From: Candidatus Poribacteria bacterium
GTDB taxonomy: Bacteria; Poribacteria; WGA-4E; WGA-3G
Assembly: GCA_965205015.1 (NCBI GenBank)
Contig: OZ242029.1
Span: 2,368,001 to 2,432,000, forward strand
DNA: 64,000 bases
Direction: 5' to 3'
Positions 1 to 64,000 of the stretch are shown here, piece by piece (position 1 is the stretch's first letter; each line of letters starts with the position of its first letter). The position numbers and the translations under genes are program-made. The notes beneath the pieces were generated by a model. That model worked only from the letters and a program-made list of their open reading frames with translations, searched no databases and had not been told where the DNA came from.

Positions 1-11
1 GATAGGTTTCT

Positions 12-1223
12 ATGCGAAACACGACCCATAAACTTTTCAAGGATAGGACGTTGCGTCACTTGCACGACGATTGCAATATCTGTGGTGTTGTGAAAAATCA
101 TTTTTTGGCACTCTGCATGCGATATTACCGCCGCTATGGTAAAGGACTTTCGTATCGGAAAATGTCCAAGCATCTGACGAAACTCAAGAAACTTGAGAAA
201 TACAAGCATTGGAATATCCCGTACTCGTGGAGCCTCCAAAATGTGCTAAAACGGTTAGCACAATCCTTTAGAGAAATAAAAACACTCGGAAGAGGTCACC
301 CAAAATTCAAGTCGTGTAAGAAACACAAAGGGATGACGTTTCGGGGTGAACAGGTCAAGCTTGAAAAAGTCCTGGATAAGCAGAAAAACGAAAGAAACCA
401 TCCGACGTATAAAATCCGCCTGAACGGACGTTGGTATCGTTTCGCCCTGCATCGTGAAATCGAAGGCGAAATCATCCAAGTTCACGTAACGAGGGACGCA
501 CTCGGTGATATGTATATTACGTTGACAGAAGACTTTACCGAAATCAAGATCGAACCCAAGACGGGTCAAGCTGAAGGGTTCGACTTTGGTATCAAGGACT
601 TCCTGATTGACAGTGGTGGACACCGAGAGGCTTCTCCAATGTTCTACAACCTCAATGCCAAGAAGTTGGCAAAAGCACAAAAGGCGTATTCCCGCAAGGT
701 CAAAGGGTCTCACAACCAAGAACGCGAACGCAAGACGGTTGCGCGTATCCACAAGAAAACGTCGAATCAGCGATCAGATCATCATTGGAAACTTGCGATA
801 AAGTTGTGTCGCAAGTTCGATATAATGTTCTTTGAAGACCTGAACCTTGACGGCATGAAACGCTTGTGGGGGAAACAGGTCTCGGATCTTGCGTTTGGTG
901 AGTTCCTGCGGAAACTCAAGCACCAGTCTCATAAGCGTATCCGTTCTGTGCTGAAAATCAATCGCTGGTCGCCAACGACAAAATGCTGTTGTGTTTGTGA
1001 ACATAAAAACGAAAATCTCACGTTAGCAGATCGTCACTGGACGTGTTCAAGTTGTCATACACACCTTGACCGCGACCAGAACGCTGCGCTGAACATTCTT
1101 AAGGAAGGGGTAGCTTCCTTTAGGTTAGGAGTCGTAAGACCGATCGTCCTATTCAATAGGATTGTCGGCACCTCCGTTGAATCTAACCACCCGATTCTGA
1201 ATTCTACAAATGCTTCTGCTTAA
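12..1223 (+). CDS. tnpB: RNA-guided endonuclease TnpB (IS200/IS605 family)
   Basis: RuvC-I GFDFG, RuvC-II FEDL, Zn ribbon CCVC..CSSC and RuvC-III DRDQNAA; IS605-type hairpin directly downstream. Confidence 0.95.
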   Translation: MRNTTHKLFKDRTLRHLHDDCNICGVVKNHFLALCMRYYRRYGKGLSYRKMSKHLTKLKKLEKYKHWNIPYSWSLQNVLKRLAQSFREIKTLGRGHPKFKSCKKHKGMTFRGEQVKLEKVLDKQKNERNHPTYKIRLNGRWYRFALHREIEGEIIQVHVTRDALGDMYITLTEDFTEIKIEPKTGQAEGFDFGIKDFLIDSGGHREASPMFYNLNAKKLAKAQKAYSRKVKGSHNQERERKTVARIHKKTSNQRSDHHWKLAIKLCRKFDIMFFEDLNLDGMKRLWGKQVSDLAFGEFLRKLKHQSHKRIRSVLKINRWSPTTKCCCVCEHKNENLTLADRHWTCSSCHTHLDRDQNAALNILKEGVASFRLGVVRPIVLFNRIVGTSVESNHPILNSTNASA

Positions 1224-1263
1224 TATTTGCAGAAGCCCCCGACTTCAGTCGGGGGTCTATCAC
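1100..1263 (+). ncRNA. Putative omegaRNA scaffold and right end of the IS200/IS605 element
   Basis: Hairpins at ~1140-1169 (ccgat..cctatt/aatagg..tcgg), 1212-1236 (gcttctgc/gcagaagc) and 1236-1255 (cccccgact/agtcggggg), followed by ..tctatcac; 5' boundary approximate. Confidence 0.7.
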
Positions 1264-1375
1264 ACCTACAATAATGACCTTGTGATCGTCCAAAGTGTTC
1301 AGCGGCGTGACAAAGGTTACGAATAGGAAGGTAAGTTAACGCAAATTAAACGCGCATTAATGAGAGGAACTTTCG

Positions 1376-1618
1376 ATGCCTAACATCAAAGAACAGCAGG
1401 ATTTCATAACTGCCATGCAAAACTATGCAGAACAGTTGGTCGTTGACGCGTATGCACGCACTACCGAAAATCCCGATGAGCACTTAAGCGAGGAAGTACT
1501 CGCCGAACTTGTTGATGCCGTTGAAAGCAGGCTAATTGTTGAGGCAACGAAAGCGGTTAAATCAGTTGCAAATTCGCTAACATCTACTGATAAGGAATCG
1601 GTACAATCTATTAGATGA
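1376..1618 (+). CDS. Small hypothetical protein
   Basis: 80 aa ORF preceded by gagagg RBS, directly upstream of yyaL. Confidence 0.6.
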   Translation: MPNIKEQQDFITAMQNYAEQLVVDAYARTTENPDEHLSEEVLAELVDAVESRLIVEATKAVKSVANSLTSTDKESVQSIR

Positions 1619-1636
1619 TCTGAATGCCATACCCTC

Positions 1637-3721
1637 ATGACGCTGGAGAAAATACAAATGCACGGTACACCCGAACACACCAACCGCCTTATCCATGAAA
1701 CAAGCCCTTATCTGCTCCAGCATGCGCATAATCCCGTTGACTGGTATCCGTGGGGCGAAGAAGCGTTAGCGCGCGCCAAAGATGAGCAGAAGCCTATCCT
1801 CCTGAGTATCGGCTACTCCGCGTGCCACTGGTGCCACGTCATGGAACGCGAATCCTTTGAGAATGCGGAGATCGCCGCGGTCATGAACGAGCTTTTCATC
1901 AACATCAAGGTCGATAGAGAAGAACGTCCCGATTTAGATGAAATCTACATGAACGCCGTCCAGATCATGACGCGTCAAGGCGGCTGGCCCATGACCGTCT
2001 TCCTCACGCCTGACCTGAAACCGTTCTACGGCGGGACCTATTACCCACCGACCGACAGATACGGGAGACCCGGGTTTCCAAAGGTGATGCACGCCGTTGC
2101 TGAGGCGTTCAGCGGTCAGAATGTGCAGGTCCTACAGCAAGCCGACCAAATTACCGCCCACCTTACCCAGATGAGTAACGTCGTTGACCCGCCCCACCGT
2201 GAACTCACGGAAGAATTGATGACCCAGGCGTTTCAACAGTACAGCTCGCAATTCGATTCGCAACACGGCGGATTCGGCAATGCCCCCAAATTCCCACCCA
2301 GCATGGGGTTGCCCTTCCTGTTACGCTATTGGCACCACAGCGGCAACGCCAACGCCTTAGAGATGGTCGAACTCACGTTGGAGAAGATGGCACGCGGCGG
2401 TATGTATGACCAACTCGGTGGCGGTTTCCACCGATATTCCACCGATGCGCACTGGCTTGTCCCGCACTTCGAGAAAATGTTGTATGACAACGCCCAACTC
2501 GTCGTCGCCTATTTTGAGGCGTATCAAGCCACTCAGAAACCGTTTTATCGTGATATAGCCACGGAAACCCTCGATTACGTCCTCCGTGAGATGTACGATG
2601 CAGAAAACGGCGGTTTCTATTCCACCCAAGATGCCGATAGTGAGGGTGTGGAGGGTAAGTTCTTCGTCTGGGAGCCGAACGATGTGGAAGACGTCGTCGG
2701 CGAAGAAAACGCCGAAGTCTTCTGTGAGTATTACGACATTACACCACAAGGCAACTTTGAAGGAGAAAACATCCTCAATGTTCAAGCACCGCCCGATATC
2801 TTTGCTCGGAAGCTGCGTATGGATGTCGGGGAACTGGAAGCTCTCCTTGCAGATGGAAAACGAAAATTGTTTGATGAACGAGAGAAACGGATTAAACCCG
2901 GATTAGACGACAAAATCCTCACCAGTTGGAACGGCATCATGATCCGCGGTATGGCGATGGGATACCAACTGACCGGGAAACCGGAATATCTTGAGGCGTG
3001 TGAAAAATCCGCCGAATTCGTTTTGACGACCCTATCACAAGAGAACGGACTCCTTTTACGTACCTACCGTGCCGGTAAAAGCCACCTCAACGCCTATCTT
3101 GAGGACTACGCTTACTTCATCGCCGGGTTAATCGCGCTCTACGAAGCCAGTTTTGAACCGCGGTGGCTTACTGAAGCCGAACGCCTCGCACATATCATGA
3201 TCGATCAGTTCGGTGATGACGCCGGCGACGGATTCTTCTTCACCGGCAAAGCGCACGAAACGCTTATCGTCCAATCCAAGTCCGCTTACGACGGTGCCAC
3301 ACCTTCCGGGGCATCTATGGCGATTCACAGTCTCTTACGACTTGCGAAACACCTCGACACCCCCGAATTCCACGACAAAGCCGTTGAGACGTTGTTGCTC
3401 TACTTCCATCAGATGGAGGGAATGCCATCAGGGTCAGGACAGCTCCTCTGTGAGTTAGCGTTCCTGCTATCAACACCAAAAGAGGTTGCGATTGTTGGTG
3501 AAAAAGGGGATGCGGAAACGGATGCGATGTTAGCAGCGTTACACAACACGTATCTGCCCAACAAAATCGTTGCCTTGAGCGAATCCGCTGACGGACAGAC
3601 GTTACCGCTTCTCGCCGGCAAGACCCAAGTTGACAGCACCGCGACCGCCTACGTCTGTGAGAATTACGTCTGCCAAGCCCCCACAACGGATGTCGAGGTA
3701 TTTACGGAACTGCTTCAATAA
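1637..3721 (+). CDS. yyaL: Thioredoxin-domain protein YyaL/SPATA20-like (DUF255 plus alpha-barrel)
   Basis: [38 protein letters not shown]. Confidence 0.95.
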
Positions 3722-3740
3722 CTTCTCTTTTCTTCTGCTG

Positions 3741-3932
3741 GCGAGGTTTCCCAACCTCGCCTAATCTCCAACCAGAAGGTAGGTGCGGTTTTGCGGCGTA
3801 CACGCCCAAATGCGATCTGCATTCCCAACCGCATCGGACAATCCTCAAAAACCCTTTTATGGTAAAGTCGAAAATTAAGTAGAGGCTTTTCCTTTAACGA
3901 AGGCAGCTCGTAGGGGCGAGGTTCCCTCGCCC
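3741..3932. repeat. Cluster of REP-like palindromes
   Basis: gcgaggtttcccaacctcgc, gtaggtgcggtt...aaccgcatc and gtaggggcgaggttccctcgccc. Confidence 0.7.
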
Positions 3933-3960
3933 GTCGGGGCTTTACCATAATCAATTTAGG

Positions 3961-3989
3961 TTGCGATTTTAATACACCTTCGGTATAAT
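3961..3989 (+). promoter_or_regulatory. sigma70-type promoter of res
   Basis: TTGCGA-N17-TATAAT upstream of ATG 4045. Confidence 0.6.
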
Positions 3990-4044
3990 AAAGCCACGAA
4001 AAATAGACCTCTGTTGACACAGATTAAAGACAGAATCAACAAGT

Positions 4045-6726
4045 ATGGCTTTACATCCCGACTTTCCCGAATCTCCACACGCCGTCATTGATCCTTCGGT
4101 GCGGTGGCTCCCAGATCAGTCTCTGCTGTTTGATCTGGAATATGCAATGCTGCTCCCGCCACTTGTCCACAAAATCCGTGAGCAAGTCAAAACGTGGCGA
4201 GACAACAAGTACAGTGGTGCTGCCGAAACAAGCAAAGCACTCCTCAATTGGTGGTTCAATATCCCTCATCTGCAAGAAGGAGATGAGGGAACAAGGCAAG
4301 AGTTTCAGTATTACTTCGCCCAACGCGAGGCAATCGAAACTATCATCTATCTATACGATGTCGTCAAGGTCCGAGACGAATTCGATCTGATGCGCTTTGA
4401 CAGTTCAGGTGCTGTTTCAGCGAATATGTTTGACGAAAATTGGCGGCGGTTTGTGATAAAGATGGCAACAGGCACTGGGAAAACAAAGGTGATGAGCCTC
4501 GCAATCGCATGGAGTTTCTTTCATAAGTTGTATGAACAGGACTCTGAACTCTCGCGCAACTTCCTCGTCATTGCTCCCAATATCATTGTGCTTGATCGTC
4601 TCTATCACGATTTTCAGGGATTACGCATCTTCTTTGAAGACCCAGTGCTACCCGATAACGGCTTTGAAGGAAACAATTGGCGCGACGATTTTCAACTCAC
4701 CCTGCATGTCCAAGATGAGGTGCGCACTACCCGGCCTACCGGTAATATCTTTCTCACCAATATCCATCGTGTCTATTCCAGTAACCAGTCCCCACCAGCA
4801 CCCGATGATGAAGACAGTATGGACTACTTCTTGGGCAAAAAACCGACGGGTGAAACCACGGATTCCCAAGTGGACCTCGGAGACATTGTCCGCGATATTG
4901 ACGAACTGATGATCCTCAATGATGAAGCACACCATGTCCATGACCGACGGATGGCATGGTTCAAGTCCATTGAAGATATTCACAATCGCTTGTTGCAAAA
5001 AGGCGGCGAGTTAGCGTTGCAAGTAGACGTAACCGCCACGCCTAAGCATAGCGACGGTGCAATTTTTGTCCAGACAGTCGCCGACTATCCGCTTGTAGAG
5101 GCGATTTCACAAAATATCGTCAAACACCCCGTCCTCCCGGATGCTGAAAGCAGAGCGAAACTTGTTGAGCGACAGAGCATAAAGTATACCGAGAAATATG
5201 CCGACTATCTTGATCTCGGAGTCATTGAATGGCGCAAAGCGTATGCCGAACACGAAAAACTGGAAAAGAAAGCCGTTCTGTTCGTGATGACCGACAATAC
5301 TCAGAGCTGCGATGAGGTGGCGGAATATCTCGAAAACCATTACCCCGACCTCAAAGATGCCGTGCTTGTGATTCACACGAACAAAAGTGGTGAAATCTCC
5401 GAAGCCAGATCCAGTAAGAAACAAGCAGAACTTGAGAAACTCCGTAAACAAGCGAATACAATTGACTCGCTGGAGAGTCCATATAAAGCGATCGTTTCCG
5501 TGCTGATGCTCAAAGAGGGATGGGATGTCAAGAACGTTACCACGATTGTTGGACTCCGTGCTTATTCGGCTAAACCCAACATCTTGCCAGAGCAGACCTT
5601 GGGACGCGGATTACGCCTGATGTACTCGGGTGCTATCGAAGAGACCGTGAGCGTTATTGGCACCAATGCCTTCATGGAATTTGTTGAATCCGTTAAATCG
5701 GAAGGTGTGGAATTGGAACGGCAACCCATGGGTGGTGGTACAAAACCGAAGGCACCCCTCGTCATCGAGGTAGACCATACGAACGTCAACAAAGATATTG
5801 ACGCGCTTGATATTGAAATCCCAATACTGACGTGTCGTATCTACCGCGAGTACAAGAATCTGGGGGATTTAGACGTTACACATCTCGATTTTACGCCCAT
5901 TTCGTATCAGGCATTTGGCGAGGATGAACTACGGGAGATCGTGTTTAAGGACATGACAACAGGCGCGGTTACACATACCACAGTGATGGATAGTAACGGG
6001 ATCGCCGACTACCGCAGCGTAATCGGTTATTTTGCAGAGACTGTCCGCAAAGACCTCCGCCTCGTTAGTGGCTACGATGTCCTGTATGGAAAGGTTAAGA
6101 ATTTTGTGCAAAACCAACTCTTCGGCGAGACGATAGTGTTGGAGGATCCCAATACCTTACGAAATCTGTCGGAGCTCCCCGCCACGAAAACTGTTATGGA
6201 AACCTTCAAATACGCCATCAACGACCTCACAATACAAGATAGAGGAGAAGCGGAACTGAGCGAAACGACGCGTGCCCAGGACGCACGTCCGTTTATGGTG
6301 AAAGAACAGGATTACTTGGTCCCCCAAAAGTCTGTGTTCAATAGAATCACTGGTGATAGTCATTTTGAATTGGAGTTTGCCGCATTTTTGGAAAACTGCC
6401 CAGATGTCGTCTCCTACGTCAAAAACGAGTTTAGCCTGGATTTCAAACTCGACTATATCAATGCCGATGGCAATGTTGCCAACTACTACCCAGATTTCCT
6501 CGTCAAGTTGACAGATGGACGTGTAATCGTTGTTGAGACGAAAGGCAGGGAAGATTTGGATGTCCCGCGCAAAATGCAACGCTTATCGCAATGGTGTGAG
6601 GATGTCAACAAGGTTTCGCCAAAAGCTATCTATGACTTTGTCTATGTCGATCAAGAGAATTTCAAGGCGTATAGACAGGAAACATTCCAGCAACTTCTTG
6701 ATGGCTTCACGGAATACAAAACCTGA
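4045..6726 (+). CDS. res: Type III restriction-like Res subunit (SF2 helicase plus C-terminal PD-(D/E)xK nuclease)
   Basis: MATGTGKT Walker A, DEAHH, LKEGWDV, QTLGRGLR, YYPDFLV..VETKG. Confidence 0.92.
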   Translation: MALHPDFPESPHAVIDPSVRWLPDQSLLFDLEYAMLLPPLVHKIREQVKTWRDNKYSGAAETSKALLNWWFNIPHLQEGDEGTRQEFQYYFAQREAIETIIYLYDVVKVRDEFDLMRFDSSGAVSANMFDENWRRFVIKMATGTGKTKVMSLAIAWSFFHKLYEQDSELSRNFLVIAPNIIVLDRLYHDFQGLRIFFEDPVLPDNGFEGNNWRDDFQLTLHVQDEVRTTRPTGNIFLTNIHRVYSSNQSPPAPDDEDSMDYFLGKKPTGETTDSQVDLGDIVRDIDELMILNDEAHHVHDRRMAWFKSIEDIHNRLLQKGGELALQVDVTATPKHSDGAIFVQTVADYPLVEAISQNIVKHPVLPDAESRAKLVERQSIKYTEKYADYLDLGVIEWRKAYAEHEKLEKKAVLFVMTDNTQSCDEVAEYLENHYPDLKDAVLVIHTNKSGEISEARSSKKQAELEKLRKQANTIDSLESPYKAIVSVLMLKEGWDVKNVTTIVGLRAYSAKPNILPEQTLGRGLRLMYSGAIEETVSVIGTNAFMEFVESVKSEGVELERQPMGGGTKPKAPLVIEVDHTNVNKDIDALDIEIPILTCRIYREYKNLGDLDVTHLDFTPISYQAFGEDELREIVFKDMTTGAVTHTTVMDSNGIADYRSVIGYFAETVRKDLRLVSGYDVLYGKVKNFVQNQLFGETIVLEDPNTLRNLSELPATKTVMETFKYAINDLTIQDRGEAELSETTRAQDARPFMVKEQDYLVPQKSVFNRITGDSHFELEFAAFLENCPDVVSYVKNEFSLDFKLDYINADGNVANYYPDFLVKLTDGRVIVVETKGREDLDVPRKMQRLSQWCEDVNKVSPKAIYDFVYVDQENFKAYRQETFQQLLDGFTEYKT

Positions 6727-6790
6727 AATATACTTGTGGTGAGGTAGAAGCAATCTCTGAATCGCAACTGAAAACAAACGCGAAAACTAC

Positions 6791-6820
6791 TTGACATACC
6801 ATACCAATCTATGTTAGAAT
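6791..6820 (+). promoter_or_regulatory. Internal sigma70-type promoter for the ParA-HEPN cargo
   Basis: TTGACA-N18-TAGAAT with extended TG. Confidence 0.6.
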
Positions 6821-6869
6821 ATAAGACATCTTTTCACAAGTTTTCTCATTTTCGAGAGGGGGTGGCACT

Positions 6870-7964
6870 ATGACAGCTTACGCATTTTGGAACAATAAAG
6901 GCGGAATTGGCAAGAGTTTCTTAAGCTTTGTTGCAGCAACCGAGTATGCTCGCACTCATCCGAGCACTGATGTCTATGTTATAGACCTCTGCCCACAAGC
7001 GAATATTTCTGAGATGTTGCTATTAGATTCCCAGCTCTTAATTGATACCGGTGCCCAAAAGTCACTATATAGTTATGATGTAGTGCGCGAAAATTTTGAT
7101 CCGATACACAAACTGGTCGGACGAACGCCGCGTGCTACGGTCGCAGGTTATCTTGAAGCACGCCTGAATTCCCCCTTCAAGCAGATCCAAGATGTGTCCC
7201 CTTATGTGTGCCGTCCTCGGAATTCCAATGCAAAAGTTCCAACGAATTTACTGTTAGTTTGTGGTGACTATCTACTGGAGATCCTTTCGGAAGCGATCCG
7301 TCAGACCTCACAACTCGCCATTCCAGTGGATGCTTGGAAACAGGTACTCAGTTGGATCAAAGATTTAACAGCTGCGTTACGTAAGCGGAGCGGAAGCAGA
7401 GATGCCCTTTTTATTATTGACTGTAATCCGAGTTTCGCTATCTATACTCAGTTGGCACTTGCTGCAGCTGATAACCTTGTTGTGCCTTTTACGCCTGATG
7501 ATAGTTCGCGTCGGGCTGTAGAGAACGTTGTCGCGCTACTTTATGGCCACGGCGTTAGTGACCGCAAAATAGAAACCTATGCGAGGATCAACTTTGCTAA
7601 TAGAGCGAAGGACGAAGGCTTAGATGTTCCGAAACTCCATACGTTTGTCAGTAATCGCGTAACCCTCTATGGCCGCAAAGCAAGCAAGGCTTTTGAGGCA
7701 GTGAATCAAGCCATCAAAGTCACGTTGGATGAGCTTCACAAAGATCATCGTCAAATCTACGCAAACCCAAGAGAGTTACCGAGTGAGAGACTCATGGAGA
7801 TACCTGATTATCACAGTGCATGTGTGGTTATGACCGTTAAAGGAATACCCTTAGATAGACTTCGCCCCGGACCAAATAAAGTTCATGATAAACCTGTCCA
7901 ACTCAATCCCGAACCCTTAGAGAAGTATCGAAAAGCACTCACTGAATTTGTAAATTGTCTTTAA
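6870..7964 (+). CDS. ParA/MinD-family ATPase in defence context
   Basis: Deviant Walker A NNKGGIGKS, IDLCPQAN, IIDCNPS. Confidence 0.88.
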   Translation: MTAYAFWNNKGGIGKSFLSFVAATEYARTHPSTDVYVIDLCPQANISEMLLLDSQLLIDTGAQKSLYSYDVVRENFDPIHKLVGRTPRATVAGYLEARLNSPFKQIQDVSPYVCRPRNSNAKVPTNLLLVCGDYLLEILSEAIRQTSQLAIPVDAWKQVLSWIKDLTAALRKRSGSRDALFIIDCNPSFAIYTQLALAAADNLVVPFTPDDSSRRAVENVVALLYGHGVSDRKIETYARINFANRAKDEGLDVPKLHTFVSNRVTLYGRKASKAFEAVNQAIKVTLDELHKDHRQIYANPRELPSERLMEIPDYHSACVVMTVKGIPLDRLRPGPNKVHDKPVQLNPEPLEKYRKALTEFVNCL

Positions 7965-7973
7965 AGGTTTCTT

Positions 7974-8561
7974 GTGTCATCACCAGCAGCATTGAAGTAC
8001 ACGGTATCGGCGAATCGTATAGAAACGCTGCGTAGAGCAGCAACAGATAGGCGATTACGACCCATGTCGTATGACGAAATACAGGTTTACTATCACGCGG
8101 CACTTGCAGCTTACGTCGCAGCGTGGAACGCGTACATAAAAAATGTCGTGAACGACTTCTACGATGTAATACCGAATTCATCGCCTGTTTACGCAATCGC
8201 CCGACAAGCATCGCAAAGATCAATGGAGAGATTCAATACGCCAAATTGGGAAAATACACAGAGATTTCTTGAGCAGTGCACAGGATATGATCCTATTAAT
8301 GACTGGATCTGGAGTAGACGTGAAATGAGCGGTTTACAGGTTCGTGTGAGATTGAATGAAATATTACGGGTTCGCCATAGTTTCGCGCATGGATTTAATA
8401 TACCCGCTTACAATTGGACAGAATTGCCAAATGGCAGAGTCCGCCTAACGAGCAAAGCCATTCAAGATATTGAGGCTTTCTTCAAAAATCTTGTCAATGT
8501 TACGGACGCGGGCATGAAAGCACATATTGAGTCAACTTACGGGCTTACCAGCATCTGGTAA
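7974..8561 (+). CDS. HEPN-domain putative RNase (RiboL-PSP-HEPN-like)
   Basis: RxxxxH motif in VRHSFAHG, with AAWNAYI and RFNTPN motifs; helical composition. Confidence 0.8.
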   Translation: MSSPAALKYTVSANRIETLRRAATDRRLRPMSYDEIQVYYHAALAAYVAAWNAYIKNVVNDFYDVIPNSSPVYAIARQASQRSMERFNTPNWENTQRFLEQCTGYDPINDWIWSRREMSGLQVRVRLNEILRVRHSFAHGFNIPAYNWTELPNGRVRLTSKAIQDIEAFFKNLVNVTDAGMKAHIESTYGLTSIW

Positions 8562-8627
8562 TCAATGCCAAATTAACAAGATTCATACTTTTTTTTGAAG
8601 GAACTCTATAGCGAGAATCACACTGAT

Positions 8628-8707
8628 TTCGATCCTTCGCTCCAGCGGAGCGATATGTCTATAGCACGTGTGGGTTTTAGGTCTTCCGCTCCAGCGGAGC
8701 GGTATGT
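8628..8707. repeat. REP-like doublet (cgctccagcggagcg x2)
   Basis: Two copies of the palindrome, each followed by tatgt; a related copy (gccccagaggggcggcatgtgtatag) lies at ~24614-24639. Confidence 0.7.
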
Positions 8708-8746
8708 GATTGGTAAAATTAATTTGGATACAATAGGTGATTCATT

Positions 8747-9661
8747 ATGTCAGATACTACAAACAAACCGAAACAAATGGTCTCATACGATACGTATGAT
8801 ATTGGCGGTTTGGATGGCGTGCCCTTTGATGAGGATTATTGTTCTGGCAAAACTATTGGTGAGATTATTGATAATGTTCTTCAAAACCTCAGGTATTGTG
8901 ATTATTGCTCAACTAAATTACTAAGAATTGAAGGGCAGGTTCATGAAGTAAGTAATTATCGGGACTATTGCTTTTGGTATTGTCGCAAGTGCCGTTTCTG
9001 GCAGGCACGCTTTCGTCCGGACCCATCCTGTTATGACATGCCACCACCAGATTTTCATGCGTATATCTCAAAACTCCGCGAGTTTAATGGAGATTTACCT
9101 GAGGGCTGTAATGAAGAGTTGGCTTCGCACATAAGACAGTGCCCTGCTTTGTTGCATTCTTTCAACCCTACGCGTTTTGAAAAATTTGTCGCGGACGTTT
9201 TCCGGGCCAATTATACGAATGCTGAAGTATTGCATGTCGGAAAGCCTCACGATGGGGGTGTTGATGTTCTGTTAATAGATACGGGAAAAGAGGATTGGCT
9301 CATACAGGTCAAACGTCGCAAATCTCAAAACCGTTCTGAAGGTGTTAATACTATTCGGAATGTACTGGGTGCTATGATTGAGAACAGAACTCACAACAGT
9401 ATTATAATCTCAACAGCTAAACAGTTTTCACGATATGCGATACAAACTGCTTCTGCGGCCAAGGTTAAACCTTATTGTATGACTATCAAACTTGTTGATA
9501 AAGGTGTCTTTAACAAAATGTTAGACCCAATCTTACCGGATCGTCCTTGGTTGGATCCTATCAGCGAAATTGATGAAGGAATAGCTAATTACCTTGCAGG
9601 TCGAATTCCAAGCGACAACCAACTTGATATGTTCAAGCCTCAAACTTTTCAACTGATATAA
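8747..9661 (+). CDS. Mrr-like restriction endonuclease with N-terminal CxxC..CxxC zinc finger
   Basis: FEKFVADVF, DGGVDVLL, IQVKR; CDYC and CRKC. Confidence 0.85.
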   Translation: MSDTTNKPKQMVSYDTYDIGGLDGVPFDEDYCSGKTIGEIIDNVLQNLRYCDYCSTKLLRIEGQVHEVSNYRDYCFWYCRKCRFWQARFRPDPSCYDMPPPDFHAYISKLREFNGDLPEGCNEELASHIRQCPALLHSFNPTRFEKFVADVFRANYTNAEVLHVGKPHDGGVDVLLIDTGKEDWLIQVKRRKSQNRSEGVNTIRNVLGAMIENRTHNSIIISTAKQFSRYAIQTASAAKVKPYCMTIKLVDKGVFNKMLDPILPDRPWLDPISEIDEGIANYLAGRIPSDNQLDMFKPQTFQLI

Positions 9662-9671
9662 GAGATAACCC

Positions 9672-11791
9672 ATGCCAAGACTCACCGAACAGGAACAACA
9701 AGAAATTATTCGCTTCATTGAGGCAGACAAACCGCTGCCCGACAAATACCGCTTTTTGCTGTTTGAAGACAAACGCGAGGTCGAACTCGTCTGGAACGGC
9801 AAAACCAACGAAGTCTGCAACATCGTCCTACCTTTTCAAACAATCGAACAGGTAGACGAACCGCGCGCCGAAAAACTGACCGAAGACAACCTGCAAACTC
9901 TGCTTTTTGACACCCGCGGACGCCAACGAAAGGGTTGGACCAACAAACTCATCTGGGGTGACAACAAACTGGTTTTGTCATCGCTCAAGAACGGACCCCT
10001 GCGCGAGGAGATTGAGGCACAAGGCGGGCTCAAACTCATCTATATTGACCCACCCTTTGACGTGGGGCGGATTTTTCCATGGATATCGAAATTGGTGAGG
10101 TGACCTTTACCAAAGATCCAAATATTCTTGAGGAGATAGCCTACCGCGATACTTGGGGACAAGGTGCGGATTCTTTCCTTACTATGATCTATGAACGGTT
10201 AGTGCTAATGCGAGATTTGCTAACAGAAGATGGCAGTATCTATGTACATTGTGATTGGCGGGTTAATAATTATATCAGGTCGGTGTTAGATGAGATTTTT
10301 GGGAATTTTCGTGACGAAATTATATGGTTCTATCCAAACTCTGGATTAAAGGCAAAATCAAAAAAATTCCATCAAGTTCATGATGTGCTTTTTCATTTCA
10401 CTAAAAGTAATAATTTTATTTGGAACGAGCAGCGCGAGCCGTTTGATGATGGTAAAGTTAAGCGACAACCTATGCGAAAATTTAATTCTACCACTAAAAA
10501 AGCGGATGTTGTACGAAATCACGATGGCAAGATTCTGTATGTTGAAGTAGTTGATAAACTTGTAAATAGTGTTTGGCGAATTCCTATGTTGAATATTGGA
10601 GGTGAGATTGTCGGTTACCCTACTCAAAAACCCGAAGCCCTCCTTGAGCGCATCATCAAAGCGTCCTCTAATGAAGGCGACCTCGTTGCTGATCTCTTCT
10701 GCGGTTCCGGTACCACTGCTGCCGTTGCTGAAAAACTGGGGCGCAAGTGGATTGCTACAGACCTCGGTAAATTCGCCATTCATACCACACGTAAGCGGAT
10801 GATTGGTGTTCAGCGTCAACTCAAAACGGACGGTAAAAACTATCGCGCTTTTGAAATTCTCAATCTCGGCAAATACGAACGGCAGCATTACCTTGGTGTC
10901 AATCCAAATCTACGTGAAGTTGAACAACAGAAACAATCGGCAGAGAAGGAAAAGGAATTCATTGATCTCATCCTACGCGCTTACGCTGCCGAGAAAACAG
11001 ACGGTTTCACCAATTTTCAGGGTAAAAAAGCGGGACGGCTTGTCGCAATCGGTCCTGTCAATCTACCGGTGACGCGGCTGTTCGTAGAAGAAATTATCCT
11101 TGAGTGCCGCAAGCATCAGATTACGCGGGTAGACGTTCTCGGTTTTGAATTCGAGATGGGGTTATTTCCTAACGTTTTGGACGAAGCGAAAAGCAAAGGC
11201 ATAGACATCGCACCGAAATTCATTCCCGCCGAAGTGTTCGACAAACGCGCAATAGAGCAAGGTCAGGTGGTGTTTCACGACATGGCGTTTATTGAGGTCA
11301 AACCCCATATCACCACTGGGGAGAAAGACAAACCCGCAATCGTAACGGTAGAGCTAACCGATTTTTCTGTCTTTTACTCACAAGACTCTATCTCCAACGC
11401 TGAGCAGACCCTCAAAAACAGGGGCAGTCGCATCGTGGTAGAAAAAGGGCAAGTCGTGAAAGTGAGTAAAGATGCTGATGGGATTGTCAGTCGTGAGGTG
11501 CTAACCAAGCACTGGACGGACTGGATCGACTACTGGTCGGTTGATTTCGACTTTGAGAGCAAACACGAGATTATCCGTATGCAAGATTCAAAAACAGGCG
11601 AGTGGGAAGAACAGTGGACAGGCGACTATGTCTTTGAAAACGAGTGGCAGAGTTTCCGTACCAAAAAGGACCGCTCCTTAGAATTGACCAGCGTTGCCCA
11701 CGAATGCGAACCCGGTCGCCGCAAAATCGCCGTCAAAGTGGTAGATATTTTTGGCAATGATACAATGACGATTGTGGAGGTTTCAGTGTGA
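9672..11791 (+). pseudogene. mod: Type III-like Mod DNA methyltransferase, split by a 1-nt frameshift at G-run 10064-10067
   Basis: ORF 9672-10103 carries IYIDPPF; ORF 10079-11791 carries YPTQKPE and DLFCGSGTT; adding one G restores [17 protein letters not shown]. Confidence 0.88.
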
Positions 11792-13329
11792 GAATCAGAT
11801 CCATATACTTGAAAGATTTTAAACGATTTGTGGACTTAACAATTGAAGACATCCCCAACACAGCACGACTGGTTATTTTAGTTGGTCCCAGTGGTAGCGG
11901 GAAATCATCTCTATTTGAAGCTATTAATGTTTGGGGGAAAGACTATAGTTATAGCCATTATGATCCTGAATACTATAAGAGAGATGTACAACCGACAAAT
12001 TTTCAGGCCAGGGAAGTTTTCCATAATCTTGGTGTAACTATTGAAGCTGATGATCTGCCTGCAAATTTAGGTGCGGCTTGTTATATTCGTTCAGCATATA
12101 GACATACTCCAAAATTCAGTATTTCTTCCATGACAAGAATTGATGAAACTGAATATTGGCGACATCAAGGACAACGGAATTTCTCCACACCCGATGATGA
12201 AGTACAAAAAAATTATCAGAGGGTATACGGACAAATGATGAAAGAAATTTTTAACCCTAAAGTCCTCACTAATGTGAATATTAGAGAAGAAGTTATTGGT
12301 TTAGTTCGTGATTCCTTACAATCAATCTTTCCTGACTTGCGCTTGCATTCACTCGAAGACCCTGAAGGTAGAGGCACTTTCTATTTTGAGAAAGGAGCGG
12401 CAAAAAAATATAACTTTGTAAATCTATCAGGCGGTGAGAAAGCAGCTTTTGACCTACTCCTTGACTTTATCATTCGGAGCGAATATTACTCAAATGCGGC
12501 AATGTGTATTGATGAACCAGAAGGGCATATGGGCTTAAGTGCGCAGGGAAAATTGCTTGAGGTGTTGTATGATTTGATTCCTGAGCAGTCCCAACTTTGG
12601 CTTGGAACACACTCCATTGGAATTCTACGAGCATCAAAAAAAATCTTAGAAGAAAACCCGGGGGAAGTAGTTTTTTTGGATTTTTCCGGACACGATTTTG
12701 ACCAAAAAGTCGAGATAAAGCCCATTACCAAACCTGACCGTGAACTTTGGCAGAAGCTTCACCAAAATGTTTTAGAGGATCTATCTGGTTTACTGGCACC
12801 AGAAAAAATCATTGTTTGTGAATCTGATCCAAATAGTGCAGCTTTTGATGCCCGTTGCTACAATAAAATTTTCGCTAAAAATTACCCCGATGCTTTGTTT
12901 GTTTCAGCCGGGGGCAAATCGGAATTAAATAAAATCATTCCTGTACTTCAGGATATCATACAAAAAGCAGAAATCTTCGTTGTACGAGATCGGGATAATT
13001 TGCTTCCTGAAAAGCGCAAGGAGCTTATTGAACAAGGTACCCGTGTTTTAACTCGCCGCCGTATAGAAGATTATCTTATTGATGACGAAGTGCTGGAGAA
13101 GTTCGCTAATGAGAATGGCTTAGATGTGTGCCAATTGCAAGAATTAAAAGACATTAATGGAGACGATAGTAAGGCGAGGAGCGGACAAATATATCAAAAA
13201 ATTAGTAAGGGATACGGATTGATCATTGGGGACGATAGAGAGGAATTTCTGTCTGATGTGCTTGCTCCATTGTTTAGTGAAGATATGACTGTTTATCAAG
13301 AGTTGGAAAATGATATCTTTGGTCCCTAG
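11788..13329 (+). CDS. OLD-like ABC ATPase with C-terminal TOPRIM-like nuclease domain
   Basis: [23 protein letters not shown]; C-terminal IVCE..D, RDRD, IEDYL; GTGA overlap with mod stop. Confidence 0.8.
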
Positions 13330-13440
13330 CGCAAAAAAATCGCAATGACATAGGGCGAAAGATACATCAAATAATAGATACATCCCTTTACAGACCTACT
13401 TCTGTTCCAAACGCAAAAGACATCTTTTAAGGAGATACCC

Positions 13441-13830
13441 GTGTCAGAAAATATTAGAATATCCATGTTTGAAGTCGTCGGGAGTCCTTTTTGCGTTGCC
13501 TCCGATGATGGGCAGAAGGTTCATAAACACCTGGATGCTGCTCTCAGAGCGAATCAAGAGGTCGTCCTCTCATTTCACAATGTCACAGCACTAACAGGTG
13601 CTTTTCTGAACGCCGCTGTAGGTCAGTTATATGGCACATTCAGTGAGGAAAAGATCCGTTCTCTGTTGAAAGTAGAGGATGCTGAGCAAGACGATGTGGC
13701 ACTGTTGAAGAGTGTTGTTAACAACGCAAAGTTGTACTTTAAGGATCCAGAGAGATTCAACCAAGCAGTTAGAGAAGTCATGGGCGATGATGACGATGAC
13801 ATAACAACAATTGTAGAGGTATCTGTATGA
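13441..13830 (+). CDS. STAS-like DUF4325 protein with a mod-derived C-terminal tail
   Basis: ASDDGQKV, LSFHNV, AFLNAAVGQLYG; ends TIVEVSV exactly as Mod does. Confidence 0.8.
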   Translation: MSENIRISMFEVVGSPFCVASDDGQKVHKHLDAALRANQEVVLSFHNVTALTGAFLNAAVGQLYGTFSEEKIRSLLKVEDAEQDDVALLKSVVNNAKLYFKDPERFNQAVREVMGDDDDDITTIVEVSV

Positions 13831-15218
13831 GTCTCACAGTCCACTTGAAAAACATTGGCATCCTAAAACAAGCAGAATTTTCGCTGGGGGACTTGACGCT
13901 TATTTGTGGTGAGAATAATACTGGTAAAACGTATATTGCTTATACACTGTATGGTTTCTTAAAGTCTTGGTCTAATGCTGGCTATATTTCGATTAGTGAG
14001 GATCAGATTCGTACCCTGCTTACGCATGGTGCTCTTAAAATTGAGTTAACACAATATGTCGAACAGGCAAATCAGGTACTTATGGCGGCATGTGAGAGGT
14101 ACCCTAATCAATTGGATGAGATATTTGCAGCACATGAGGGTACTTTTCATAACAGCAAATTCCACATTGATGTAGGCGAAAATAACGTACATAACAAAAA
14201 AATCAATGAAAAAATCATGACCGCGTATGAGGAGAATTTTAACTATTCAAAACACGAAGATAGTGAAATCCTAACAGTTAAGATAGAGATAGAAAAAGAT
14301 CGAAAAAAAATTGATCCGCATTTCGCGAGAATGCTCGTTGAACTTATTATTCTTAGGGCTTTTTTTTCGGATTATCTTCCTCGACCTTTTATCTGCTCAG
14401 TTGAACGAACGGGTACGGCTATTTTTCGCAGGGAACTCAATTTTGCTCGCAACCGACTACTTGAGGAAATGAGACGAGCGGATCAAAAAATTGATCCACG
14501 AGAATTGCTATTGAAGTCGTACCAAAGTTATCCTTCGCCGGTAGAAGATAACGTAGACTTTACACGTCAACTTGAAGATATTGCTAAAAGCAAAAGTTTC
14601 ATCGCTAAAGAACATCCTGAAATCTTAGAAGACTTTGCAGATATTGTCGGAGGCGAATATACTGTTACACAAAATGACCAACTCTACTATATCCCTAAAG
14701 GCACACAGCTCAAATTGACGATGGTGGAAAGCTCAAGTACTGCCCGCTCCCTCTTAGACCTCAGTTTTTATCTCAATTGTATTGCCAAAAAAGGGGACCT
14801 ACTGATGATAGACGAACCCGAATTGAGTCTCCATCCAGAAAATCAACGTCGTATCGCTAGACTCTTTGCACGACTCGTAAATTTAGGTGTCAAAGTTTTC
14901 ATCACTACCCACAGCGATTACATCATCAAGGAATTGAATACGCTCATAATGCTCAACCACGACAAGCCGCACCTGAAAAGAGTTGCTGAAGAAAATGGCT
15001 ATCAGGATAACGAGTTGATCAAAGCGGATCAGGTCAAAGTGTATATCGCGGAAAAAGCATTGCTGCCGTTAGAGGAGGGACAAAAGAGACGTAAAAGGGA
15101 GCACACACTCGTCCCAGCTGACATCGATCCCGAGTTCGGCATTGAAGTCGGCAGTTTTGACAAGACAATTGATACTATGAATAAGATTCAGCGGGACATC
15201 GTGTGGGGAGCAAAGTAA
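13827..15218 (+). CDS. ABC/AAA_21-type ATPase, putative defence component
   Basis: GENNTGKT, MIDEPELSLHP, ITTHSDY. Confidence 0.85.
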   Translation: MSLTVHLKNIGILKQAEFSLGDLTLICGENNTGKTYIAYTLYGFLKSWSNAGYISISEDQIRTLLTHGALKIELTQYVEQANQVLMAACERYPNQLDEIFAAHEGTFHNSKFHIDVGENNVHNKKINEKIMTAYEENFNYSKHEDSEILTVKIEIEKDRKKIDPHFARMLVELIILRAFFSDYLPRPFICSVERTGTAIFRRELNFARNRLLEEMRRADQKIDPRELLLKSYQSYPSPVEDNVDFTRQLEDIAKSKSFIAKEHPEILEDFADIVGGEYTVTQNDQLYYIPKGTQLKLTMVESSSTARSLLDLSFYLNCIAKKGDLLMIDEPELSLHPENQRRIARLFARLVNLGVKVFITTHSDYIIKELNTLIMLNHDKPHLKRVAEENGYQDNELIKADQVKVYIAEKALLPLEEGQKRRKREHTLVPADIDPEFGIEVGSFDKTIDTMNKIQRDIVWGAK

Positions 15219-15781
15219 GATTGGTGAATGATATTATCATATTGCAAGAAATGCTCAGTACTGGTGCTCAAGTTCCTTTACAACAAACAGCAGGAAAGTG
15301 TTTCGTCACACTGAGAGATAAGCAAGCAAAGACAGCCGTAGAGATCACAGATCTTCCCCATAATTCAATTGTTATAAAAGCGGAAGTTTTTAAACCACCT
15401 AATGTTTTTAAGGGCTCAAAGGGTGAACGCAGACGAGCTGATTTCGTCATTGTGTCCCATGCAGCGACGGAAAAGTGGATTATCTGTATTGAAACTCAAG
15501 CAGGAACAGGTAAAGATCCAGAAGACGTTGAACAACAATTGAGAGGCGCGCAATGCTTTATCGGCTACTGTAAATGTATAGGAAAATCCTTCTGGAAATC
15601 GGCAGGATTTCTTGACGACTATCAGTACCGATTTGTAAGCATTTCAGGCATCAATATCAACAAACAAAGCACACGTTTCTACAAGCCAAGAAACCAATCG
15701 AGACAAAGGTTGCACAATACCCCCGAGGCTTTTCTGGAGTTTTTGGGGTATCAAAGTCTCTATTTCAATGAGTTGACCTGA
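15203..15781 (+). CDS. Putative PD-(D/E)xK-like nuclease partner of the ATPase (start may be GTG 15224)
   Basis: RRADFVIV..ICIETQ..QQL; adjacent to or overlapping the ATPase stop. Confidence 0.6.
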   Translation: MGSKVRLVNDIIILQEMLSTGAQVPLQQTAGKCFVTLRDKQAKTAVEITDLPHNSIVIKAEVFKPPNVFKGSKGERRRADFVIVSHAATEKWIICIETQAGTGKDPEDVEQQLRGAQCFIGYCKCIGKSFWKSAGFLDDYQYRFVSISGININKQSTRFYKPRNQSRQRLHNTPEAFLEFLGYQSLYFNELT

Positions 15782-15842
15782 GGACAAATTCTAATAAGAG
15801 ACTTTTACCTCCGCCTCTCAGGAGAATACAGGAGAAAAAGTA

Positions 15843-16718
15843 ATGACATACACAAACAAAGCAGCAATTGATATGGACTGGTATCCGCTCCCTGATGAAG
15901 AGATACGCCATTTTGACGACACAGGCTATCTCATCGTCCGGAATGTGCTGGATTCGGATACGCTTGGGGAACTCATTGAAGTCAGTGATCAACTCATGGC
16001 GAGTGATCGGATCGAGAATCGCCAACATAGCTCTAACAACTTATACGACAGTTTCCGAAATTGTATCTCCATTGACGATGCCTTCATTCCGCTACTCGCG
16101 CAGAAAACCATCCTACCTGTTGTGGTGCAACTTCTTGGTGCAGATTTGCAACTGATGACCTCACACCTGATATACAAACATCCGGATCCGCCAGGAACAC
16201 CCGATACCACACGCGCGCCGGGTTGGCACCGCGACTACGCTATCGCAACAAGAACACACGGTAACAAACTACCACGCATTTTACTAAAATGCGCCTACTA
16301 CTTTACCGATTTGAGTGAACCCAATTCCGGTGCGACACTTGTCGCTCCCGGTAGCAACCATCTCCTTGAACGGATCAGAATTCCAGAGGGACAGGCAGAT
16401 CCAGAAGGGGCACTCGAACCGAGCCTGCAACCCGGCGATTGCCTACTATTTGAGAATCGGATCTTTCATGCCGGGGCAACAAACCTAACTGCCCAGACCC
16501 GCAAAGCTGTGATGTTTGGCTACGGTTACCGTTGGGTGATGCCGATGGATTATCGGACACAGGAACAGACTTTGTTGGATAAGTTGTCACCACTGGAGCA
16601 GTATCTGGTGGGTGAACCCTTTAAAAAGACGAAAGAATATCATCCGGGTGGCGGTGAAAACCCACTCGTTCCATGGTGTGAGCAGCACGGCGCGCCAGCG
16701 GTGAGGCCCGTCGATTAA
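15843..16718 (+). CDS. Phytanoyl-CoA dioxygenase (PhyH) family protein
   Basis: WHRD, PGSNH, GDCLLFENRIFHAG. Confidence 0.9.
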   Translation: MTYTNKAAIDMDWYPLPDEEIRHFDDTGYLIVRNVLDSDTLGELIEVSDQLMASDRIENRQHSSNNLYDSFRNCISIDDAFIPLLAQKTILPVVVQLLGADLQLMTSHLIYKHPDPPGTPDTTRAPGWHRDYAIATRTHGNKLPRILLKCAYYFTDLSEPNSGATLVAPGSNHLLERIRIPEGQADPEGALEPSLQPGDCLLFENRIFHAGATNLTAQTRKAVMFGYGYRWVMPMDYRTQEQTLLDKLSPLEQYLVGEPFKKTKEYHPGGGENPLVPWCEQHGAPAVRPVD

Positions 16719-16771
16719 CGCATTTGGGATAGGGATTGTAACCCCAATGGGGGAGAGGTTTGTAATCCCGA

Positions 16772-17581
16772 TTACGTTAAGGTAATAACGTCCTTTTTAA
16801 CGATCTCTTTCGTGTCATAGTGACCCGCTTGGGAGATGAGTTCCAGCGTTTCCGGGGACAATCGTGTTCTAACCTCTGGCGGCACCCGACTCTCACCGCG
16901 ATGCTGCGGTCTGTAGCGTAAGGTTAAGACGCAACGATAGCGGTCTTTCGGTTTCCACGGCAGCGCACCGTGCGTCAAGAGTTCAGAGATAATCACGAAA
17001 TCCCCTGCCTTTGGCGTGATGTTAACGACCCCTTCTGGAATATCATCGGCATCCTTAATTTTTCCGTTGTTGTAGAGGTGTTCAGGACGATCGAAAAGGG
17101 TCTTGTGTGTGCCGGGGACGACCAACAGTCCACCATCTCCGGGATGCACATCGTAGAGGTAGGGAAAAACGACAAAATCGTCACAAAAGATTCGACCGTT
17201 TCGGACCTCATAACGGTTGCAGTGCCATCCGAAATCTTCTCGCGCACAATGCAAGCGGAGTCCTTCTTCCGATTCCGACGCACCCGCCCGATCCGCTATC
17301 ATAGTTCCACGCATCAGTTGCGGTTTGTTATTCGTCAGTTCTTTGATGATGGGCCATGTTGATCGGTGCATTGTGAGGGCTTCTAAGGGTTTCGCAAAGG
17401 CAAAGCCGTTTGGAAGGTTTTTTTCGCTGGAATTAAATCCGGGTGGAAGCTTCTCGGTAGGGGTATTGATGTATTCATTTGCTGCTGCTTGTGCCGCTTT
17501 CAGTTCTGCGTCGGTCATGACATTCTTCAGGTGAAGGTATCCCGTAACATCGAAAAGATACCGTTGTTCAGGGGTCATCAT
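16772..17581 (-). CDS. PhyH family dioxygenase
   Basis: YLFDVTGYL, PGTHK, GDFVII..LTHG. Confidence 0.85.
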   Translation of the reverse strand: MMTPEQRYLFDVTGYLHLKNVMTDAELKAAQAAANEYINTPTEKLPPGFNSSEKNLPNGFAFAKPLEALTMHRSTWPIIKELTNNKPQLMRGTMIADRAGASESEEGLRLHCAREDFGWHCNRYEVRNGRIFCDDFVVFPYLYDVHPGDGGLLVVPGTHKTLFDRPEHLYNNGKIKDADDIPEGVVNITPKAGDFVIISELLTHGALPWKPKDRYRCVLTLRYRPQHRGESRVPPEVRTRLSPETLELISQAGHYDTKEIVKKDVITLT

Positions 17582-17644
17582 AGTATTTTACTCCTTGCCA
17601 TACAAATAGAACTTATGCAAAACTCATTTCTTTGCTGACGCGAG

Positions 17645-17730
17645 TGGAAGACGCTTGATTGGAAGGTTGGAAGATTGGGATCCCCATCCTTCCATTCTTC
17701 CATTCCCGATCCATCCTTCCGTCCTTCATC
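17645..17730. repeat. Short ggaag/cttcc inverted repeat cluster between co-oriented genes
   Basis: ggaaggttggaagattggga ... tcttccattcttccattcc. Confidence 0.5.
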
Positions 17731-18995
17731 TAAGCCGGTGCTTCCCACACGGGCCATTCACTGTCCTGTAACTGCTTGAAAAGTTTGTCAAAGGCTTCAC
17801 TACCGTCATCTTCCCATTCATCCAAACGCACACCGGGGGCATAAGATTCGTCCACGCCCTGCTTCATGAGGCGTTCGGCTTGTTGTAGGTTTCGGTAGTA
17901 ATGCTTTATGCCACCGGGTAAGGTGACAACAGAGATGTGTCGTTTCCATGTGGGTTCAGGTGTTTGGGAATACCGTTTCACAGCAGCTTCATCTAATGCC
18001 ACACCGAGACCGGGACCCTCTGGCACCTGCATAAATCCGCGCTGAACTTTGTGCGGTGCAACAATTAAGTCGCTTTCATAAGCGTGGCTTGCAGTGACAC
18101 CGGGTATGGTGGCTGTCGGAATCACAGCGCCCAGATGGCACGCAAATGCCGCCGTAATGCCAGTACCGACATACTGGAGCAGGATCGGTGTATTCGCGGC
18201 AGCGAAAGCCCACCCCGATGCCAGCGCGCTTTTGACACTTTCATGGCTACACAGCGCACCGTCAAAATCGCCTTCCCGAAGTCCAATCCACGGACCTGAA
18301 GGTTGACGCGAGGCACCCTCCCGGATAACGCCAACACCGTGCAGATAAAATGGAATCCGAATCTCTTGATGCAGCCGTCGCCAGCCCTCCACGTCATAAG
18401 CGAAAATCGGTTCTTCGAGACCCTTGACAACTGGAATTTTCTCCAATTCCCGTAGGATGGGGAGTGCTTTCTCAACGTTGATTAACGAGCCATTGAAATC
18501 GAACTCCACCCGAAAGTCGGGAGGCGCGACGTCTTGAATTGCCTGCGACTGCTCGACAACATCGTAGAAGGCACGCGCCTTACACTTCAAGCCGCGATAC
18601 CCACGTCCAGCAGCGACTTGAACCTCAGCGGCGGTGTCTTCAGGCGACATACACGGCATCCACCACCCCATCGCAACCCACTCCCGAACCTGTTGACCCA
18701 TCAATTTCCATGCTGGCAGACCGAGATGTTTGCCCATCAGGTCGTAGCACGCCATGTCGAGATTAAAACGTCCTTCACCCATGACGTGGTCGAACGGATT
18801 CGTGCCGAGATAGGTGTCCAGGACCTCCTGATCAAACGGCGGTCCCGGGTTCTCTCCGAGACCGACAAGACCCGTATCGGTATAAAATTTATAGACCGTG
18901 ACCAACTCCGTCATCGCGAAGTGGTAATATTTCTTGCGAATCCGTTCCTCATAAGGTACACGTAATGGAATAGATTCAATCTCGGTAATCTTCAT
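17730..18995 (-). CDS. Mandelate racemase/muconate lactonising enolase-superfamily protein
   Basis: Likely start MKITEIESIPL; GLVGLGE, YDLMGK, KCK, DFN, EEP. Confidence 0.85.
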   Translation of the reverse strand: MKITEIESIPLRVPYEERIRKKYYHFAMTELVTVYKFYTDTGLVGLGENPGPPFDQEVLDTYLGTNPFDHVMGEGRFNLDMACYDLMGKHLGLPAWKLMGQQVREWVAMGWWMPCMSPEDTAAEVQVAAGRGYRGLKCKARAFYDVVEQSQAIQDVAPPDFRVEFDFNGSLINVEKALPILRELEKIPVVKGLEEPIFAYDVEGWRRLHQEIRIPFYLHGVGVIREGASRQPSGPWIGLREGDFDGALCSHESVKSALASGWAFAAANTPILLQYVGTGITAAFACHLGAVIPTATIPGVTASHAYESDLIVAPHKVQRGFMQVPEGPGLGVALDEAAVKRYSQTPEPTWKRHISVVTLPGGIKHYYRNLQQAERLMKQGVDESYAPGVRLDEWEDDGSEAFDKLFKQLQDSEWPVWEAPA

Positions 18996-19180
18996 CGAAA
19001 AAATTAGGCACGGAACCCGCGAATTGCCTATCTCCTTGTATCCATGTGTTTTTTCCATATTTCCGGGTATTTTACCAAAGTCCCTGAAAACAGTCAAACC
19101 TAAAATGCTAAAATTGGTTCACTCCGTTCTCATAGGACGCGTACATCTTTCCTGTGCTCCAAGCGTAGAATAGCGCGTTG

Positions 19181-20527
19181 CAGGGGTATTCAGTTTTCGG
19201 TTTTTTCGTAATATTTTTCACATCTGTTAATATTATAAAATAAACAGATACAGCGTGACTTTTCCCGCTGTATCTGCTATACTTCACCGTAAAAAACCAT
19301 CACATTTTTTGAGGTGAATCATGACAAGAAGTTCCTCTTGCCACTTACTTGACATATTAGCAGAAGTTCCGGATCCACGCCATAAAAAAGGGAAACGCTA
19401 CAACTTGGGGTCTATCCTTGCGCTGCTCGTCATCGGTGTAATGTCGAATCATAAAGGGTATACGTCTATAGCGACTTGGGCACGGCATCAAGGGGCCCTG
19501 GCAAAAGCGTTAGGTTTCAAATCAGAGAAGACCCCGTGTGCTGGAACGCTTCATAATCTTTTGAAGCGTCTTGACGTCGTGAGTCTCGAAGCCTTACTCA
19601 CGAAATGGGTGTTTTCAAAACTTGAAAGTCTTCAAGTTTTGAAAACACAGGATTTACAAGGGGTGGCGATAGATGGCAAAGAGTTATGTGGCTCCAAAGA
19701 CCCAGAAACCCGATACCGCACACATTTACTCTCCGCTGTCTCTCATGAGTTAGGGATTACCCTTACACAGCGGGCTGTCAGTGGAAAAACAAATGAGATC
19801 CCCATCTCAACGCAACTTCTGAAAACCTTTGATGTCACCGGGAAAGTCATAACAACAGATGCACTTTTGACCCAAAGAACCTTTTGTAAAGAGGTTCTCA
19901 AATATCACGCAAACTATGCAATGCCCGTCAAAGAGAATCACAAACAGATGTATCACGACATTCGCGAACTCTTTGAACCGCTTTCGGAGACAGACACACC
20001 ACACGTCCAAGCACGACGGTTTCAGAACCTACACACCGAGGCAGACGCACACCTTGATACCCACACAGACGTTGAAACATCACACGGGTTTATCACCACA
20101 CGCACGCTAACAGCAAGCACACTCTTGACGGATTATATCAACTGGCCAGGACTCGCACAAGTGTATCAATACCAATCCAAGCGGGAGAATACCAAAACAG
20201 GCGAGACTACCTACCAGACGCAGTATGGCATCACGAGTCTTACACCACAAGACGCATCCGCAGAAACTTTGCTCAAACTCCGACGCCAACACTGGACGAT
20301 AGAAAACAAAGTCCATTGGGTGCGAGATGTCGTCCTCGGGGAGGACGCTTCACAAGCAAGAACAGGGAGACTCCCACAAGTCATGGCTGCCCTACGCAAC
20401 ACTGCCCTGGCTCTCTTACGCTTTGACGGACACACAAAAATTGCGGAAACACTGCGATTTTTCGCTGCAAAACCTAAACTCGCAGTTAAACTCATACAGT
20501 GACAAAACTTAAAACTAAATACCCCTG
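19181..20527 (+). mobile_element. Complete ISAs1-family insertion sequence
   Basis: Terminal IRs caggggtatt(c/t)agtttt; perfect 10-bp target duplication tagcgcgttg at 19171-19180 and 20528-20537. Confidence 0.95.
19321..20502 (+). CDS. ISAs1-family DDE transposase
   Basis: VPDPR, AIDGK, KTNEI, TDAL, HWTIENKVHWVRDV. Confidence 0.95.
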   Translation: MTRSSSCHLLDILAEVPDPRHKKGKRYNLGSILALLVIGVMSNHKGYTSIATWARHQGALAKALGFKSEKTPCAGTLHNLLKRLDVVSLEALLTKWVFSKLESLQVLKTQDLQGVAIDGKELCGSKDPETRYRTHLLSAVSHELGITLTQRAVSGKTNEIPISTQLLKTFDVTGKVITTDALLTQRTFCKEVLKYHANYAMPVKENHKQMYHDIRELFEPLSETDTPHVQARRFQNLHTEADAHLDTHTDVETSHGFITTRTLTASTLLTDYINWPGLAQVYQYQSKRENTKTGETTYQTQYGITSLTPQDASAETLLKLRRQHWTIENKVHWVRDVVLGEDASQARTGRLPQVMAALRNTALALLRFDGHTKIAETLRFFAAKPKLAVKLIQ

Positions 20528-20618
20528 TAGCGCGTTGGAAAAAGGATTGAGTTTGAATTTTATATCAGGTATAATATATCAACGTCTTACGCAAAAATGA
20601 TATAAGGGGGTATTTCTC

Positions 20619-20945
20619 ATGGCAGAGACGCTTGAAACATTAGCAAAAAGGGTAACTCAGTTAGAAAAGGTGGTTGCAGAGATGACGCTGCAACTCTCCC
20701 GCTCCGTTGAGGTCTCGACACTTGTGGATCCAAAGAATTGCAAGGCAGCGGATGAACAGAGAACTTTTCGCATCACGGACAAACAGAATGAGGCACAAGC
20801 TATTCAGAAAATGCGTGAACATCTCGGCATTGCCGATATAGAACTCATGCCGCTTGAAGAACTTCGCAGGAGTATGGCACGTCGTGGCATCCGGGCGGAG
20901 GATAACGAGTTTAGCCGCGCCATTATTGAAGAACGCGAGAAATAG
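20619..20945 (+). CDS. Hypothetical protein (possible antitoxin-like)
   Basis: RBS aagggg; TTGAGT-N17-TATAAT promoter upstream. Confidence 0.6.
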   Translation: MAETLETLAKRVTQLEKVVAEMTLQLSRSVEVSTLVDPKNCKAADEQRTFRITDKQNEAQAIQKMREHLGIADIELMPLEELRRSMARRGIRAEDNEFSRAIIEEREK

Positions 20946-20961
20946 GGGGTGGTATCGCAGA

Positions 20962-21096
20962 ATGGCATTTAGCGATTTCAAAAAAATCTCTGAAGTCCAA
21001 GAAAAATTCAGAATCAAATATACGGCGAGCGCCTTTTTCGAGGTTGAAACAACGAAGTTTTTCAGGTTGATGAAACCCGACTTGGACCTGCAGTAA
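20962..21096 (+). pseudogene. Truncated N-terminal gene fragment (MAFSDFKKISEVQEKF...)
   Basis: RBS and a start resembling a conserved hypothetical family that I recall as much longer; stops after ~44 aa. Confidence 0.45.
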
Positions 21097-21321
21097 CGGA
21101 TACAACGCTCGGAATCAAAATAGCAGCACCGAAGAATTGGTTCTATTATAGTAAAGTTTAGAATTAATTAGACACTTTAAAGAGGCGAGGATACAATCCT
21201 CGCCAGCGGCGGAGAGGATTGTTTCGCTAAGCAACTGTCTACATATTTTTCGACTTTACTATAATCTAATCCACAAACAACAATAGGCACGCTGTAAAAG
21301 CATGCCCCCAAGGAGAAATTT

Positions 21322-21615
21322 ATGTTCAAAAAACTTTCCGCTGTGCTTCTCATCGTAGGAATGTTGTTCGTCATTGGTTGTGCGACACACATGCACAAAG
21401 TCGGGAACGGGGCACAAGGCACCGATCTGATCGAGTCACGGCAATGGTACGTGCTGTGGGGTTTGGTGCCGATCAACGAGGTTGATACACAGGCAATGGC
21501 AGGTGAGGCAACCGATTATGACATCATCACCGAGGTGAACCTGCTTGATGGTGTTATCAATGCGTTTGTCGGTACTGCCACGATCTATTGCCGCACCGTA
21601 ACTGTCCTGAAGTAA
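21322..21615 (+). CDS. Bor/Iss-like lipoprotein
   Basis: Lipobox VIGC; WYVLWGL; aaggag RBS. Confidence 0.7.
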   Translation: MFKKLSAVLLIVGMLFVIGCATHMHKVGNGAQGTDLIESRQWYVLWGLVPINEVDTQAMAGEATDYDIITEVNLLDGVINAFVGTATIYCRTVTVLK

Positions 21616-21695
21616 CCTATCGCTGGTTCAAACAACCCACAGGCAAAGTAGGTGTCTGTCTTAGCGTTAGACACTACTTTGCCATATCCGACCCT

Positions 21696-22769
21696 TCACG
21701 GCACCAACTGCACCTTAATCGAATCCGACCCTTCCTGAACCATCTCGAACCCCGTAAGATAATCTTCCAACGACAGTTGATGCGTCACAATATGCTCGAC
21801 CTCAATGAGACCGCGGTGGATGTAATCAATCGCCAGTGGATACGCATACGGACCTAAGTGCGAACCGTGGATGTTTAACTCCTTTGTGTCACCAATGATC
21901 GTCCAGTCCACGGTTACCGGCTCCCGCATGACACTGAATTCGACGAAAGTGCCCGCCTTCCGAATCATGTGCAGTCCCTGCTCAACCGCCTTCGGATGTC
22001 CCGTTGCCTCAATATAGACATCGCATCCGTAGCCTTCTGTGAGGTCTAACACCTCTTGAACAGCATCCGTTTCTGATGGGTTAATCCCGATATCCGCTCC
22101 CAACTTTTTGGCGACCTCCAACCGGTTTGGCATCAAATCTATGGCGATAAGCACCCCCGGATTTTTTAACTTCGCCGCACCGATCATACCGAGTCCGAGC
22201 GTGCCTGCTCCCGCAACCACGACAACATCACCGAACTCGATGTTCCCTCGTTGCACGGCATGAATAGAACAAGCGAGCGGTTCAATCATCGCTGCACTCG
22301 CCGTTGGGATATCGGACGGGACTTTGTAAACAAGCGAGCGCGCCGGAAACTTCATATAGTCCGCCATACCACCGTTCACAACAGGTTGAAACCCGTAGAT
22401 GTTGTGGACTTGGCAGAGCCAATACTTCCCGGTTCGACAATACCGACACTCCCAACACGGAACTATCTGCTCTGCGATAGCCGTATCACCGATTTCAAGT
22501 TTGTACTTCTCACCTGCCCCTGGACCGAGTTCCACGACTTCACCGATGAATTCGTGTCCGGCAATAACGGGTGCCTCTACGTAGGGTTTTCGGTGTTTAT
22601 CGCCCCAGAAAAGTGGCGCGCCTGTATAACACTTAATGTCGCTGGCACAAACCCCGCATGCGTTCACCTTAATGACGACTTCACCGGGACCCGCTTCCGG
22701 CAGTGGCACCTCTTCGAGGCGGTAATCCCAGGGTTCGCGACACATAATCGCTCGCATCGTTTTCGACAT
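21696..22769 (-). CDS. Zn-dependent polyol dehydrogenase (erythritol/threitol dehydrogenase-like)
   Basis: CASD, GHE, CWECRYC..C, GAGTLG. Confidence 0.9.
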   Translation of the reverse strand: MSKTMRAIMCREPWDYRLEEVPLPEAGPGEVVIKVNACGVCASDIKCYTGAPLFWGDKHRKPYVEAPVIAGHEFIGEVVELGPGAGEKYKLEIGDTAIAEQIVPCWECRYCRTGKYWLCQVHNIYGFQPVVNGGMADYMKFPARSLVYKVPSDIPTASAAMIEPLACSIHAVQRGNIEFGDVVVVAGAGTLGLGMIGAAKLKNPGVLIAIDLMPNRLEVAKKLGADIGINPSETDAVQEVLDLTEGYGCDVYIEATGHPKAVEQGLHMIRKAGTFVEFSVMREPVTVDWTIIGDTKELNIHGSHLGPYAYPLAIDYIHRGLIEVEHIVTHQLSLEDYLTGFEMVQEGSDSIKVQLVP

Positions 22770-22961
22770 TTTTCTAACTATGGCCTCCCAGCCTGCCCTC
22801 CACTTCGTTCGTTAAGAGCGGATTTTCAGTAAGTCTTGTACACGAGGGGACGCGAAGGATCCGCGAAAGAAACAAGGCACGTAGCACGTAATGTAATGGA
22901 GTGCGGATTTAAGGAATGCATTTGATAGTCTTAGCCCACGTGGTTCCTCCGCAAGGTATAA

Positions 22962-23474
22962 TTAAAAAACGTGCAAGATGTGGTAGGCGGCGACTCCGAG
23001 TGAGACATGAACGTTCAGTGAGGCGCCTGCGCCGTACATCGGAAGATAAACTACCATATCACAGGCAGCAAGGGTCCGTTTCGTTACCCCGTGATCCTCG
23101 TGTCCCACGATGAGACAGATTTTATCTGGATAGTCTATTTCATCGTAACGGACCGATTGCTCGGTAACTTCTAAGGCGCAACTCGTGTAACCCTCTGCTT
23201 TGAGGGATAGAATCGCGTCCGCTGCCTGCTCTATGTACCGCCATTTCACGCGTCGGTGTTTCCCGCGCGCCACTTTACGCACCAATGGGTGGGGCGGTTG
23301 TGCGCTGATACCTGTTAAAATCAGTTCTTTCACGCGGCAGGCATCCGCTATCCGAAACGCGGAACCGACATTCACCGGGTCTTGTACGTCTTGTAGAATA
23401 AAAACCAGTTCTTTTTCCGGCGGTTTCGCCTGCTTCAAAAAGTCTTTAAGCGGTTTGCCACGTAACTGTTTCAT
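22962..23474 (-). CDS. TrmH/SpoU RNA methyltransferase
   Basis: DPVNVGSAFR, VGHEDHGV, SLNVHVS. Confidence 0.9.
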   Translation of the reverse strand: MKQLRGKPLKDFLKQAKPPEKELVFILQDVQDPVNVGSAFRIADACRVKELILTGISAQPPHPLVRKVARGKHRRVKWRYIEQAADAILSLKAEGYTSCALEVTEQSVRYDEIDYPDKICLIVGHEDHGVTKRTLAACDMVVYLPMYGAGASLNVHVSLGVAAYHILHVF

Positions 23475-23481
23475 CCGAATT

Positions 23482-24270
23482 TTAAGCCGCTTTACGTTGT
23501 ATCAAACGGCGTCTTGCACTCGCACGGGCAAGCCCGACATCCAACGTGATGTGGGGATAATCGCTGATGCCGAGGTTGATCGCATGTGTCGTTTCGAGGT
23601 TAAAGCCCCATTCGATCCATTCCGGCATATCCGCCTCTGGAATATCACCAGCGACGATAACTTTCATGATACTGATGCCTTTACCGAGCGAATACGCGCG
23701 TTCAATGTATTCCAGATGCCGGTCAAAGGGACCGCCTTCTAACATCTTACCCTCTTTATTTGCCGTTGTCAGAATGACATCAATTTCTGGATGGTCAATT
23801 ACCGCATCCATCACGGGACCCGTATAGATATGCGTGGAACAGCCGATGACTCGGATCTTGCCAGCCGCTTTCGCTTCTCGGAAGGCATCAAGTGCGCCCT
23901 CTCGTGATGTTAAATCTTCAGGTGAGGAAATGCCGTGCAGTAATAGAACATCTAAGTAATCCGTTTGCATTTCCTGAAGAGAACGTGTAATACTTACCTT
24001 GGCGCCTTCATAATCTTTTGCACCGGTTTTCGTTTGAATGACAACTTCATCTCGAGAAATTTGACGGACTGCCTCCCCAAGGTGCGGCTGGCTCCCATAA
24101 CCTTCGGCAGTGTCCCAAAACGTAATCCCTTCGTCAAGTGCCTTCAACATCAATTTACCACCGGCTTCGTAGTTTTCGCAGGTGTTGTTGAGATGTCCTG
24201 CCCCGAAACAGAGGCGTGAGATTTCTAAACCTGTTTTTCCGTATGCTAAATATTCCATGTTGTCCTCCAC
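23482..24270 (-). CDS. Aldo/keto reductase
   Basis: GKTGLEISRLCFG, DTAEGYG, QTK, YLDVLLLH. Confidence 0.9.
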   Translation of the reverse strand: MEDNMEYLAYGKTGLEISRLCFGAGHLNNTCENYEAGGKLMLKALDEGITFWDTAEGYGSQPHLGEAVRQISRDEVVIQTKTGAKDYEGAKVSITRSLQEMQTDYLDVLLLHGISSPEDLTSREGALDAFREAKAAGKIRVIGCSTHIYTGPVMDAVIDHPEIDVILTTANKEGKMLEGGPFDRHLEYIERAYSLGKGISIMKVIVAGDIPEADMPEWIEWGFNLETTHAINLGISDYPHITLDVGLARASARRRLIQRKAA

Positions 24271-24556
24271 GTCCAGTCGCTATTCACTTCAGGAGCCCTT
24301 ATTTAATAGTTTTCAGCGCGAGTTATTACGCGACCCTTTGAGTCGTCAGTTAAAGTCTGCACTATGATTTCCATGATTATTGAAGATTCCATCATCATGG
24401 TAATCACATAAATTAATAAATCTTGGTCAAAACTGGTTCAGATATTCTTGTGTATACTTTAACCGAATTTTGCTAAAAAATGCAACCCTTTTTTCTTGGT
24501 AACAAATCGCTTTTCAGGTATCATAAGAAGAGCGCTCGAACGTTGCGGAGGTATGA

Positions 24557-25768
24557 TTGATGACCAAGCGTTATTCCTTGCGAGAAAACAGTCTGGAGAG
24601 CCGCATCGACTTAGCCCCAGAGGGGCGGCATGTGTATAGGGGACGTACAATTTTCCATAATACCCCTACCGAAATCGTCCTTGCCGACGGACGCGTTCAA
24701 ACAATTCACGAAGTAGACGCCGGCAACGGCAGCACATGGATCGCACCTGCCTTGATAGATATTCAAGTGAACGGTTTCGCTGGATTCGATCTCAATGTTG
24801 CTATCGTTACGTCGGATGATGTGCTTGCGATGGTCCGCGCCCTCTGGCGGGTCGGTACCGGCTTCTTGTGCCCGACAGTCGTGACCGGTTCTTTCGACGG
24901 AATCAGCAATTCTCTTCGTGCCATTCTGAAAGCGTGTAAAGCGGATTCACGTGTGGCACACTCGATGCTTGGGATTCATCTTGAGGGACCCTATATCTCC
25001 GCCGAAGATGGACCGCGAGGGGCACATCCATTAGAGCATGTTAGAGAACCAAATTGGGACGAGTTTCAGCAGTGGCAGGACATTGCCGAAGGACACATCA
25101 CCATCGTAACGCTCGCCCCTGAGAAAAAGGGTGCCATCCCATTTATTGAAAAACTGGTTGCGAATGGGGTTGTTGTCGCATTGGGACATACAAATGCTAC
25201 GGCGGACGATATTCAAGCAGCAATTGACGCTGGTGCCAGACTTTCCACACATCTCGGCAACGGTGCGCACGCCTTAATCCGTCGCCATCCGAATTATATT
25301 TGGGAGCAACTCGGTGCCGATGAACTCTGGGCAAGCCTCATTGTTGATGGACATCACTTGCCCCCTACTGTCGCTAAATCAATGATACGCGCCAAGACGC
25401 TTGATCGGTGTCTTCTGGTCAGCGATGCTGTCGCTTTAGCGGGAATGAAACCGGGTATCTATCAGTTTGCAGGAAAATCGGTGGAGTTAACCGCAGAACG
25501 GTGTGTCCGATTGGTCGGGACAGAGTATCTCGCGGGTTCTGCCATTGAATTGGCACGTGGTATTGAGAACAGTGTCCGGTTCGCAGGTATCTCCCTTGAG
25601 GAAGCAGTCTCGCTCGCCACGCTACAACCGATGCGACTCCTCAACGCGGAAAAACGGGTAGAGGCGCAGACGAACCTGATTCTCTTTGAATGGGACGCCG
25701 CACAATGCCAAATCAATCTACTGGCGACAATTATTGGAGACGAATTGGTATATCCTTCAGAGGCTTGA
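24557..25768 (+). CDS. nagA: N-acetylglucosamine-6-phosphate deacetylase (start possibly GTG 24632)
   Basis: DIQVNG, HLEGPY, GAH, LAPE, GHT, THLGN, DGHH, VSDA, LAGS. Confidence 0.88.
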   Translation: MMTKRYSLRENSLESRIDLAPEGRHVYRGRTIFHNTPTEIVLADGRVQTIHEVDAGNGSTWIAPALIDIQVNGFAGFDLNVAIVTSDDVLAMVRALWRVGTGFLCPTVVTGSFDGISNSLRAILKACKADSRVAHSMLGIHLEGPYISAEDGPRGAHPLEHVREPNWDEFQQWQDIAEGHITIVTLAPEKKGAIPFIEKLVANGVVVALGHTNATADDIQAAIDAGARLSTHLGNGAHALIRRHPNYIWEQLGADELWASLIVDGHHLPPTVAKSMIRAKTLDRCLLVSDAVALAGMKPGIYQFAGKSVELTAERCVRLVGTEYLAGSAIELARGIENSVRFAGISLEEAVSLATLQPMRLLNAEKRVEAQTNLILFEWDAAQCQINLLATIIGDELVYPSEA

Positions 25769-25826
25769 TCTGTGGAATGAGAATTAGTCCGAAACCCAAG
25801 CCCGTAAGCGTAGTGGAGGGCGACTC

Positions 25827-27443
25827 GTGAGAAGGGCCGTCAAAGATGAAACCCACATTCTTCATCCGCAAAGTAAAATTAAAAATTGGTTTGTAGGGAG
25901 TCTTTTCGCCTTCTGTTTCGTGGTATCACTTAGCGCGCAGCAAACGGATCAAGCGGAAACTGAATACTATGCTCGCGGGATGCGCGCAATCCAGTTAGGG
26001 CTTTACGATGAAGCAATCAGTGCTTTTCAACAGGTCTTGCAGCTGAACCCACAAAATGCCGAGGCGTACTGCGAACTCGGTGCGGCTTACAGGCTCAAGG
26101 AAAAAACCGACCAGGCGTTGGAGGCATATCTCTATGCTTTGGAATTGCCAGCGTCCCCGCAAACCCATGGGGTCGCGCATCTCTGTTTGGCACGGCTTTA
26201 CCATTCACAAGGAAAATTCACAGCCGCTGAAAACCACGGGCAACACGCTACGAACCTACTTCCGAGAAATGCCGAACCCTTTTTTCGGCTCGCGGATACA
26301 TACGTACAAAGGGGAAAGTTGGCGTTGGCGCAACGTATGTATCACCAAGCACTGGCATTGGATAAAAACCTTGCATCGGTCTACCAGGGATTGGGCAAAA
26401 TTGCGTTCCTACGGGATAGATTAGAGGAAGCCGCTCAGTATTACCAGAAGTCTCTTACGCTCGCGCCGTATCACGCCGAGACCTATTACAACCTCGGACT
26501 CGTTTATCGGCGTTTGGGACAGCGTTCCGTAGGCGGGGTTTCTAACCCCGATGCCTTACAGAATCTCGCGGAAGCGAAAAATCTGATGACCTCTTTCCAA
26601 CGGGTGAAAACTTATAACGAGCAGACGAACCGATATCGCAGGATCTTGCTGGAGCAACCAACTGCCTTGGAGCCGCGTGTAAAGTTGGCAGAGGCACACA
26701 TTGAAATGGGCAACTCTAAGGAGGCGATTCGTGTTTATCAAATCGCTACTGCGTTGCATCCCAAGAGACTCCCGCTTTATCACAATTTAGGTGGACTTTA
26801 CATGCAGACGGGACAGTTAGCAGCGGCAGTTTCAGCTTTTCAACGTCTTATTGCGCTTGATGATACAGACGCTGAAGCACATCTCCATCTCGGTTGGTTG
26901 CACGCTCGTCAACGCAAGTTCACTGAAGCACAGACTTACCTCCAGACGGCGATTCAACAAGATAAAAATTTAATTTCTGCCTACTATGGTCTGGCAGAGG
27001 TCTACGCACAACAAGGGTTGTTTGCCGATGCGATTGCTGTTTACCAACAATTGACGTCTATCCATCCCGATGAAGCAAAGGCATGGGTACGACAGGGGGT
27101 ACTTCATCTCAAACAGCAACGGGTTTCAGACGCTATTCTCGCTTTTACGCAGGCAATTGCCGTGGATGAAAACTCGGCAGATGCGCATAACAACTTGGCG
27201 TGGCTCTATGCATCGCAAGGGAAACAGTTGAAGCGCGCCGTTGAATTGGCGGAACGTGCTGTCGCTTTAGACGCGAATGCCGCTCGCTTGGACACGCTCG
27301 CTTACGCATACTACCGCTATGGCGCATACGCGCAGGCGGAGCAGGCTATCTTACGCGCAATCGACTTAGAACCGAAAAATACCACCTACAAAGACCGCTT
27401 GAACGAGATTCGGCAGGCGATGGAGGAAGCAAAAAAGCAGTGA
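25827..27443 (+). CDS. Secreted multi-TPR protein
   Basis: Signal-like hydrophobic stretch and more than 10 TPR-like repeats; start uncertain. Confidence 0.88.
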   Translation: MRRAVKDETHILHPQSKIKNWFVGSLFAFCFVVSLSAQQTDQAETEYYARGMRAIQLGLYDEAISAFQQVLQLNPQNAEAYCELGAAYRLKEKTDQALEAYLYALELPASPQTHGVAHLCLARLYHSQGKFTAAENHGQHATNLLPRNAEPFFRLADTYVQRGKLALAQRMYHQALALDKNLASVYQGLGKIAFLRDRLEEAAQYYQKSLTLAPYHAETYYNLGLVYRRLGQRSVGGVSNPDALQNLAEAKNLMTSFQRVKTYNEQTNRYRRILLEQPTALEPRVKLAEAHIEMGNSKEAIRVYQIATALHPKRLPLYHNLGGLYMQTGQLAAAVSAFQRLIALDDTDAEAHLHLGWLHARQRKFTEAQTYLQTAIQQDKNLISAYYGLAEVYAQQGLFADAIAVYQQLTSIHPDEAKAWVRQGVLHLKQQRVSDAILAFTQAIAVDENSADAHNNLAWLYASQGKQLKRAVELAERAVALDANAARLDTLAYAYYRYGAYAQAEQAILRAIDLEPKNTTYKDRLNEIRQAMEEAKKQ

Positions 27444-29098
27444 TGTGCTATCTTCGTTTTTCTTTCCTTATGTGTGCCTTTCTCGTGTCATCTGTGGCAT
27501 ATCCCGTCACTTTCGTCGAGGTCGCTGAAAAGTCTGGGGTTCACTTCAAGCATACCGATGGTGAAAGCGGTAAACGCCTCTTTAATGAGCAATACGGGTC
27601 GGGCGGCGGCTTCTTCGATTACGATAATGACGGATATCTGGACCTCTATCTTATCAATGCCCGTCCGCAGGGAAAGCAAACGGCATCCATTCCGCTCCCT
27701 ACGAATGTTCTCTACCACAACAACGGTGATGGCTCTTTTACGGATGTCACCCGTGTCGCAGGCGTAGGCGATACCCGCTACGGTGTCGGCGCAACCACCG
27801 GTGATTACGATAACGATGGCGACGTAGACCTTTATCTAACCAACTTCGGGAGCAATGCGCTTTATCGTAATAACGGAGATGGCACTTTCACGGATGTCGC
27901 AGCCGCCGCACAGGTCGCGGATGCTGGGTGGGGGGCGAGTTGTGCCTTTGCTGACTTTGACAACGATGGGTTTCTTGAACTCTATGTGAGCAATTATGCG
28001 AAATACACCCCTGACGCGGATAAACCGTGTTATCGACACGATATTCCGGTCTACTGTGGTCCCAGTTCTTATCCCCCGCAACCGGATGTATTGTATCGTA
28101 ATAACGGGAATGGCACTTTTACGGATCTAACCGAACAGAACGGTTTGTTAAGTGTCCCTGCTGCACACGGTCTCGGCGTTGCCATTGGAGACAGTGATAA
28201 CGATGGTGACATTGACATCTATGTCGCCAACGATCAGGATTTCAACTTCCTCTTTGAAAATCGCGGCGATGGCACCTTTGAAGAGGCAGGGTTGCTCTCC
28301 GGTGTCAGCTGCAGCGATACGGGAAAAGCGGAAGCAGGGATGGGGATTGCCTTCGCAGATTACGACAATGATGGCAAGTTGGACCTCACCGTCAGTAACT
28401 TCCAGAACGAGACGAACACCCTCTACCACAATGAAGGCGACAACTTTTTCATTGATAGCACGATTCCCGCGGGTGTTGCTGAACACACGCATCGTTACCT
28501 CGGTTGGGGCATCGGTTTTCTCGATTACGATAATGACGGCTACAAGGATATATTCGTCGCAAACGGACATACGATGGATAACATCGCCGAGGTCGATCGA
28601 TCCACGACGACACCACAGCAGAACTTACTCTTTCGGAATTTAGGGGATGGGAAATTTGCGAATGTCACGGCACAGATGGGAGCGGGTTTCGCACTGCGTA
28701 AAACAAGCCGTGCCGCTGCTTTTGGCGATTATGACAACGATGGCGACATTGATATCCTCATCACAAACTGGAATCAGACCGTTGACCTCCTAAGGAATGA
28801 GGGCGGGAACCGAAACAACTGGATACAGGTGCAAGCGGTTGGCACGAAAAGTAACCGCTCCGGTATCGGCGCACGTATCAAAGTTGTTACGGGTGAACTC
28901 ACGCAGTATGCAGAGGTGAAGAGTAGCGGAAGTTATCTCGCATTCAGCGATCTTCGGGTTCACTTTGGACTGAAAGATGCTGAAAGCATTGACCTGTTGG
29001 AGATTCGTTGGAACAGTGGGATCGTTGATACCGCAACCAATCTTCCGGTGAATCGACGATTTATCGCGGTAGAGGGGAAAGAAATTATTTCAGAATAA
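27440..29098 (+). CDS. CRTAC1-family FG-GAP/ASPIC-UnbV protein
   Basis: Repeated DYDNDG motifs and C-terminal RVHFGL. Confidence 0.92.
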   Translation: MMCYLRFSFLMCAFLVSSVAYPVTFVEVAEKSGVHFKHTDGESGKRLFNEQYGSGGGFFDYDNDGYLDLYLINARPQGKQTASIPLPTNVLYHNNGDGSFTDVTRVAGVGDTRYGVGATTGDYDNDGDVDLYLTNFGSNALYRNNGDGTFTDVAAAAQVADAGWGASCAFADFDNDGFLELYVSNYAKYTPDADKPCYRHDIPVYCGPSSYPPQPDVLYRNNGNGTFTDLTEQNGLLSVPAAHGLGVAIGDSDNDGDIDIYVANDQDFNFLFENRGDGTFEEAGLLSGVSCSDTGKAEAGMGIAFADYDNDGKLDLTVSNFQNETNTLYHNEGDNFFIDSTIPAGVAEHTHRYLGWGIGFLDYDNDGYKDIFVANGHTMDNIAEVDRSTTTPQQNLLFRNLGDGKFANVTAQMGAGFALRKTSRAAAFGDYDNDGDIDILITNWNQTVDLLRNEGGNRNNWIQVQAVGTKSNRSGIGARIKVVTGELTQYAEVKSSGSYLAFSDLRVHFGLKDAESIDLLEIRWNSGIVDTATNLPVNRRFIAVEGKEIISE

Positions 29099-29235
29099 CA
29101 ATTTTAATTTTTTGTTGAAAAAAAAGTAAAATTTTGTATAATGGGGACATGACATACAGCAAAATACGTAGATATGTCTTTACGTAGGTTGTTGGAACAA
29201 TTCAATGTAAGTTTCAAATTAGGAGGGAAATTGTA

Positions 29236-30069
29236 ATGAAATTGGTTATTGTAATCTTCGCTATTGCCGTATTGGCGATCGGCATTTCAGTTTCTGCGTT
29301 CGCAGACCTAAATGACGGCGTCATTGCTGCCTGGACTTTTGACGATGGCAAGGTAACGGATGCGATAGGAGATGCGCACGGAGAACTCTTTAAGGCGGCT
29401 AAAATTATTAACAAAGGAAAATTCGGCAAGGCATTGGATGTTGATGGAAGTGACGATACGCGTGCGGACATTGAGTTCAACGATGATCTTGAGAAAGCGA
29501 TTGAAGGAGCGCATACCGTTTCTTATTGGCTCTTCGTCCGAAACGGTGCAAATCACTCCGGCGTTTGGAAAGGCGAAAAGGTCGGCTGGGGGGCACACTT
29601 CACCTTTCGTATGGTGACGACCAGTAGTACCGGTCTGACCTGGGGAACAACAAGTGGAGGCACCGAAAATTGGTTCGCCACAGATGGTGCCATTGAAGCC
29701 GATAAGTGGTTCCATCTCTGCCAGACGGTAGATGGTGAGGAGGCAATTGGATACGTAACACCAGAGGGCGGGAAAACCGAAATACCTGTCAGTGGCCAAG
29801 GTAACCCCAAAGCCTCACCGGAACCTTACAACCTTTTTCCAGATCGTCCTTTGGAACTCGGGGCAGGCAGACAGATTGGTGGAAACCAAGGAAACGACAT
29901 GTTCCTTGATGGAATCATCGATGATGTTATCATCTGGGACCGTGCCCTCTCTGAAGATGAAGTCAAGGAACTCGGGAGCGGTAAACGTCCAGAGAAAGCA
30001 CTCGCCGTGAAAGCGGAAGGCAAGTTAGCCACTACCTGGGGAAAGGTTAAATCCTATCACCATCGCTAA
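29236..30069 (+). CDS. Secreted LamG-like jellyroll protein
   Basis: Signal peptide, WTFDDG, GIIDDVIIWDRALS; C-terminal AVKAEGKLATTWGKVK. Confidence 0.9.
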   Translation: MKLVIVIFAIAVLAIGISVSAFADLNDGVIAAWTFDDGKVTDAIGDAHGELFKAAKIINKGKFGKALDVDGSDDTRADIEFNDDLEKAIEGAHTVSYWLFVRNGANHSGVWKGEKVGWGAHFTFRMVTTSSTGLTWGTTSGGTENWFATDGAIEADKWFHLCQTVDGEEAIGYVTPEGGKTEIPVSGQGNPKASPEPYNLFPDRPLELGAGRQIGGNQGNDMFLDGIIDDVIIWDRALSEDEVKELGSGKRPEKALAVKAEGKLATTWGKVKSYHHR

Positions 30070-30157
30070 GCACGATTAAGAAACTAAAGAATAGCGCGGG
30101 TTTGTGAGATTCTACCGCAAACCCGCTTGATAAGGTTAAAACGATAAGGAGCTTATC

Positions 30158-30997
30158 ATGAAGCAAATTTGTCTGTTTTTCATTTTAGCACTTATAGTAT
30201 TCAGTGCCAATAGTTACGCCGGGCTTGAAGACGGTCTCGTCTCCGCGTGGACCTTTGACGATGGCACGGCAAACGATGCCGTCGGAGATAACGATGGCGA
30301 ATTTGTGAACGGTGCCAGCACCACAGACGGGGAATTTGGCATGGCACTTAACCTTGAAAACCCCGAGAATCCGGCAACGGGTGATAATAGCGGACAGTAT
30401 GTTGAAATCCCGTCGTCGTCAAGTCTTGAAAAAGAGGATGGTGTCTTTTCTGTGTCCTTATGGGTCTACGTCAGACCCGACGGTGGCAGAAACCATGCCG
30501 GGATGTTCTTCAAAGGCGATAAGGTCGGCTGGGGTGACCACTTCATGGTCCGGATGTGCACCACAAGTGACACCAACATGACTTGGGGCAGCTGCTGGGA
30601 AGGTAGTGAAGGTTGGTTCGCTACTGACAACGTTTACGCAGTGGAGGAGTGGGTTCACGTCGCTTACGTTGTTGATGGTTCAGAAGCAACAGCGTACGTT
30701 ACCTCTTCCGTTACCGGTGATACTGCGGTCCCTGCCAGTGGACAGTCCAATCCAAGGTCGATTGAGACTCCGCTACTGACGTTCCCAGAGCGTCCGGTTG
30801 AAATCGGTGTCGGACGGCAAGTCGGCGGCGATGCAGGCAACGACTTCTGGCTTGATGGCATGATTGATGAGGTCTACTTCTGGGAGCGCGCGCTTAGTGA
30901 AGACGAAGTACGTGACCTTGCCGGTGGCGCGACTGTCGTTGCTGTGGAGGCACAAGGTAAACTCGCGACTACATGGGCACAGGTCAAGAAACGCTAA
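30158..30997 (+). CDS. Secreted LamG-like jellyroll protein (paralogue of the preceding gene)
   Basis: Same motifs; C-terminal AVEAQGKLATTWAQVK. Confidence 0.9.
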   Translation: MKQICLFFILALIVFSANSYAGLEDGLVSAWTFDDGTANDAVGDNDGEFVNGASTTDGEFGMALNLENPENPATGDNSGQYVEIPSSSSLEKEDGVFSVSLWVYVRPDGGRNHAGMFFKGDKVGWGDHFMVRMCTTSDTNMTWGSCWEGSEGWFATDNVYAVEEWVHVAYVVDGSEATAYVTSSVTGDTAVPASGQSNPRSIETPLLTFPERPVEIGVGRQVGGDAGNDFWLDGMIDEVYFWERALSEDEVRDLAGGATVVAVEAQGKLATTWAQVKKR

Positions 30998-31011
30998 GTG
31001 TTATTAACCTG

Positions 31012-31057
31012 AAACAGAAAGGCTCTGGGTTTCATGAATCCAGAGCCTTTCTGTTTA
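31012..31057 (+). terminator. Intrinsic terminator
   Basis: aaacagaaaggctctgg-loop-ccagagcctttctgttt. Confidence 0.8.
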
Positions 31058-31088
31058 TCAAATACCGCCATGTCGGAGGGGATACGCA

Positions 31089-31475
31089 ATGAACGGTTAT
31101 TACGGCATTGGAGAGGTTTTCGTTAAAGTCGCCAACCTTGAGCGAGCAGCAGATTTTTACCGAGATCTGCTCGGATTTGAAGTCGTCGAGCGCAACAATC
31201 GCCAACTTTATATCTACTTAGATAATGGGCATCTTGTCCTCAAAGAAACCGGTTCACCAGGGCATGATGCAGGGGGACCCATGCACTTTGCTTTTGTGAC
31301 AAGCACTGATCGAATTAATCAACTCGTCAAACAATTCGCTTCTTTGCCTTATCAGACTCGCGGACCTTTTGATTTTGATGACCCGCGCGGTAAATGTCGG
31401 GCTTTCTTCATCTTTGATCCGGACGGAAACGAAATTGAATTTAATGACCTCTACTGTCCAGAAAATTCGACTTAG
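31089..31475 (+). CDS. VOC/glyoxalase family protein
   Basis: FYRDLLGF, HFAF, DPDGNEIE. Confidence 0.9.
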   Translation: MNGYYGIGEVFVKVANLERAADFYRDLLGFEVVERNNRQLYIYLDNGHLVLKETGSPGHDAGGPMHFAFVTSTDRINQLVKQFASLPYQTRGPFDFDDPRGKCRAFFIFDPDGNEIEFNDLYCPENST

Positions 31476-31508
31476 AGACCATTATCGTATCGTGAGGAAA
31501 ACCTAAAA

Positions 31509-32303
31509 ATGCTAACCCAGTCAGAAATTGATGCCTTCGTTGAAAACGGCTATATCATTCGTAAGGGGGCACTCTCTGAAACCGACATCCGCATCTATCG
31601 GAATGCTATTGATCGGATTCTCCACAAGTGCCGTGTTGAAGGTTTACACGCTGATTACTTGCGCTATATAGATGGCGAACGCGATGATATCTGGGGGGTC
31701 AATAACATTTTTCATCCAAGCATTCGTGAGCAAGCACTCGTTGACGCGCTTGCACACCCCCAGATATTAGATGTCATTGAAGCACTTATCGGACAAAGGT
31801 TAAGGTATTACCTTTGCACGCTCCTCGTCAGCTCCGAACGGAAACCGTATCACATCAACTGGCATCGAGATTCTGCACCCGATGGGGAGGTCCCGCTGGA
31901 AACCCTCCAGAGTCGGCTCAGGAGCCACGTCCAACTCAACGGTGCGCTTTATGACGATGAGACCCTTTACATCGTCCCGGGTAGCCATCGGCGTGAACTC
32001 ACAGATGCTGAGCGTACTGTTATACGACAAACCCCAAAGGCAGCGATGCCGAACCAATGGGTCGTTGAACTGAAAGCCGGTGACATTGTCTTTTACAACT
32101 CAAGCCTGCTCCACAAAGGATGCAACCTTTCTGGGGCAAAACGGCAGACCCTCCACTATGCTGTTCTCACTGCACCTTCGGAAAATGAACCCTCAAATCT
32201 ACAGAGTCCGACCAGTCAAGAATGGCTCGACGAACCCACTTTTTTAGGGAGCCTCCCCGAACGGCTCAAACCCCTCTTTGACAATTGGTTGAAATATGGG
32301 TAA
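31509..32303 (+). CDS. PhyH family dioxygenase
   Basis: WHRD, PGSHRR, GDIVFY..LLHKG. Confidence 0.9.
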   Translation: MLTQSEIDAFVENGYIIRKGALSETDIRIYRNAIDRILHKCRVEGLHADYLRYIDGERDDIWGVNNIFHPSIREQALVDALAHPQILDVIEALIGQRLRYYLCTLLVSSERKPYHINWHRDSAPDGEVPLETLQSRLRSHVQLNGALYDDETLYIVPGSHRRELTDAERTVIRQTPKAAMPNQWVVELKAGDIVFYNSSLLHKGCNLSGAKRQTLHYAVLTAPSENEPSNLQSPTSQEWLDEPTFLGSLPERLKPLFDNWLKYG

Positions 32304-32381
32304 CCACAGCACCGGTTCTTTCTGTAGGAGCGATCTCCTGGTCGCGATTTTTATTTTCTTGAGAATTGAGGTAAATAAGCA

Positions 32382-33110
32382 CTAATCTCTGTGGCAAATC
32401 ATCGCAGTAATCCAACAGAATCGCTTGAGGAATGGAAGGCATTTCAGGAAAGCTATATCAATCGCCTTGAGGATGCGAAGGCTCCACCGATAAAATAGTG
32501 GAATAGAAATGCATTTCTGCCAGAATAGTGCACTCACTGCGGAGAGATGAAATTCACGGTGCTCCAACTGCTCAAATTCAGCACCGACGGTTTCAATGTC
32601 CCTCACTGAAAAGTAGCGCAGTTTACCCGAATACTTCAGAAACATTTTTCGGTATAGCCACACCATCGGGTGATGGCGCATGTTTTCCATGAAGATCGCC
32701 TTTCCCCCCGGTTTGAGAACGCGATAGCACTCTTTCGCAACGTGTTTATGATCCGTGAAAACCAATACGGATTTGGAAATGATAAAATCGAAGGTGTTAT
32801 CGGGAAAGGCGAGATGCATCGCATCCATCAGTGCAAAATTAACCGCCTCAACGACGTTGTGTTCCGCTGCGCGCGCCTGCGCTTCAACGAGTCGAAAAGG
32901 CAGTAAATCTATACCGACAACAGAGGCACCCCGTTTCGCCAGTAGCGTCGCAGTGCCACCAGTACCGGTACCGAGTTCCAGAACCTTTTTCCCTTCCAGA
33001 TTCCCCATTTTCGGGAGGACGTACTCGAAGATGGGAAGATAAAAATCTTCCCACCAGAGTAAAAGATCTGTTTCAACACTGGATTGTGTAGGCGCGAGTT
33101 TTACTTGCAA
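32382..33110 (-). CDS. Class I SAM-dependent methyltransferase
   Basis: VLELGTGTG, FDFI, RVLKPGG. Confidence 0.88.
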   Translation of the reverse strand: MQVKLAPTQSSVETDLLLWWEDFYLPIFEYVLPKMGNLEGKKVLELGTGTGGTATLLAKRGASVVGIDLLPFRLVEAQARAAEHNVVEAVNFALMDAMHLAFPDNTFDFIISKSVLVFTDHKHVAKECYRVLKPGGKAIFMENMRHHPMVWLYRKMFLKYSGKLRYFSVRDIETVGAEFEQLEHREFHLSAVSALFWQKCISIPLFYRWSLRILKAIDIAFLKCLPFLKRFCWITAMICHRD

Positions 33111-33208
33111 TTCTTAACCAAAAACGCAGCTTGCAACAACGGCGCAAGCGGATATACAGAGAGGCGCGCACTCATAAAAAACCTACGTCGTTCTTCCGCA
33201 AGGTATAA

Positions 33209-33970
33209 TTAAAAAATTTTCCCCATCTTTCGTAGATTTTCGATGCAGCGTTCAGCACATTCAATCGGCGGATAGGCGTAACTCTCTTGCTCAACAATGT
33301 ACCACTCTGTGCCACCGACAGTTTCACAGGCATCGAACACAGCCTCCCACGGAATCTCACCTTCACCGACGTTTGCCTTGTCATTCGTGGCGGAATACTC
33401 TTTCAGGTGTACCAATTTCGATCTACCGGGGTAGCGTTCAATATACGATACAGGGTCGGCACCGGCGCGAAGGGCATGACCAATGTCAATTTGCATCACG
33501 ACATCATCGCGGGTATTACCCCCGAATGTATCCCATGGCAGCTTACCTTCCATGGGTGTAAATTCACCCGTGTGATTGTGGTAACCCGTAAACATCTCCT
33601 GATCGGCGATTTTTTCAGCAATATCGTTGAAGAGTTTTGCTGTGTTAAGCCACGCTTGTTGTGAACCTTGATACTTCGCAGGGAGTCCGGGCACAATCAG
33701 ATACGGATTGCCGAGTTCCTTGTTGAACGCAACCGTTTTAGCGAGTTCATCGCCGAGAAGTGTATCTATCCCTGTATGCGTCCCGGCAACTTTCAATCCG
33801 AGGTCATCGCACATCCCGCGTAATTCTTCAGCAGTCCGATCATAGTAACCCGCAAACTCAACACCTTCATACCCCATCTGTGCGACGGCTTGGAGTGTTA
33901 AAGAGAGGTCGCCTGCACAATCGTCTCTGACGGAATACAGTTGTAGTGCAATTGGAATTCTATCGCTCAT
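33209..33970 (-). CDS. Sugar phosphate isomerase/epimerase (xylose isomerase-like TIM barrel)
   Basis: ALQLYSVR, GVEFAG, YHNH, HLKE, VEQE. Confidence 0.9.
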   Translation of the reverse strand: MSDRIPIALQLYSVRDDCAGDLSLTLQAVAQMGYEGVEFAGYYDRTAEELRGMCDDLGLKVAGTHTGIDTLLGDELAKTVAFNKELGNPYLIVPGLPAKYQGSQQAWLNTAKLFNDIAEKIADQEMFTGYHNHTGEFTPMEGKLPWDTFGGNTRDDVVMQIDIGHALRAGADPVSYIERYPGRSKLVHLKEYSATNDKANVGEGEIPWEAVFDACETVGGTEWYIVEQESYAYPPIECAERCIENLRKMGKIF

Positions 33971-34023
33971 AAAGTTCTCCTGACGTTCCTATGGGTGTTG
34001 TCTGAAACCGCACCCGTCATACG

Positions 34024-35043
34024 TTACGACATCGGCAAGTTAACGACCTGCCCACTATCTGCCGACACCAATCCCGCCTCAAGAATTTCTTGGGCATCTC
34101 GGCTCACCTTGGCATTACAGAGTCCTTCGATCGCTTCCCCTGTCTCTAAACAGTGGATGAGGTATTCCGCAGCGTTGCGTCTACCCGCTGCGAGTGGTTC
34201 AGGGGTGACGACTTCAGCATCACCATTTGCTGGGTGCAGGTGAACTTCGTTACCGCTTACCATGAGCGCACCCTCAGTGCCATAGACGACTGGATTCGGT
34301 GTGATATAACCGACCTTTTGAGTCCAAGAGGCTTCCGTGAGTCCGAAGGCGTTACCGTATTTCATGAGGATAACGGCGTTGTCGTCAGGGATTGGGTAAT
34401 CTTTGACGAAGGTACCGCGGAACGCCGTTACCTGCTGTGGCAGCCCGAGGAGGTAGGCGCACATATCAGCGCAATAGCAGCAGTAATCCATCAACGCGCC
34501 TGCCCCATTCTTCTCTTCATCGTAGAGCCACTCATAGAAGTAGCGGGAGCACCCGATCTCCATCGGTCCGTTGTGTGCGGAACGCCACTTGAAATAGAAA
34601 ACGTCGCCAATTGCCCCGTCTTTGATGAGGTTCATTGCAGTGTTGAGCGGTGGACTCCATGCTGTGGGCCAATTCACCATCAATACGATACCGGCGTTCT
34701 CCGCTGCGGCAAGCATCCGATCCGCTTGCGAGAGTCGTGCCGCCATCGGCTTTTCGGATACGACGTGGATACCTTTTGCCGCTGCTGCCTCGACAATGTC
34801 GGCCCCCGCATTGTTCTCTGCTGCCGCTTGAACAATATCTAATTCCTCTTTCTCCACCATTTCTTGCCAAGAGTTATAGACGTTCTCGATACCGACTTCT
34901 GCGCTGAATTGGGCGCGTAATTCCGCGTTGACATCACCTGCGGCGACAATTTCAACGTTCGGATGTGCCTTCCAGTGGCGAAGTTCGCCCCATACATGAT
35001 CGTGCACGAGGGATGCGAAGCCGACGCGATACGTTTTTGCCAT
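34024..35043 (-). CDS. Gfo/Idh/MocA oxidoreductase
   Basis: HVVSEKPMA, GAGALMDY. Confidence 0.9.
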   Translation of the reverse strand: MAKTYRVGFASLVHDHVWGELRHWKAHPNVEIVAAGDVNAELRAQFSAEVGIENVYNSWQEMVEKEELDIVQAAAENNAGADIVEAAAAKGIHVVSEKPMAARLSQADRMLAAAENAGIVLMVNWPTAWSPPLNTAMNLIKDGAIGDVFYFKWRSAHNGPMEIGCSRYFYEWLYDEEKNGAGALMDYCCYCADMCAYLLGLPQQVTAFRGTFVKDYPIPDDNAVILMKYGNAFGLTEASWTQKVGYITPNPVVYGTEGALMVSGNEVHLHPANGDAEVVTPEPLAAGRRNAAEYLIHCLETGEAIEGLCNAKVSRDAQEILEAGLVSADSGQVVNLPMS

Positions 35044-35119
35044 TAATTATGCCTCCTATGCGCGTGATACCAGCGCACGGTGTATGTGCGCTTAAAACGC
35101 ACGATTTTTTTGAATTTGT

Positions 35120-36172
35120 TTACTCTTCGGCTCGAACCGCGATTTTAATCGCTGTTTCACCCTTAATACGGTAGTCCCCATTGAGTGCATGAAAACCATC
35201 TGCGACCCGTGAGAGCGGGAGTTGATGGCTAATCATGTCGGCGAAGGGTAAGTTGCTCTGTTCAAGGAGGGGTAAGCCGCGGACAAAGTGTTCGTAGCTG
35301 CTTCCCCAGATAGCCTCCACACGCAGATTTTTACGCATCAGTAATTGGTTAATGTTGAAGTCAATGGACCCCATATCCACAAAGTGCCCCACCTCAACAA
35401 AAGTACCACTCCGTCGGGTGTACCCTAATCCTTCCGGCGTTGCAGGCAGAAAACCGGCACATTCAAAAACGACATCCGCCCCCTCTTTACGGGGTGTTTC
35501 CGCTTTCACGAGTTCAGTCCGTTCCTCGACGGAAGTGACGTCCTCAATGTTAATTGTTACGTCGGCACCGAGGCGTTTGGCGAGTTCTAATCGTCCAGCA
35601 GGTCCGCCGACCATAATTGCTTTTGCGGCACCGCTCAATTTCGCACACGCGAGCGTCACAAGTCCGATAGCACCGGAACCTTGCACAACGACGGTATCCC
35701 CCAGTTTTATCTCACCCCGCATTGCGGCATGAACACCGATAGTGAACGGCTCTGTGAGCACAGCAACCTCAGGCGACGCATCGGTTTTCATGAAGCACGT
35801 GTTTGGATAGTTGAGATACATATAATCCGCAAACCCACCACGAAAGTGTGGTGCCTCATCTGGATTCCACTGAAAGCCGTAAGCACCGTAGTTTGTTCCG
35901 GGCGCGAAGATAACCCGGTCTCCCTCTTTAACTGATTTGCCCACATAGTCTGTTTCCACACCTGTCCCGAGTGCTTCAATGATACCGACGTTCTCATGTC
36001 CGAGTAAAACTTCTTGTTGGAAACCGTTCTGCCAGTTGTGAAGGTCCGTTCCGCAGATCCCTGCTAACTCCTGACGAAGCAGCACTGTGTTAGGTTCAGG
36101 TTCCGGGACCGGATATTCGCGAATTTCAAAATCTTGACCACAAGCGACGACAGCTCTCCCTGTCCGGCTCAT
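35120..36172 (-). CDS. Zn-binding dehydrogenase
   Basis: CGTDLH, GHE, GSGAIG. Confidence 0.9.
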   Translation of the reverse strand: MSRTGRAVVACGQDFEIREYPVPEPEPNTVLLRQELAGICGTDLHNWQNGFQQEVLLGHENVGIIEALGTGVETDYVGKSVKEGDRVIFAPGTNYGAYGFQWNPDEAPHFRGGFADYMYLNYPNTCFMKTDASPEVAVLTEPFTIGVHAAMRGEIKLGDTVVVQGSGAIGLVTLACAKLSGAAKAIMVGGPAGRLELAKRLGADVTINIEDVTSVEERTELVKAETPRKEGADVVFECAGFLPATPEGLGYTRRSGTFVEVGHFVDMGSIDFNINQLLMRKNLRVEAIWGSSYEHFVRGLPLLEQSNLPFADMISHQLPLSRVADGFHALNGDYRIKGETAIKIAVRAEE

Positions 36173-36236
36173 ATTTGGTTCTCCTTAGGTTCATTTTTGG
36201 GTAGCGCGCGTTATTGCACACTACCCTTAGTTTTGT

Positions 36237-36521
36237 TCATACATATCTCCGTTTCTTTCGGGAGATAAGCACAATAACAATAATCGCGACAATCGTAATT
36301 GGCAACCAGAATGCTTCAAAAATTTCCCAGAAAAAGTTAAATCCGATCCACAGTAGGACTTCAATCCCGACGATAAGGGCTGTTTTGTTCCACGGAAAGT
36401 CGGCACTGTACTGTTTTTTTAACCGACTGGCATATATCCACGAGACCACCAAAGTCCCAACAATAGCGACGAAAAATAGAAGATTGACGAGCCCTTGTAT
36501 GCCGTTTAAGATGCTTAACAT
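36237..36521 (-). CDS. Small three-TM membrane protein
   Basis: aaggag RBS before ATG 36521; three hydrophobic segments and a basic tail. Confidence 0.7.
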   Translation of the reverse strand: MLSILNGIQGLVNLLFFVAIVGTLVVSWIYASRLKKQYSADFPWNKTALIVGIEVLLWIGFNFFWEIFEAFWLPITIVAIIVIVLISRKKRRYV

Positions 36522-36638
36522 GAGAATTTCACTCCTTTGTAGCAGGGCTTTGTAAGCCCAAATTCCTTTTATCCCTATAGAGACGCGGCATCCCAAAAAG
36601 ATAGCAAAAACTACCCGACGCTCCTTTTCATTTTTTTG

Positions 36639-37475
36639 CTATTCAGAATGAACACGTTCTGGGCAACTATAGACTGCCATGCTCTGCCCCCGCATGAAAC
36701 CTATTAACGTGAGGTTCCCCTCTTTGGCAAGATCTACGGCGAGTGTAGATGCCGCGGAGACAGCGGCGATAATCGGGATACGTGCAAAAAGTGCTTTCTG
36801 GACGATTTCAAAACTGGCGCGTCCGCTCACCATCAGAATATGTTGCTCAAGCGGGACCAAGCCAGCGAGTAACGCGTGTCCAATCACTTTATCGACAGCG
36901 TTGTGTCTACCTATGTCTTCTCTGATAATTAGGAGTTCACCCTTTTCGTCGAATAACCCAGCGGCGTGGAGTCCACCCGTTCTTTCAAAAACGGATTGTG
37001 CTTTTCTTAACCGATCATTGAGTTTATAGAACACTTCTTGATTGACATGGAACCTTGAGTTCAACGGCGACACCTGCTGTCTAACGGATTCAATCGTCAT
37101 TTTGCCACAGAGTCCGCAGCTCGCATTTGCGTGAAAATTCCGCTGCCACCCCGATTCGGCATCAAGGTCCAGTTCCTCCGTCAGACGAACGTTGACGATA
37201 TTCTGCAACGATGATAAACCCGCAGGCTGCGTTTCAGACGGGTCTTCATCGCAGTAGGCAATAATTTCGATATCATCACCAGAGGCGATGAGGCTTTCCG
37301 TATAGAGAAAACCCGCGGCGAGTTCAAAATCGTGTCCGGGGGTCCGCATCACAACGATTAAACTCTGTTGTCCCACCCGAATCTCAAGTGGTTCTTCAAC
37401 AACCAATACGTCTTCGACCTCGGTGGGTTCAGTAGCTGCCCAACGCGTAATAAGTTTTGTGGATGTCGGTTCCAT
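36639..37475 (-). CDS. fdhD: Formate dehydrogenase accessory sulfurtransferase FdhD
   Basis: EEPLEI, MRTPG, SCGLCG, TGGLHAA, EDIGRHNAVDK. Confidence 0.95.
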   Translation of the reverse strand: MEPTSTKLITRWAATEPTEVEDVLVVEEPLEIRVGQQSLIVVMRTPGHDFELAAGFLYTESLIASGDDIEIIAYCDEDPSETQPAGLSSLQNIVNVRLTEELDLDAESGWQRNFHANASCGLCGKMTIESVRQQVSPLNSRFHVNQEVFYKLNDRLRKAQSVFERTGGLHAAGLFDEKGELLIIREDIGRHNAVDKVIGHALLAGLVPLEQHILMVSGRASFEIVQKALFARIPIIAAVSAASTLAVDLAKEGNLTLIGFMRGQSMAVYSCPERVHSE

Positions 37476-37513
37476 TTTTTTAATTTCCGTGCCTAAACGT
37501 TCACGCAGACATT

Positions 37514-39559
37514 TTATTCAGCGTTCATGGTTGCTAAGCCATTAGAAGTTGCTAACCATACTCTATTGTTCACTACGACGAGAGACCCTACTATTAATTC
37601 GCCCGTGAGTATCTGGGGTGTCGTTGTGTACTCCCATACATCGGCAGAGCGCGTGTGATGTGTGTACAGGTCTTTATTCGTCGCTATCCACAGGACCAAC
37701 GGAATTTGTGGCGCGGGGGGAGGGGGTTCAATTTCTGACCCTTCTGTTTCTGATGGAAATTCGGATATTGTCGGTTCCGGTGTTTCTTCCGGTACTGCTT
37801 CAGGTTCTTTTTTGGCTATCGGTGAAGTGTCCAGAGCGCCTCTGATGTAGATGTTTCTTAAGTCGTTTTCATTTTCTATGCCGGTGCCAAGTGTCGTCGA
37901 TTTTCCATTGCTACCATCCATGTCTGCTCGAAAGTAACCGTTGGATTTTTCATCGGCATTGAACCATGTAAAGAGCAACTGCTCTTCTGCAATATCAAGT
38001 CCTACAACCTTCATGCCCGCTCGGATTTCTGTAGAGTGATAGGAGTCCCACTCCTCTTTTTCCCGGTCGAACATGATGACATCTCCTGCTGCGGAAGTGC
38101 TCCAAATCGTTTGAGGCGTTAGCAACAGGGTCTCGATATCGTTTGCTGGTAGGAGACTGTTGTGGGTATTGTAATAGAGAAAAGGGTCGACGCTTCCGCG
38201 GATCCGCCGTATGATTCCGGTATCTGTGGCGAACCAAATCTCCGCTTCATCCATTTTAATGTCCTTAATCCAGGCAGGGAATCCTTCTGCTGGGGAATAG
38301 TTTATGATTTTGCCCGTTAGGTGGCTGTAGTGGATCGCGCCTTGGGAACGCGTGCCAATCCACGCTTCTTGCGAGTTTGCTGCGACGGCTGTAACATCCG
38401 GCACATTTCCCAAAGCCGTGTTAATAAGTTCGGCGATGGGTTCAAACGGTATCCATTTGTCAAACGCAGTCTCGAATAGCATTATCCCTTTTGGTGTACC
38501 TATCCATAACCGTGTGTCATCGGTTGTCATGGCTTGGATGTGGTTGTCGGGGAGCCCATTGGCATCGGTGTAAACCGTCCATTTTGTCTGATCCAGAATC
38601 TGTTTCGCGCGTTCTTTTATCTTTTCATCTCCGCTAATCTCGCTGACGTGGATTGCTTCATTCGCAGCCGCTTCCAGTCTCCCCAGTTTCAAATTGACAG
38701 CCGCTCGGATGAGGTGTGCCTCATAGATCCACTCACTTTCCGAATAGCGCGTAACAAATCTGTCTAAGGTATGCAGTGCATTTTCCAACTGCTCCATATC
38801 CGCTCGCAACTTTCCAATCAGGAAAAGTGCTTTTTCGTGGTACGCCGTGTCGGGATGATCTTGGATTGCAGCTTCGAGAAGGGATAATCCGGCACTGGGG
38901 TCCGCCAGTTGTTCGATGAGCAGAAATCCAGTCTGATATTTCAACCCGGATACGTCTGGATGATCCGGATAATAGGTGAGAATGAGTTGGTAGCTATCCA
39001 CTGCTACATCGTAAGCCTCGTTAGCGAAGGCAATATCCCCAAGTTCATGAAAGAGTGGAACAAGATCGAAACTTGGAGCATCAAGGATGGCTACAAAACG
39101 AAATCGTTCCAATGCGTTCGCATTGTCACCATTTGCTTTGTAAAGTAATCCGAGTTGGTAGTGCGCATCTGGGTATTTCGGAAATTCTTCAATAGCGGCT
39201 TCAAATTGTTTTTTGGCGTTTTTGGGAAGTCCTAACTCCAGGAGTGTAAGTCCATTGTGAAAATGCTTTGCGGCGATTCGGTCCGGAACATGTGTCAAAT
39301 CTGACGTAAACTTGAGGGTGTGACCTGCCAATGGAAGTTGTAAAATCTGCCCGTTGTACTCAATCTCAAAATGGGTGTCGGTGCCTCCGCGCCAATGCCC
39401 GGTGAGTCTATCGCCGTTTTCATTGTCCACAATGACATATTGTTGGCTATAGGAAAAGTGCTGGAAAACGAATAGGAGGGTTGATGCTATCAATGTAAAT
39501 AGACAGTAAACGTTTTGTTTTTTAATCTGTATGTTTTTTATGCGTTTCTGATGCAACAT
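37514..39559 (-). CDS. Secreted TPR plus beta-propeller protein
   Basis: Signal peptide, TPRs, GLPDNHI..LWIGT propeller repeats, Pro/Glu-rich linker. Confidence 0.8.
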   Translation of the reverse strand: MLHQKRIKNIQIKKQNVYCLFTLIASTLLFVFQHFSYSQQYVIVDNENGDRLTGHWRGGTDTHFEIEYNGQILQLPLAGHTLKFTSDLTHVPDRIAAKHFHNGLTLLELGLPKNAKKQFEAAIEEFPKYPDAHYQLGLLYKANGDNANALERFRFVAILDAPSFDLVPLFHELGDIAFANEAYDVAVDSYQLILTYYPDHPDVSGLKYQTGFLLIEQLADPSAGLSLLEAAIQDHPDTAYHEKALFLIGKLRADMEQLENALHTLDRFVTRYSESEWIYEAHLIRAAVNLKLGRLEAAANEAIHVSEISGDEKIKERAKQILDQTKWTVYTDANGLPDNHIQAMTTDDTRLWIGTPKGIMLFETAFDKWIPFEPIAELINTALGNVPDVTAVAANSQEAWIGTRSQGAIHYSHLTGKIINYSPAEGFPAWIKDIKMDEAEIWFATDTGIIRRIRGSVDPFLYYNTHNSLLPANDIETLLLTPQTIWSTSAAGDVIMFDREKEEWDSYHSTEIRAGMKVVGLDIAEEQLLFTWFNADEKSNGYFRADMDGSNGKSTTLGTGIENENDLRNIYIRGALDTSPIAKKEPEAVPEETPEPTISEFPSETEGSEIEPPPPAPQIPLVLWIATNKDLYTHHTRSADVWEYTTTPQILTGELIVGSLVVVNNRVWLATSNGLATMNAE

Positions 39560-39738
39560 AATTTGCTTACCTTCAAAATGTCTGTTGATTAATATAGGGT
39601 TATAATATCAGAAAGACCCAGAAAAGTCAAGGAAGTTTGAGGCACGTTCAGCCCCTCAATGCCATCTTGCTGACTGTTGAAAATCGAGTACCTCTGTACT
39701 TGATATCGAATCGACTATCCGTTATAATAGTACCTGTC

Positions 39739-42129
39739 ATGAACGAAATCGCACTTCCAATTACAGAATTAAAAGAGACGTTCCAGGGGACAATCGTAGC
39801 AGGTCCTGTGGTGGTTGTAGCACCGACCGGTAGTGGAAAATCGACACAAATTCCGTCGTGGTGTGCTGAACTATCGGATGCCCCAGTACTTGTTGTTGAA
39901 CCGAGGCGCGTCGCCTGCCGTTCGCTTGCCCGGTGGGTCGCGAAACAGCGCGGCGAACCGTTAGGACGTTCCGTCGGTTATACGGTCCGTTTTGAAGACG
40001 TTGGCTCCGACGCTTTAACCCGCATCCGTTTCGTCACACCTGGTGTCGCTTTGCGGTATGCTGCAGGGTCGGAGTTGGATCAATACGGAACCATCATCTT
40101 GGACGAATTCCATGAACGCGGTGTGGAGACGGATCTCTTTCTCGCGATATGCCGGAAAAAACGACGTGATGCGAGGCTCGTTATTATGTCTGCTACGATA
40201 GCCGCGCAGCATCTCGCGCAGTTTATGGGGGGGCGGGTGCTACGGGCGGAGGGACGTGTCTATCCCGTCGCGGTGCGGTATCTCGGTGGGACAGTCGTCC
40301 CGACATCCGATGATTTAGTAAAACGTATTGAAAAGGGCGTTAAGCGGGCACTCAAAGAGACCACCGGAAATGTTTTGGTTTTCCTACCGGGGAAGGGTGA
40401 GATTAATGAATGCCACGACGCACTTCGTAAGATGCGACACATCGAGATTGTTCCACTACACGGAGATCTACCCCCCGATGCACAGGATATAGCTTTCGAG
40501 ACGCAATCCCAACACCGTCGTGTTATTCTCGCAACCAACGTCGCTGAGACATCGATTACACTTCCCGGTGTCACTGCCGTCGTAGATACAGGTTTAGTGC
40601 GTCAGCGTATCCATCAGAACCGGCGCATCGTTTTAGCCTTACGTCCGATCTCTCAAGCGTCAGCAGAGCAGCGTCGCGGACGAGCCGGTCGCCTCGGACC
40701 GGGAATCTGCTATAGACTCTGGGAGGAACGGGGTCAACTTGAACAGGAAACACTGCCAGAGGTGCGGCGGGAGGATTTGACGCAATTTGTGCTTACAGTC
40801 GCTTCGACCGGCTTTCGTCCACAGGATTTGACGTTTCTCGATGCGCCGCCCGACTTCGCAGTGGAACGTGCGCAAACTGCGTTGAAAAGTTGGGGTGTCC
40901 TCTCTGATGATGGCATGCTCACAGCGGAAGGCGCGAAGATCTGCGCGTTGCCTGTCAATCCACTGCATGCCCGGCTGCTCGTAAAAGCTCCACCCTCTCT
41001 CCGACGCGATCTGATCGATTTGATTGCCACTCTGGAACGTCCCGCCCCGTTATGGCAGCGTATGGCACGTATGCCGATTGAAAAGCAGGAGGCTGTTCAG
41101 ACTGCACGCCAGAAAGACCTATTTCGCGACGGATGCGATGCCACGACGGCGATCCGAACGTTACGCTGCGGCGATGAGAAACGCCATCATCTCCATAGAA
41201 CCGCCATTGCCGAGTGCCGCAGGATCGCGACGCAGCTCAGGACGTTCTTTCAATTGCCACCTGTGATGCAAGAAAGCGCATCGCCGCAACCTGACCGAGC
41301 CGCGCTGATTGCTTATCTTTTACGGGAGTGGGACGCTTCTGCTTACGTCCGCAGACGAAAGGGGAAGGCATGGGGAAACGGACAGGAGGAGGTTTTGCTT
41401 GATTCCGATTCATTGCTGCCGGAAGGACAGCCCGCCGCGCTGATCTTGGAAACCGTTGGTGTTGGCAAAGGCACACGCGTTCAATTGCTCGGACGCGCTG
41501 CCATGCCTTGCGCTTTCGCCGCCCTCGTCGATGCTGGGATTGGCACTTCACACCTTGCTGCACCCAGAGTGGAGGGTGAAGACATTGTTGCGGAGGTGGT
41601 AACCGAGTATGCAGGAAGAGAGATCGGACGCGAACGTCGTCCTCTCCACGGGGCATTGCTGAGAGAGGCACTGGCATCCGTCATTCTTTCGGGAGATCTG
41701 TTCCCCGGCGTTGCGGAACACCTCACACGAGCGATTGGGGCGTGGCAACTGCAGTGTGCCCTCAATCCTGATGCGCCTCCCGCGGAAACCGCAGATGTGA
41801 CACCCCACACATGGTTGGTCTCGCGACTCGCGCTGTTGGGTGTTGAAGTCGCAGAGGAATGCCAACTCCTCTCTCCAGATGATCTCATATTTACTGAGAT
41901 AGACACCGACACCATCACTGAAATTGAAGCGCAATATCCGAAAGAATTCTCTGTCAACGGTGCTAAATTCGATGTAGAATACAATCCCGCCCAAAAATTG
42001 GTGACGTTGCGATGGCAGCGCGGTATCCGTCAACCCACATTGAGTACAGTCCTGCTACCCCGCTGGAACAATTGGAAAGTCCAAGTTGACCTCCGGGGGC
42101 AGCTGCGGACGGTGCGTCCCCCTTCTTAA
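39739..42129 (+). CDS. hrpB: HrpB-like ATP-dependent RNA helicase
   Basis: [36 protein letters not shown]; TTGATA-N17-TATAAT ends 10 nt before ATG 39739. Confidence 0.88.
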
Positions 42130-43088
42130 TCCGCTTTCATTTTTCCCCAGACTGTGGTAAGCAACTGCGGTTGCGGTGCAACAGGCAACGTCACAAATGC
42201 TGGATTGAACCAAGAGGGTGCAATGTTTAAACCACGACGCGTCAGTTGTTTTTTCCGTCGAGTCTGCAAATCAATTGTGACAATTTGACGATCCCCGTCT
42301 ACGACTTCCTCCGCATAAACCAGCTTTTCGCCATCGGGTGACCACGTCGGCTGAAAGATACCCAGCACAGGTTTACCAATTTGCTTCAATCCGCTCCCAT
42401 CGCGATTTGCAACATGAATTGTGTCCCTACCGCCCAGACCCCATTTTAACCAAGAAAACGCCAGTTTTTTCCCATCTGGGGACCACGCCGGACTGTACAT
42501 CCACGACGCTTCATTCGGTAGAAACGTTCGTTTTTTCCGAGAACGGAGTTCCGCAATGTATATCCGACGACTATGTGCGCCAGCAACGAACGCGATCTCC
42601 TCTCCATCGGGGGACCACGAGGGATTACCACCCTGCACCTCCGCCAAAGCCACCTGAACGCCACCGATACCGTGTATCGTCCCGGTTTGGATGCTCCATT
42701 GCGGCATTTCCGCATGATAAACAATCCTTTGTCCATCCGGTGCCCACGTCGGTTCTCTTCTCTGTGCTTTTTTCTTAAAAACCCGTCGCACATTTCGTCC
42801 ATCCGCATCCATCAGAAAGATATCGCGGAGGCCGTCACGGTTAGAAACAAAAAGAATGTGCTCACCTGTCGGAGACCAAACAGGACCGTAATCTCCTGCG
42901 TTATTTCGGGTGAGTTGCTCTTGTTGACTTCCATCAGGGTTCATAATATAGATCTCCCAATTCCCACTACGGTTCGATGAAAACGCGATTTTCTCAGTTT
43001 TCGGAGCTTTTGCCAAAACCTGACCTATATGCGTGAACACCACTACTAAACTGACACAGCAAAAAGTAAAGATACGTCCGCCCTTCAT
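42126..43088 (-). CDS. TolB-like (PD40) beta-propeller protein
   Basis: Repeated PxWSPDG; C-terminal [18 protein letters not shown]; aggag RBS before ATG 43088. Confidence 0.88.
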
Positions 43089-43161
43089 AAAATTTTCTCT
43101 CCTGAAATATAGCACTGATAGTGTATTCGTCTTGTATTTTCATCTACCGCCTTTGCGGTCA

Positions 43162-43536
43162 TTACCACGCTTCAGTTTTGCGTCGGTAATCTATTTTATA
43201 TATAGTGCCGACACTGTTCACGTAGACATAGGTATGATAATAATCATCGCGTCCGGTAGCCGTTTCTCCCAATGCCGCTAATAGATTGACAACAATCTCA
43301 GCTTGTGACTCAATGTCATAAACGAAAGTATGCCTATAGTTACCTTGACCTATGGGCGTTGACTGTTTCGGATCGGGGTTTTCCTCCAGAAATTCTTCAA
43401 AGGATTTGTCCAACCAAGGACTATAGAAAGTTTCAACACCTTGATCATGTTCGACAGTGTGTGTCGCACAACCGATTACTGTGAGTATAAGCACACAAAC
43501 GATAGACAAGACCGTGTATTCAAATCTGCAATTCAT
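43162..43536 (-). CDS. Hypothetical lipoprotein
   Basis: Lipobox VIGC; aaggagg RBS. Confidence 0.7.
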   Translation of the reverse strand: MNCRFEYTVLSIVCVLILTVIGCATHTVEHDQGVETFYSPWLDKSFEEFLEENPDPKQSTPIGQGNYRHTFVYDIESQAEIVVNLLAALGETATGRDDYYHTYVYVNSVGTIYKIDYRRKTEAW

Positions 43537-43623
43537 GGGTTCCTCCTTGGTAGTGAGGTCCGTAACCTCTTGGGTAGTTGTATAAAAGCCTTCGTTTGTA
43601 CCTGTCTTTAGATGTTGCCCGAA

Positions 43624-44265
43624 CTATTCAATCCGTTCGAAGGTGCAGCGGATGTTCCCGCGGTGGAGCCATCCGTCGGGTGCTAATACCATGCCGAGAT
43701 CTAATGTCAAATCCAAACGCGTCTCTTTGATGGAAACCCGTATGATTTTTGTCCCTATCATCGTAGTATCAACTTCTCCATCACCGAGAAGCACCTGCTT
43801 AGGGGTTCCCTTCGCGAAATCGAATATCAGATCCGGTATCTGTGAACCGGAGATTGGATAGAACTGAAGCCACCCGCTTTGTGGTTTATCCTCTCCATGA
43901 ACACTCCGCGTCGTGTATGTCCCGTGGAACTTCGCAAGCATGTTTTCAACACGATAAGCGTAATTGTCGCCATTCTTCCGAAATTGCAGTCTAAGTCCTT
44001 TGAGTCTACGAGCGGTGCGTGCGGCTTTTGCCTTCAAGATGTCTTCGCTCCCACCCCGTTCCTCAACAATGAGTTCAAGAAATTGCCACTGACCGAGCAT
44101 GTCGTTCGATAGAAAGTCTCGACTGCGTTTAACTGCCACTTTTCCTCGGGCATCTTCATACGCCTCCCGACGGATGTCGCGCTCGTGTTGCATCTGCTGG
44201 TATTTCGCAGAGGTGCAACCCGTCAGGACCAGAGCTATGACGCTAAGTGGCATTAAGATTTCCAC
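43624..44265 (-). CDS. Lipocalin-like lipoprotein paralogue 5
   Basis: GTG start just after the upstream stop; LTGC lipobox; LGQWQFL; GW..GNIRCTFERI. Confidence 0.75.
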   Translation of the reverse strand: MEILMPLSVIALVLTGCTSAKYQQMQHERDIRREAYEDARGKVAVKRSRDFLSNDMLGQWQFLELIVEERGGSEDILKAKAARTARRLKGLRLQFRKNGDNYAYRVENMLAKFHGTYTTRSVHGEDKPQSGWLQFYPISGSQIPDLIFDFAKGTPKQVLLGDGEVDTTMIGTKIIRVSIKETRLDLTLDLGMVLAPDGWLHRGNIRCTFERIE

Positions 44266-44267
44266 AC

Positions 44268-45170
44268 TTATTCGATCCGTTTGAAAGTGCATCGCAGTCC
44301 TCCGGTTCGCATCCAACCTTCCGGTGTTAACTCCATATCTCCATAGAGAACTAAATAAAGTGTATCCTCTGTCACCGTGATTCCTGCGATTGAGGCGATT
44401 GTATAGGCGGTTTTCGCGGAGGCTCTCCGTCCGATTTGTGCTCCCATCCTGCGTCTTCTCTCGGCATCCGCCTGTTTCTTCTTGGCAACCATCTGCTTGA
44501 TGGGTTCGGAACCGAATAGGAACTCAAGCATCTCCGGTCCCGTCCGTTGATTAAAACTGATGAAAGGGAGCGGATCGTCGCCATATCGCTTGGTGGTGAT
44601 GGAGCACCGTCCGGTGACATTCGTGCCGCGATTGCTACCGCTGTAATGATACGAGCCGCGGTCCTCGAAAAATTCGAGCGTCAGGTTTTTGCGTGTAGAT
44701 GCGATAAGCGCGGCTTTTGCGCCAAGCATTTGTTGATTGGATTCTTCATCCTCCACCTCAATGGGTGGTAGACGGGTCGCATTTGCTTCTGGGGTCTGTG
44801 TCTCTGCCTCTATGTTCGGTAGGTTTTGTGCCTCTGCTCGTTCAGAGGCATTGGGGGCTGCTTGTTGGCTTGTAACACCTTTAGAAGCCACCGCTGTGGA
44901 AAGGGTCGGCGAGTTGATTGGCTGTAAGGACATGGAATCTGCCCGCCGCGCCGTGACACTCCCTTTTTCGACTTCTAAGTCGACATACTGCCATTTGCCG
45001 ACGAGAAGGTCTTTTACGGCGTCCTTCACCCTTTCCGGGTTGTGTTTTTCGCGTGCGGCATCATAAGCCTCAATCAAACGTTCTCGTTCATACTGCGTTT
45101 CCGGGGATATCAGCGTTCCGCAACTTGTGAACGCTATCACCAGAATCCCCAAGGCTATTAACATTTTCAT
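44268..45170 (-). CDS. Lipocalin-like lipoprotein paralogue 4
   Basis: FTSC lipobox; VGKWQY; KNLTLEFF; GWMRTGGLRCTFKRI. Confidence 0.8.
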   Translation of the reverse strand: MKMLIALGILVIAFTSCGTLISPETQYERERLIEAYDAAREKHNPERVKDAVKDLLVGKWQYVDLEVEKGSVTARRADSMSLQPINSPTLSTAVASKGVTSQQAAPNASERAEAQNLPNIEAETQTPEANATRLPPIEVEDEESNQQMLGAKAALIASTRKNLTLEFFEDRGSYHYSGSNRGTNVTGRCSITTKRYGDDPLPFISFNQRTGPEMLEFLFGSEPIKQMVAKKKQADAERRRRMGAQIGRRASAKTAYTIASIAGITVTEDTLYLVLYGDMELTPEGWMRTGGLRCTFKRIE

Positions 45171-45233
45171 CGACTTTCCTCCTTGCTTTGAACACATAGT
45201 GTTCTATCGGCTTTCAAGTTGAGGGTAATCCCA

Positions 45234-46166
45234 TTATTCAATCCGCTTAAAGGCACCTCGCATACCGCCGGTTCGTATCCAACCTTTGGGGGTTAGTTCC
45301 ATATCTCCATGTAGAATTATATAGAGTCGGTCGTCCGTCACTTCGATTCCCAGTGCTGAAGTTGGGACATAGGAGACCCCTTTTGGAGCGGCTTTTTCAC
45401 CACCTTTTCCGCTCAGTCTACGGACATTTTCGTGCTTGTCCCACCATAGGGGTTGATTGGTATTTACATAATTTTTCCCTGCCAGTCTCTGCGTATTTTC
45501 GGCAAACGCTTGCTTGCCTCTGGTGACCATAAGTCTTGTAGGTTCGGAAGTAAACAGGAACTCAAGCATCTTCGGACCTGTGCGGCGTCTAAACCGGATC
45601 AGCGGCAAAGGGGCATCCCCAACGCGTGGAGCGATCACCTTACATTGCCCTGTGACCTTCCTGCCGCGGTTGCTACCACGGTAATAAAGGGATGTCCGTT
45701 CCTCATAAAATTCGAGCGTTAAATTTTTACGGTTTGCCGAGGCTAATGCCATCTTCGCCGCAATTATCTTTTGATTATCTTCGCGTTCCTCGACCGTGAT
45801 CGGAGATAATTGCACCCGATCCGTTTCAGAGGTCTGGTCCTCTGTGTCAGACGCATCGGATTCAAGTGCTGTTGGCGTTTGCGCCTTGGCATCGGAAGGC
45901 GCTGCTGTTCCATCGCTCTCGAATGTTGGATTCGCCGTCTGTGCGTTGACGGTCTCGTTTTGGATTTCTATGCCGATAAACTGCCATTTGCCGGTTAGCT
46001 GCGCTTTTATCTCGCTTTTCATCTCCTCTGGATCGAATTTCATGTGCGCATCTTCGTAATCCTCAATTGATCTACTGCGCTCCTGTTGTGCTTCTTGGTA
46101 TAGCACGCTGGTACAACTTGTAAACACTACTAACACGAAGATAGTGAACGACATTAGCATTTTCAC
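45234..46166 (-). CDS. Lipocalin-like lipoprotein paralogue 3
   Basis: FTSC lipobox; TGKWQF; KNLTLEFY; GWIRTGGMRGAFKRI. Confidence 0.8.
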   Translation of the reverse strand: MKMLMSFTIFVLVVFTSCTSVLYQEAQQERSRSIEDYEDAHMKFDPEEMKSEIKAQLTGKWQFIGIEIQNETVNAQTANPTFESDGTAAPSDAKAQTPTALESDASDTEDQTSETDRVQLSPITVEEREDNQKIIAAKMALASANRKNLTLEFYEERTSLYYRGSNRGRKVTGQCKVIAPRVGDAPLPLIRFRRRTGPKMLEFLFTSEPTRLMVTRGKQAFAENTQRLAGKNYVNTNQPLWWDKHENVRRLSGKGGEKAAPKGVSYVPTSALGIEVTDDRLYIILHGDMELTPKGWIRTGGMRGAFKRIE

Positions 46167-46189
46167 GATTTTTTCTCCTTAATAGGGTC

Positions 46190-46819
46190 TTATTTGATCC
46201 GTTTGAAAGTGCAACGAATCCCGCCGCTTCGAGCCCAACCGTCAGAAGTCAATACCATCTTTCCGTACACCGTCAGGTACAATTTGTCATCCGTCACCGA
46301 GATACCGAGCCAATTATCTGCAGCGGTCTTCATGGAAACGGTATCTGGGTTTTTCAATCTACTTGCGGACATATTCGTTAAAAAATCGTAGAGTGGCAAG
46401 CCTGTGTCCCGAAAGACCCGCAGATACGGAAGTGGTTCATCGCCGTAACGCTGGGAGGCGATTTTGAAACTTCCCGTCACCTCCGTGTCTCCATTTTTAC
46501 TGCGATATCGACGGAATACGTTTCGGTCCATAAAAAATTCAAGCGTGAGATTTTTACGAGTCCTTGCCTGGCGTTCATACTTTAACGCCGCTATCTCTTC
46601 ACTGAGGTCGCCTTCGGCAACCTCCATATCCAGAAATTGCCATTTGCCAATCAGTTTCTCGGTTAAGTCAGTTTCCAACCGCCGCGGGTCGTGTTTTCTG
46701 AGCGCCTCTTCATGGGCTGCCCGTCGTCGATCGCGTTCGTTCTGCATCTCTTGATACTGTGCACTGGTGCACCCTACAAAAATCAATATTCCGAAGGTGA
46801 AGACGCTTAATATTTTCAT
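46190..46819 (-). CDS. Lipocalin-like lipoprotein paralogue 2
   Basis: FVGC lipobox; IGKWQF; KNLTLEFF; GWARSGGIRCTFKRI. Confidence 0.8.
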   Translation of the reverse strand: MKILSVFTFGILIFVGCTSAQYQEMQNERDRRRAAHEEALRKHDPRRLETDLTEKLIGKWQFLDMEVAEGDLSEEIAALKYERQARTRKNLTLEFFMDRNVFRRYRSKNGDTEVTGSFKIASQRYGDEPLPYLRVFRDTGLPLYDFLTNMSASRLKNPDTVSMKTAADNWLGISVTDDKLYLTVYGKMVLTSDGWARSGGIRCTFKRIK

Positions 46820-47445
46820 TTTCCAATCCTTTCAAAATAACACCGCACGCCACCGCTTTGCACCCAGCCCTTAGGACTTAATTGCATCTTGCCGTGCATT
46901 GTGAGATATAACCTATCTTCTGTAACCGAGAGACTGATCTCATTCGCTGTATCAAGTCCAGACGCACCCGACAAACCAAGCGTTCTTCCATCGGAACTTG
47001 CTGCGAAGAGGAGTTGTGACATCTCCGGACCGGAGCGTCTGATGAACCGAATAAACGGAAACGGTTCGTCGCCGTATCGCACAGTAATGACAGTGAATTG
47101 ACCCAACACCTCCGTGTGACCGTTTTCGCCACGGTAGTTGTATATCCCCTTTTCCTCGAAGAATTCAAGCGTGAGATTCTTCAAGTCAAGCGCATAAAGG
47201 GCGGCTTTGGTCTCCGCGATCTCCTCGCTGACACTGCTTTCCTCTATCTCGAGGTTCAGAAACTTCCACTTCCCGAGGAGTGTGTCGGTTACATCGGTTT
47301 TGAGTGTGAGTTCGTTGTGTTCTTCGCGAAGGTCTTCGTAATTCTTGAGCAGTTGATCGCGTTCCGCTTGCATCTTTTGGTACTCGGCACTCGTACAACC
47401 GGCGAACATCAGAGCGCAGATACCAAAAACGATCCAGATTTTCAT
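46816..47445 (-). CDS. Lipocalin-like lipoprotein paralogue 1
   Basis: FAGC lipobox; LGKWKF; KNLTLEFF; GWVQSGGVRCYFERI. Confidence 0.8.
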   Translation of the reverse strand: MKIWIVFGICALMFAGCTSAEYQKMQAERDQLLKNYEDLREEHNELTLKTDVTDTLLGKWKFLNLEIEESSVSEEIAETKAALYALDLKNLTLEFFEEKGIYNYRGENGHTEVLGQFTVITVRYGDEPFPFIRFIRRSGPEMSQLLFAASSDGRTLGLSGASGLDTANEISLSVTEDRLYLTMHGKMQLSPKGWVQSGGVRCYFERIGK

Positions 47446-47500
47446 CAGTGCTTCTCCTTATTATCGGCATACATAGGGGTGCCCTTCCCGTTACAGCTGT

Positions 47501-47529
47501 ATTATACCAGAGCAACTTGTAAATGACAA
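47501..47529 (-). promoter_or_regulatory. sigma70-type promoter of the lipoprotein array
   Basis: TTGTCA-N17-TATAAT on the minus strand. Confidence 0.7.
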
Positions 47530-47557
47530 ACCTTCAGTTTGTATTCTTAGAAACCTA

Positions 47558-48538
47558 CTATTCCCATTTCAATTCGCTCCATGTCGTTGTTAACAATTGT
47601 GATTGGGGTGTAACAGGCAACGCCGCTGGGTCAAACCAATCGGCATTCCAATTTTCCTCATTATGCGTAATTTGTATTGTTCTGCGATTACCCAATGTAA
47701 GTGTGAAAAGTTGACTCTTGTTGTCAACATCTTTTTCATAAATGAGTTCGTCCCCACGCGGACTCCAAGCCGGTCGATCCGCACCCGAATTTTTAGGTAC
47801 AACCGCTTTCATATCGCTTCCGTCAGGATTCACAACGTAAATTGTCCCCTTCTCACCTGCCATCCATGGATTTTCAGCAAAGGCGATTTGATCGCCTGAT
47901 GGAGACCAAGCGGGCCTCGTCAAACGTAGTCGAGGCTTTGGAAGGATTTCCTTTCGTTTTTTCCCCTGCGGAGATATTAAAATTAGTGGATAGCCCGGTA
48001 GATCTTCTATTAGTACTGGACCCTTCGGTGCCTTTGGGCTAAAAGTAAAGGCAATCGTTTCACCATCGGGCGACCATGCAGGATACCCACCGAACTTACC
48101 TGTTTTTGCGACAGGGATTTCCTGTCGTTTATTAATGTTAGCAACATAAAGTGTCGCTTCATTATATCGGAGGTAAGCAAATCTTTCACCATCCGGGCTC
48201 CAGGCTGGTTCAGATCTATCGACCGTGCTTTTAAACACCTTCTCTACATTTCTACCATCGGCATTCATGAGATACAAATCACGAACACCGTCGCGATGTG
48301 AAACAAAGAGAATTTGCTCTCCAGTTGGAGACCAAACAGGTTCATAATCGCGTGTAGGATGGTCTGTTAATCTGATAACTCCACTCCCGTCTGGATTCAT
48401 TAGGTAGATTTCCAGATTCCCATCGCGGCTCGATGAAAATACAATTTTCGCTGTTTCAGGGGCTTTGGCATCAACGGACAAACCACCGTTGCAGAGCTGT
48501 AGCAGAATCAGTAAACACAAAACTAATGTGAGTTTCAC
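47558..48538 (-). CDS. TolB-like (PD40) beta-propeller protein
   Basis: PxWSP repeats; C-terminal LPVTPQSQLLTTTWSELK. Confidence 0.88.
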   Translation of the reverse strand: MKLTLVLCLLILLQLCNGGLSVDAKAPETAKIVFSSSRDGNLEIYLMNPDGSGVIRLTDHPTRDYEPVWSPTGEQILFVSHRDGVRDLYLMNADGRNVEKVFKSTVDRSEPAWSPDGERFAYLRYNEATLYVANINKRQEIPVAKTGKFGGYPAWSPDGETIAFTFSPKAPKGPVLIEDLPGYPLILISPQGKKRKEILPKPRLRLTRPAWSPSGDQIAFAENPWMAGEKGTIYVVNPDGSDMKAVVPKNSGADRPAWSPRGDELIYEKDVDNKSQLFTLTLGNRRTIQITHNEENWNADWFDPAALPVTPQSQLLTTTWSELKWE

Positions 48539-48573
48539 AGAGGCCCTCCGTGGTTGATTGTATGTTTTACTAT

Positions 48574-48604
48574 AATGACGCGATTTTACTGCCGAAAGGT
48601 TGCA
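48574..48604 (-). promoter_or_regulatory. Putative ECF-type promoter TGCAAC-N19-GTCATT
   Basis: Shares the core taaaatcgcgtc and identical spacing with motifs upstream of the ECF sigma gene. Confidence 0.55.
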
Positions 48605-48678
48605 TTATCTCAAATAATCAGGGTTCCTACGATAAAAAAATCCGCTGCGAGGGCGTCCGATCATAACGCCCTTTGCTT

Positions 48679-51114
48679 TCAGAATTCAAGCGTCAATCCG
48701 AAATAAATGATCCGAGGGAGTTGTTGGGCATCAAAGACTTCACGTTCAATGCCAACCTCCTGACCTTGGACGTCAAGCGTTGCCTCTTCAAAAATGAACT
48801 GTATCGTATTCTTGCGATTGTATACATTCAGAACATCAAGGAATCCACCGACACGTAATCCCCAGAGTCTCCATTTATAACTCACCCGCAAGTCCAACTT
48901 ATGATACGGTGCGAGTTCTGTGCTTAATTGTTCATCGGCACTCGCCAAAAGCGGGTTCAGTCCACGCGTTACGGGGTCTTGGATGAGAACGATGGAGCTG
49001 ATAGGTACTTCCGAGGTGCCGCTGAGATACTGCCATTTCGCGCCGATCTCAAAATTCGGTGTAAAGTTATAGTTGGCGACTACACTGACGATGTGGGTAT
49101 TATCAAAGAGGTAAGGTTGATAGGCGGTGTCTGGAGTCTCGCGTCGTTCAGCGTGTGTATACGCATACGAAATCCAACCGAAGAACTTATCTGGGATCCG
49201 ATGCCGTAAGAAGACCTCTGCACCGCCGACGTACGCCGTCCCTTGATTGAGGTAGTTCGAGACTTCATCGGGTGTTACCAGCTTCCGTGCGTCCTTGTAA
49301 TAGGTGGCAAGTTTGAGTTCGGTCCGCGATGAGAGCTCGTGTTCTAATTCCATGATATAGTGCCGCGTGAGACTCGATTCCAACGTCCGGTTGCCGTTTT
49401 CTGCTAACAGGTGAGAGGGTTGTGGACTCTGTTCATAATGTCCATACGCGAAGCGGAGATTAGAACCGTTTGTCAGTGTGAAACTCACACTGCCTCGCGG
49501 TTGAACGGAGACCTGTTCTGTCACATTCAGGTAATCCAATCGAACACCGAGAGCGACAGATAAAAACGAAAGCGGGTCATATCGTCCCTGCACATACCCT
49601 TCAGTCCGATAAAAATCGTGTCCGAATTCATCGTGTACCTCCTCGAAAGGGGACTCCTGAACGACTTCACCGTCAGGTGTCTCCGTTGTATAACTTAGAT
49701 CAGAATCTGACTCGAAATTTTCCTCAACCCAGCCGTTTTCAGAACTTTTCGCCGGATTGAAGGCGTAGAGAAAACCTGACTCCAATTGAAGTTTAGGGTT
49801 TAACCTGTAGGTGACATCCTCGCGCAGAGTATAAACGGGGGCATTAATCTTTATCTCATAGTGGGCGAAGTTCGCCTCATAACTTGAAGGGTCCACCCTG
49901 CCCTCAATGACGGTGTAACTCTCCCCGGTCACAGCTTGGAGGTCGATATTCAGAAAATTATAGGAACGGGTCAAAGAGAGATGAGAAGTAAGATTTTCGG
50001 TGAAATTTGAGCGGAGATGCAGCCCCTGTCCATTGAACCCGTTTTTGAAAAGGACACTGGAACGTGCAGCATCTTCATAGGGAATTTCGGCTTCCATATA
50101 GGGAATTTCCTCTACATTTTGTAATTCTTCGTCCTCTTCTACCAAGGTCGCGTTTTCCTCAATCCTAAAATGGTCAGTTGCAGCGAAGGCGTTCACTGTG
50201 AGATGATGTTTTTCGCCAAGCGTCTGGGCAAATTTGAGTTGATAATCTGAGAAATAGGGCAATTGCTGTGCCGTTCCCGTCTGACTCTCAATGATCGGAC
50301 CAGCGATGAGGTCTAAGTAACTGCGCCGTCCAGAGGCGGAGATATATCCCTTGTCACCGATTCTGGCTTCAAGTAGCCCTTCAGAATAGAGGATGTTTAG
50401 GTTAAATTTCCCATCTAACCGCTCTTCAATGCTGTCCCGTGCATGGATGTCAAGCACAGCTTGTGAGTCCAGTCCGAATTCGGCACCGTAACCCCCGGCG
50501 TAGATGTCAATTGTCTCAATCGTTTCAGAACTGATCGTCGAAAGTAAACCGCCCCAGTGGAAAGGGTAACCGAGAGGCGTTCGGTCAAGATAATACAAAT
50601 TTGAGCCGGGTTCACTTCCCCGAATGTAGAGGACCCCGAAGTAATCGTTTGGGATACCGATACTCGGAAGCGTCGTTAAACCTTTGAGTGCGTCATTGGC
50701 GGTCCCTGGAATCCGTAGGAGTTCACTCCCACGGATTTCTGTGCGACTCACCGTCGGTGGAAGGCGTTTCCCTTCTACGACAACTGCTTCGAGTTTAAAG
50801 GCAACGCCGAGGTGTATTTTGACTTCAGTGGTATCGCCGCTACTGATGTTCACCGACATTTTTGTAGGTGCCATTTCCGCGGGGTGTGTTACGACAAAGG
50901 TATATGTGCCTTCAGGCAGTTCTGTGAATTGGAAGACTCCGTTTTCATCGGTTTTTTGGTGTTGGTCGGTTTCGAGGATATGAACATCAGCGTCTACGAG
51001 GGTTTTGCCTGTACTTCGCTGATAGACGGTTCCTTGAATATCGCCGGTTTGGGCTAGGACAGAGAGTGGCATGGTGATAAACGCAAATAGAACTATGACG
51101 AGTTGTGGTTTCAT
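48679..51114 (-). CDS. TonB-dependent receptor
   Basis: Carboxypeptidase-regulatory-like N domain, plug IRGS..N, GGYGAEFG, LNVYNRKN, C-terminal LTLEF. Confidence 0.92.
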   Translation of the reverse strand: MKPQLVIVLFAFITMPLSVLAQTGDIQGTVYQRSTGKTLVDADVHILETDQHQKTDENGVFQFTELPEGTYTFVVTHPAEMAPTKMSVNISSGDTTEVKIHLGVAFKLEAVVVEGKRLPPTVSRTEIRGSELLRIPGTANDALKGLTTLPSIGIPNDYFGVLYIRGSEPGSNLYYLDRTPLGYPFHWGGLLSTISSETIETIDIYAGGYGAEFGLDSQAVLDIHARDSIEERLDGKFNLNILYSEGLLEARIGDKGYISASGRRSYLDLIAGPIIESQTGTAQQLPYFSDYQLKFAQTLGEKHHLTVNAFAATDHFRIEENATLVEEDEELQNVEEIPYMEAEIPYEDAARSSVLFKNGFNGQGLHLRSNFTENLTSHLSLTRSYNFLNIDLQAVTGESYTVIEGRVDPSSYEANFAHYEIKINAPVYTLREDVTYRLNPKLQLESGFLYAFNPAKSSENGWVEENFESDSDLSYTTETPDGEVVQESPFEEVHDEFGHDFYRTEGYVQGRYDPLSFLSVALGVRLDYLNVTEQVSVQPRGSVSFTLTNGSNLRFAYGHYEQSPQPSHLLAENGNRTLESSLTRHYIMELEHELSSRTELKLATYYKDARKLVTPDEVSNYLNQGTAYVGGAEVFLRHRIPDKFFGWISYAYTHAERRETPDTAYQPYLFDNTHIVSVVANYNFTPNFEIGAKWQYLSGTSEVPISSIVLIQDPVTRGLNPLLASADEQLSTELAPYHKLDLRVSYKWRLWGLRVGGFLDVLNVYNRKNTIQFIFEEATLDVQGQEVGIEREVFDAQQLPRIIYFGLTLEF

Positions 51115-51212
51115 TCAGTGGCTGTGACCTCCGCTTCGGGTATTGACATAACAATTCAACGCTCAATTGCGTTTTTGGGTTTACTCAAGAGTTATTTTTC
51201 CACGGTATGCAG

Positions 51213-51249
51213 AAAAGCCGAGCGTGTAACATACATACGCTCGGCTTTG
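51213..51249 (-). terminator. Intrinsic terminator between the two receptors
   Basis: aaagccgagcgt-loop-acgctcggcttt. Confidence 0.7.
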
Positions 51250-51297
51250 TCAATGTCGAAAATGGATAAGTGGATTTGATATGTGAGTGGAGTATTC

Positions 51298-53673
51298 TCA
51301 AAATTCAACTGTTAAACCGATGTAGGGGATAATCGGAAATTGCGGTGCTTCCTCTACCCCGTCGCCCACAGGACTATAAAACTTGATGACATTTTTGCGG
51401 TTATATACGTTCAAAATTTCAAGGAATGTGCCTATCCGCCATCCGTCTCGATTCCATGTTTTACTGACGCGTAGGTCTAACCGGTGATAGGTCGGCAACG
51501 ATGCCAGCGACCTGGTCCCTTCTTCCGTTTGAATATTACTGACAAGCGGTTGCATGCCGCGTGTCGTCGGGTCTTGAATGAGAAGGATTTTGCTGACATG
51601 TGCTCCCGATGTTCCGTTTGAATACTGCCACTTGGCACCAACCTCTAAAGTTGGACTGATGTTATAGTTGCCGACGAGGCTGATAATGTGTGTGTTATCG
51701 AAGATATAGGGTTCGTAAGGGACATCAGGATGCGTGCGCTGCTCCCTATGCGTCCATGCATAAGACAGCCAACCGAAAAACTTTTCGTTGACGCGATGCC
51801 GCAGGAACGCCTCGGCACCACCGATGAACCCTGTCCCTTGGTTAAGGTAATTGACTGTAGCCAGTAAATCGGTATGAAGAAGATCGGCATTATCCGCCGT
51901 TACCAAATCCTGCAGACTTTTGTAATAGGTTGCGAGTTTAAGTTCTGTCTGTGATGAGATTTCGTGTTCGAACTCCATAATATAATGGCTCGCAACGCTG
52001 GATTTTAAGTCTCTATTTCCATTCTTCCCGAGTACCTGATACGCCAACGGACTCTGTTCATAAGTCCCGTAAGCGAACCGGAGCGTGGAATTGTTAGGAA
52101 GTTTTACGCTCAGGCTGCCGCGCGGTTGAACAGAGAGTTCCTCCGTTAAATTGAGATAATCGAGTCTCACGCCGAGCGCAATTGACAGAAAAGAGAGGGG
52201 ATCATAACGTCCCTGTAGATAGCCTTCCGCGCGTTGAAAATTGTACGTGAATTCATCGTGGACCTTTTCAAAACGGCGTATTTCATAAGTGCCATCGTCG
52301 TAAGCGTAGAACTCTTCATCTTCTTCCAATTCAAAACGAACCTCTGGATCTGTCACTTCCTCATCAACGGGAAACTCCCGGTCTTCAAAGCTGCTTGCTG
52401 GGCTGAATGTGAAGAGCAAACCCGGTTCAAGTTGGAATTTCGGTGTGAGTTCGTAGGTTATATCTTCGCGGAGCGTATAGACAGGCACGTTAGCCTTTAG
52501 GTTGTGGTGCGCATATTCCGCGAAAATGAAGACGCGTTCGCCCTTCTCGTTAATATCAAAATTTTGACTAACAGCTGCCTGAAAATCCATATTGAGAAAG
52601 GTGAAGGCACGGGTCAAGGAGAGATGAGATGTCAGATTTTCAGTGAACTCGGAGCGGAGATGGATACCTTGTGCTTCAAAACCGTTTTTGAAATAAGCAT
52701 CAAGGTCGAGCACCCCATCTGTTTCTAATACAATGTTAAAATGGTCGTTTGCCCCGAATGCATTGAGCGTGAGGTGATGTTTTTCGGCGAGTTCGTAGAC
52801 GAATTTGAGCTGATAATCGGAGAAGTAGGGTGACACCCAATCGTCTACAAACATTCCAGCGATAAGATCAAGGTAACTCCGCCGACCAGCGGCATGGAAG
52901 TAGCCTTTATTGCCAATGCGACCCTCAAGCATTCCTTCGGAGTAGAGGACGTTAAGATTAAACTTACCGCTCAACCTCCCTTCGTCCATCCGGTCGCGGG
53001 AACGGAGGTCAAGGACAGTTTGGGACTCTAACCCGAATTCAGCACCGTAGCCCCCAGCGTATATATGGATATCGTCAATAATATTGGAACTCATCGTTGA
53101 GACAAGCCCACCGTAGTGAAACGGGTACCCCAGGGGTGTTCTGTCAAAATAGTAGAGCGTGTCTCCGGGACTACTGCCGCGAATGTAGAGGATACCGAAG
53201 AAATCGTTTGGAATGCCGATGCTTGGAAGGGTGGTCAATCCTTTGAGTGCGTCGTTGGCAGTGCCGGGGATACGAAGGAGTTCACTCCCGCGCATCTCCT
53301 TACGACTCACCGTCGGAGGGAGACGTTTCCCCTCTACGACAACCGTTTTGAGTGTAACGGCTGCACCGAGGTGTATTTTGACTTCGGTGGTATCGCCGCT
53401 GCTGATGTTCACCGATACTTTTGTAGGTGCCATTTCCGCGGGGTGTGTTACGACAAAGGTATATGTGCCTTCAGGCAGTTCTGTGAATTGGAAGACTCCG
53501 TTTTCATCGGTTTTTTGGTGTTGGTCGGTTTCGAGGATATGAACATTAGCATCTATGAGAACTTTCCCTGTGCTTCGCTGGTAGACGGTGCCTTGAACAT
53601 CGCCGGTTTGGGCTAAGGCAGAGAGTGACATGATGGTGAACACAAGCGTAACTATAACGAATCTCAACTTCAT
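51298..53673 (-). CDS. TonB-dependent receptor (paralogue)
   Basis: Same architecture; C-terminal LTVEF. Confidence 0.92.
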   Translation of the reverse strand: MKLRFVIVTLVFTIMSLSALAQTGDVQGTVYQRSTGKVLIDANVHILETDQHQKTDENGVFQFTELPEGTYTFVVTHPAEMAPTKVSVNISSGDTTEVKIHLGAAVTLKTVVVEGKRLPPTVSRKEMRGSELLRIPGTANDALKGLTTLPSIGIPNDFFGILYIRGSSPGDTLYYFDRTPLGYPFHYGGLVSTMSSNIIDDIHIYAGGYGAEFGLESQTVLDLRSRDRMDEGRLSGKFNLNVLYSEGMLEGRIGNKGYFHAAGRRSYLDLIAGMFVDDWVSPYFSDYQLKFVYELAEKHHLTLNAFGANDHFNIVLETDGVLDLDAYFKNGFEAQGIHLRSEFTENLTSHLSLTRAFTFLNMDFQAAVSQNFDINEKGERVFIFAEYAHHNLKANVPVYTLREDITYELTPKFQLEPGLLFTFSPASSFEDREFPVDEEVTDPEVRFELEEDEEFYAYDDGTYEIRRFEKVHDEFTYNFQRAEGYLQGRYDPLSFLSIALGVRLDYLNLTEELSVQPRGSLSVKLPNNSTLRFAYGTYEQSPLAYQVLGKNGNRDLKSSVASHYIMEFEHEISSQTELKLATYYKSLQDLVTADNADLLHTDLLATVNYLNQGTGFIGGAEAFLRHRVNEKFFGWLSYAWTHREQRTHPDVPYEPYIFDNTHIISLVGNYNISPTLEVGAKWQYSNGTSGAHVSKILLIQDPTTRGMQPLVSNIQTEEGTRSLASLPTYHRLDLRVSKTWNRDGWRIGTFLEILNVYNRKNVIKFYSPVGDGVEEAPQFPIIPYIGLTVEF

Positions 53674-53779
53674 TTACTCGTTTTGACCTCCGCTGCGTGC
53701 ACTAACACCGCGTGAATTCGGTATAAACACGGCATAATGCTGTGGGATACTTTGAATTGGCTAAGAAACCACTCCGGAT

Positions 53780-55852
53780 TTAGTGCCTCTTAACCGTTTC
53801 CAAAGCGTCCATTAAAAATATATGGTATTCTTTTGCATCCATATAGGGTTTATTCGATACTCCGTAAGGTAAATGATCTATCAACTCCAACTGGGGTGAT
53901 AGGACGAAAGCGTTTACGGAATAATCTGGGTTGTGTGTGAGAGTCTTTTCATAGGTTTCGGTGATCCGTGTGGCTAATTTGCTTATCTGATCACCCTTTG
54001 CTCCATTCTGAAGTTCGGGTAGATCGCTTAGTTGAAGGAACACACTGACATAGTGTTTATTGAGTAACTTGATGACCTTAGAATCAGAGAGGACAAATGT
54101 CCTCAAGGTTTTACCGGTCCCGCAGCAAGATTCATCGTCGAAAGCACCCTTTGTTAGAACGACGTGAATTGGGCGCTTCTTGGCTTGTGCTTGTGCAACG
54201 ACCCCTTCAATAGGGCACCTCTCAATTTCTGAAAACTTGTAGAAGGCAGCCTCTAACATATCCTTTGCTTCTTTTTCAGTGATGGCAGTCTTCCAAACGA
54301 TATCACGCTGATCCTGTGTGTTCCGTCCGACAAGTTCCATGCGCGGAACGAAAACCGTATCTGCTAAGTTATGGGCGTTGAGGTCAACATTGGTATTGCG
54401 AGGTGGAAGATAGAGCCAAAACTCGCGGATCGTGCCGTATTTCCGGTTGAGTATGAGTTGCCCGGTAAATTGTGCTGGGGTAAAGTAAGCACCCGCCTCT
54501 CCATCAAGTAGGAATTCGGCATGGATTCTGAAGACGATTTCGACGTAATTTGGCGAGACTGCCCGTATGCACGCATAGGCACCTTCTGACTCAAACCGAC
54601 GTGAACGAAACAGCGTCAAGCCAAAAAATTCCAGGACAAACTCTGTGCCTGGATTGCTATGCATCTCCGCAGTCGCTCCGGGATGAAATTGACGAAGAAA
54701 CGGTATAATGTTTTGAGTATCAAGGGTCCATAGGTGTCCTACGGTGAAACTTTTCTTCGGGAAAAAGACTCTGAAAGCGTCCGTCCCATATTCTTGGCTC
54801 GGGTGAGCCGGTGAAAGATTATGAAAGAGGGCAGCGTGCTTGGGCGAGTTAAGTGCGGTATCAGCAATCGGGGCCCAATATGCATCCACCTGTATTGTCT
54901 TATTTCTCTTTGGGGAATCCCCTTGGGTGTCAGATGTTGAGTCCTTCTGAGAAATCTGCGGATCCCCATTACCCTTTTCATCCTCGGACACAGTCTGTCC
55001 AATCTGATTTCGGACGGCGGGTTTAGCATCTATATTATGGATGACGGGTGCATCCACAATTTCAATTGTGGGTTGAGATGCGGCTTCAAAGTTATAAGGT
55101 TTCTGAAAGCGAACAAGATACCGATTGCTGGTCCCTAACAGGAGTATCACCAAGATAGTAAACGCACCAACAGCGATCCATGGAAGCAGGGGTTTCGTAG
55201 CCGTTGGTGGTGTGGGATCGATATCGGCGACGTGCCGCATAATGTTCTGTGTGAGATTTTCTGATAACTGAACCCCACCAAGGGTTTCCTGAATCAAAAG
55301 TTCTTGATCTGCTTGCAGGCGCTTTCGCGCACGCCGGAGCCGACTGGCAATCGTGTTCACCGATACCCCTAAGAAGTTACCTATCTCCTTGAGGGTCATT
55401 TCACCGAGATAGTAGAGCGTTACGATAGTGCGCTCGCTCTCTGGTAGTTTTTCAAGAAGTTTTTCAACGAGTTCATACCGACGTTCGATGGCTTCTGCCT
55501 CGCGCTGTTCGGAGACGTAACGTTCATAATCTGACTTTTCTGTTTCTTTCACAGGTGTCTCCTCCAACGATTGAACTGTTGGTTTCCGTTTGCGCCTCCA
55601 AGCAATGCAGTGCCGATTGGCGATAACATAGAGCCACCCCGCAAATTGATCGGGATTTTTGAGCGTTGAGAGTTTTTTATACACCTGAAGGAAGGTGTCT
55701 TGTGTAATCTCTTCAGCATAATGGAAATCCCCTATCTTCCGCCACGCAAGTGCATGAACGCTTCTTTGGTACTTTTGGACTAAGCGGCTAAACGCGGCTT
55801 CGTTGCCCGACAATATTTCGTGAATCAATTGGGCATCGTCTTCTCTGTTCAT
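53780..55852 (-). CDS. ECF sigma-70 factor fused via a TM helix to a selenoprotein N-like domain
   Basis: Region 2 (AEEITQDTF, FAGWLYVIANR) and region 4 (LPESER..EIGNFLGVSVNTIASRLRRAR); TM LPWIAVGAFTILVILLLG; SelN-like FRIHAEF, FTPAQFTG, GAFDDESCCGTGKTLR; RBS aggag before ATG 55852. Confidence 0.88.
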   Translation of the reverse strand: MNREDDAQLIHEILSGNEAAFSRLVQKYQRSVHALAWRKIGDFHYAEEITQDTFLQVYKKLSTLKNPDQFAGWLYVIANRHCIAWRRKRKPTVQSLEETPVKETEKSDYERYVSEQREAEAIERRYELVEKLLEKLPESERTIVTLYYLGEMTLKEIGNFLGVSVNTIASRLRRARKRLQADQELLIQETLGGVQLSENLTQNIMRHVADIDPTPPTATKPLLPWIAVGAFTILVILLLGTSNRYLVRFQKPYNFEAASQPTIEIVDAPVIHNIDAKPAVRNQIGQTVSEDEKGNGDPQISQKDSTSDTQGDSPKRNKTIQVDAYWAPIADTALNSPKHAALFHNLSPAHPSQEYGTDAFRVFFPKKSFTVGHLWTLDTQNIIPFLRQFHPGATAEMHSNPGTEFVLEFFGLTLFRSRRFESEGAYACIRAVSPNYVEIVFRIHAEFLLDGEAGAYFTPAQFTGQLILNRKYGTIREFWLYLPPRNTNVDLNAHNLADTVFVPRMELVGRNTQDQRDIVWKTAITEKEAKDMLEAAFYKFSEIERCPIEGVVAQAQAKKRPIHVVLTKGAFDDESCCGTGKTLRTFVLSDSKVIKLLNKHYVSVFLQLSDLPELQNGAKGDQISKLATRITETYEKTLTHNPDYSVNAFVLSPQLELIDHLPYGVSNKPYMDAKEYHIFLMDALETVKRH

Positions 55853-55870
55853 GAGGGACCCTCCTAATCT

Positions 55871-56014
55871 AATGAACAAATAATAGGGTTATAATGTTAA
55901 AGACGCGATTTTATGTCAGGAAATGTGCATTCTGAAGAAAAAAATGAACAAATAATAGGGTTATAATGTTAAAGACGCGATTTTATGTCAGAAAATGTGC
56001 ATTCTGAAAAAATG
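55871..56014 (-). repeat. 72-bp tandem duplication containing two putative ECF promoters
   Basis: aatgaacaaataatagggttataatgttaaagacgcgattttatgtcag(g/a)aaatgtgcattctgaa starts at 55871 and again at 55943. Confidence 0.9.
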
Positions 56015-56085
56015 GAAATGTATAACGATGCATCGTTCAATACAATTTTTCAATTTGCCTGAAATTTATCTATCTGTCCGTACGC

Positions 56086-56126
56086 AAAAAAGCCAAGCAC
56101 ATGGACCTCCACATGCTTGACTTTTC
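56086..56126 (-). terminator. Probable terminator after the NHL gene
   Basis: aaaag.caagca..tgg/ccacatgcttg.ctttt imperfect hairpin with T-tract on the minus strand. Confidence 0.55.
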
Positions 56127-56150
56127 TGTGTTTCAGTCTTTGTCTAAATG

Positions 56151-57164
56151 TTATTCCTGGTGCAGCGTAACCGACCGACGCGGTGGGGAAAACTGCTGCG
56201 GTGTCAGCGGTACTGCCATATTCCGATAAACCTGAACCCGGTAGGATCCGAAGTCCGGCACGAACATCAATCCCTCATCACTGACGGCGACGGATTTCGG
56301 TGAACGCAGGTATTTCTGCGGTTCCAAGTCCGCCATGTCACGCATCCGATTTGGGCTGCCGTTCGTCATCATGTAATCCTGTGACACCTTTGATAGGGTA
56401 GCATCGCCGAGGAATTTCTGCACATACCGTCCTTCGGCGTTGAAGAGCTGAATGCGATCATTGCCTCGGTCAGCGACGTAGATATCACCGTGCAGATCAA
56501 CGTCAATCCCGGCGGGACGATTGAGTTCACCGTTGCCGCTACCGGATTTGCCAAATGCGAAGAGGAATTCTCCTTCGGCGTTGAACTTTTGTACCCTGTT
56601 GTTTCGCCAATCGGAGACATAGACATCGCCGAGTTCGTCAACGGCGACGCCCCACGGCATGTCGAATTCACCTTCACCCTTGCCATGACTTCCCCATCCT
56701 GAGAGGAGCTTCCCGTCTTTCGTAAACTTCTGCACCCGATGGCTCAGACTGTCAGCGACATAGAGATTCCCGTCTGGATCGAAAGCCATACCAGAGGGAC
56801 CATTGAGCTGCCCGGGATCGGTGCCGTGTTCACCCCACGTACCGATGTGTTCACCTTCACTATTGAAGGCGACAATCCGATGCAGGTATTCATCGGAGAC
56901 ATAGAGGTTTTCTTCGCTGTCGGCGGTAATCGTCACGGGCCATGTAAATTGACCCTCACCCTGTCCATAGCCGCCCATTGTGCCGAGGTCTTCGTCCTCA
57001 ACGGTATATTTCCGAATCATCGCAGTGCCGTCGCTACGGCACATGATATAGAGACGTCCCTCTTTTCCGATTGCGATGTCAACTGGAAAATTGGTCGTCC
57101 GCCGCATGCTGAGGGTCTTGTGAAATGGATACCCGGCACGCAGCAAGCCGTAAGGTCTGCCCAT
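56151..57164 (-). CDS. NHL-repeat beta-propeller protein
   Basis: Repeated P.G.A.D..G..YV.D..N.RVQ.F. Confidence 0.9.
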   Translation of the reverse strand: MGRPYGLLRAGYPFHKTLSMRRTTNFPVDIAIGKEGRLYIMCRSDGTAMIRKYTVEDEDLGTMGGYGQGEGQFTWPVTITADSEENLYVSDEYLHRIVAFNSEGEHIGTWGEHGTDPGQLNGPSGMAFDPDGNLYVADSLSHRVQKFTKDGKLLSGWGSHGKGEGEFDMPWGVAVDELGDVYVSDWRNNRVQKFNAEGEFLFAFGKSGSGNGELNRPAGIDVDLHGDIYVADRGNDRIQLFNAEGRYVQKFLGDATLSKVSQDYMMTNGSPNRMRDMADLEPQKYLRSPKSVAVSDEGLMFVPDFGSYRVQVYRNMAVPLTPQQFSPPRRSVTLHQE

Positions 57165-57220
57165 AATTACCTCCTGCAGTTATCCCTGCGTCATTAGAAT
57201 AGCAAGTTTCAGTTTGCAAG

Positions 57221-58363
57221 CTACACTGAAAAGGGATGAATCTGTTCAAAATTCCCACCGACGATGTGCGTCGGGTCTACACCCATCCACTGCTCAAGGA
57301 GCGTTCCGTAAATACCCCGGAAGTCGATGGTGTGCTCAAGATCCTCGCCGTGTACCCAACGGGAGGGGTCGAGAGACGGATATTCTGAGTAGAGTCCACC
57401 CTTCACCCGATCGCCGATAATGAAGGCACCACCGCCGGTTCCATGGTCAGTGCCGCTGGCGTTGTCTCGGATACGTCTGCCGAATTCCGTGAAGACGTAC
57501 ATGACGATCTCTTCAGAGGCATCATGCGCCCGTAAATCCGTGAAGAACGCTTGAATGGCTTCCGTGAGTTCTGTCAGGAGTCGTGGGTGCGTCGGGACCT
57601 CATTGGCGTGGTTATCATAACCGCCGTGCTGCGTATAGAAAACACGTGTGCCGAGATCAGCGAGATGGACCCGTGCGACATCCCGCAGGCTCTTTGCAAT
57701 CGAGTTTTGTGGATATTCCACTTCGGAGGTATACATCGCTGGTGCTTTCTTGAGTTCATCGGCACCTTTAATCACATCTAACCCGGTTTGGCTGAGGTAG
57801 TCCATCACGATACCCGTGCCGACCGTACTACTGTACATCCCTTTGAATATCTCAAGAGTTTTCGTCCGTTGTCCTTCATCACCGATGCTGGTCATCAATC
57901 CGTAGTTGTCCAAATCGCCAACAGAGGTGACGGGGATGCCGGAAAGGGCACAGGCGCGGGGGAGTCCCTGTCCGAAACTGATACCCGTTAAGACGTTGTG
58001 GCTCTGCGGATCGAGTTCTCGGACGAGCCTGCCGACCCAACCTTCATCACCGATTTTCAGGGGTTCACAGGTGTGCCAGATATCCATCGCCCGGAAATGC
58101 GAGCGGTTTGAATCGGGGTAACCGATTCCCTGTACAACAGCGACCTCCCCGGCGTCAAACATCTTTTTCAGTGGGGCGGCCTGCGGGTGCCAGCCCAGCG
58201 CCTCGTCTACCTCTGAAGGTAGCACATCTTCCGCTTTGATACCGACGACTGGACGGGAATCGTGATAGATCCCGCTTGTGTAGGGAATGAGTGTATTCAT
58301 GAAGTCGTTGCCACCCGAAAGTTGCACAACGACAAGGACTGGGGCTTTCTTAGTCGTACTCAT
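57221..58363 (-). CDS. DUF1501 domain protein
   Basis: QLSGGND, NRSHF, GGYDNH, TEFGRR, GTDHG. Confidence 0.92.
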   Translation of the reverse strand: MSTTKKAPVLVVVQLSGGNDFMNTLIPYTSGIYHDSRPVVGIKAEDVLPSEVDEALGWHPQAAPLKKMFDAGEVAVVQGIGYPDSNRSHFRAMDIWHTCEPLKIGDEGWVGRLVRELDPQSHNVLTGISFGQGLPRACALSGIPVTSVGDLDNYGLMTSIGDEGQRTKTLEIFKGMYSSTVGTGIVMDYLSQTGLDVIKGADELKKAPAMYTSEVEYPQNSIAKSLRDVARVHLADLGTRVFYTQHGGYDNHANEVPTHPRLLTELTEAIQAFFTDLRAHDASEEIVMYVFTEFGRRIRDNASGTDHGTGGGAFIIGDRVKGGLYSEYPSLDPSRWVHGEDLEHTIDFRGIYGTLLEQWMGVDPTHIVGGNFEQIHPFSV

Positions 58364-58484
58364 GTCAATCTCTCCTATCGGTAGGCACACTTCATTAGCG
58401 TTTAGAATTTAATAAGGGTATTCTAAATTGGATAACCCAATATATCTTCTCATCTTCACGCAAGTGTGCCAGCCAGCCAAAACG

Positions 58485-59873
58485 TTAACCAAGTTGATAC
58501 TCTCTTGAAGCCACGATTAACTGGAGCATACTGACGATCCGTGCTTCGTTTTCCTCCGCAGCGTCATCATCCGCAAGGTTGAGTTCACCGTTCGCTTCCG
58601 CAAATTGGGTGAGATACTCACGAGTGGTGTCCCCTATCGTCAGCGGTCCAGCGAGTTCAAGGCATTTGTCCACAAACGTTTCCGGAGAAAGCGAGCTCCC
58701 ATTACTCTCTTTCAGACGTGTGATGATGTCCTGAATTCCGGGTTGTGATGTGTCGCTAACTTCGCGAACGGCAAAGTTGACGCGAGCAGTCAGCAGCCCA
58801 CCATCAATCCACTCTTTACCGGTATGCCACCCTTCTACGGTAGGTGGATCCATGAGTTTCTGTCCCATCAATTGCGTGGCGCTGGCATATTGCCCGATTC
58901 CGGGTTGCGGACCTTGGAAGGCACCTACCAGTTTCAGTATCCCCGTGACGAGTTCTGTCGGGCTTTTCACCTTCTTGAATTGGGCTTCTTTGAAAAAGTC
59001 GGAATTGAAGAGGACGCTGAGGACGTGGGAGATATGCCCATCGGATGCCATGAATGCGTCTGCGAGTGTCTCAATAGCGTCTGGATCCTGCGGTGGCGTT
59101 ACGTTCCACGACGGCACCTGTGGTTCATCTGCGACAAAGAAGTTATAGAGGTGTCTGGAGATGAATCTGGCACAAGCGGGTTGTTCGACGATGATGTCGA
59201 TGATGTCTTCACCGTTGAGGTTTCCAGTATGCCCTAAGAAGGTTTTCTCGCAGTCATCGTGTTCCTCTTCAGCGAACAAAAAGGGTGGCGTATAGTAGCC
59301 GTGCGGATACAACGGAATCGGTTGCCCGAATGTCCAGCCTGTAAAAGCGAGCGCGCAGCTCTTTATATCATCTTCACTGTAGTTGCCTACCCCTAATGAG
59401 AACAGTTCGAGGAGTTCTCTCCCGTAGTTCTCGTTGGGTTCGCCTTTGCGATTTTCGTTATTGTCGAGCCAGAAGATCATCGCCGGATCTTTGGAGAGTT
59501 CGAGTAGAATGTTTCGCATCTCGCCCATACCGACGTGCCGCAGCATATCAATCTGGTTTGAAGATGCGAGGATATGCTGATTCTTGCCTAACCCCGTTGC
59601 AAAGACATGGTGCCAGAAGAGTGCCATCTTTTCTTGCAGTGGACACCTACTGTTCAGCATCCGGTAGATCCAGATACCGACATAGGCACCTTCACCGCCG
59701 AAGTAGCGATCTAAAATGTCTTCATCAATGGGGGTCCCGCGTTCAGGATGGACGAGATCGTCCACGACGTTCTCGTAGCCTTTTTCGACGTAGGCTTCCA
59801 GCTCGGTGCGGGTTGTTCCAAACCCTGCGCGGCGCATGAGGTGCGCCATTAACGCAACATCGTTCTGTGACAT
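58485..59873 (-). CDS. DUF1800 domain protein
   Basis: HLMRRAGFG, EKMALFWH, PNENYGRELLELFSLG, PPTVEGW. Confidence 0.92.
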   Translation of the reverse strand: MSQNDVALMAHLMRRAGFGTTRTELEAYVEKGYENVVDDLVHPERGTPIDEDILDRYFGGEGAYVGIWIYRMLNSRCPLQEKMALFWHHVFATGLGKNQHILASSNQIDMLRHVGMGEMRNILLELSKDPAMIFWLDNNENRKGEPNENYGRELLELFSLGVGNYSEDDIKSCALAFTGWTFGQPIPLYPHGYYTPPFLFAEEEHDDCEKTFLGHTGNLNGEDIIDIIVEQPACARFISRHLYNFFVADEPQVPSWNVTPPQDPDAIETLADAFMASDGHISHVLSVLFNSDFFKEAQFKKVKSPTELVTGILKLVGAFQGPQPGIGQYASATQLMGQKLMDPPTVEGWHTGKEWIDGGLLTARVNFAVREVSDTSQPGIQDIITRLKESNGSSLSPETFVDKCLELAGPLTIGDTTREYLTQFAEANGELNLADDDAAEENEARIVSMLQLIVASREYQLG

Positions 59874-60111
59874 GTTCACCTCCGATGCGTTCACCGTGAG
59901 GAGGTCCCTCACGTTAGTAACTTTCGATGGAATACCGTTCTGATGTGCGGTTCTGTGCAAGCCTATAGAGGCTTGCAGGACAATGGATTGCAGAAACCAC
60001 TATAAGATTGCCTGTATCTTATAATTAAAATAAAAAAATGTCAAGTTTTTTGTTTTCCGTAACTGTAGGGATCTGTCTCTCCTGTAGGAGGGATTTCCGA
60101 ATCCCGACTCG

Positions 60112-60253
60112 TAACTGAAAACTAATTTTTACATTTTTTTTCAGATTATGCACAGTTCGTATTCTAAAAATGTGTCTTTAATAATAAAGGGAACTCTCTT
60201 TCTAAACGTTCTTAGATCAAACACACATTTTTTAGACGAAACAGGAGAAAAAA
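60112..60253 (+). promoter_or_regulatory. Conserved ~140-bp leader, copy 1, with TGCACA-N19-GTCTTT and RBS
   Basis: Near-identical to 63497-63638; partial copy at ~61331-61384. Confidence 0.8.
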
Positions 60254-61342
60254 ATGAAATTTCTAAAAACACGTATCCTTATTGGTGTAGCTGCTTTCAT
60301 CCTCTCGTTTATGCAAATAGAATCCTTTGCGGATGAGGAGTGGCAACGGATAACGCAACTTCCCACCAAGAGATGGGAATTCGCGACTGCAGTCGTAGAG
60401 GATAAGATTTATCTCATCGGTGGCAGTCTCTTTGAAAACCGTGGGGGTCCCTTTGGACTTTCAACTGTGGAGATCTATGACACGCAAACCAACACGTGGC
60501 AGAGAGGCGCAGATATGCCAACGCCGCGCACGAATGCAAAAGCGGCTGTCGTCAATGGCACGATCTATGTCTTTGGCGGGTATAATTCAAAAGACCGATT
60601 CCTTCAGAATTGGAAAATGGCGGATCACGTAGAAGCATACGATCCACGCACAGATACATGGACCCGGAAAAGGAAGATGCCGATTTCTCGCTTCTACTTC
60701 GGTCTGGGTGTGGTTGCTGGAAAAGTCTATCTCATTGGGGGAACAACAGGTCTGGGTGAGGGACAGGAACAACGGATGGACCGCGTTGACATTTATGATC
60801 CTGCCACGGATACGTGGGCGAAGGGTCGCAAAATGCCGACCCGGCGCGATCCAGGGGGTGTGGCGGTTGTCAGCGATCGTATTTATGTCATGGGTGGAGA
60901 AGGATGGCCACTCCCTCAAGAGTGGGGAGCAGGTGAGTTTCTGGGGAGCATTGAGGAATATGACCCGATAAACCGTCAATGGGAAAAAAAGAAGGATCTG
61001 TTAGAACTCAAAAATTGGTTCTCAAGTGTTGTTGTTGAGGGTGCCATCTATCTGATTGGGGGTTACACACGCGAAGGGGGCTTGCAGGAAGTCGCAACTG
61101 TGAATGTATATTATCCACGGACGGAGATGTGGCGGGAGATTTCAGCATTGCCAAACCCTCTTGGCACTTTTGATGCAGCGACGGTCAACGGAAAGATTTA
61201 TGTCTTCGGAAGTCTTGGGGCAGGTGCGCGATTTTCTACAGACGTTCTCGTCTACGATATCGGCTTTCGTGCCGTCGAAGCAACAGGTAAGTTCCCGACA
61301 CGCTGGGGTGAACTCAAAGCAGATAGAAAAGTCTCTTTCTGA
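60254..61342 (+). CDS. Secreted Kelch-repeat protein
   Basis: Six IY(L/V)xGG..YDP..W-type repeats; C-terminal AVEATGKFPTRWGELK. Confidence 0.92.
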   Translation: MKFLKTRILIGVAAFILSFMQIESFADEEWQRITQLPTKRWEFATAVVEDKIYLIGGSLFENRGGPFGLSTVEIYDTQTNTWQRGADMPTPRTNAKAAVVNGTIYVFGGYNSKDRFLQNWKMADHVEAYDPRTDTWTRKRKMPISRFYFGLGVVAGKVYLIGGTTGLGEGQEQRMDRVDIYDPATDTWAKGRKMPTRRDPGGVAVVSDRIYVMGGEGWPLPQEWGAGEFLGSIEEYDPINRQWEKKKDLLELKNWFSSVVVEGAIYLIGGYTREGGLQEVATVNVYYPRTEMWREISALPNPLGTFDAATVNGKIYVFGSLGAGARFSTDVLVYDIGFRAVEATGKFPTRWGELKADRKVSF

Positions 61343-61386
61343 ACAACCTTAGGTCAAACGCACGCTTTTTACACGAAAAAGGAGGT

Positions 61387-61425
61387 GGGCTTTCATCCCC
61401 ACGCTAAAGCATGGGGTTCCAGCCC
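61387..61425. repeat. IS200/IS605-end-like palindromic mini-element in the WD40 gene leader
   Basis: gggct..ccccacgctaaagcatgggg..agccc nested hairpin. Confidence 0.55.
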
Positions 61426-61435
61426 GAAAACTTTG

Positions 61436-63490
61436 ATGAAAAATGCAATTGTTAATCGAAAAAGCCTGGTAGTGATTTTAGGTGTTGTGTTGATAGGCAT
61501 CGGCGCGCAGGGCATCAGTTATGGTCAGGCTACGGACGAATATCCCCCGTCATCACGTATTTCCCTACTCAGGGACGGAATTAAAGCAACCCTTGCATGG
61601 CAAGGAGGCGGAGTAATAGTTTATTCTACAAGAAACCAAAGGACTGATTCTGTCGATTCAGTCCGCAACTCTAAATGGCAGAGGCGAGAGGATTCAACGA
61701 GCCCTTGGGTTGATGTTCCTGATTCAGAAAAAGCGACCGGATTATACGGCTATGTAGTAACGCTTCCCGGTGAATATAGATGGGTTGGCGAGATTAAAGT
61801 GGAGGGTGTGTGGGGAAAATACAGCAGCAGGAATATTCTTCTGCTCGCGCCAGAAGGAACAGTGACGAGCATTCCAGCAGGAGCAGAGGATGTCCCGAGC
61901 GACCCACACAAGCTAGCAGTTGAGGGGCATACGGATTATGTCCTTGCCGTAGCGTTCTCTCCCGATGGTCGCACGTTAGCGAGTGGGAGTGCGGACCAGA
62001 CGATTCGGTTGTGGGACACGGACACTGGCGAACACAAGCTGACACTTGAGAGGCATAGGCATGGTGTCACTTGCGTAGCATTCTCCTCCGATGATCGCAC
62101 ATTGGCGAGTGGGAGTTGGGACGATACGATTCGGTTGTGGGATGTTCACACCGGCGAACACCTACAGATCCTTGAGGAGCATACGGATGGTGTCCGTTCC
62201 GTAGTGTTCTCTCCTGATGGTCGCATATTGGCGAGTGGGGGTTATGACAATATACTTCGGTTGTGGGATGTTCACACCGGTGAACACAAGCCGGCACTTG
62301 AAGGGCATACGGATTATATCCGTTCTGTGGTGTTTTCTCCCGATGGTCGCACGTTAGCGAGTGGGAGTTATGACCGGACGATTCGGTTGTGGGATGCTGA
62401 AACCGGACAACACAAATTGACACTTGAAGGGCATACGGATGGTGTCCTTACTGTAGCGTTCTCTCCCGATGGTCGCACGTTAGCGAGTGGGAGTTATGAC
62501 CGGACGATTCGGTTATGGGATGTGGAAACCGGGCAACACTTGGAGACCCTTGAAGGGCATACGAGTAATGTCCTGTCCGTAGTGTTCTCTCCTGATGGTC
62601 ACACGCTGGCGAGTGGGGGTGAGGACAATACATTTCTGTTGTATGACGATACGATTCGGTTGTGGGATGCGAAAACCGGGCAATATCTTGAGACGTTTAG
62701 AGGGCATACGGATGGTGTCGCTTCCGTGGCTTTCTCTCGGGATGGTCGCACGCTGGCGAGTGGGAGTTATGACAAGACGATTCAGCTCTGGGAACTGGTA
62801 CCCGCCATGCCCGCCGACGAACCAGCCCATCAGGTGTCGGAACCTACACCCGTCACGCCCACCGACGAACCAGTCCAACTCGCAGGCGATCTCAACGCCG
62901 ACGGTGTTGTTAATATCCAGGATCTCGTCCTCGTTGCGTCGCAGTTCGGGCAATCTGGGCAGAATACGGCGGACATCAATGAAGATGGTGTCGTCAACAT
63001 TCAAGATTTGGTCTTGGTGGCAGGGGCGTTCGATACGACTACGTCGGCACCCGCTGCACATCCACAACTCCTTGAGACGCTCCCTGCAAGAGAAGTCCAG
63101 AGGTGGTTGCTCGGCGCAAAGGAACTCGAACATAAAGATGCAACGATGGCAAAAGGAATCGTGGTGCTTAAAGACCTCTTAGCACTTCTGACCCCAGCAG
63201 AAACCGCCTTATTGCACAACTACCCGAACCCGTTCAACCCGGAGACGTGGATCCCCTACCAGTTAAAAACACCCGCAGCGGTTCGCATTGCTATTTACAA
63301 TCCGCGTGGCGTTCTGGTCCGTGAACTATCGCTCGGGTATCAGGCAGCGGGTCGGTATACTTCGCGCGCCCGTGCAGCGTATTGGGATGGCCGGAATACA
63401 GTCGGCGAACCGGTCGCCAGTGGTCTGTATTTTTACACACTTACCGCCGGGGATTTCTCAGCAACGCGGCGAATGGTGATTTTGAAGTAG
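61436..63490 (+). CDS. Secreted WD40 (7 repeats) + dockerin + T9SS-like/FlgD-Ig C-terminal domain protein
   Basis: GH..V..V.FSPDG..LASG..D.TIRLWD x7; DLNADGVVNIQDL x2; NYPNPFNPETW..ASGLYFY..RRMVILK. Confidence 0.92.
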   Translation: MKNAIVNRKSLVVILGVVLIGIGAQGISYGQATDEYPPSSRISLLRDGIKATLAWQGGGVIVYSTRNQRTDSVDSVRNSKWQRREDSTSPWVDVPDSEKATGLYGYVVTLPGEYRWVGEIKVEGVWGKYSSRNILLLAPEGTVTSIPAGAEDVPSDPHKLAVEGHTDYVLAVAFSPDGRTLASGSADQTIRLWDTDTGEHKLTLERHRHGVTCVAFSSDDRTLASGSWDDTIRLWDVHTGEHLQILEEHTDGVRSVVFSPDGRILASGGYDNILRLWDVHTGEHKPALEGHTDYIRSVVFSPDGRTLASGSYDRTIRLWDAETGQHKLTLEGHTDGVLTVAFSPDGRTLASGSYDRTIRLWDVETGQHLETLEGHTSNVLSVVFSPDGHTLASGGEDNTFLLYDDTIRLWDAKTGQYLETFRGHTDGVASVAFSRDGRTLASGSYDKTIQLWELVPAMPADEPAHQVSEPTPVTPTDEPVQLAGDLNADGVVNIQDLVLVASQFGQSGQNTADINEDGVVNIQDLVLVAGAFDTTTSAPAAHPQLLETLPAREVQRWLLGAKELEHKDATMAKGIVVLKDLLALLTPAETALLHNYPNPFNPETWIPYQLKTPAAVRIAIYNPRGVLVRELSLGYQAAGRYTSRARAAYWDGRNTVGEPVASGLYFYTLTAGDFSATRRMVILK

Positions 63491-63496
63491 CGGCGT

Positions 63497-63638
63497 TAAC
63501 TGAAAACTAATTTTTACATTTTTTTCAGATTATGCACAGTTCGTATTCTAAAAATGTGTCTTTAATAATAGAAGAGGGTCTCTTGCTGAACACTTTTAGG
63601 TTGAACACACGTTTTTTAGACGAAAAAGGAGAGAAAAA
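63497..63638 (+). promoter_or_regulatory. Conserved ~140-bp leader, copy 2
   Basis: Near-identical to 60112-60253. Confidence 0.8.
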
Positions 63639-64000
63639 ATGAGACACCTGCACATCTTGATATGCCTCTTTATGCTCGTGCTATTGCCATTGCGTGCTCA
63701 TGCATTCCCACCTGCTTCACCCGCAGGGGGTAACTATTTAGTCCTTGACGGGGTGGACGACTACGCTGTTTTGGATTTTAAAACCCATGGTCTACTCTTT
63801 CCAAAAGACACGGACGAGTTTACCGTCGAAATGTGGGTATATCCAACCACACCGCCTGACAATAGTAATACATTCACAACGATTCTCAGCCAACAGGTGC
63901 GGATATGTATTGAGGAGGATACTGATGCGGGAGATTTAATCTTCAGGCTCCAAGCGCATCTTCCTATTGCGAAAGGGCAAGCTACGACTCCCTACGCACC
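63639..64000 (+). CDS. Secreted LamG-like protein, truncated by the window end (not in the ORF track)
   Basis: MRHLHILICLFMLVLLPLRAHA signal peptide; LVLDGVDDYA, FTVEMWVYP; aaggag RBS. Confidence 0.8.
   Translation, partial: MRHLHILICLFMLVLLPLRAHAFPPASPAGGNYLVLDGVDDYAVLDFKTHGLLFPKDTDEFTVEMWVYPTTPPDNSNTFTTILSQQVRICIEEDTDAGDLIFRLQAHLPIAKGQATTPYA

Follow-up and report, generated by a model that had tools for sequence, protein, structure and literature searches.

Why would a bacterium join an ECF sigma factor to a domain resembling animal selenoprotein N (SELENON), a protein whose loss causes congenital myopathy in humans, and is such a fusion real? The gene that raises this question lies in the window, the 64,000-nucleotide stretch of a Candidatus Poribacteria contig analysed here, and occupies 53780..55852 of the minus strand (690 codons plus stop). 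Its open reading frame spans 53780..55879 (-), the start ATG at 55852 yields a protein of 690 residues, and the frame is uninterrupted. The order of sigma factor, transmembrane helix and SelN-like domain is kept with its synteny in five independent Poribacteria assemblies (L001-L005), the sigma fusion is present in 24 of 36 related protein clusters, and the window protein is 82-95% identical to its orthologues over the whole length. The rare Cys form of this protein and a duplicated promoter segment might raise the suspicion of a chimeric assembly, a frameshift artefact or a pseudogene, but neither turned out to give real support; against such a reading stand the uninterrupted frame, the repetition of architecture and synteny, the end-to-end identity to orthologues and a confident model of the domain. 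Hence, the check for a chimera or frameshift came out negative, and we regard such an artefact as hardly conceivable.

The N-terminal part of the protein has the composition of an ECF (group 4) sigma factor, with predicted sigma2 and sigma4 regions and no match to the r1 or r3 families, which describe sigma1.1 and sigma3, in Pfam or NCBIfam. Region 2 covers residues 24-90 (55583..55783 (-); Pfam PF04542, Sigma70_r2, E 1.9e-12), and region 4 covers residues 127-180 (55313..55474 (-); PF08281, Sigma70_r4_2, matching residues 127-179, 1.4e-15; PF04545, 1.4e-13). The Pfam family Sigma70_ECF also matches the protein (E 4.6e-7), as does the NCBIfam model TIGR02937, sigma70-ECF (E 5.4e-30; 104 bits vs a cut-off of 42.9). 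A sequence search of the PDB with the window protein returned ECF sigma factors only, with SigW (5wuq) as the top match (3.1e-21). These matches agree with the ECF sigma factor of regions 2 and 4 named in the original prediction.

Sigma4 is followed by a cytoplasmic linker (residues 181-221; 55190..55312 (-)) with the paralogue-conserved pattern GGVQLS-NLT-NIMRxVAD...KPLLPW. In the structure model the linker contains two helices, residues 181-192 and 200-210, whose pLDDT of 83-89 is similar to that of the sigma core. Just about 40 residues separate sigma4 from the membrane, which is too short for a canonical anti-sigma domain, and neither Pfam nor NCBIfam gave an anti-sigma match. The single hydrophobic helix that had been proposed was recovered by a hydropathy scan as the only hydrophobic segment, residues 222-240 (55133..55189 (-); Kyte-Doolittle mean 2.48), and 11 of 14 sampled paralogues have a helix at the corresponding place. 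The positive-inside rule is not decisive for its orientation, with two K+R before the helix and three after; we place the C-terminal domain outside the cytoplasm because the sigma domain needs the cytoplasm. The helix leads into a putative extracytoplasmic juxtamembrane segment (residues 241-285; 54998..55132 (-)) with the pattern RFQKPYxFEA-SxPTIEIVDAP...KPxVRNQxG, in which F249, Q250, P252, Y253, T262, K277, P278, R281, Q283 and G285 are invariant across paralogues; it is a candidate processing site. Translation and the paralogue alignment delimit a variable spacer rich in Ser, Asp and Gln (residues 286-320; 54893..54997 (-)). The N-terminal structure model is unreliable past residue 215, with pLDDT below 50 for residues 215-231 and 239-300 and three of five models poor.

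The remaining 370 residues form the SelN-like domain. A phmmer search of 1.84 billion representative proteins gave 325 matches at E<=1e-3, and its matches to animal selenoprotein N range from E 4e-27 to 1e-18. Among the matches are animal proteins whose clusters bear the name 'selenoprotein N' or 'selenoprotein N-like', such as those of hagfish (P0137, 4.8e-22), Schistocerca (P0144, 2.3e-21), Biomphalaria (P0158, 5.9e-20) and a cluster with Stylophora (P0182, 1.3e-18). BLASTP against Selenoprotein N of the coral Stylophora gave E 5e-31 over 334 columns at 26% identity, and the nearest ESM Atlas cluster is 'Selenoprotein N' (score 0.94). Pfam and NCBIfam gave no family for the C-terminal domain alone, for an orthologue read through its TGA or for an animal member. 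The motifs listed in the original prediction are all found in the translation, and the animal SELENON motifs that it listed are matched by animal sequences (P0100, P0165 and others), for some of whose clusters NCBI or UniRef gives the name 'selenoprotein N'. The SelN-like domain is, on these alignments, a genuine SELENON homologue over its whole length, including both of its subdomains.

The AlphaFold model of the domain (pLDDT 93, pTM 0.89) comprises a beta subdomain and a thioredoxin fold. The beta-rich subdomain (residues 321-523; 54284..54892 (-); pLDDT 93) is delimited by homology and carries the motifs FLRQFHPGAT, GAYACIRAVS, FRIHAEF, TPAQFTG, NVD and PRMEL. Foldseek found no convincing PDB match to it (TM below 0.12 was disregarded). 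The thioredoxin-fold subdomain (residues 524-690; 53783..54283 (-)) matches 3ira (4e-4) and DsbH 2ju5 (6.7e-4), followed by the thioredoxin folds 7tkv, ERp19 1sen, DsbD-C 1vrs and AGR3 3ph9. No SELENON structure appeared among the PDB sequence or Foldseek matches. In the model the Cys-Cys pair (domain residues 256-257) lies just before the active-site helix 258-267, and the predicted thioredoxin-like fold would carry the redox motif. DsbH, ERp18-19, AGR and DsbD-C are the best structural matches to this subdomain and likewise place the active site at the N-terminus of the first helix, but they have CxxC where the window family has an adjacent C-U or C-C, share 10-18% identity with it and lack the large beta-rich subdomain that precedes its thioredoxin fold.

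Compared with animal SELENON, both subdomains are homologous, the motifs are collinear and the redox pair is at the same place. The predicted layout would also be alike, with a cytosolic N-terminus, one transmembrane helix and the domain in an oxidising compartment, which is the ER lumen in animals and presumably the periplasm here. In contrast, a full ECF sigma factor stands here where SELENON has a short cytosolic tail, and the domain of the window protein starts right after the spacer without an EF-hand; Pfam finds no EF-hand in the window protein, while one is present in the animal sequence P0125. The redox motif of animal SELENON is S-C-U-G according to PMC12839072. The orthologues of the window protein have S-C-U-G/A, whereas the window protein itself has Cys in place of Sec.

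The substitution maps to Cys576-Cys577 of the SCCG motif (54122..54127 (-), TGC TGC). As originally predicted, the second Cys, residue 577, occupies the Sec position with the codon TGC at 54122-54124, and the window protein is by its codons a Cys homologue rather than a selenoprotein. The in-frame TGA versions that had been sought were found at the Sec site in 36 of the 36 related loci that cover it, comprising 7 of 7 Poribacteria loci and all 29 site-covering metagenome loci. The Poribacteria orthologues read SC-TGA-G/A in all seven loci, and the coding frame is conserved for about 113 codons past the TGA. The sequences of 21 of the 24 clusters with a sigma fusion stop at the Sec site, two do not contain the site and one is a Cys form (P0002). 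Besides the window protein, Cys forms are P0002, P0039, P0050, P0053, P0056, P0067 and P0072.

A hairpin with a GGUC loop lies about 20 nt downstream of the TGA, with some 27-31 nt between the U of UGA and the loop, and it shows compensatory changes in two loci (L023 and L037). Synonymous sites are under strong constraint here: all 23 distinct loci use GGT for the Gly of the loop, vs 62 of 542 codons (11%) elsewhere in the same genes, a difference whose significance is overstated because the statistic treats related loci as independent. The sigma-fused orthologues of Poribacteria have the loop AGUU rather than GGUC. RNAalifold detected only weak covariation across the seven Poribacteria sites, since the ungapped alignment leaves the two types of hairpin 1-2 nt out of register; the hairpin signal became clear only with the 30 metagenome loci. 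The element resembles the E. coli fdhF SECIS in being a stem-loop within the coding sequence shortly after UGA, and the GGUC apical loop matches that of fdhF; the stem sequence differs, as does the AGUU loop of the Poribacteria fusions. Its position inside the coding sequence in the bacterial relatives also differs from that of eukaryotic SECIS elements, which sit in the 3'-UTR. Genes for selA, selB and tRNA-Sec pass the cut-off in 3 of 3 relatives' genomes. The in-frame TGA, the constrained hairpin and this machinery together indicate that the relatives form a real bacterial selenoprotein family with an in-frame SECIS.

In the window, a hairpin relic (GAGGAC-AUUU-GUCCUC; 54089..54104 (-)) is found 20 nt after the former UGA when compared with the orthologues. 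Its stem is retained, and the loop G present in the Sec-encoding orthologues (AGUU) is gone. As the window protein nests among Sec orthologues in the tree, its Cys form is evidently derived from Sec.

The bacterial SelN-like family is large, with 325 representatives at 50% identity. By the ESM Atlas summary only, Planctomycetota are the commonest group in the wider family. Most members are stand-alone and secreted or lipoproteins; the domain is sigma-fused in 2 of 150 representatives, and a tblastn search with both sigma types gave no match in 30 metagenome loci. Conservation in the family is highest at the C-U/C-C pair and its surroundings: C256 in domain numbering hardly ever varies, and the sequences of 110 of 150 representatives stop at ...D(E/Q)SC. 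In the tree, the fused P0072 groups as sister with P0053 (99*), which stands alone, while the sister group of the Poribacteria fusions consists of Poribacteria paralogues that likewise stand alone (100*). On this tree the sigma-SelN fusion, which is rare, arose at least twice.

Where the Poribacteria domain came from can be judged from the same tree. Poribacteria are known as sponge symbionts, and a recent horizontal acquisition from the sponge host, as the original prediction had allowed, would fit with the other eukaryote-like domains borne by Poribacteria paralogues. Sponges do have SelN, since Amphimedon SelN is listed in a table of PMC3473315. However, all 15 animal rows fall into a single clade (100*) whose stem is long (0.62), and the Poribacteria clade nests among other bacteria inside a separate 61-row bacterial clade (99*), far from the animals, in a tree that is unrooted and contains no sponge sequence. 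The large size of the bacterial family and its bacterial in-frame SECIS also argue against a transfer from the host, which we consider very improbable.

How the domain is used in Poribacteria is suggested by its paralogues. In one genome (G001), 36 matches have at least 45% identity to the sigma part, nearly all of them in open frames of about 400-1060 residues, and the SelN fusion in Poribacteria is one of about 36 'sigma-TM-sensor' paralogues per genome. The linker, transmembrane and juxtamembrane motifs are common to 11 of 14 sampled paralogues, whatever their sensor domain. Ten sensor domains were assigned to BNR/sortilin (six), LRR (two) and Kelch (one), with one left unassigned. As BNR/sortilin, LRR or Kelch domains would sit on this cassette in about 35 paralogues per genome, the SelN domain seems to be one interchangeable sensor of many.

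We consider it probable, with confidence somewhat above even, that the protein is a single-pass tethered ECF sigma factor in which the SelN-like domain serves as a one-component input module and the sigma factor is freed by proteolysis. The sigma2-sigma4 core would face the cytoplasm, while the linker, transmembrane helix and juxtamembrane cassette would anchor the protein and leave the C-terminal 370 residues outside the cytoplasm, where they would receive the input of this one-component system. The input states may be a vicinal thiol/selenol vs a disulfide/selenenylsulfide, or engagement with an oxidised envelope substrate. Whether the conserved juxtamembrane segment is cut would depend on the state of the domain, and after this cut the sigma domain would be set free by a site-2 protease of the RseP type. 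The freed sigma factor would transcribe a regulon that plausibly includes its own gene and adjacent TonB-receptor-like genes.

Release by regulated proteolysis is proposed from the analogy with IutY and ECF52, the conserved juxtamembrane cassette and an RseP-type protease in relatives, where a Peptidase_M50 gene of this type (about 580 residues) was found in 3 of 3 genomes. According to PMC8999054, Prc and RseP release IutY of Pseudomonas putida (ECF243), a fused sigma/anti-sigma hybrid, and proteolytic activation is suggested for another fused hybrid, SCO4117 of Streptomyces coelicolor (ECF52). Both resemble the window protein in having an ECF core followed by one or more transmembrane helices and a large extracytoplasmic domain in one polypeptide. 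They differ in their recognisable anti-sigma domain (FecR-like, or zinc-finger/ZAS), to which the window protein has no match, and its SelN-like sensor domain and conserved juxtamembrane motif are distinct from theirs.

Alternatively, the sigma factor might work while tethered to the membrane, in a ToxR/CadC-like manner without proteolysis, with the SelN domain modulating it via oligomerisation or a transmembrane conformational change. This would agree with the lack of an anti-sigma domain between sigma4 and the transmembrane helix, and with linker helices that are strongly conserved in paralogues and modelled as well as the sigma core, so that the linker may have a defined structure and serve in coupling. 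On the other hand, the fused ECF sigmas studied experimentally are activated by proteolysis, as suggested for SCO4117 as well, in the accessible text of PMC8999054. Conservation of the periplasmic juxtamembrane motif does not depend on which sensor follows, as would be expected of a common site for processing or recognition, and RseP-type proteases are present in relatives. We therefore hold permanent tethering to be distinctly improbable and favour release by proteolysis.

The nature of the signal is a separate matter. Instead of acting as a redox switch, the SelN-like domain might mainly bind a ligand or protein, or might be an enzyme of envelope repair, in which case the signal would follow substrate binding or domain damage and turnover, presumably as in the LRR, Kelch and BNR paralogues, whose binding-type repeats sit on the same cassette. 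The beta-rich subdomain without an enzymatic fold match is compatible with this role, and the predominance of stand-alone members suggests a primary enzymatic or binding function. Against it, the redox pair is the best conserved part of the family, the use of Sec points to redox chemistry, and two independent ECF sigma fusions suggest that the state of the domain is worth sensing. The binding or repair role is not mutually exclusive with a redox switch; as the main function we regard it as unlikely, though less so than permanent tethering.

A candidate target or operon partner lies downstream in the same orientation. This TonB-dependent-receptor-like gene (CarboxypepD_reg and Plug; 51298..53673 (-)) begins 106 nt past the stop codon with no terminator-like site between, and it is syntenic in L001-L005; an insertion of about 115 nt precedes it in L001, L003 and L004. 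No ECF-type promoter was identified in the region, and sigma-70-like consensus matches were at chance level (5 found vs 4.0 +/- 2.0 in shuffles). Upstream conservation is uninformative because the orthologues differ too little in this region. The window carries a duplicated promoter segment.

In the accessible parts of the literature searched, neither a bacterial family of SelN-like proteins nor the Poribacteria sigma fusions were found described. The earlier mention of a Poribacteria SelN-like orthologue to which the original prediction refers left no trace there, and the family was not found in the prokaryotic selenoproteome papers, as far as these were accessible. A 2026 review (PMC12839072), in its accessible part, lists SELENON orthologues just in vertebrates and some invertebrates.

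We tentatively suggest, with confidence short of even, that SELENON, rather than being an animal invention, belongs as the branch found in eukaryotes to a large family of bacterial selenoproteins, most of them secreted, whose domain natively senses and transmits the extracytoplasmic redox state. The independent ECF fusions, at least two, would mean that redox sensing is the native job of the domain. If so, human SELENON would be recast as a signalling sensor, beyond a repair reductase alone. The natural Cys form should then be easily expressed and could provide the first structure and biochemistry of the fold of this disease protein; a full-length bacterial homologue in Cys form makes fold, redox potential and substrates testable in ordinary expression hosts. 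The family itself is a widespread group of bacterial selenoproteins with a sharply conserved SECIS that is modelled by neither Pfam nor NCBIfam. For Poribacteria, some 36 predicted tethered ECF sigmas per genome with swappable eukaryote-like sensors may be relevant to how these symbionts sense their sponge host.

The window gene on the minus strand (53780..55879) is an open reading frame without interruption, and from the ATG at 55852 it encodes 690 residues. Residues 1-180 form an ECF sigma factor recognized by Pfam and NCBIfam, with Sigma70_r2 at residues 24-90 and Sigma70_r4_2 at residues 127-179 (Pfam). Sigma70_ECF of Pfam is also matched, TIGR02937 of NCBIfam scores 104 bits with a cut-off of 42.9, and the closest solved structure by sequence is SigW (5wuq, E 3.1e-21). 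The sole hydrophobic segment in a hydropathy scan spans residues 222-240 (mean 2.48). Pfam finds no anti-sigma domain in the approximately 40 residues that separate sigma4 from the membrane. Past residue 190, no Pfam or NCBIfam family is matched with either the whole protein or residues 321-690 alone as query. In the model of residues 1-300, the sigma core is confident and the linker helices 181-192 and 200-210 have pLDDT of 83-89; pLDDT is below 50 over 215-231 and 239-300, and three of five models are poor.

Residues 321-690 were searched with phmmer against 1.84 billion cluster representatives, giving 325 proteins at E<=1e-3, of which 238 reach <=1e-10 and 41 reach <=1e-30. Among the 150 matches listed, the clusters of hagfish P0137 (E 4.8e-22), Schistocerca P0144 (2.3e-21), Biomphalaria P0158 (5.9e-20), P0182 (including Stylophora, 1.3e-18), and P0173 (including Gryllus) are named 'selenoprotein N' or 'selenoprotein N-like' in NCBI/UniRef. 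For wombat P0100 (3.9e-27), Nematostella P0169, and Ciona P0184, the cluster name is just 'EF-hand domain-containing protein'. Stylophora Selenoprotein N aligns by BLASTP with 26% identity over 334 columns across both halves of the domain (E 5e-31), and an independent ranking in the ESM Atlas places a 'Selenoprotein N' cluster at the top (score 0.94). The animal SELENON motifs listed in the original prediction are present in the animal sequences retrieved. At the level of sequence, the C-terminal domain is thus a true SELENON homologue, and the architecture of the protein together with this homology is near certain.

The AlphaFold2 model of the domain, built from an alignment of 74 sequences, has a pLDDT of 93.0 and a pTM of 0.89. 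A beta-rich subdomain (approximately domain residues 1-200) is followed by an alpha/beta subdomain, in which the CC pair (domain residues 256-257) comes after strand 242-247 and before helix 258-267; in the predicted fold, this is the classical thioredoxin active-site position. The Foldseek matches in the PDB are confined to the second subdomain and are all thioredoxin-fold proteins, namely 3ira (4e-4), DsbH 2ju5 (6.7e-4), 7tkv, ERp19 1sen, DsbD-C 1vrs, and AGR3 3ph9. No solved SELENON structure surfaced among the PDB matches of the sequence search or Foldseek.

The TGC at 54122-54124, singled out earlier as the selenocysteine (Sec) position, does encode residue 577, the latter Cys in SCCG, and the in-frame TGA versions sought in its relatives are abundant. 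Sigma-fused clusters account for 24 of the 36 in the first homologue search; 21 of them terminate exactly at '...ESC', two are fragments without the Sec site, and only P0002, 95% identical to the window protein, has SCCG. At the DNA level the window's second TGC is TGA in all seven Candidatus Poribacteria loci, where frame conservation continues for approximately 113 codons beyond it. Scanning metagenomes with a narrower alignment added 30 distant loci (28-45% identity, GC 43-76%), 29 having TGA at the site and one stopping short of it. Likewise, 110 of the 150 listed HMMER representatives are gene calls stopping at the Sec-site residue (DQSC 48, DESC 45, others 17), and 16 read through it (7 animal, 6 bacterial with CC, and 3 with other residues). 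The genomes of all three relatives contain selB, selA, and tRNA-Sec above cut-offs, with tRNA-Sec adjoining selB. The bacterial relatives are therefore, by their codons and gene content, selenoproteins. As the tree places the window protein within Sec-encoding orthologues, its Cys is a derived state reached by a single TGA-to-TGC change.

Several family members depart from this pattern. The stand-alone lipoprotein-type paralogue at L007:5878-7125 has, besides the Sec TGA, an in-frame TAA at domain residue 313, perhaps through pseudogenization or an error in the assembly. At the Sec site P0059 shows SCWG, which might reflect gene prediction with TGA=Trp, and it carries an additional C-terminal domain; P0026 begins with the post-Sec tail and a P0059-type extra domain, followed by a second SelN domain ending in ESC, and may represent tandem genes or a two-domain protein. 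In P0115 (1101 aa), TPR and squalene-cyclase-like regions precede a SelN domain ending in DDEAC. P0030-P0037 have a signal peptide and keep the N-terminal motifs FLRQFHPGAT and GAYACLRAVSP and the PRMEL region, with the beta subdomain split by an approximately 250-aa coiled-coil insert and without the thioredoxin part and Cys/Sec site.

In most loci a SECIS-like hairpin, GAGRGCG-GGUC-CGCUCUC, is found 20 nt past the TGA, and changes on both strands maintain it in the distant loci L023 (GUG...CAC) and L037 (GCGAGCG...CGCUCGC). For the loop Gly, 23 of 23 distinct main-type loci use GGT, which makes up just 62 of 542 Gly codons (11%) in the rest of these genes, and GCG, CCG, and CTC codons are likewise fixed. 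The nominal codon probabilities treat loci as independent and thus exaggerate the significance, but the direction is unambiguous. These fixed codons indicate selection on the RNA. In the 'LRARVL' subgroup the stem differs, yet GGUC is still presented. With LRAR(V/A)L after Sec, a shorter stem, and GGUC approximately 2 nt further downstream, its loci (L027, L029, L035, L036, L039, and L048) look like a second SECIS solution inside one family. The sigma-fused Poribacteria orthologues carry the variant GAGGGC-AGUU-GUCCUC and the window GAGGAC-AUUU-GUCCUC, so the loop G has gone together with the UGA.

The fusion is rare. A sigma fusion is seen in only two of the 150 listed representatives (the Poribacteria cluster and P0072, which is high in GC), and the 30 metagenome loci all lack a sigma domain, both within the SelN-type gene and next to it. 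The 20 metagenome genes examined mostly have a short N-terminal extension with a signal-peptide-like hydrophobic stretch, and the median extension ahead of the domain is 44.5 aa among representatives ending at the Sec site; hence the bacterial family is probably secreted or periplasmic. A quick unrooted IQ-TREE tree (LG+G4, 121 rows, 243 columns, no sponge sequence) included only rows covering most of the pre-Sec-site region, with 35 of the 150 representatives excluded as partial. P0072 groups with the stand-alone P0053 (support 99) and the Poribacteria fusions with their own stand-alone paralogues (100), and the sigma fusion thus has at least two origins. The animal sequences form a single 15-row clade (100, stem 0.62) apart from the 61-row clade containing Poribacteria (99), which argues against the host-symbiont transfer originally considered, if recent; the unrooted tree gives the older bacteria-eukaryote link no direction.

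The window and the five Poribacteria fusion loci L001-L005 share the gene order DUF1800-like, DUF1501, NHL-repeat protein, sigma-SelN, one or two TonB-receptor-like genes with CarboxypepD_reg N-termini, and tandem small lipoproteins. The DUF1501 gene (57221-58390, minus strand) adjoins an approximately 490-aa, putatively DUF1800-like gene, and the pair is syntenic across all orthologous loci. Downstream of the NHL gene lies a hairpin with a T-run, and no terminator-like site was found between sigma-SelN and the receptor gene. The window stretches 48679-53673 and 46816-48538 (minus strand) hold two paralogous receptor genes and, after them, a PD40 beta-propeller protein and tandem approximately 209-aa lipoprotein genes matching no Pfam family; L001, L003, and L004 have a single receptor gene and an intergenic insertion of approximately 115 nt. 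Upstream of sigma-SelN, at approximately 55891-56008 (minus strand), a promoter-proximal tandem duplication (72-nt period, 49 nt exact) doubles the sigma-70-like matches CTGACA-17-CATTAT and TTCAGA-17-TAAAAT. It is missing from L001-L005 and might change, perhaps increase, how the Cys-form gene is expressed.

The first 200 residues of the window protein match 51 places at E<=1e-10 in G001, the complete genome of a Poribacteria relative; 36 are at >=45% identity, nearly all within open frames of approximately 400-1060 aa. Eleven of 14 sampled paralogues have a TM helix at the matching position (three lack it), a common linker GGVQLS-NLT-NIMRQVAD...KPLLPW, and a common extracytoplasmic segment RFQKPYSFEA-SEPTIEIVDAP...KPxVRNQxG. 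Similarity extends to approximately window residue 285 and diverges beyond. The sensor parts of ten scanned TM-bearing paralogues are BNR/sortilin propellers (6), LRR (2), Kelch (1), and unassigned (1); two further BNR fusions adjoin the stand-alone SelN paralogues at L006 and L007. Three such paralogues lie less than 25 kb from the SelN fusion at G001:C1 5.22-5.25 Mb.

We lean towards an explanation in which the sigma core would be tethered to the membrane, the SelN-like domain outside the cytoplasm would report envelope redox or substrate state, and cleavage of the conserved juxtamembrane segment and then by an RseP-type protease would free the sigma factor, with the adjacent receptor genes as obvious candidate targets. 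All three relatives' genomes contain a Peptidase_M50 gene of the RseP type. PMC8999054 describes proteolytic release of IutY and proposes it for ECF52, which would serve as the model here. The proteolytic redox switch stands at about the same probability as two alternatives taken together: that the sigma factor is active while remaining tethered, and that the sensor operates through binding rather than redox state.

Transmembrane C-terminal extensions on ECF sigma factors are already known (PMC8999054 among the sources), and two SELENON reviews (one of them PMC12839072) do not mention a prokaryotic orthologue. The literature searched describes no SELENON-like sensor domain on a sigma factor, no Poribacteria sigma-TM cassette family, and no bacterial family of SELENON selenoproteins with a SECIS of its own, though a prior description may exist elsewhere. 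The approximately 36 ECF sigma-TM-sensor genes per Poribacteria genome, undescribed as far as this literature goes, are on genomic evidence a lineage-specific expansion of one-component sigma factors with eukaryote-like domains.
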